A stretch of 27,073 bases of DNA, taken from assembly GCF_006345805.1 (NCBI RefSeq), contig NW_021827519.1:1-27073 (forward strand), in the 5' to 3' direction. Under the pieces are notes generated by a model that was given only the letters and a program-made list of their open reading frames with translations, did no database searches and was not told the DNA's origin. This stretch comes from Octopus sinensis (lineage: Eukaryota). The translations under genes and the position numbers were made by a program. Position 1 is the first letter of the stretch. Each line of letters begins with the position of its first letter. This document shows, piece by piece, positions 1-27,073 of this stretch.

Positions 1-169
1 ATCTAGGGTCTCGAGTTTCACATCAACTTATATCGCCAGGCAATTTAAATCTATCAGTTAACACCGTCCCCCTCCCCTACACACACTGACACATCAGAGA
101 ACATATATGGGGAGGGGACGGGGGAGTGAAGAAAACGACAGAGAGATGAGTGAAAGATAAGATAAAGAA

Positions 170-227
<58 letters not shown>

Positions 228-1412
228 TATTCATACATATGTAATATATGTGTGTATATGTAATAGACACATATGCAGGTGTGTGTGTGTATGTATTTGA
301 TTGTATGTGTGTGTATTAATATTTGTTTTGTGTAAAAACAGTGAAACGATAACATAGTCATTGATCTGACGAAAACTACAAAGCCGAAACTTCGAAGTCA
401 CTGTCGACCGCTTCCTTTTCAAAACAAATGTGTGTATGTATGTATGTATGTACATATATGCGTGTGTGTGTATGTGTGCATATGTGTATGTAGGTAGGTA
501 TGTATGCGTCTATATATGTAGTGTGTGTGCGAATGTGAATGTCAAATATTGTTGTGAGAGGCTGAGATTGGCAAAGTTGGAGGAAAGGTGTTGAAGAGGA
601 GGAGACAGAGGTAGAATTAGAGAAGTGGTGGCAGAACTGATGACAATGTTATTGTTGTTGTACGAGTTGATGATGATAATGGCGGGTTTGTTGTTAGTGC
701 AGGTGGCGGTGGTGGTGATGGTGGCAGCGTTGATGATGTTTTCGATGTGGGAGATGTTGATGAAGATAGAAGCGGTGGCGGTGGTTGTGGTGGTGGCGGT
801 AGTGGCGGTGGTAGTTGCAGTGATGATGGCTAAACAAAGTAGTTTTGTTGATAAAAATAAAACGGTGAGGAAAGGTTTGAGGTGGTGTTGGGGGGGGGGT
901 AGGGTATGAGGAAACCGCTGGTGTTTTTAGTGGTGGGGTGGTGGTGGTGTTGGGGGGATGTCCGGAATTCGCGTGCAACGTCAGAGAGCAACGGCAGAGT
1001 ATGGTAATATCCCAGACTGGCTGGCGACTGGCTTGAACTCGGCTGTTAGGGAAGTATTGAATTTAAATTATCGATGTTGGCAGTGAGATGGCTTATGGGG
1101 AGCAGGGGTGGTTAGGAGCGAGGTGACAGTGGCAGTAACACTAGGGTGGGGGTACAAGTAAGGGACAGAGATAGACAGGTAGATAGATAGGAAGGTAGGA
1201 CATACCTAACAGAGACCCACCTACGTATTCATATCTGTACATTTTCACATACATACATATATATATATATCAATACACACACACACATATACACACTCAC
1301 ATTTCATTTGTGTGCGTGCGTATATATTTATATATATATACACATATATACATACATATATGCATTTATGTATATGTATGTCTGTGTATGTATATAATTG
1401 TGTGTCTATATA

Positions 1413-1451
<39 letters not shown>

Positions 1452-2355
1452 GACCACTCCAAAGATATCGATGGAGTAATTTGACAATTCCGATTGAAAC
1501 ATCCCGAAAGTAGTGTTACGTTTCTTGCCAGGTTGACGATGGGTCAATGTTATTGTTAGGACAACTTCAGTGAAGGGGCGGCGGCGGTGGTGATGGTGCC
1601 TCAGTTCCTCTCTTCCCTCCCTAGCAACAGTCAGATAAAAAGATGGAATTGGTAAATGAATATAATTAGAAGAAGCAGTCCAGATGAAACTTGCAGAACA
1701 ACGTCATTGCTGTGTTTTCTGTTCTGCGTTTTGCGAAGAGTCACCTTCATGCGAACCTTCCACCGCGCTCTTTACGCCTACTCTAACAACAAGTTACCTT
1801 AGGTCACAGTTTAAACAACAAATTTAGCCCCTTGCCCTTTATTATACAGATTTGGTGCCAAAGACTGAAGAGCTGAGCGTAAAGGGAACGAAAGACATAC
1901 TTTATAAAGATTTATCTTATTGGAGGAGGAGGAGGAGGAGGGGGGAGGAAGAGAGGGGAATTTACCAGAATAATGTATTGTGCTTGTTGTTGTCTTAGGT
2001 TGATTCTGATCGAACAGAGCAAAAACGTTCCAAAGTGGACCATCCCCTCTTATTTTCAGAGGTAATGTTTTGACACCGCCATAGTCGTTTTTTTTTTCTT
2101 TTCAAGATTACAAGATTGTAATTTGAGGACGGCTCAGCTGCTATTTCTAATAGGTCGAGCAACTATATAGAACGTTGCGAACGTTGTGACCTACCAAGGG
2201 AGCGTTGGCTATTTAAAGGGGTCCTTGAATTAAAATATTTTAACCCGTTTTTTTAAATAAATCCAGGACATGGTGTTATCAGGGATAATGTAACAAGACT
2301 AATTATGTACCAAGGTCCAATATGATTTCATCATACAGGTTCTTGCCCCATTTAG

Positions 2356-2640
2356 CAGTGTTTCTGAACCTTTTTTTTCTTTACCAATGGACCTCTTTGA
2401 TTCTTGTTTTACCCTGCTGGACCCTCTCAGTGATTCCATGTTTTCAGATACCTTATTATTATGTTTTTATAATTAAATATTATTTGGAATTGTATAAAAA
2501 AATTATGAAATATTATGTGTATTATTGTTAGAGTATAACCAACTTTATTTGCACAAATTTTAACACCAAAATCTTATGTGGATCCCCAAGGGTGATATGG
2601 ACTCTGCAACGGTCTTTTGGGGCCCGGTTGAAAAACACGG
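2356..2640. mobile_element. Non-autonomous hAT (Charlie-like) MITE
   Basis: TIRs CAGTGTTTCTGAACC (2356-2370) and GGTTGAAAAACACGG (2626-2640) match 12/15. The 8-bp flanks ccatttag and ttctttag share 5/8. Interior is AT-rich and non-coding. Confidence 0.6.
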
Positions 2641-3416
2641 TTCTTTAGTAATTTAACATAGAGGGGCACTGGTCCTCGTAAGGGTCTGTCTGTAAGGACA
2701 CATTGTGTTATGAATATGTAGAAAACATGACTGATGGATCAACAACTCAGCCTTTTCCTTCATTAGTAAATTCAATGAAAAATTTAACATGGTTGCGATG
2801 GTGGTGGTGGTGGTGGTGGCGATGTTCTTGCAATAATCATTGCAAGTACCTAAAAGGATGGACTTACGTAAGAAAATAGGGATAATAAATTAGTTTCTGC
2901 TTCAGTAAAATAATCTGCATTTTTTTTTGTCCAAAACATAAGGAGAGGGGGAGTTTTTGGAGAAGATGGTGGGGTGGGGGCGTTTAACTATAAAATGGTT
3001 TGGAGCCACTGGTTTAAAGGTTTGTGTAGTGCTGGTGGCTGGTGTGTATGTACATCTATATCTATCTACACACACATACACACATACGCATACACAGTGT
3101 GTGTGTTGTTCAGGAATGACTGACCAGTTTTAAACACACACACAAACCCAATCCATGGCTATCAGCTATCAATATCAATCTAATCTCAGTTAATGCCAGC
3201 AGTTTTAAACAAAGTTTATTTAGAAAGTCATTGCAATCCGCCATCTTAGTGCCGCCATCTTTGACAGGCATCGTTTCCGCGAACGGTGAAATCTGGATGC
3301 AATGAGACAAAGCTTTATTTGTTTGTTATCTCATCACATCTAATAACGATGCTTTCAGAACGAACGGCAGGCAATAAGGCGACGTAAAATGATACATAGG
3401 GGTTTATGATAATAGA

Positions 3417-3505
3417 GGACAGGTATGAGTCAGGTGAGAGTTGGACAGGTATGATGAGTCAGGTGAATGTTGGACAGGTATGACTCAGGTGATGCTGGAC
3501 AGGTA
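3417..3505 (+). repeat. Minisatellite, 3.3 units of 25-29 bp (GGACAGGTATGA(G/C)TCAGGTGA...)
   Basis: Units start at 3417, 3443, 3472 and 3497. Confidence 0.9.
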
Positions 3506-4086
3506 ATATAATATTGATTTTTTTTTCAAATCCACTATGACTACTGTTTGATAAACTGATTGGAGATAGTGTGGTTTCTTTGACAAGAATAGATTACAGA
3601 CGGGGGTATGGGGGTATGGGGTAGTGTTTGGAGCGGCCACAATAATGTCAGTGAAAGTAGCTGTTAGTTACACAGGTAGTTTCGGTACAGACGGGAGAGT
3701 CATGGTTGGAATATATTTCACCAGTGTTGAACCAAAACTATATTATAATGATAATAACGACCAGAACGTTTTTTTTAAATTACACAGAAATCCCCTCCGT
3801 AAATGATTATTAATGTTGATGATGATGATGATGATGATGATGTCAATTTCCCAAAGATTGCTAATTGGCTGGGAATAACAAGTGAGGCTGACCAAACATA
3901 GGGCGGTAGAGGGGAGAGGAGGGGGTGGTGGTGGTGGTAGTAGCAGCAACAGTAGTAGTACTAGTAATAAAGAAACTTGAATTTGACTAACAATAGGTTT
4001 AATTACTATATTACTATACATATACAGAATTCCTTATATACATATATTATATATAATATAAAGTGTGTGTGTGTGTGTGTGTGGTG

Positions 4087-4123
<37 letters not shown>

Positions 4124-4250
4124 ATGTATATATGTACATGTGTCTGTGTATATGTATATATACATATATGTATATACATACATACAGAGATAGAGAGAGA
4201 CATGCTACTTAACATATATATATATATATATATATATAGTATATATATAT

Positions 4251-4285
<35 letters not shown>

Positions 4286-4606
4286 TGATAGATATACGCA
4301 TATGCATACTGACATATACACACTTATATACGTGTATACATACTAAGATCGGGGAAGTGTTGTGTGTGTAAGTGTGTTCATGTCCGTTGGAACGAGAGTA
4401 AAAGTACTCAATACCATAAGTGGGTGTAATCATTTAGGCTGATCCAGTAGCCTATTACTTTGGAATTTTCCGGACATTACTGCTGGTTCCTAATACAAGT
4501 AAACGTTAGGGAAATGGCAACATTGTCGGGAAAACTGCAGCGAAATACGGCACTGGATTAGCCTAAATAAGCTGTATCTCTGTCTATGGGTAAATATATT
4601 ATATTC

Positions 4607-4808
4607 GTTTATTCTTCTGTTTGTTTCAGTCATTCGACTGTGACCATGCTAGAGCACCATCTTTAGTCAAACAAATCGACCCCAGGACTTATTCTTTGTA
4701 AGCCTAGTACTTATTCTATCGGGCATTTTTGCCGAACCGCTAAGTTACGGGGACGTAAACACATCAACATCGGTCGTCAAGCGATGGTGGGGGACAAACA
4801 CAGAGACA
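4607..4808 (-). mobile_element. SINE-like repeat family C (3'-half-like segment)
   Basis: Second copy at 7139-7222. Shares the atcgaccccag...gtacttatt motif with family A, which suggests minus polarity. Confidence 0.7.
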
Positions 4809-4975
4809 TGCGCACAAATATATATATATATATGTGCATATATTATATATATAATATATATGTGTATATATTATATATATGTATATATTATATATATATG
4901 TGTGTGTGCGTGTTAAATATATATATATATAGAGAGAGAGATAGCATATATATATATATAGAGAGATAGATATAT

Positions 4976-5013
<38 letters not shown>

Positions 5014-5547
5014 GCTCGCGAGGTGTGAACTTTACAAATCAATATGGTAAACTAGAATGACAATGGAATTATTTCTAAATGAAGACAGAATTCCTGAAAA
5101 GTTTCCACCAAATTATGACCCTTCGCCTGAAATCAGCGACACCGTCGTATGCCTTTCCACAAGAATGGACGAAGGGAACAAACTCAAACCGACGCATACA
5201 CTGCTCGGTACTTGCTGGACTTGCTACAAATAACAGCCAAGTTTCCACTTAATCACACTCTACTGAGTTACAAGGATACATTATAATGGAATTGTAATTA
5301 TGCATCCGAAGTGTGGATGGCTATAGATGGAACGTCTTTGTGCACGTGTGTGTTATACACCGTCGTGTTAGTTTGGGTCAATCAAATCTGTCGTCCAGTT
5401 TTCCTGTTTTAATCTCTAATAGCTTCATACTCCGCTTCTCCGACTAATACCCTTGCCCACCCGAAACCCCAATGAACCCTTGACAGTAACCAAAGACCAG
5501 GACACAAATTGGAATACACCAACGCTATCAGGAAACGGTCCACCTTA

Positions 5548-5690
5548 GCTTCCTACAGTTTCTGTTCGCCAAATTCCACTGACAAGGAATTCGTTAATCC
5601 AAGTCTAAAGTAGAGTACGTGGTGGGATTGAACCTGCGACCACGTGGTTTCAGGCCAACGTTCTAATCACACAACGAGATACGCATTCAT
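5548..5690 (-). mobile_element. Degenerate SINE family B head
   Basis: Minus: ...accacgtggtcgcaGGTTCAATCCCaccacgt...ccttgtcagtggaatttggcgaacagaaactgtaggaag, homologous to 22298-22455. Confidence 0.6.
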
Positions 5691-6085
5691 TTGTCTTCCA
5701 TTCCTAAAACTATCCAGAAAGACATGACCACCACAACATACTATTTTCTTCCGATCTGGTGTCTTTCCCTTTCACTAATCAATATTCACCAATAGGCTTA
5801 GTTTTTAAACCTAGCAGACACATGATCAAAGGACTTCCAGCCGTGAACATCACGTCTTTTAGTATATATCAAAGACTACAGTATCCAATGTTTTCTTTCT
5901 CATTTAAAGAGGAGAATGTGCTTTAAAGGACATTTGGCTGCTATTTCTAGCATCTGATATTACACAATATAGAGATAAATGTACACTTGCCAACAAGGTC
6001 GCTTATAAATAGTCTCGATCTGCTGGAAACAGTAGCCATAATTCCTTTAAATGACACCCTGTTTTATTTAAAAAAGATGATATTG

Positions 6086-6122
<37 letters not shown>

Positions 6123-6136
6123 CATACATACATAAC

Positions 6137-7137
6137 GATAACAACACAGATGTCCAACAGATAAAATGCACAGCTCTCACAAAACTTATATAAATGATAA
6201 GAGCTCATCCAGAAAAGAGAATGCCTACAAAAAATGCAGAGGCCAGGTCCAACATGCTCTGAGACAGCTGAAGGAGGCTTGGTGATCTTCCAAGGCTACT
6301 GAACTTCAAGAAGCTGCAGACAGAAAGGATTCTAAAGCCTTCATTGATGGCTTCAAGAAAGTGTATGGAACAAGTGGTGGACTATTCAATCATCACCGTT
6401 TCAAAGCCAGAACACGACCAAGCACCAGTATCATTTGTGATTTACTTCTTGCAAAATGATGCTGTACTAGTAGCGACCTCTTTAGAGGAATCTCAGGGAC
6501 TTCTAGACCGGTTTTTTTTGCTGCATGTAAAGCCTTTGGTTTGACCATCAGCATAAAAGAAGACGGAAGTAATCCACCAACTTTGCCCTACTCCTAAACA
6601 AATTCGAGGTGTCAAGCAGAGGCCAGCGGTTCACAGTTTTCCAGACCCTTCTATACAGGTTGATGGGAAAAGCCTAAATTATGTGAAGTCTTTTAGATAT
6701 TTTGGTTGTAAAGTGAACTTGAGTGTTTCCCTTAATGATGAAATCGTCAACCGTTTTGGAAAGGCAACCAACACTTTTGGTAAACTCAGTCCTTTCCTAT
6801 GGAATGAAAGGGACATCAAACTTGATACCAGAGTACAAGTCTATAAAGCTGCCATCCTTACTCCCCTCTTGTATGGCTTAGAATAGTGGATACCCTATAG
6901 ACGACACATTAACCAACTAGACAGCTTCCACAAAGACTGAGGACAATCTGTGGTTATTCACTAAAAGACAGAGTTTCTAATGCCCACCTGTTTAGCAAAG
7001 TGTTTGATTGGTGGAATTGAGAGCTTCCTTATACAACCACAATTGTGCTGGACTGGCCATGTCGTCAGAATGAGTGAGGAAAGAATAGCCAAAGTCCTCA
7101 TGTACAGCCAGCTTGAGAGTGGACACAAGAATGTTGT
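6137..7137 (+). mobile_element. Decayed RTE-clade LINE fragment (linker plus C-terminal RT half, internally deleted)
   Basis: Frames read ...LKEAW*SSKATELQEAADRKDSKAFIDGFKKVYG|TSGGLFNHHRFKAR...DLLLA-NDAVLVA...DRFF-AACKAFGLTISI-KKTEV...FRYFG...LLYGLE*W...QLCWTGHVVRMSEERIAK. These are typical RTE motifs (LFADD, GLTIS.KKTEV, LLYG.E.W, WxGHVxRM) with frameshifts and stops. Confidence 0.9.
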
Positions 7138-7138
7138 T

Positions 7139-7222
7139 CGACCGCTAAGTTACGGGAAACATAACACTCCAGCATCGGTCGTCAAGCGATGATGGCGGGT
7201 GGGGGGACACACAGACACACAA
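7139..7222 (-). mobile_element. Partial family C copy joined to the 3' end of the RTE fragment
   Basis: accgctaagttacggg.aac...cagcatcggtcgtcaagcgatg...ggggggacac matches 4736-4800. Confidence 0.75.
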
Positions 7223-7257
<35 letters not shown>

Positions 7258-7590
7258 TATAATATATATATATATTATATTATATATATATATATATATT
7301 ATATATTATATATATACATATATATATATCTATAATTAAAATGACAGGGGAAAAGAAATAATGTCACACACTTTATGCAGTTCTCGGGTGATGCAGAAGC
7401 ATTCAACCCTGACTGCATATCATTGTAGAAACAGCTGTAAGCTAAAGAAGTGTATCACATAATGTCCTCTTCCTCCGTCATTTACTTAATTCCTTATTAT
7501 TGCCATTCTGTAGTCGACAGACGCTTTGTTCTGAAGCATATGTGGACTGAGTTCTAACACCAGGTTTTTAGTATCGCTGCGCTTAAGGGA

Positions 7591-7650
<60 letters not shown>

Positions 7651-7824
7651 CCATTCTACTATAGGCACAAGGCCTGAAATTTGGTGGGAGGGGGCAGTCG
7701 ATTAGATCTACCCTAGTATGCAACTGGTACTTATTTCATCGAACCCCGAAGGGATGAAAGGCAAAGTCGACCTCGGCGGAATTTGAACTCAGAACGCCCG
7801 GCGCGCTAACGATTCGGCCAGCTC
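7591..7824 (-). mobile_element. tRNA-derived SINE family A with (ATT)n tail
   Basis: Minus head GAGCTGGCCGAATCGTTAGC (A-box-like) and GAGTTCAAATTCC (B-box-like). Body is shared with 20907-21315 and 25792-26090. Triplet tail at 7591-7650. Confidence 0.8.
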
Positions 7825-8084
7825 TAATAATAACATATGCGACAGATGGAGGTCGTCATGGCTGGAAGAGTTTTGATGATCGTTCTGCTCCATCACAAAC
7901 GATCTGGGGCTAAACATCAACATTCATGTTTGGTCAATGTAATCGTGAACAAAGTTTGACCGAGTGACCACTGTCCAGCATACTGAGAGATTTCGCCGCA
8001 TGGTCAAAGGGAGATAACTGTCCCCAGTGAACTGACCACAGTAGCCAACTGCAGAGGTTCTCAGCAACCGCGCAGGGTCAACTG

Positions 8085-8247
8085 GACATTTAGAAATAAC
8101 AGTTAAACCTCTTCAAATCGTATGGTTTAGTTAAAAAAAATGAGGGACACTTAGAGTAATAGAGAGCTAGATAAATAAGACAGGATGGTCACGTCTGAAC
8201 TGCCACTAACCGGAATTGACCTGGGGTTAAACAACAGCAAGAACAAC
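8085..8247 (+). mobile_element. Repeat family D (SINE/LINE-tail-like, AAC-type tail); other copies ~7846-7925(+), ~9835-9945(+), ~5811-5955(-), ~2110-2175(-)
   Basis: Shared blocks tagaaata.cag..aaa.ct..ctcaaatc, gatggtca.g.ctggaa and ctgggg.taaaca.ca.c across five diverged copies. Confidence 0.55.
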
Positions 8248-8498
8248 GATTATAAGAAAATGTATAAGTGTCTCTTCCAGTTATTTGGTGAGGAGAATTG
8301 GTGGAGTTCATGCTTTGACCAAGAAGCTTTTAGTAAACGAAATGACTGAGCAAAAGAAAACATCTCCAGCATGTATAGGCAGCAGTAGCGTGTGGTGGTG
8401 CTTAGTTAACTCCAACAACAACAGCACAAACACACACTAAACATATAATATATATATATATGTGTATATATATATATATAATATATATATATATGTGT

Positions 8499-8541
<43 letters not shown>

Positions 8542-8683
8542 ATATATATATATATATAGTATATATATTATATATATATATGTATATATATATATATTAT
8601 ACTAATACATCTGTTTGTTTTCTACACCCGCTTGGCTTCGTCATTTCTTTCTTTTTTCGTGAATTCTCCCTATATATATATAT

Positions 8684-8730
<47 letters not shown>

Positions 8731-10060
8731 GAGACAGAGAGAAAGAGAGACAGAGAGAGTGAGAACGTGTAGCACATACCCTCTGCTCAACGGCCGTTTC
8801 ATTAAGATAAACACCGCAAAACATAGAAGTATCTAATTGTGATACATAATTCATTTCAATTAATTCTAAAACTGCCTCCTCAAATATGTATGAGGATGAT
8901 GTATGCAATCATGTATATGTCTATGTACGTCTGAATAGGGGCCGGGATCTATCAAAGGGTCACACTGATATATATACAGATATGTATGGATGGATGGATG
9001 CATATAATTATGAATATATGTGAATATATGAATATATGTATGTACGTATGAATAGGGGGGGGAATCATTCAAAGGGACATAACTCTGGAAGATTATCATC
9101 CATTATAACAAATTCAGTTCCCCACCTTCACCCCCACATTATCATCTCCACCCACCCACCCACTTCCTGTGGTCAGTGTTTAAGCAGTGCCCCCCCCTAC
9201 TCGCCACACTAACTTTTACGCTGGTCGATGTGTAGAAGTCTCTCGTCAACTTTCATCTATGAAACCCTGACATTTATTTTAGAATTTGGTCCCCGTGGTC
9301 CCTTCACAGACACAAGCACAGAGGTAGAGAGGAGGAAAGGGCTGAAGTGCGTGGCCCCTTCACAGACACTCGCAGACGGCTGAGATCGAGATCCACCCGG
9401 AAAACACTTCATGCATCCCTAGGGATTAATTACCCTAACTCGAATCCCCCGACCACCACCTACTGACTCATCCGATGCCATTTATTCATTTCACTCCTTA
9501 TATGGACATGGCAACATTGGTCTTTGGTCCCCTACCACCACCCCCTTTCAAAAGGGTGTGTGTGTGTGCATGTGTCAAACATACCGTCATGTGACTGCTT
9601 CAAACACTCAGGGAATATTTATGATACGATACCCAGGTATGAAAGGGGTAGGTACCCCTAATCTGAGGGTGTCGTGAACTGAGACAAAGGGATAAACAGG
9701 GTGTGTTCAATGCCACACACACACACACACATTTAATTACTCTTCGTTACACTTAGACCGTGATGAGAGTTTATGAATCAAAACTTGTATAGTAACGTGG
9801 AGGGATGGAGGAGGGTCTAAATGAGCCCCTTGAATTGCTAGACATAACAGCCAAATCTGCCTCAAATCAGATTTAAAAAAGGAAAAGCATTAGAATGATT
9901 TAGTCCGAGGTACATTTAGACAACATGGTCACGTTTGGAATGTTTTCTTATTTCTATTTTATCATAGGCGTGCAGGCTGGGAGCTGAGATGGCGCTTAAT
10001 ACCACCATCAACTACAGCAGCAGCAATAGCACCACCATCAACCACCACCACCACCACCAT

Positions 10061-10093
<33 letters not shown>

Positions 10094-10659
10094 GACAACA
10101 AGTGACATATTTATCAATATGTTTTGTTGGTATTAAATTAATGAGAGTAGTTATTGGTGTGTAATGACTGATCTAATTATTATATTACATGTGTGTGGTG
10201 CCCTCTATCGGCAGATTCTAAAGCGAGATGGAGGAGGAGGGGAGGAAGACGAGGAGCTAATAAGATTAGCTTATTTAATTAGCTGTCACTGATTAACGAA
10301 GTCTGCCACCTGTTCAGACCTTTTAGGACAGCAAATTGGCGTTTGAGACATACTCTGTGATTGTGTGTGTGTGAGAGAGAGAGAGAGGGGGAGAAAAAGA
10401 CAGGGGGAGGAGAGAGTGAGGTACGAGAGATAAATGTAAATATTAATGTTACGTAACAGCCATGTGTCGTAGCTTTTATATCTCATAGAATCTGTCAAAG
10501 TGGGCATTGTTTACAATAAACAATGAATTAAGTCGCCTGGTTATTGCTTTAGGGAATTTCTTGGAAATCGAACCCAAAATCGTGGCACTTTAAGCCAAAC
10601 GATGATGATCATGGTGATGATAATAATATCAACAAGCAGACATAGTGATTGCATGAGAG

Positions 10660-10714
<55 letters not shown>

Positions 10715-11200
10715 TGTGTTAGCCATCAGCCAGAAATATTTCCTATCGCTGACAAGAATTAACTTTACACCGCTATAATCACCGGTGTTCCAGCTGTAAT
10801 GTTTCTTCTCTTAAAAAAAAAGCCTGAAACCTTCAAACATCTTTTCCTTCTCTTTCATTCAGCTTTACTTGTTTGTTTGTTTATTTCTTTGTTTTACTTA
10901 AAAAGGAAAACTTTGCCAGCGTATCAGCTGATTAGCTAAAGGTGTGCAACATCCCCGCCGCCCGTTTTTCTTTCGTTGGAGTCACTACAGACACAGTTTA
11001 ACAATATTGTAGTGTTATCTGCTCTCCTCTCTTATCTCAATTTATTGATAAACTACTCACTTTCAAACTAACTCTAATCCTCTCTTTTCTTTCCCGCAAA
11101 CATCTGCCAGTTGTCTTCTTCTAACGTTGGTAGATGTCTTCAGTTACTGGTAGATATCATATCTATCTACTACCAACGTACATGCCAGTCTGTGCTACCA

Positions 11201-11221
11201 ATATATATAATATATATATAT

Positions 11222-11287
<66 letters not shown>

Positions 11288-11317
11288 TATATATATATAA
11301 TATATATATATATATTA

Positions 11318-11364
<47 letters not shown>

Positions 11365-11589
11365 TGTTGATTCGTTAGCTACTGCACGCATTTTTTCTCT
11401 CTCTTTCTGTGTTTTTCTCTCTCTGTGTATCTTTCTGTTGAAGAGCGTAGGCTCGAAACGTTAAAGACTTGTTTTTATTTATTTCCTGAGCGCCATACTA
11501 ATACAATTGTTCGTTTGTTTTCCACCCTGCCTTCGTCTTTTGTTTATTTTCATAAGCTTCCCGTTATATGTATATATATATATATATAT

Positions 11590-11638
<49 letters not shown>

Positions 11639-11678
11639 AGAGAGAGAGAGAGAGATTGACAGATGTGTATGAGTGTGC

Positions 11679-11725
<47 letters not shown>

Positions 11726-11766
11726 CATACATATATATATACATATATATATATGTATGTATATAT

Positions 11767-11820
<54 letters not shown>

Positions 11821-11830
11821 ATATATACAA
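11201..11830. repeat. Large interrupted (TA)n/(TACA)n arrays (others at ~175-217, 4820-5012, 7225-7330, 8444-8600, 22797-22838, 22915-22990, 24700-24965)
   Basis: Directly visible. Confidence 0.95.
11373..11565 (+). mobile_element. ~190-bp repeat embedded in (TA)n, carrying a minimal hammerhead-like motif; partial copy at 8600-8670
   Basis: actaatac...tgtt.gttt...cttcgtc...ttt...ttc.c is shared with 8600-8670. Both copies abut (TA)n. Motif at 11430-11467. Confidence 0.6.
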
Positions 11831-13542
11831 GTACACACGTATACACAGACACACACACACGAACACGTACATACGTCAATATATTACATAGAAATATATA
11901 TTCATATGCGTGGCCGCTTTTACACACACACACACACGTGTTGCACAGATACACTGTCACTAATAATACGTCATTAAAACAATAGATTTTGCGCCTAAAT
12001 CTTTGTTCAACCAGTCTTTGGTGAGTTGGGGTCATTGAGGAATTGCAACTCCAAAAATTTGAAGTTTTGCTTTACATTCCTTGTTTTAATTTGGTAGAAT
12101 ATATGAATGCCATTTTATGTGTCTTGGTATTCGACCATATATATATATGGTAGCACAGACTGGCATGTACGTTGGTAGTTCATAGATATGATATCTACCA
12201 GTCAAAATGATTGAGATCCGACACTCGCGAGTTTGGCTTCAAAATATATTCCACTTCTGCATTTCATTGTAAATATTCACATCTACTCATTAGAAACCTC
12301 CTCTGATTAGGAGGAGGTTATTGAACAGTTGAGAGTCTTTAAGCAAACCAAGAAGTGACAGAAGAACATCACGTTAAATTATCTCTATAGATTCTCAATA
12401 GAAACTAAAGCCAGCCCTGAAAGTTACGGCATTTCCTACATGAATACGTCTATGTAAACAATGTGAACGAAGATAGAAAACTCGGGAATGGGTGTATATG
12501 AACATTTCAGGAATCCTTGCTCTTTCCTCAGCATCCAACACTTTCACCATCCTCCACGAACACATTGCTTAAAGAGCCAGCATGTTCAGCGAAATACAAT
12601 GTTCTTACCAGCGACTAACACTGAGTAATGTTTCTAATTCGAGTTATTCTCATAGTTTTCGCCGACAAAGTTTGCTACCAATCCCATCATGTATTTCCAT
12701 ATTTTTCTAGCAGACTGTGACGGCTCAAAGCTATGAACCTCTGCCACTAGTTCTGCTGCTGCTGCTGCTACGAGAACAGAGCACCAGTTGATCAGTTGTA
12801 AGTCAGTCGGGAAGTTTGACACTGAGAGATGACTACAGCTTGGCATTTATCACACAAACAACTGCGGTTGTTATATGTCTTCGGCTAAACTAACAGCTTC
12901 TTGGTCCCCTCCCCCACCAACCCCACTCTTATTTTTTCTTTTTATATATTCTTCGGTTCTTCCATCCAGACACTTGTCGGCATGTCGTTGCCATTTTGGT
13001 AATATCTACATACAGAAGAATTATCCTTACTAATTATATACACACATAAATGTATGTGTGAGTGTGTGTGTGTGTGTACATAAAGAACGCGATAAAAAAA
13101 GGAGCAAGTGACGGGTGGTAACGGTAATGGGAGCAGAGGTGGTTGGGAGATGTGGGGACGGTAAGAAAATTTTTTGCCCCAAATTTTATATAGGCCATGA
13201 TACAGTTTCTGAAATGTACACACACACACACACGCGGGAACATATAAATATGTAAGGGTGTGTAGTAATATATACATACATACATCTATCTATCTATATA
13301 TATATAATATATATATATATATATAATATATATATATATACACCTAATTCTACCACTTATGCTGTAATACGTCTGTACATTTAATTCTACGCAACACACA
13401 CCCCGGTATATATATATATAGTTTTAAGACACACAGAAAAGCATATATAATCGTACATCTGTATATTTGTCATTAAGAAACAGCGTACAGATATACACAC
13501 GTATTCGCTACTTTTCAAATTGTATATACATGTGTGTGTATG

Positions 13543-13588
<46 letters not shown>

Positions 13589-14462
13589 CATACATATATA
13601 TATATGTGTGTGTGTGTATACAAATGTATATTTGTTGAGTATGTCCCTGTGTAGTTCGTGCAGACTTAGTCTTTCACCAAACGATTCCTTAGGTTCTTGG
13701 CGTTACCATTTATTGATGACACAAAATACCTTCCACACCATGACCACCACCGTCAACTCTCCACACCTCACACATTACAAACGTGTATTTGTAATACCAC
13801 TCCATATTCCTCCACCCATCAGACGCTCTGAGCCAAATGAAGAAATCATCATCATCATTTACTCGCACTACGTGATGCATCACACACGCACTTAGGTATA
13901 TACAAACATGGCAACACACACATGATATACGCAAAACCAAAACGTACATACACTCACAAATACATACAAAACACAAACATACATACAGGCATACCAAAAT
14001 GTACACACACACACATGTATATACATAAAATCATATACGCACAGACACACACATATATGCCTCTCTATATATGTATTGATGTCCTTCTGTCGTCTGTCTG
14101 TCTGTCGTATGAATGAATGACTGTACAGTGTGTAGCATGGCTCGTTGGTACAACAGTCCAACGATGAGTTCAATTGTCCAATGAATTGTCTGAAATACGT
14201 TCGAATGAAGTGAGGGAGGGGAGAGAAGCGAACGAGTATTCTGTCGATAGATGGATCCTGAAAAATCGTTCTTAGATCAGGAGTTAGTGTAGCAAAGGGT
14301 GCCACCAAGATGGACCCTTCAATGATAGGGACTCTCCCGCCTTTCTGTCCATCCAGTTTCGCATATAAAGGTTCAATTGACCCGGGGTGGAGTAGAAACA
14401 TTTGCTCAAGACCGCCTACTTGCGAAGTGAGCTTCACAACCATTTGGTCTGTTCCGACCACA

Positions 14463-14495
<33 letters not shown>

Positions 14496-14713
14496 TACCT
14501 TTGTATTTGGGTATACACACGCAGGCATGTATATAGTATTTCATTATGCCTGTGTATGGCTAAAATTATAATAATCCAAACACACATACGAACATTATAG
14601 ACACATATATTACATATAAATAGTAGACATCAGTGAAATCTGCATATATATAGATACACATAGCCAATATATATATATGTGTGTGTGTGTGTGTCTGTAT
14701 TTATTAAAAGCTG

Positions 14714-14722
14714 ACTTACCAT
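14714..14722 (-). promoter_or_regulatory. 5' splice donor of the giant exon
   Basis: ATG|GTAAGT consensus exactly where coding-like sequence gives way to (CA)n/(TA)n. Confidence 0.8.
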
Positions 14723-16185
14723 TCCTTTTTTCTGTATATTCGTTCCAGCACTCCTTTGAGTTCGCGGCTGGGCCGAGTCCACTGGCTGGCAGAATAATTG
14801 TACAACGACCAGCAGCACGAAGAGAAGGTATTTCGTCCAGGAACCGAACCCGCTTCCATGGTAATTAAAACTGGACGATTTCGAATTGGAAAGCCGGTTG
14901 AGTGTTAACATCGGGTTAGATTTGGAACATTGAATCCGCGGCGGCACTGTTGTGCTGGCGACTGGAAACGACGGAGATTTTGGTAAGTCTGACGGAGCTG
15001 TGCCTGTGGGGGATAACATTGCTTCTACTACAGGAGGTGGGGGTTGTGGTGATGAGGATGCTGATGATGATGATGGTGGTGGTGGTGGTGGTGGTGGTAG
15101 GGGTGATAATTCTGATGGTGTTTCTGCTGATGTTATTGAAGGTGGTGATGATGATGATGCTGTTGTTGATGATGAGGATGTTGATGATATTGATGATGAA
15201 GATGATGATGGAATCGGGGCAGATGATGAAGAAAGAGATGAAGGTAGCAGCAATGGCTTTATGTTGGTGTGGGACTTGTTGAGGGGCGACGAGTAAATAA
15301 GGGTGTATACACTAGAGGGAGACAGCTGGGTCCAACGCTGGCCGTGTGTAGTTGTCGACATGTTGATGGCTTCCCTTTCTGACAGTTTTGCCGAAGTCAA
15401 GAACTGTGGAGCGGCGGCTGAGCCGAAGCTGCTGCTGCTGCTGTTTGTAGTTGATGGAGGAGTCAGAGTAAGATGATGAAGGGAAGCAGCAGCGGCGGCG
15501 GCGTCAGTTGGCGGAGGTGGTGGTGGCGATGGTGGTAGTAGTAGCAGGGAAGAACAGCTGTCAGTAGGGGAGGCCGTCGGAGGATAACCCTCGCTCACAT
15601 CATCACCACAATCATCATCATCATCATCATCATCATCATATACTTCCACCTTATTGTTCTTCCTAATGTTGTTGTTTTTGTTGCTCGTGCTGGTTGCCGC
15701 CGTCATCGACCGAGAGGTGGCGCTGTTGGTGAAATCAGCTTTACGGTCTTCTAACTCTTGCCTTCTCCTCATCGCTGCTACTTTCTCATCTCTAATCTTG
15801 TTATTGCTATTGTTGCTGCTGCTGTTGTTGTTATTGTTAATGGTGGTGGTGTTGTTGTTGTTATTGTAGCAGTCCAAGTCGAGACCGAAGAACATCACCA
15901 TTTCGCTCGCTTCTTTCTCCATCCGAAACTCGCTTATTTCTACACAGTTTTTGCTGCTGTTCTTGTTGTTGTTGCTGTTGTTGTTGTTTCCTCGACAATC
16001 GCAGACTCTGTTATTATCGTCGATTTTACTTTTATCGCCGATCTCGTTTATCTTCTCGTCGTCAACGCGTTTTCTATCGCATCTTTTGATACTGCTGCTG
16101 CTGCTGTTGTTGCTGCTGCTGCCGTTATTGATGTTGTTGCGGTTCCTTGTTTTTGTTTGTTTCGTTCTAGTAGCAGTAGCAGTAG
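14720..16185 (-). CDS. Segment 3 of giant-exon ORF: Asn/Ser/Pro/Asp-rich, ending ...WTKYLLFVLLVVVQLFCQPVDSAQPRTQRSAGTNIQKKGM at a phase-0 donor
   Basis: The frame of the 430-aa ORF stays open upstream of its ATG to ~16206. It shows a hydrophobic stretch, an AxA-like site (VDS-A) and RTQR. The frame ends at ATG|GTAAGT. Confidence 0.7.
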
Positions 16186-17501
16186 AGTAGTAGTAGTAGT
16201 AAGTTCAGTGGTGACTGTAGTGTTAGGTTCAGCTGTGAAATTAGTTGTTTGTGTTAAAGTGTTATTAAACCCATCCCTAGATGTGCCATCATCATCACCA
16301 TCGTCATCATCGTCACCATCGCCGTCATCGTCAGCGTCATCGTCAGCGTGGTGGTCGTCATGTGCAGTGAAGAGGCTGTCGTCACAGTTGTTGGCAGGCA
16401 GCGCGGCTGCACCTCCATTGATGTTGTCTAAACAGGCTCGGTTACAATAGCAGCGAGGAGGAGGAGGAGGAGGAGGAGTGGTGTGTTGCTGGAGTCGATC
16501 GGGTTGTTGTGGTTTCGCTTCCACTTGGCATCGGCAATCCAAAGTTGTTACCTTTCTCATAGAAGGCGAAGAAGGGGAGGAGGTAACGACAGTGTTTCTG
16601 ACGGTGGTGTCGCTGTGGCTACGAAGAACCAGAGGACGGATAACGCCAGATGGATTACCACTGGAGTTCAGTGCTCTTACTACGACTACTACTACTACTA
16701 CTATTACCATCGCCGCCGCCACCACCACCACCACTACTTCTGCCACCACAGTTGTTGTTGTTGCCAACACTACAGCTGACTTGAAAGCCATTAACAACTG
16801 TTTTATATCCGACTCCTCTTCAGCAGTTTGTATCTTTTGTTTGTAGCCATGTTGTTGTGTTGTTGTGTCGTCGAAGTAATAATAATAATAGTAAAAGTAA
16901 TGGTGGTGGTAGTCATAACCTCGATCACTACAGAAGCGACCGTTAGTAGTAGTAGTAAGATAAGGTGGTGGTGGTGGAGCCAGTTTTTTGCTTTGGTGGG
17001 GAAAGGAGTAGTGAAAGGCTTTAATTACCAGCTTCACTGCAAGACTTCCTAATTCTGGTTGCCAGAGGCAGGAGGCTGAGGATGAAGATCTTTGTAGAGA
17101 ATATAATGGCAAAGATGGTTGTGCCAGGGGTGGCGCTGGTGTGGCTGCCGTCTCTGGCTGCCATCCTGAACACTGGGATCTTCTCAGTTTTGATGATGTC
17201 AGCATTTCTCTTCGAGTTTGGTCACTTTTAACTGGCAGCCATTTGTTCCTGTATTCTTCCCTGGAGATTCCACTTTGTGTAGTAAATTCTTCGACCATTC
17301 CCTTTCTTTGTCTATTCCATTTTAGTTCTGCCAGCACTTTTTTTGTCTCTTCTATCCCACCCTTTGTCTCATCTACCCGTTTAAACTTCACAAACAACAC
17401 TTTTCCACTAAACAACTCACCACAACTTTCATCATCGCCTAACGTTTCCCTTTTCAACATTTTTCTCCGACAGCGCGCTTTTTCTGCTCTGCTGCTGCTG
17501 C

Positions 17502-17565
<64 letters not shown>

Positions 17566-18219
17566 TGCAGCTGTGGTCATGGTGGTGGTGGTGGTGACGA
17601 TATTTCTATTAATATTATCGTCTGCTTTTATAAGTGTCAAAGAGTGAGTCGGTTTACCATCAGCGACGTCTCGGTCGCCTTTGCCGCTGTTCATGTGGCT
17701 TCTGTTGCAATAGCCATCAGATCGAGATAACGTATTCGAGCTCTCTTCATGCGTATCCCATATCTCGGAAGCAATGGTCAGAGCCGGACCCATAATACCA
17801 TTTACAATGACACCGCTATCTCTACTTACTATGATTCTGTCTTCAGAATCAAGCTTACCAATGTCCGATTCTTGCAGCATCTGGTCGTCAAAGAAGAGAA
17901 CTCTATGATGACCTGAAAGATACAAATGTTTGTTGGTGATATGTAAGTGACAATGATCATGATGAAGAGGATGATAAAGACGAGGAGGATGAAGAGGTAG
18001 ATGATAATTATGATGATGGTGAAGACGATAAAAACGTGAATGCCAACTTTGTGGAGAATTAACTATTTTAATCTCATCATTTGGTCCGTTTTTACCAATC
18101 ATTGTCCAGACATTGAACATTGCAGCTTTAGGTTCCATTGTTCCGTCAATTGCAGCGATCGGATCGATTAATCTTCCTGTTTTTGGTGCTATTTTCTTCG
18201 GCAAAGAAGCCAACTGAGG
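16186..18219 (-). CDS. Segment 2 of giant-exon ORF (same frame as segment 1): low-complexity protein with poly-N, poly-D, His-rich and Pro tracts
   Basis: 721-codon ORF starting 2 codons after the TAG in the same frame, including ~400 codons of largely non-repetitive open sequence (17000-18200). Dinucleotide microsatellites are absent, unlike the flanks. Confidence 0.65.
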
Positions 18220-19497
18220 CTAAGGTGGAGACGACGATGGAGGCGTTGAGGTCGGGGAAGTCAACAAGGAAGTTGGCGGCGGCGGTGGTGGTGTTGTTGG
18301 TGGTGGCGGTGTTGGTGGAGGTGCTGTAGGCAACGGAGATAATGGAATTTCAGAGGCGAGTGAAGAAGGAGGCGGGTAGAGTGAAGAGGGAGAGATAGAT
18401 GAAGGTGATCCCGGAGAAGAAGAAGCAGACGAAGAGAAAAACCCCGAAGAGGAAACATTGAAAGTTGGTAAGAGCATGCGTGACAGGATGTTGTTGGTTC
18501 TAAAGCGTTGATTTATTGCTTTTGGCGAAGATGGCGCTTTCTCTGATTGCTGGGTCGAGTTCAAAACAGGCACAACGAGTGGAGTATTGGAGCGAAGCGA
18601 CGAAGTGACTTGTTGAAGTTGTTGTTTCTGCGGTTTTGGTGAGTCGTCGGTCGGTATAGGTGTTCCATCATCGCTTCGTAGAGTTGAATTTGTGTTGGAG
18701 TCAGAAGCAATCACCTTCAAAGCATGAGTCAGTTGATAATCGAAAGAGCGTCGTTGATCAATTGATGAAGCGTGTGTGGCGTCAGGCAGAGCGGAGGAAG
18801 TTGTTGGCGGTGTCGGTTGGTGTCCGAGTGAAGGAGCATGTTCCGGGGGTTCGCCTTTAACTGCTGTGTCAGAAGATGGCAAGAATGCAGGAAAGCAAGA
18901 AGACATTGTCTGCGACGATGCCGAGCCGGTTGTTTCGAGTGACGGATGAGATGATGGAGATATCAACGAAGAAGACATTGATAAAGGCATTGATGGCGGC
19001 GACGTGGTTGACGGAGTCGCAGGAGAATTCAACGAGAACGACGAAGGACATGGACTTGACCTTGATGTCAAAGTTGATGAGGTGAAAGTTGACGAAGTTT
19101 TCTTATCGATCGAGACTAGTTGCGATAGTGACGGAGGTTTCCGCTTGCTGAGGGGTAATGTTGGAGAAGGCGCGGCTAAAAGCGTTGCTGACTCCTGAAT
19201 TGAGGCCCCGGTTGATGGACGGGACGCGGATTCCGCATCGCTATGAGCTGACCCCGAATCACCAGTCGGGTTTTCAAGGACACTTGAGGAAGATACTGAG
19301 TCACGCCCAGAATCAGAACCAGGTTCCTGCTTACCCAAATTCTTCACTTGCATTTCACACTTGGAATCCTGTTTAAACTCCTCTTCCGCTCTATAATCGA
19401 CTTTCAGTGTTACAGTCACAGCCCCTTCATCGACCAATTCGCCGACGCTATTTTCGGTTGCCGTGGAAACCGTCCGATCTAGACAGGAGGACGCCAT
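18220..19497 (-). CDS. Segment 1 of giant-exon ORF: 425-aa Ser/Pro/Thr-rich disordered N-terminus, ends at an in-frame TAG
   Basis: ATG in aagATGg context. Upstream in-frame TAG at 19531-19533. No ATG in the 394 nt between the acceptor and this ATG. Long open frame with only triplet-type repeats. Product not recognised. Confidence 0.7.
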   Translation of the reverse strand: MASSCLDRTVSTATENSVGELVDEGAVTVTLKVDYRAEEEFKQDSKCEMQVKNLGKQEPGSDSGRDSVSSSSVLENPTGDSGSAHSDAESASRPSTGASIQESATLLAAPSPTLPLSKRKPPSLSQLVSIDKKTSSTFTSSTLTSRSSPCPSSFSLNSPATPSTTSPPSMPLSMSSSLISPSSHPSLETTGSASSQTMSSCFPAFLPSSDTAVKGEPPEHAPSLGHQPTPPTTSSALPDATHASSIDQRRSFDYQLTHALKVIASDSNTNSTLRSDDGTPIPTDDSPKPQKQQLQQVTSSLRSNTPLVVPVLNSTQQSEKAPSSPKAINQRFRTNNILSRMLLPTFNVSSSGFFSSSASSSPGSPSSISPSSLYPPPSSLASEIPLSPLPTAPPPTPPPPTTPPPPPPTSLLTSPTSTPPSSSPP

Positions 19498-19891
19498 CTT
19501 TTCGAGCCGCTGGGTTTTGCTCAGATTGAACTACTGGAAGAGAATTATTCTGTTATCCTTTCGTACCCCTGCCCAAACCAAACTTCCCTATTTTCTTTAT
19601 TCCACCCCTTTTTATCTCACAATGTCTTATTACAGTTTTTGTTGTTAGCGTTGTAGTTTTTATTTTTTTCTTCGGTTTTTCTGTCTGTCTTTTTTTTTTT
19701 ATATATATATTGTCGTTTCCCTAAATTTCAGGTTTTAGTCTTTCGATGACTGGTTGTGAGAATGGATGATGTGGTTGATAAGATCGCCAATCAAACGAGG
19801 TGCTCTACAGTCTTCCCCTCCTCCTCTTCGATCACCTCCAATAACTAACAGAAAATCACTTCTTCCCTCTTTGATGTTTAAAAGGATTTTT
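19498..19891 (-). other. 5' UTR portion of the giant exon, free of upstream AUGs
   Basis: No CAT on the plus strand in 19498-19891. Bounded by the acceptor and the Kozak ATG. Confidence 0.6.
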
Positions 19892-19935
19892 CTGGAAAGA
19901 AAAGAAAAAAAGAAAAAAAGTTAATAAAATTTCAA
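19892..19935 (-). promoter_or_regulatory. 3' splice acceptor of the giant exon (exon starts at 19891)
   Basis: Minus strand reads ttttattaactttttttcttttttcttttctttcCAG|A: long polypyrimidine tract plus CAG. Confidence 0.75.
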
Positions 19936-19966
19936 AACCGAAAAAAGGAAGTATGTGATTGTTTGC

Positions 19967-19968
<2 letters not shown>

Positions 19969-20024
<56 letters not shown>
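19969..20024. repeat. (GT)28 microsatellite in the intron upstream of the giant exon
   Basis: Direct count. Confidence 0.95.
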
Positions 20025-20025
<1 letters not shown>

Positions 20026-20584
20026 GTGTGAAGATGACTGTAATTCCTGCTGCATGACCGGCGATATTTGATCCCCGATTTAGCGTTCGATAGTCCCTGG
20101 TCAGACAGAAGTAAGTTCTAGAGTCGATAACATTGACTAAAACTTACAAAGGCGTTGATCCAGTGTGACAACAATCCCATGACTAACACCAATAACGATT
20201 ATATACACACCCACTCACAAACCTACAGGCTCGCGGGCGTGAATGTAAACGCCAGTGTGTGTGTGTGTGTGTATTATACGAACTTGGATACACAATTGCA
20301 GGATGGGTGACGTAAGCAGGTGCTGGCCCCACCTGCTTATAATGTACTGAATGTTGGAGTGAAGAGAGGTGGACGAGGAGCCCCATGTGCTCTCACCCCA
20401 TATCTTCTACTCGTCCTTTTCATCCTCCACCCCACTACGCCACCTACCCGAGCCTGCCATCATCTACCCTGACTCACCTCCCCCACCACCCTCCTCCCCC
20501 CCCACCAATCACTCTTCAAACCTCGTCACCACACACAATACAAACATTGGCCTTTCTGTCTTCTTTGGGTATGTGTATGTGTGC

Positions 20585-20627
20585 ACGTATGTATGTATAT
20601 ATGTATGTATGTATATATGTATGTATG

Positions 20628-20661
<34 letters not shown>

Positions 20662-20671
20662 TGTATGTTTG

Positions 20672-20764
<93 letters not shown>

Positions 20765-20769
20765 GATAA

Positions 20770-20806
<37 letters not shown>
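20585..20806. repeat. Compound (ATGT)n(ATCT)n(AGAT)n(AG)n microsatellite; the ATCT/AGAT switch forms a fold-back
   Basis: Directly visible. (ATCT)n is followed immediately by its reverse complement (AGAT)n. Confidence 0.9.
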
Positions 20807-20875
20807 AGACAGGCAGACAAATGACTAAACACACACGCATACTTAAGTGTATGTGTGTGTGAGTAAGAATTCATA

Positions 20876-20906
<31 letters not shown>

Positions 20907-20909
<3 letters not shown>

Positions 20910-21315
20910 TTCTTTATTGGTAAACATAGAGGGGATAAACAAGAACAGATAAAGGGATTAAGTCAATTACATCGACCCCAGTGCGTAACTGGTACTTATT
21001 TAATCAACCCCGAAAGGATGAAAAGTAAAGTCGACCTCGGCGTAATTTGATTGAACTCAGAACATAAAGACAGACGAAATACCTATTTCTTTACTACCCA
21101 CAAGGGGCTAAACACAGAGAGGACAAACAGGGACATACAAACGGATCAAGTCGATTATATCGACCCCAGTGCGTAACTGGTACTTATTTAATCGACCCCG
21201 AAAGGATGAAAGGCAAAGTCGACCTCAGCGGAATTTGAACTCAGAACGTAACGGCAGACGAAATACTGCTACGCATTTCGCCCGGCGTGCTAACATTTGT
21301 GCCAGCTCGCTGCCT
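20907..21315 (-). mobile_element. Head-to-tail dimer of SINE family A (20907-21083 headless unit, 21084-21315 complete unit)
   Basis: Two near-identical blocks atcgaccccagtgcgtaactggtacttatttaatc.accccgaaaggatgaaa.g.aaagtcgacctc.gcg.aatttga...actcagaac, with unit starts 177 bp apart. Confidence 0.85.
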
Positions 21316-21649
21316 ATATTTATATATTAAAACATACATACATACATACATACATACATACATACATACATACATACATTACATACATACATACATGTGT
21401 GTATATGTGTATGTATGTATACTTACATCAGAATTTTGTCATTAGAAATGGGAAAAAGGGCAAAAAACTAAATAAAGAATTGGTTATTTTTCATGCAGTC
21501 GAGTATCATAATATTCATGGCAGCTTATAGTATTGGTTACTGACAAGGCTTCAAGAATTCCTGTCTTGGAGGTTCTTGAAGTTATTCAAATTAACTTGAA
21601 TAACTTTGGGCATCGTTGTCAGTAGTCAATACTTTTAGTTTTAACGCAC

Positions 21650-21725
21650 ACACACACACACACACGCGCACACACACGCGCACACACACGCGCACACACA
21701 CACGCACACACACACGCACACACAC
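21650..21725. repeat. (CA)n interspersed with CG dinucleotides, roughly (CACACACACGCG)n
   Basis: Directly visible alternating purine-pyrimidine tract. Confidence 0.85.
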
Positions 21726-22297
21726 ATACATACACATATTTGTATACACGTATGTATGTACGTGGGTTTGTGTGTTTACTCGAATTAAAACGAACCTTGA
21801 CTGACCAGAAGACTTGATATTTATATAGAATCTGAGATTTATTTTAATTTCTATTATAATTTCTGTGTATGTATTTGTATTTATCCGACGTCGGTTTACC
21901 GGCTCCCAAAGATGGTCCTTTTCAGTAAAATCATGACTGGGGGTTAGGCTTCATATACTTCTCAGACTTCTTTTTTATGATCATCTGAAGCGGGTTCTCA
22001 TTTTATGCGGGGTCCCTCCCAATCGGTTGCAGTCCTTGGAGTAGAGGGCTCTGAAACCGAATGCAGAAGACTGCACGAAAAGAAATAGAGATGTAGTCAT
22101 CAATCCCCTGCAGGTGTTCCTCCGGGTCACTTTGGATGCCCCCGGTGCCACAGGACCTGCCTATCTTGTGTCGGTCATGCCAACCACGTCTGCTTCCACG
22201 AGAAACAATTTACTGGGGCGGAGGAGGATGAATGTCTTGAGTCGACGCTGCCAATCACTTTTGATAGGCCGTCATAAGATAAGAAGACACACACACA

Positions 22298-22455
22298 TAC
22301 GATGGGCTTCTTCCAGTTTCCATCTACCAAATTCACCCACAAGGCTTTGATTGGCCCAAGGCTATAGAAGACACTTGCCCAAAGTTCTACGCAGGGGCCT
22401 GAACCCGAAACCATGTGATTGGGAAGCAAACATCTTATCACACACGCACACCTGC
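22298..22455 (-). mobile_element. tRNA-derived SINE family B head with CORE-like segment
   Basis: Minus: gcaggtgtgcgtgtgtgataag...GGGTTCAGGCCC (B-box-like)...ctttgggcaagtgtctt...ccttgtgggtgaatttggtagatggaaact. Confidence 0.75.
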
Positions 22456-22521
22456 CCCTTATATATATGTGTGTGTGAGTGTGTGTGCGTATACGTGGGT
22501 GGGGAGAGACAGAGTGGAAGA

Positions 22522-22566
<45 letters not shown>

Positions 22567-22794
22567 TTCGGATAAGAATAATACACAAAAGAAAAACTTA
22601 ATTTAACAAGTGAAAATATTCATTATTCTTAATTATCTTTTATATTCTTAAAAAAACGATGGCCAGAAGTTACAAACCTGGTTGCCTCCGTTGAGGCAAA
22701 AGTCGTAACATGAGGCCATGTCGTAGAAAGACAAGAATACGGCTTGTATGTGGATGTGTGCGTGTGTTATTTTTGTGCTTTCATGTTTGGATTA

Positions 22795-22842
<48 letters not shown>

Positions 22843-22910
22843 TTAGATAAAACTTAGATATGTTTCGACCAGAGATTGGTCCAGGCCATGTCTAACTTAA
22901 TAGCACCACC

Positions 22911-22982
<72 letters not shown>

Positions 22983-22990
22983 ATATATAT

Positions 22991-23130
22991 ATAAATGGAG
23001 TTGAACGAAGATGTTAACAAAATTCCTTTACCCTCGGTATATGTTTCGAAGACAACATGGTTTTATTCCAAAGGAATAAACGGTGCAAGATGCAGTCTTC
23101 TCATCAGGAAAGAAAGGGAGCCTCTCTCAA
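22991..23130 (-). repeat. PLE pseudo-LTR, 3' copy (sense to the ORF); inverted partner of 24397-24536
   Basis: Manual alignment: 133/140 identical to the reverse complement of 24397-24536. Confidence 0.95.
23025..23117 (-). ncRNA. Hammerhead ribozyme motif, probably inactive (GUC changed to ACC)
   Basis: Minus strand: cctttctttc-CTGATGA-GAAGAC...GTCTTC-GAAAC-ATAT-ACC-gagggtaaagg. Stems I and II are intact, but the cleavage triplet and stem III are mutated. Confidence 0.7.
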
Positions 23131-23389
23131 CAACAAGACAAAACAATAATTGCGATGACTGCCTACATGGTAAACAAAACGATAAGTGTTTAAAAAAAAA
23201 CCGTCAGTAGAATTGACGTCAAGGTTAGATAGTAGGAAGAGAAGGGTTAAAGGAATAATAAGTAGGGAACAAGTAGAGAGGGAGGGGTACGTTGATTTAA
23301 AGAATGTTTAAAGGCTTAGGAAAGAATTTCTCTATTGAAGTGGAGTGCACTTGAAACTAATTGTTCAAACTATAATGACTATCGAAATC

Positions 23390-24390
23390 ATTTATATGAG
23401 TAAAAGGTATGTTTCTGCCAGTGTTTACATTATACGATTTCTCTACAAGTGTGTTTACAAGGGGATTCTTAGAGAAGAGAATATGGAAGAGTTCAGAGTT
23501 GCAAAGGTTACAAATTCTCCTGCCCTTATCAAAAGGAAAGGATACAAACAGTATGAACCAATCTAACTTAAAATCTATATTATTGTCTTTAAGACGCCAA
23601 ACTAATTTACTTAGCCCTGTACTATGTCATTTTTTACTATCCCTAAATGATGAATAATGGTTTGAAATTCTCTCGGATAACTGGGAAGTAGACGCACCTA
23701 TATGGAAGAAGACATCGGTACCGGAAGAAATTTTACACTGGGAAATATAATTCTTAATCTTAGAATTACTAGACAAAAATTTAATTTTGTTGGGGTTGTC
23801 CTCCGAGATCGAAACGAAGTTTTATTGCTATGATTGTTGTTACTATTATTATTACCACCACCAACAACACTATTCCTATTAATATTAGTATTATTATTGG
23901 TAATACAACTAATAATACCATCAACAATAATACCGTTATTATTATTACTATTAACATTACCATTGTTATTAACACGACTATTACTATTATTATTATTATC
24001 ATTGTTATCACTATCACTACTACCATTACTATTATTATTGATACTATTCTTCTTATTATAATTGTATGAGGGGTTGGAATTAGCAAGATTAATGCTGGAA
24101 CTCCCGAGTGAAGAACCTTTATTTAACAGCTTGGTATTGTGAGAAGATATAATTTGTGAAAGATTCTAACTATGTGGGAATTGATAATAGAATAATATCT
24201 AGAATTTTGGGGAAAGTTCTTAGCAACAGCTTCACGGAACTGTAAGGGAAGGTTCGATTTAATTTGTTTTCCGAAAAGTTTTACGAATCAGATACATTTC
24301 TTAGTGACTTTTGAATCATACGTAGTGTTATTTGTAAAAGTAAGGGAAAAATATCTGGGTTGGAAATTTGGGGTTAAATGGCGCTTACCT
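23390..24390 (-). pseudogene. PLE ORF remnant: post-RT linker plus GIY-YIG endonuclease, with stops and frameshifts
   Basis: Manual translation gives CI*FVKLFGKQIKSNLPLQFREAVAKNFPQNSRYYSIINSHIVRI / LSQIISSHNTKLLNK / KNYISQCKISSGTDVFFHIGASTSQLSERISNHYSSFRDSKK*HSTGLSKLVWRLKDNNIDFKLDWFIL...RRICNLCNSE...CKHW. This matches the PLE pattern IWF...FP...SHN...YIG...R..NH..SF...LS...W.LK...W.I...CxLC...CRH. Confidence 0.85.
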
Positions 24391-24396
24391 CCCCTC

Positions 24397-24536
24397 TTGA
24401 GAGAGGCTCCCTTTCTTTACTGATGAGAAGATTGCATTTTGCACCGTTTATTCCTTTGGAATAAAACCATGTTGTCTTCGAAACATATGTCAAGAGTAAA
24501 GGAATTTTGTTAACATCTTCGTTCAACTCCATTTAT
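24397..24536 (+). repeat. PLE pseudo-LTR, inverted copy at the 5' truncation point
   Basis: 133/140 identical to the reverse complement of 22991-23130. Confidence 0.95.
24410..24502 (+). ncRNA. Type I hammerhead ribozyme motif (GUC site at 24489-24491)
   Basis: CTGATGA 24420-24426; stem II GAAGA/TCTTC; GAAAC 24480-24484; palindromic ACATATGT stem III; GTC; stem I cctttcttta/aagagtaaagg with an A-A mismatch at the first pair. Confidence 0.8.
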
Positions 24537-24798
24537 TTATATATTCATATATAACACACAAATTTCTGCACATGAACCTGAGTTTCTACCCTTGGACAGG
24601 TCGCTTCAAGCGTGTTTCTGGCGTGAATTTGCTACCCTGGTATCGGTTCATCGAATTTTCCATGTTGACGGTAAACATAGGATAATTCATTCACCTATCG
24701 ATATATATATATATATATATATACCATCACACGTACATACACGCACACACATGTATGCGTGTCTGTATGTATCTATGTATGTATATGTATATGTGTAT

Positions 24799-24868
<70 letters not shown>

Positions 24869-24882
24869 TATATATATTATAT

Positions 24883-24954
<72 letters not shown>

Positions 24955-25289
24955 TATATGTATGTATATAAGTCAGGGGTAGAATCGGCTGAGCACCTGA
25001 CAAATTAATTCGTGGTATTGTCACACTCCACCTCACTTTCGCTGTGATTCCTCCAGATATATATATATATATATATATTATGTGTGTGTGGGTTTATATA
25101 TGTGTTTATGCGCATGCGCGCGTGAGTGTATGTTTGGATGCTTACAGCAATATTATATTATACGTGTTAAATAAATAATTGTGCCTGTCTGTATGTGTGC
25201 GTATATGTGTGCATGTGTGTCAGTGTATTCACACATTTAATATACACATACATGCACACACACATGTTTGTATGTACATATGTGTGGTG

Positions 25290-25328
<39 letters not shown>

Positions 25329-25791
25329 ATGTATGTATGTATGTATGTGTAGAATGGCTGAGACTTTCATATTGGATATATGATATATACATTTGTGAAG
25401 AAGCGTATATATGTGTGCGTTTGAATGGGTTATGCGTGTGAAAGTATTGTGTTGAGTAGAAAATAAGGAAGTGAAAGACGAGAAACCCCCAGCGACTTTA
25501 TTGGACTGGGAGGGGAGGGGCATTGTGGGAGGGGTGGGGGATGAGTAAGAAGGTGGTGGTGGTGGTGGAGATTTTGTGGGGTCGTTGACCTGCAGACCAA
25601 ACACAACAGATCTATATGGAACTATTGTTCGAGAGAGATTGTTATGTGCCGGGGACTGGTGTGAAATCCAGTGGAATACGGTGAGACATTTTTTGGACCC
25701 TTGTCCATGCTTTGAACCTTGGAAATATTTTCGATAACTCAGTTCTTCTAAGCATAAATAGGTACAATGATGAAGTACATCTTGCATGTCC

Positions 25792-26090
25792 GAGCCGGTA
25801 AAATCGGTAACATACCGGACGAAATGCCGCTAAAATAAGTACCAGTCAAATACTGGGGTCGATGTAATCGACTTACCCTCTCCTCCGAACTTGCTGGCCT
25901 TGTGCTAAAATTTGAAATTGTTATCAGTTGTAGTATTATTTACATTCTGAGTTCAAGTTCCGCCGAGTCAACTACGTCTTTCATCCTACCAAGGTCGATA
26001 AAATAAAGTAGCAGTTATACACTGGGGGACTGTCTTATATATTCTCTCTCCTGAAAAATAAAACATTCTGCCTATACTAAATGTTATAAC
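25792..26090 (+). mobile_element. Two degenerate or rearranged SINE family A pieces
   Basis: Head gagccggtaaaatcggtaacataccggacgaaatgc joined directly to aaaataagtaccag...tggggtcgatgtaatcgac, then a second piece starting ttctgagttcaagttccgccgagtcaac. Confidence 0.7.
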
Positions 26091-26091
26091 G

Positions 26092-26172
<81 letters not shown>
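26092..26172 (+). repeat. Compound (CAT)13(CAG)14 microsatellite
   Basis: Direct count; begins right at the 3' end of a SINE A piece. Confidence 0.95.
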
Positions 26173-26175
<3 letters not shown>

Positions 26176-26429
26176 TATCATATTCGTTGTCATCGTCGTC
26201 GTCGTCGTCACAATTTTCACTATGACTGTAACAGTGAAGTTTCTCCAAAACTGGGTATTTGGATTCACTTATTGTTCCAAATGCCCCCTTCTCTAATTAT
26301 CTCCCTCGTGTCATCAGTTCGTCCAGTGACCCCTGGCTATTTTTCTCTTCCCTTGCTTCGGAACCTAAAGAGACGAAAGCAAATACCAATAGATATTTGT
26401 CCCACACTAACAGGTCTATCCAATCATTA

Positions 26430-26545
26430 CTCATATACTTCATTTTATTGACCCTGGGGGGATGAAAAGCAAAGATAACCGTGACGAGATTTGAACCCAG
26501 ATCGTAGAGACCCGGAAAATAATACCACGAGATATCTTATCTGAT
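26430..26545 (-). mobile_element. Old SINE family A remnant
   Basis: ttattgaccctggggggatgaaaagcaaagataacc...gagatttgaacccagatcgtagagac resembles the family A body. Confidence 0.55.
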
Positions 26546-27073
26546 ACTTCAATAGTCCTAGCCTTCATCGGCAGAAACTTAACGATACACTTTGAATCAA
26601 AAGTAGCAGCAGCAGTAGTTGTAAAGAGGTGGGGTGTCATTTAATTAAAATATATTTGATATTAGAGAAGGGGAAATAGAGTGACTTGTTACAAGTTAAT
26701 CCTCTTGAATCATGTCTGGTGACATAACTAAAATTGTCAACAGATGTCCACCTTCTACATACACCATACACACAGTATACACACACACAAATACAGACAC
26801 AGCTGCATACATACATACATACATACATACATACATACATACATACATACATCATACATACATACATACATATAGTTACATACATACGTATGTACATACA
26901 TACGTATGTACATACATTCGCATATATATATATATATATATATATATGTAGAGAGAGAGAGAAAGAGAGAGGCAGAGAGAGAGAGAAAGTATATGTTCCA
27001 CACACACACACGCCACACCCACACTATACATATACATATACGAACACACGCACACACATGCATACGCACCCAC

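What the first reader, a model, noticed from the sequence alone, without database searches (positions are those of the whole stretch)
18205..18240. Lone in-frame UAG separating 425 and >670 open codons: nonsense change, A-to-I recoding, readthrough or exitron
Seen: CCA CCT TAG CCT CAG TTG; both sides are long and open in the same frame. Hypotheses: (a) CAG to TAG in a CCTCAG-CCTCAG duplication (error or null allele; most parsimonious); (b) UAG is the preferred ADAR triplet and coleoids recode extensively, so UIG (Trp) would give an editing-controlled long isoform; (c) leaky stop, since +4 is C; (d) the TAG is itself an acceptor (ctccaccttAG|) and a phase-0 donor AAG|GTGATT at 18715/18714 would remove a 495-nt intron in frame.
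Basis: partly seen in the sequence, partly recalled or inferred. Interest (0 to 1): 0.7.

Follow-up and report, generated by a model that had tools for sequence, protein, structure and literature searches.

The report
Conserved in-frame stop between two octopus ORFs
The lone TAG is a real stop codon, present in four octopus genomes, that ends a well-conserved 425-codon gene part and is followed in the same frame by a 1,200-codon stretch that selection keeps open, so the stop is probably bypassed or skipped in some messages, but the route cannot be told from DNA alone.

Summary
On the minus strand, ATG 19497 opens 425 codons, TAG lies at 18222-18220, and 723 further codons are open in the same frame.

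The TAG is not an assembly error or a private null allele. It is present, inside a 61-nt invariant block, in O. sinensis (this window), O. vulgaris, O. bimaculoides and a fourth octopus assembly.

- **ORF1** is ordinary constrained coding sequence (dN/dS 0.27, against 1.2-1.3 in the shifted frames).
- **ORF2** runs 1,244 and 1,184 codons in the two other species. It shows no amino-acid constraint (0.68, like the shifted frames) but is kept open. It has 0 stops against 61 and 122 in the other frames. Of the 35 indel events inside the exon, 34 are multiples of 3 and one is a compensated 2+1 pair. Random placement of the observed substitutions gives 7.6 expected stops (none in 1 of 5,000 trials).

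Both ORFs lie in one roughly 5.2-kb exon, and three annotations split them into two genes.

My best reading (0.55) is that ORF1 and ORF2 are joined by bypassing the UAG, through editing, readthrough or an in-frame exitron. The main rival (0.3) is that ORF2 starts at its own AUG, 82 nt downstream. No RNA data were within reach. The gene has no homologues outside Octopus and no known domains.

The parts
14720..19891 (-). One large exon (about 5.2 kb) that holds the leader, ORF1, the TAG and ORF2. The acceptor is ttctttccAG|AAAAATCC, so the exon starts at 19891. The donor is AATG|GTAAGT, so the exon ends at 14720.
   Evidence: Sequence read. The RefSeq protein XP_036354541.1 maps up to 14720. The four-genome alignment is colinear across the acceptor. 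The boundaries are inferred from motifs and annotation, not from RNA.
19498..19891 (-). Non-coding 5' leader of the exon.
   Evidence: There is an in-frame stop 12 codons before the ATG. Indels between species here are 2, 13, 1, 12, 2 and 14 nt, so they are not restricted to multiples of 3. This serves as an internal control for the indel test on ORF2.
18223..19497 (-). ORF1: 425 codons encoding a Ser/Pro/Thr-rich protein (MASSCLDR...PPSSSPP).
   Evidence: It is identical to CAI9740472.1 of O. vulgaris and 92% identical to XP_014768490.2 of O. bimaculoides. NG86 dN/dS is 0.27 in frame against 1.23 and 1.28 in the shifted frames, and 0.17 over the last 100 codons.
18220..18222 (-). The in-frame TAG, followed by C.
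   Evidence: It is conserved in four assemblies and lies inside a 61-nt invariant run (18255-18195). That run is the second longest in a 1,548-column alignment in which 11.4% of columns vary.
18139..18219 (-). A 27-codon interval between the TAG and the next ATG. It is open in frame in all four genomes and is locally the most variable stretch.
   Evidence: The other two frames of this interval contain stop codons (read by hand from the sequence, not counted by a tool). There are too few substitutions for a coding test (2 synonymous, 4 non-synonymous).
14720..18138 (-). ORF2, starting at ATG 18138 (MEPKAAMFNVW..., context ACAATGG). It encodes low-complexity, mucin-like sequence. In this assembly the frame is broken at about 16186 and continues in frame -1 (16204-14633).
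   Evidence: Open frames are shown. dN/dS is 0.68 in frame against 0.74 and 0.67 shifted. Stops per frame are 0, 61 and 122. Neutral placement of the observed substitutions predicts 7.6 new stops, with none in 1 of 5,000 simulations. Of 35 indel events inside the exon, 34 are multiples of 3 and one is a compensated 2+1 pair, and about 20 of the 34 are not simple tandem slippage.
18709..18717 (-). Candidate exitron donor AAG|GTGATT, in phase 0.
   Evidence: It is the top-scoring of 93 GT sites in 19890-17600 using an approximate consensus matrix written from memory. It lies within a 38-nt invariant run, 18729-18692.
18214..18262 (-). Candidate 3' splice region: TTGAC branch-like motif at -41, a C-rich pyrimidine tract, then TAG| (18220) and CAG| (18214), both in phase 0.
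   Evidence: The acceptor scores rank 8th and 5th of 113 AG sites. The sequence is invariant in four genomes. This is motif evidence only.
18027..18096 (-). Predicted 70-nt RNA hairpin, 125-195 nt 3' of the UAG, within the first codons of ORF2.
   Evidence: MFE is -17.3 kcal/mol, z = -2.7, with 3 of 200 shuffles as stable. It is present in the consensus fold, and its one substitution falls in a bulge. Only 1 of 42 amino-acid-invariant codons here varies synonymously, against 20% in ORF1.
16160..16190 (-). Frameshift specific to this assembly: 25 nt missing from an (ACT)n run.
   Evidence: Alignment with O. vulgaris and O. bimaculoides. O. bimaculoides lacks 21 nt at the same place and stays in frame.

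Best explanation
The locus is one transcription unit whose large exon carries two consecutive in-frame reading frames separated by a genuine, conserved UAG.

Shown:
- The UAG is the real terminator of a constrained 425-codon ORF1.
- The frame behind it (at least 1,184 codons) is kept free of stops and frameshifts by selection, so it is translated. Its amino-acid sequence evolves almost freely, as expected for a disordered, mucin-like spacer.

Inferred:
- In a fraction of messages or ribosomes the UAG is bypassed, so the locus makes a short ORF1 protein and a long ORF1-ORF2 fusion.
- Of the possible routes, I rank recoding of the UAG first (about 0.3 to 0.35 together). This means either A-to-I editing to UIG, read as Trp, or near-cognate readthrough of UAG-C.
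- I rank in-frame removal of a 495-nt exitron second (about 0.2 to 0.25). It would run from donor 18714 to the acceptor formed by the AG of the TAG itself.
For: The TAG and 61 nt around it are identical in four octopus assemblies. ORF1 has a coding signature and ORF2 does not, with the change at the TAG. ORF2 is nonetheless kept open. It has 0 stops against 61 and 122 in the other frames. Neutral placement of substitutions predicts 7.6 stops, with none in 1 of 5,000 trials. Inside ORF2, 34 of 35 indel events are multiples of 3 and one is a compensated pair, while the leader and intron show non-3n indels.

ORF2 is in the same frame as ORF1 and the 27 codons between them are open. I estimate about 0.07 for this by chance (1/3 for the frame times about 0.2 for openness, judged by hand from the stops in the interval's other two frames). 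The two ORFs are only 82 nt apart in a 2.7-Gb genome and lie within one exon.

The kind of event is known. Stop-loss UAG-to-UGG editing that joins adjacent ORFs is handled explicitly in coleoid transcriptomes (PMC8382921). ORF1-stop-ORF2 readthrough is known for Drosophila kelch. Readthrough regions are less constrained than other coding sequence and have conserved stop codons (PMC5100048).

For the exitron route, the donor is the best GT in the exon, is in phase 0 and is invariant. The acceptor is in phase, with a pyrimidine tract and a branch-like motif.
Against: No RNA, ribosome or protein data were available. A junction query with Trp at the stop found no read-through protein in 5.8 billion sequences.

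The UAG is not in a convincing duplex. The local fold gives z = +0.7 and -0.4, the A pairs only in a 4-bp stem, and the best long-range partner is matched or beaten by 20% of control targets. No known readthrough motif follows the stop (CCU CAG is not CARYYA or CUAG; from my own knowledge). Abundant readthrough has been reported only in insects and crustaceans.

The first in-frame AUG after the stop has a strong context (ACAATGG). Conservation rises sharply exactly there, while the interval before it varies at the neutral rate. That fits an independent start of ORF2. All three annotations model two genes.
Confidence: 0.55

Rival explanations
1. Two products without fusion. ORF1 always ends at the TAG. 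ORF2 is translated from its own AUG at 18138 on an alternative message, in which an upstream exon is spliced to the TAG|/CAG| acceptor or transcription starts inside the exon. The shared frame would then be a coincidence.
For: The AUG has a strong context (A at -3, G at +4) that is conserved in four genomes, and no AUG in any frame lies in the 317 nt before it. The interval between TAG and AUG varies at the neutral rate, and conservation jumps at the AUG. An acceptor-like motif sits at the TAG. RefSeq for O. sinensis and the gene tables held for O. bimaculoides and O. vulgaris all start a second gene at this AUG. An older O. bimaculoides model shows that alternative 5' exons splice into this exon.
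Against: The same frame plus an open 27-codon interval has only about a 0.07 chance if the ORFs are unrelated (my hand estimate). The AUG-free stretch is not significant (P = 0.08). Gene predictors must split a gene at any in-frame stop, so the annotations are not independent evidence. No promoter or junction evidence exists.
Confidence: 0.3
2. Sequencing or assembly error, or a null allele private to this individual, with CAG misread or mutated to TAG.
For: The motif CCT TAG CCT CAG looks like a CCTCAG duplication. This assembly does carry probable indel errors nearby.
Against: The TAG is present in four independent assemblies of at least three species, and all ORF1 proteins end at the same residue. 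The evolutionary regime changes exactly at the TAG.
Confidence: 0.02
3. An old nonsense mutation fixed in the Octopus ancestor. ORF2 would be a decaying, untranslated relic, in effect a 3'UTR.
For: ORF2 shows no amino-acid constraint (dN/dS 0.68, the same as the shifted frames) and diverges about as fast as the flanking introns.
Against: The 287 substitutions and 35 indel events between O. vulgaris and O. bimaculoides have produced no stop and no net frameshift. Non-3n indels appear immediately outside the exon.
Confidence: 0.03
4. A retroelement-type gag-UAG-pol unit or another mobile-element ORF pair.
For: Two long ORFs separated by one UAG is the layout of such units.
Against: There are no Pfam domains of any kind in ORF1, ORF2 or the shifted continuation. 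The locus is single-copy in the genome by DNA search. It is syntenic in three species.
Confidence: 0.01

Closest known systems
Drosophila kelch (and headcase): ORF1-stop-ORF2 genes expressed by programmed stop-codon readthrough
   Same: Two long reading frames lie in one frame in one message, separated by a single conserved stop. A short product and a much longer fusion (77 and 160 kDa for kelch) are both made. The extension is less constrained than the first ORF, and a conserved RNA stem-loop lies 3' of the stop.
   Different: kelch uses UGA, whereas here the stop is UAG-C. The candidate hairpin here lies 125-195 nt downstream rather than close to the stop. The organism is a mollusc, where abundant readthrough has not been reported. 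Nothing has been shown experimentally here.
Coleoid A-to-I stop-loss recoding (UAG to UIG, read as Trp) that joins adjacent ORFs
   Same: The animal is a coleoid cephalopod. UAG is the triplet ADAR prefers (my own knowledge). The case of two adjacent ORFs separated by an editable stop is treated as one long ORF in published editome pipelines (PMC8382921). Synonymous variation is reduced around the site.
   Different: There is no RNA evidence for editing at this A, and no significant duplex around it. The gene has no Swiss-Prot-like homologue, so it would have been excluded from those published sets.
Exitrons (alternatively spliced in-frame introns inside coding exons; my own knowledge of Marquez et al. 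2015)
   Same: It has GT...AG borders inside a large coding exon, a length that is a multiple of 3 (495 nt), retained sequence that is itself coding, and a disordered protein region.
   Different: Here the acceptor AG would be the last two bases of the stop codon. Splicing would therefore unlock a 1,200-codon downstream frame instead of just deleting residues. The acceptor is weak and no junction reads are known.

Membership tests
Programmed stop-codon readthrough gene | The in-frame stop codon is conserved across species | tested here: met
   TAG is identical in four octopus assemblies. The 61 nt around it are also invariant, so the codon itself adds little extra information.
Programmed stop-codon readthrough gene | The region between the first and second stop evolves as coding sequence | tested here: inconclusive
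   The frame is kept open: 0 stops, only 3n indels, and 1 of 5,000 in simulation. The codon-substitution signature is absent, with dN/dS 0.68 against 0.74 and 0.67 off frame.
Programmed stop-codon readthrough gene | A leaky stop context or a stimulatory 3' RNA structure | tested here: inconclusive
   The base after the stop is C. No CARYYA or CUAG motif follows. The first 106 nt after the stop are not structured (z = +1.45). A hairpin at +125 to +195 gives z = -2.7.
Programmed stop-codon readthrough gene | Ribosome footprints or peptides across the stop | not testable with these tools
   No Ribo-seq or proteomic data are held.
Coleoid A-to-I stop-loss editing site | A genomic adenosine in an editable stop (UAG or UGA) | tested here: met
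   UAG, with the A at window 18221.
Coleoid A-to-I stop-loss editing site | The site is embedded in double-stranded RNA | tested here: inconclusive
   Folds of the surrounding 86 and 300 nt are not more stable than shuffles (z = -0.44 and +0.70). The A pairs mainly in a 4-bp stem (P about 0.5). In the best long-range duplex (-43 kcal/mol, to the (GUG/GCG)n region at about 16750) the A sits in an internal loop, and that duplex is matched by 20% of control targets. A distant partner cannot be excluded.
Coleoid A-to-I stop-loss editing site | An A/G difference between DNA and RNA at the site | not testable with these tools
   No RNA reads are available. A protein query with Trp at the stop found nothing spanning the junction.
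Exitron | GT-AG borders inside a coding exon and a length that is a multiple of 3 | tested here: met
   GT at 18714-18713 and AG at 18221-18220, giving 495 nt, with both sites in phase 0.
Exitron | The retained sequence is itself protein-coding | tested here: met
   dN/dS is 0.17 to 0.27 for the last third of ORF1.
Exitron | Usable splice signals and observed junctions | tested here: inconclusive
   The donor ranks 1st of 93 and the acceptors rank 8th and 5th of 113, using a rough matrix written from memory. Both regions are invariant. Junction reads are not testable.
Two independent adjacent genes (as annotated) | Own start codon in a good context | tested here: met
   ACAATGG is conserved, and there is no upstream AUG for 317 nt.
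Two independent adjacent genes (as annotated) | Separate transcripts or promoters | not testable with these tools
   No transcript-end data are held. The ORFs are 82 nt apart within one predicted exon.
Assembly error / private null allele | The stop is absent from other individuals and species | tested here: not met
   The stop is present in all four assemblies.

The most novel reading that the evidence does not exclude
The UAG is a conserved recoding switch, worked by A-to-I editing to Trp or by regulated readthrough. It decides whether an Octopus-specific gene yields a 425-residue protein or a fusion at least 1,600 residues long. That would be among the longest recoding-dependent extensions known in animals. 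Its tail would be selected only for being translated, not for its sequence.
Probability: 0.3. Interest if true: 0.7.

Novelty: new member of a known kind. Interest (0 to 1): 0.45.

Why it matters
If the bypass is real, three public octopus annotations split one gene into two, and the locus would be a clean natural test case for how coleoids get past a stop codon. It has a single conserved UAG, a constrained first ORF, and a very long second ORF whose only detectable constraint is to stay open. It would allow editing, readthrough and exitron splicing to be told apart with one amplicon. It would also show whether a stop-loss event can control the production of a mucin-like tail more than 1,200 residues long. 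If ORF2 instead starts on its own, the locus is a curiosity of annotation: two in-frame ORFs in one exon.

Tried and rejected
**Retroelement gag-UAG-pol.** Pfam found no domains in any of the three frames, so I rejected this.

**Homologues outside Octopus that might show a sense codon at the stop.**
- A full scan of 1.84 billion representative proteins with the read-through protein gave only ORF1, the RefSeq ORF2 model and three poly-Asn chance hits.
- A word-based search with O. vulgaris ORF2 found nothing, probably because low-complexity words swamped it.
- The query with Trp at the stop found only the three ORF1 proteins.

**Paralogues or a second allele in the same genome.**
- The first DNA search found only the window itself plus short (CCN)n hits.
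- Later searches failed because the shared daily limit was reached.

**Editing site lists in papers.**
- The chromosome-scale paper analyses squid, not octopus.
- Published octopus editomes are restricted to ORFs with Swiss-Prot similarity.
- The Logan run accession appears in no paper.

**RNA structure around the UAG.** Nothing significant was found.

**Other tests.**
- The AUG-free leader test was not significant (P = 0.08).
- The Logan contig looks genomic, because it carries the intronic (AC)n repeat. It therefore says nothing about RNA.
- Exact look-up of the RefSeq ORF2 protein found no contig on record.
Full report
**The observation**

The plus strand at 18205-18240 contains ...ctgaggctaaggtgg.... 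The gene is therefore on the minus strand and reads CCA CCT TAG CCT CAG TTG, with the TAG at 18222-18220. Stop-to-stop ORF listing and translation show three things. There are 425 codons from ATG 19497 to the TAG. There are 723 further open codons in the same frame, down to 16051. A 524-codon frame (16204-14633) then overlaps the end of the second stretch in another phase.

**Where the window comes from**

The window is a whole 27,073-nt unplaced contig of a 2.72-Gb genome. The RefSeq protein XP_036354541.1 of Octopus sinensis is recorded on a contig of exactly this length, so the animal is O. sinensis. The contig is colinear with chromosome OX597838.1 of O. vulgaris, at about 96% identity over more than 15 kb. 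It is also colinear with CM046625.1 of O. bimaculoides.

**The TAG is not an error**

ORF1 is identical to the O. vulgaris protein CAI9740472.1. It is 92% identical to O. bimaculoides XP_014768490.2 and 85% identical to a protein from a Logan assembly of run SRR11869394. All of them end at ...PPSSSPP.

The DNA alignment shows TAG in all four assemblies. It lies in a 61-nt run (18255-18195) without a single difference. That is the second-longest invariant run in a 1,548-column alignment in which 11.4% of columns vary. The Logan contig carries the intronic (AC)n repeat, so it is genomic and gives no RNA information.

**What lies on each side of the TAG**

Comparing O. vulgaris with O. bimaculoides, ORF1 behaves as ordinary coding sequence. 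Third codon positions change most (18, 15 and 41 changes at positions 1, 2 and 3). The Nei-Gojobori dN/dS is 0.27 in frame but 1.23 and 1.28 in the shifted frames, and it is 0.17 over the last 100 codons.

Behind the TAG, the same frame is open for 1,244 codons in O. vulgaris and 1,184 in O. bimaculoides. This ORF2 shows no amino-acid constraint. Changes are spread evenly over the codon positions (87, 92 and 89). dN/dS is 0.68 in frame against 0.74 and 0.67 off frame. Its divergence is close to that of the neighbouring intron.

ORF2 is nevertheless clearly kept open:
- It has 0 stops, against 61 and 122 in the other two sense frames.
- Placing the 287 observed substitutions at random, with the same spectrum, creates 7.6 stops on average, and none in only 1 of 5,000 trials.
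- Of the 35 indel events inside the exon, 34 are multiples of 3 and the other is a compensated 2+1 pair within 14 nt.
- About 20 of the 3n events are not simple tandem slippage.
- Non-3n indels appear at once in the intron after the exon, and in the leader before ORF1, where they are 2, 13, 1, 12, 2 and 14 nt.

ORF2 is therefore translated. Selection acts on its being read through rather than on its sequence. This is the pattern expected of a disordered spacer. The sequence is poly-Asn, Thr, Asp, Pro and Ser rich, and its only Pfam match is a weak one, below the curated cut-off, to the Mucin-like glycoprotein family PF01456.

**Gene anatomy**

A pyrimidine tract and CAG at 19893-19892 mark the likely start of the exon at 19891. 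AATG|GTAAGT marks its end at 14720, which is where the RefSeq protein stops matching. One exon of about 5.2 kb thus holds a 394-nt leader, ORF1, the TAG, a 27-codon interval, and ORF2 from ATG 18138 onward.

In this assembly only, 25 nt of an (ACT)n run are missing at about 16186. O. bimaculoides lacks 21 nt at the same place and stays in frame. Three single-A losses in an (AAC)n run nearby look like the same kind of long-read error.

The RefSeq model (578 residues, starting MEPK...) bridges the shift with in-frame introns. The gene tables held for O. vulgaris and O. bimaculoides, and RefSeq for O. sinensis, all split the locus into an ORF1 gene and a second gene beginning at the AUG 82 nt after the stop. 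That is what any gene predictor must do at an in-frame stop.

No homologue exists outside Octopus. A scan of 1.84 billion representative proteins returned only these models, and no Pfam domain is present. A retroelement gag-pol reading is therefore excluded.

**How ORF2 gets translated**

Two independent genes 82 nt apart inside one exon of a gene-poor 2.7-Gb genome is unlikely in itself.

Evidence for fusion with ORF1:
- The frames agree, which has a 1/3 chance.
- The 27 intervening codons are open, although the other two frames of that interval contain stops. I estimate roughly 0.2 for this by hand, which gives about 0.07 jointly.

Evidence for an independent start of ORF2:
- The first in-frame AUG has a strong, conserved context (ACAATGG).
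- No AUG in any frame lies in the 317 nt before it, although this is not significant (P = 0.08).
- The interval before it varies at the neutral rate.
- Conservation jumps at the AUG. Only 1 of 42 amino-acid-invariant codons varies synonymously there, against 20% in ORF1, which I calculate as p of about 0.001.

These two lines of evidence roughly cancel. I put fusion at about 0.55 and independent initiation at about 0.3.

**The routes to fusion**

*Editing.* UAG is the triplet ADAR prefers, and stop-loss UAG-to-UGG events joining adjacent ORFs are known in coleoids (PMC8382921). However, the UAG is not in a significant duplex:
- The folds give z = +0.7 and -0.44.
- The A pairs mainly in a 4-bp stem.
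- The consensus fold offers a 12-bp interrupted stem with no compensatory change.
- The best long-range partner, the (GUG/GCG)n tract at about 16750, leaves the A in an internal loop and is matched by 20% of controls.

*Readthrough.* The C after the stop and the conserved stop codon fit. So does a low-constraint extension, as described for insects and for Drosophila kelch. However, no known motif follows the stop and the first 106 nt are unstructured. The one candidate element is a 70-nt hairpin at 18096-18027. It gives z = -2.7, and it is invariant apart from one change in a bulge. It lies 125-195 nt downstream of the stop.

*Exitron.* AAG|GTGATT is the best of 93 GT sites in the exon, using a rough consensus matrix that I wrote from memory. 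It is in phase 0 and lies in a 38-nt invariant run. The TAG| and CAG| acceptors rank 8th and 5th of 113 AG sites, with a C-rich tract and a TTGAC motif at -41. The 495 nt removed are translated in at least one isoform (dN/dS 0.17 to 0.27), so this could only be an alternative event.

None of these routes can be decided without RNA or protein data. A database query with Trp at the stop found no spanning protein.

**Verdict**

This is a conserved, functional stop codon between a constrained ORF and a very long ORF that is kept open in the same frame. It is currently annotated as two genes.

In kind it matches known phenomena: readthrough of the kelch type, coleoid stop-loss editing, or exitrons. 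At most it is a new member of a known kind. It is of moderate interest until RNA data show which route, if any, is used.

Noticed in passing
window 16160-16190 and 16851-16867 (minus strand): This assembly lacks 25 nt of an (ACT)n run that O. vulgaris has, which shifts ORF2 by one base. Three single-A losses in an (AAC)n run nearby net to 3 nt. Both look like long-read indel errors in an unplaced scaffold. The RefSeq model XP_036354541.1 bridges the shift with in-frame introns.
   Followed up: partly
window 18027-18138 (minus strand): The first roughly 47 codons of ORF2 are almost invariant even at synonymous sites (1 of 42 variable, against 20% in ORF1). They contain a predicted 70-nt hairpin (z = -2.7) with an ATTAAA at 18072-18067 in its apical part. 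This points to an RNA-level element of unknown role, such as a structure, a splice regulator or a poly(A) site.
   Followed up: partly
window 19498-19891; L012 1-9763: The O. vulgaris gene table lists a 106-residue gene whose last coding piece would end at about window 19735, inside the leader of the ORF1 exon. Indels there are not multiples of 3 between species, so that call is doubtful.
   Followed up: partly
window 24970-24689, 22997-22799, 20761-20588, 11853-11565, 11362-11201, 8601-8438, 5013-4818, 4331-4035, 1416-1247: An interspersed repeat family of about 150-290 nt, at 70-92% identity, has at least nine copies in the window. Copies also occur in the O. vulgaris and O. bimaculoides loci.
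   Followed up: no
window 14458-14309, 13200-12515, 12041-11893, 11194-10500, 10009-9560: Blocks at least 94% identical to O. bimaculoides lie downstream of the big exon, against a background median of 72 matching columns per 100. None of the ORFs tested there had a Pfam hit. They may be further exons, UTR or regulatory sequence. The O. vulgaris model (1,690 residues) continues beyond the DNA fetched.
   Followed up: partly
window 15755-16450 and 17015-17647 (plus strand): Antisense ORFs of 231 and 210 codons overlap ORF2, where triplet-repeat sequence is common. I saw nothing to suggest they are genes, but I did not test them.
   Followed up: no
window 16708-16757 versus 18262-18311: The (CCN)n tract coding for poly-Pro/Thr just upstream of the TAG is about 70% complementary to the (GUG/GCG)n tract coding for poly-Val/Ala 1.5 kb downstream. 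This could form a long-range duplex, but it is no better than what control segments find.
   Followed up: partly
L009 / L013 (O. bimaculoides), start of ORF1: The O. bimaculoides slice aligned across this locus contains 110 N characters. The current RefSeq protein there starts at Met49, and the older model used a different first exon spliced in at codon 8-9 (acceptor CTGTCTAG|AT at window 19479).
   Followed up: no
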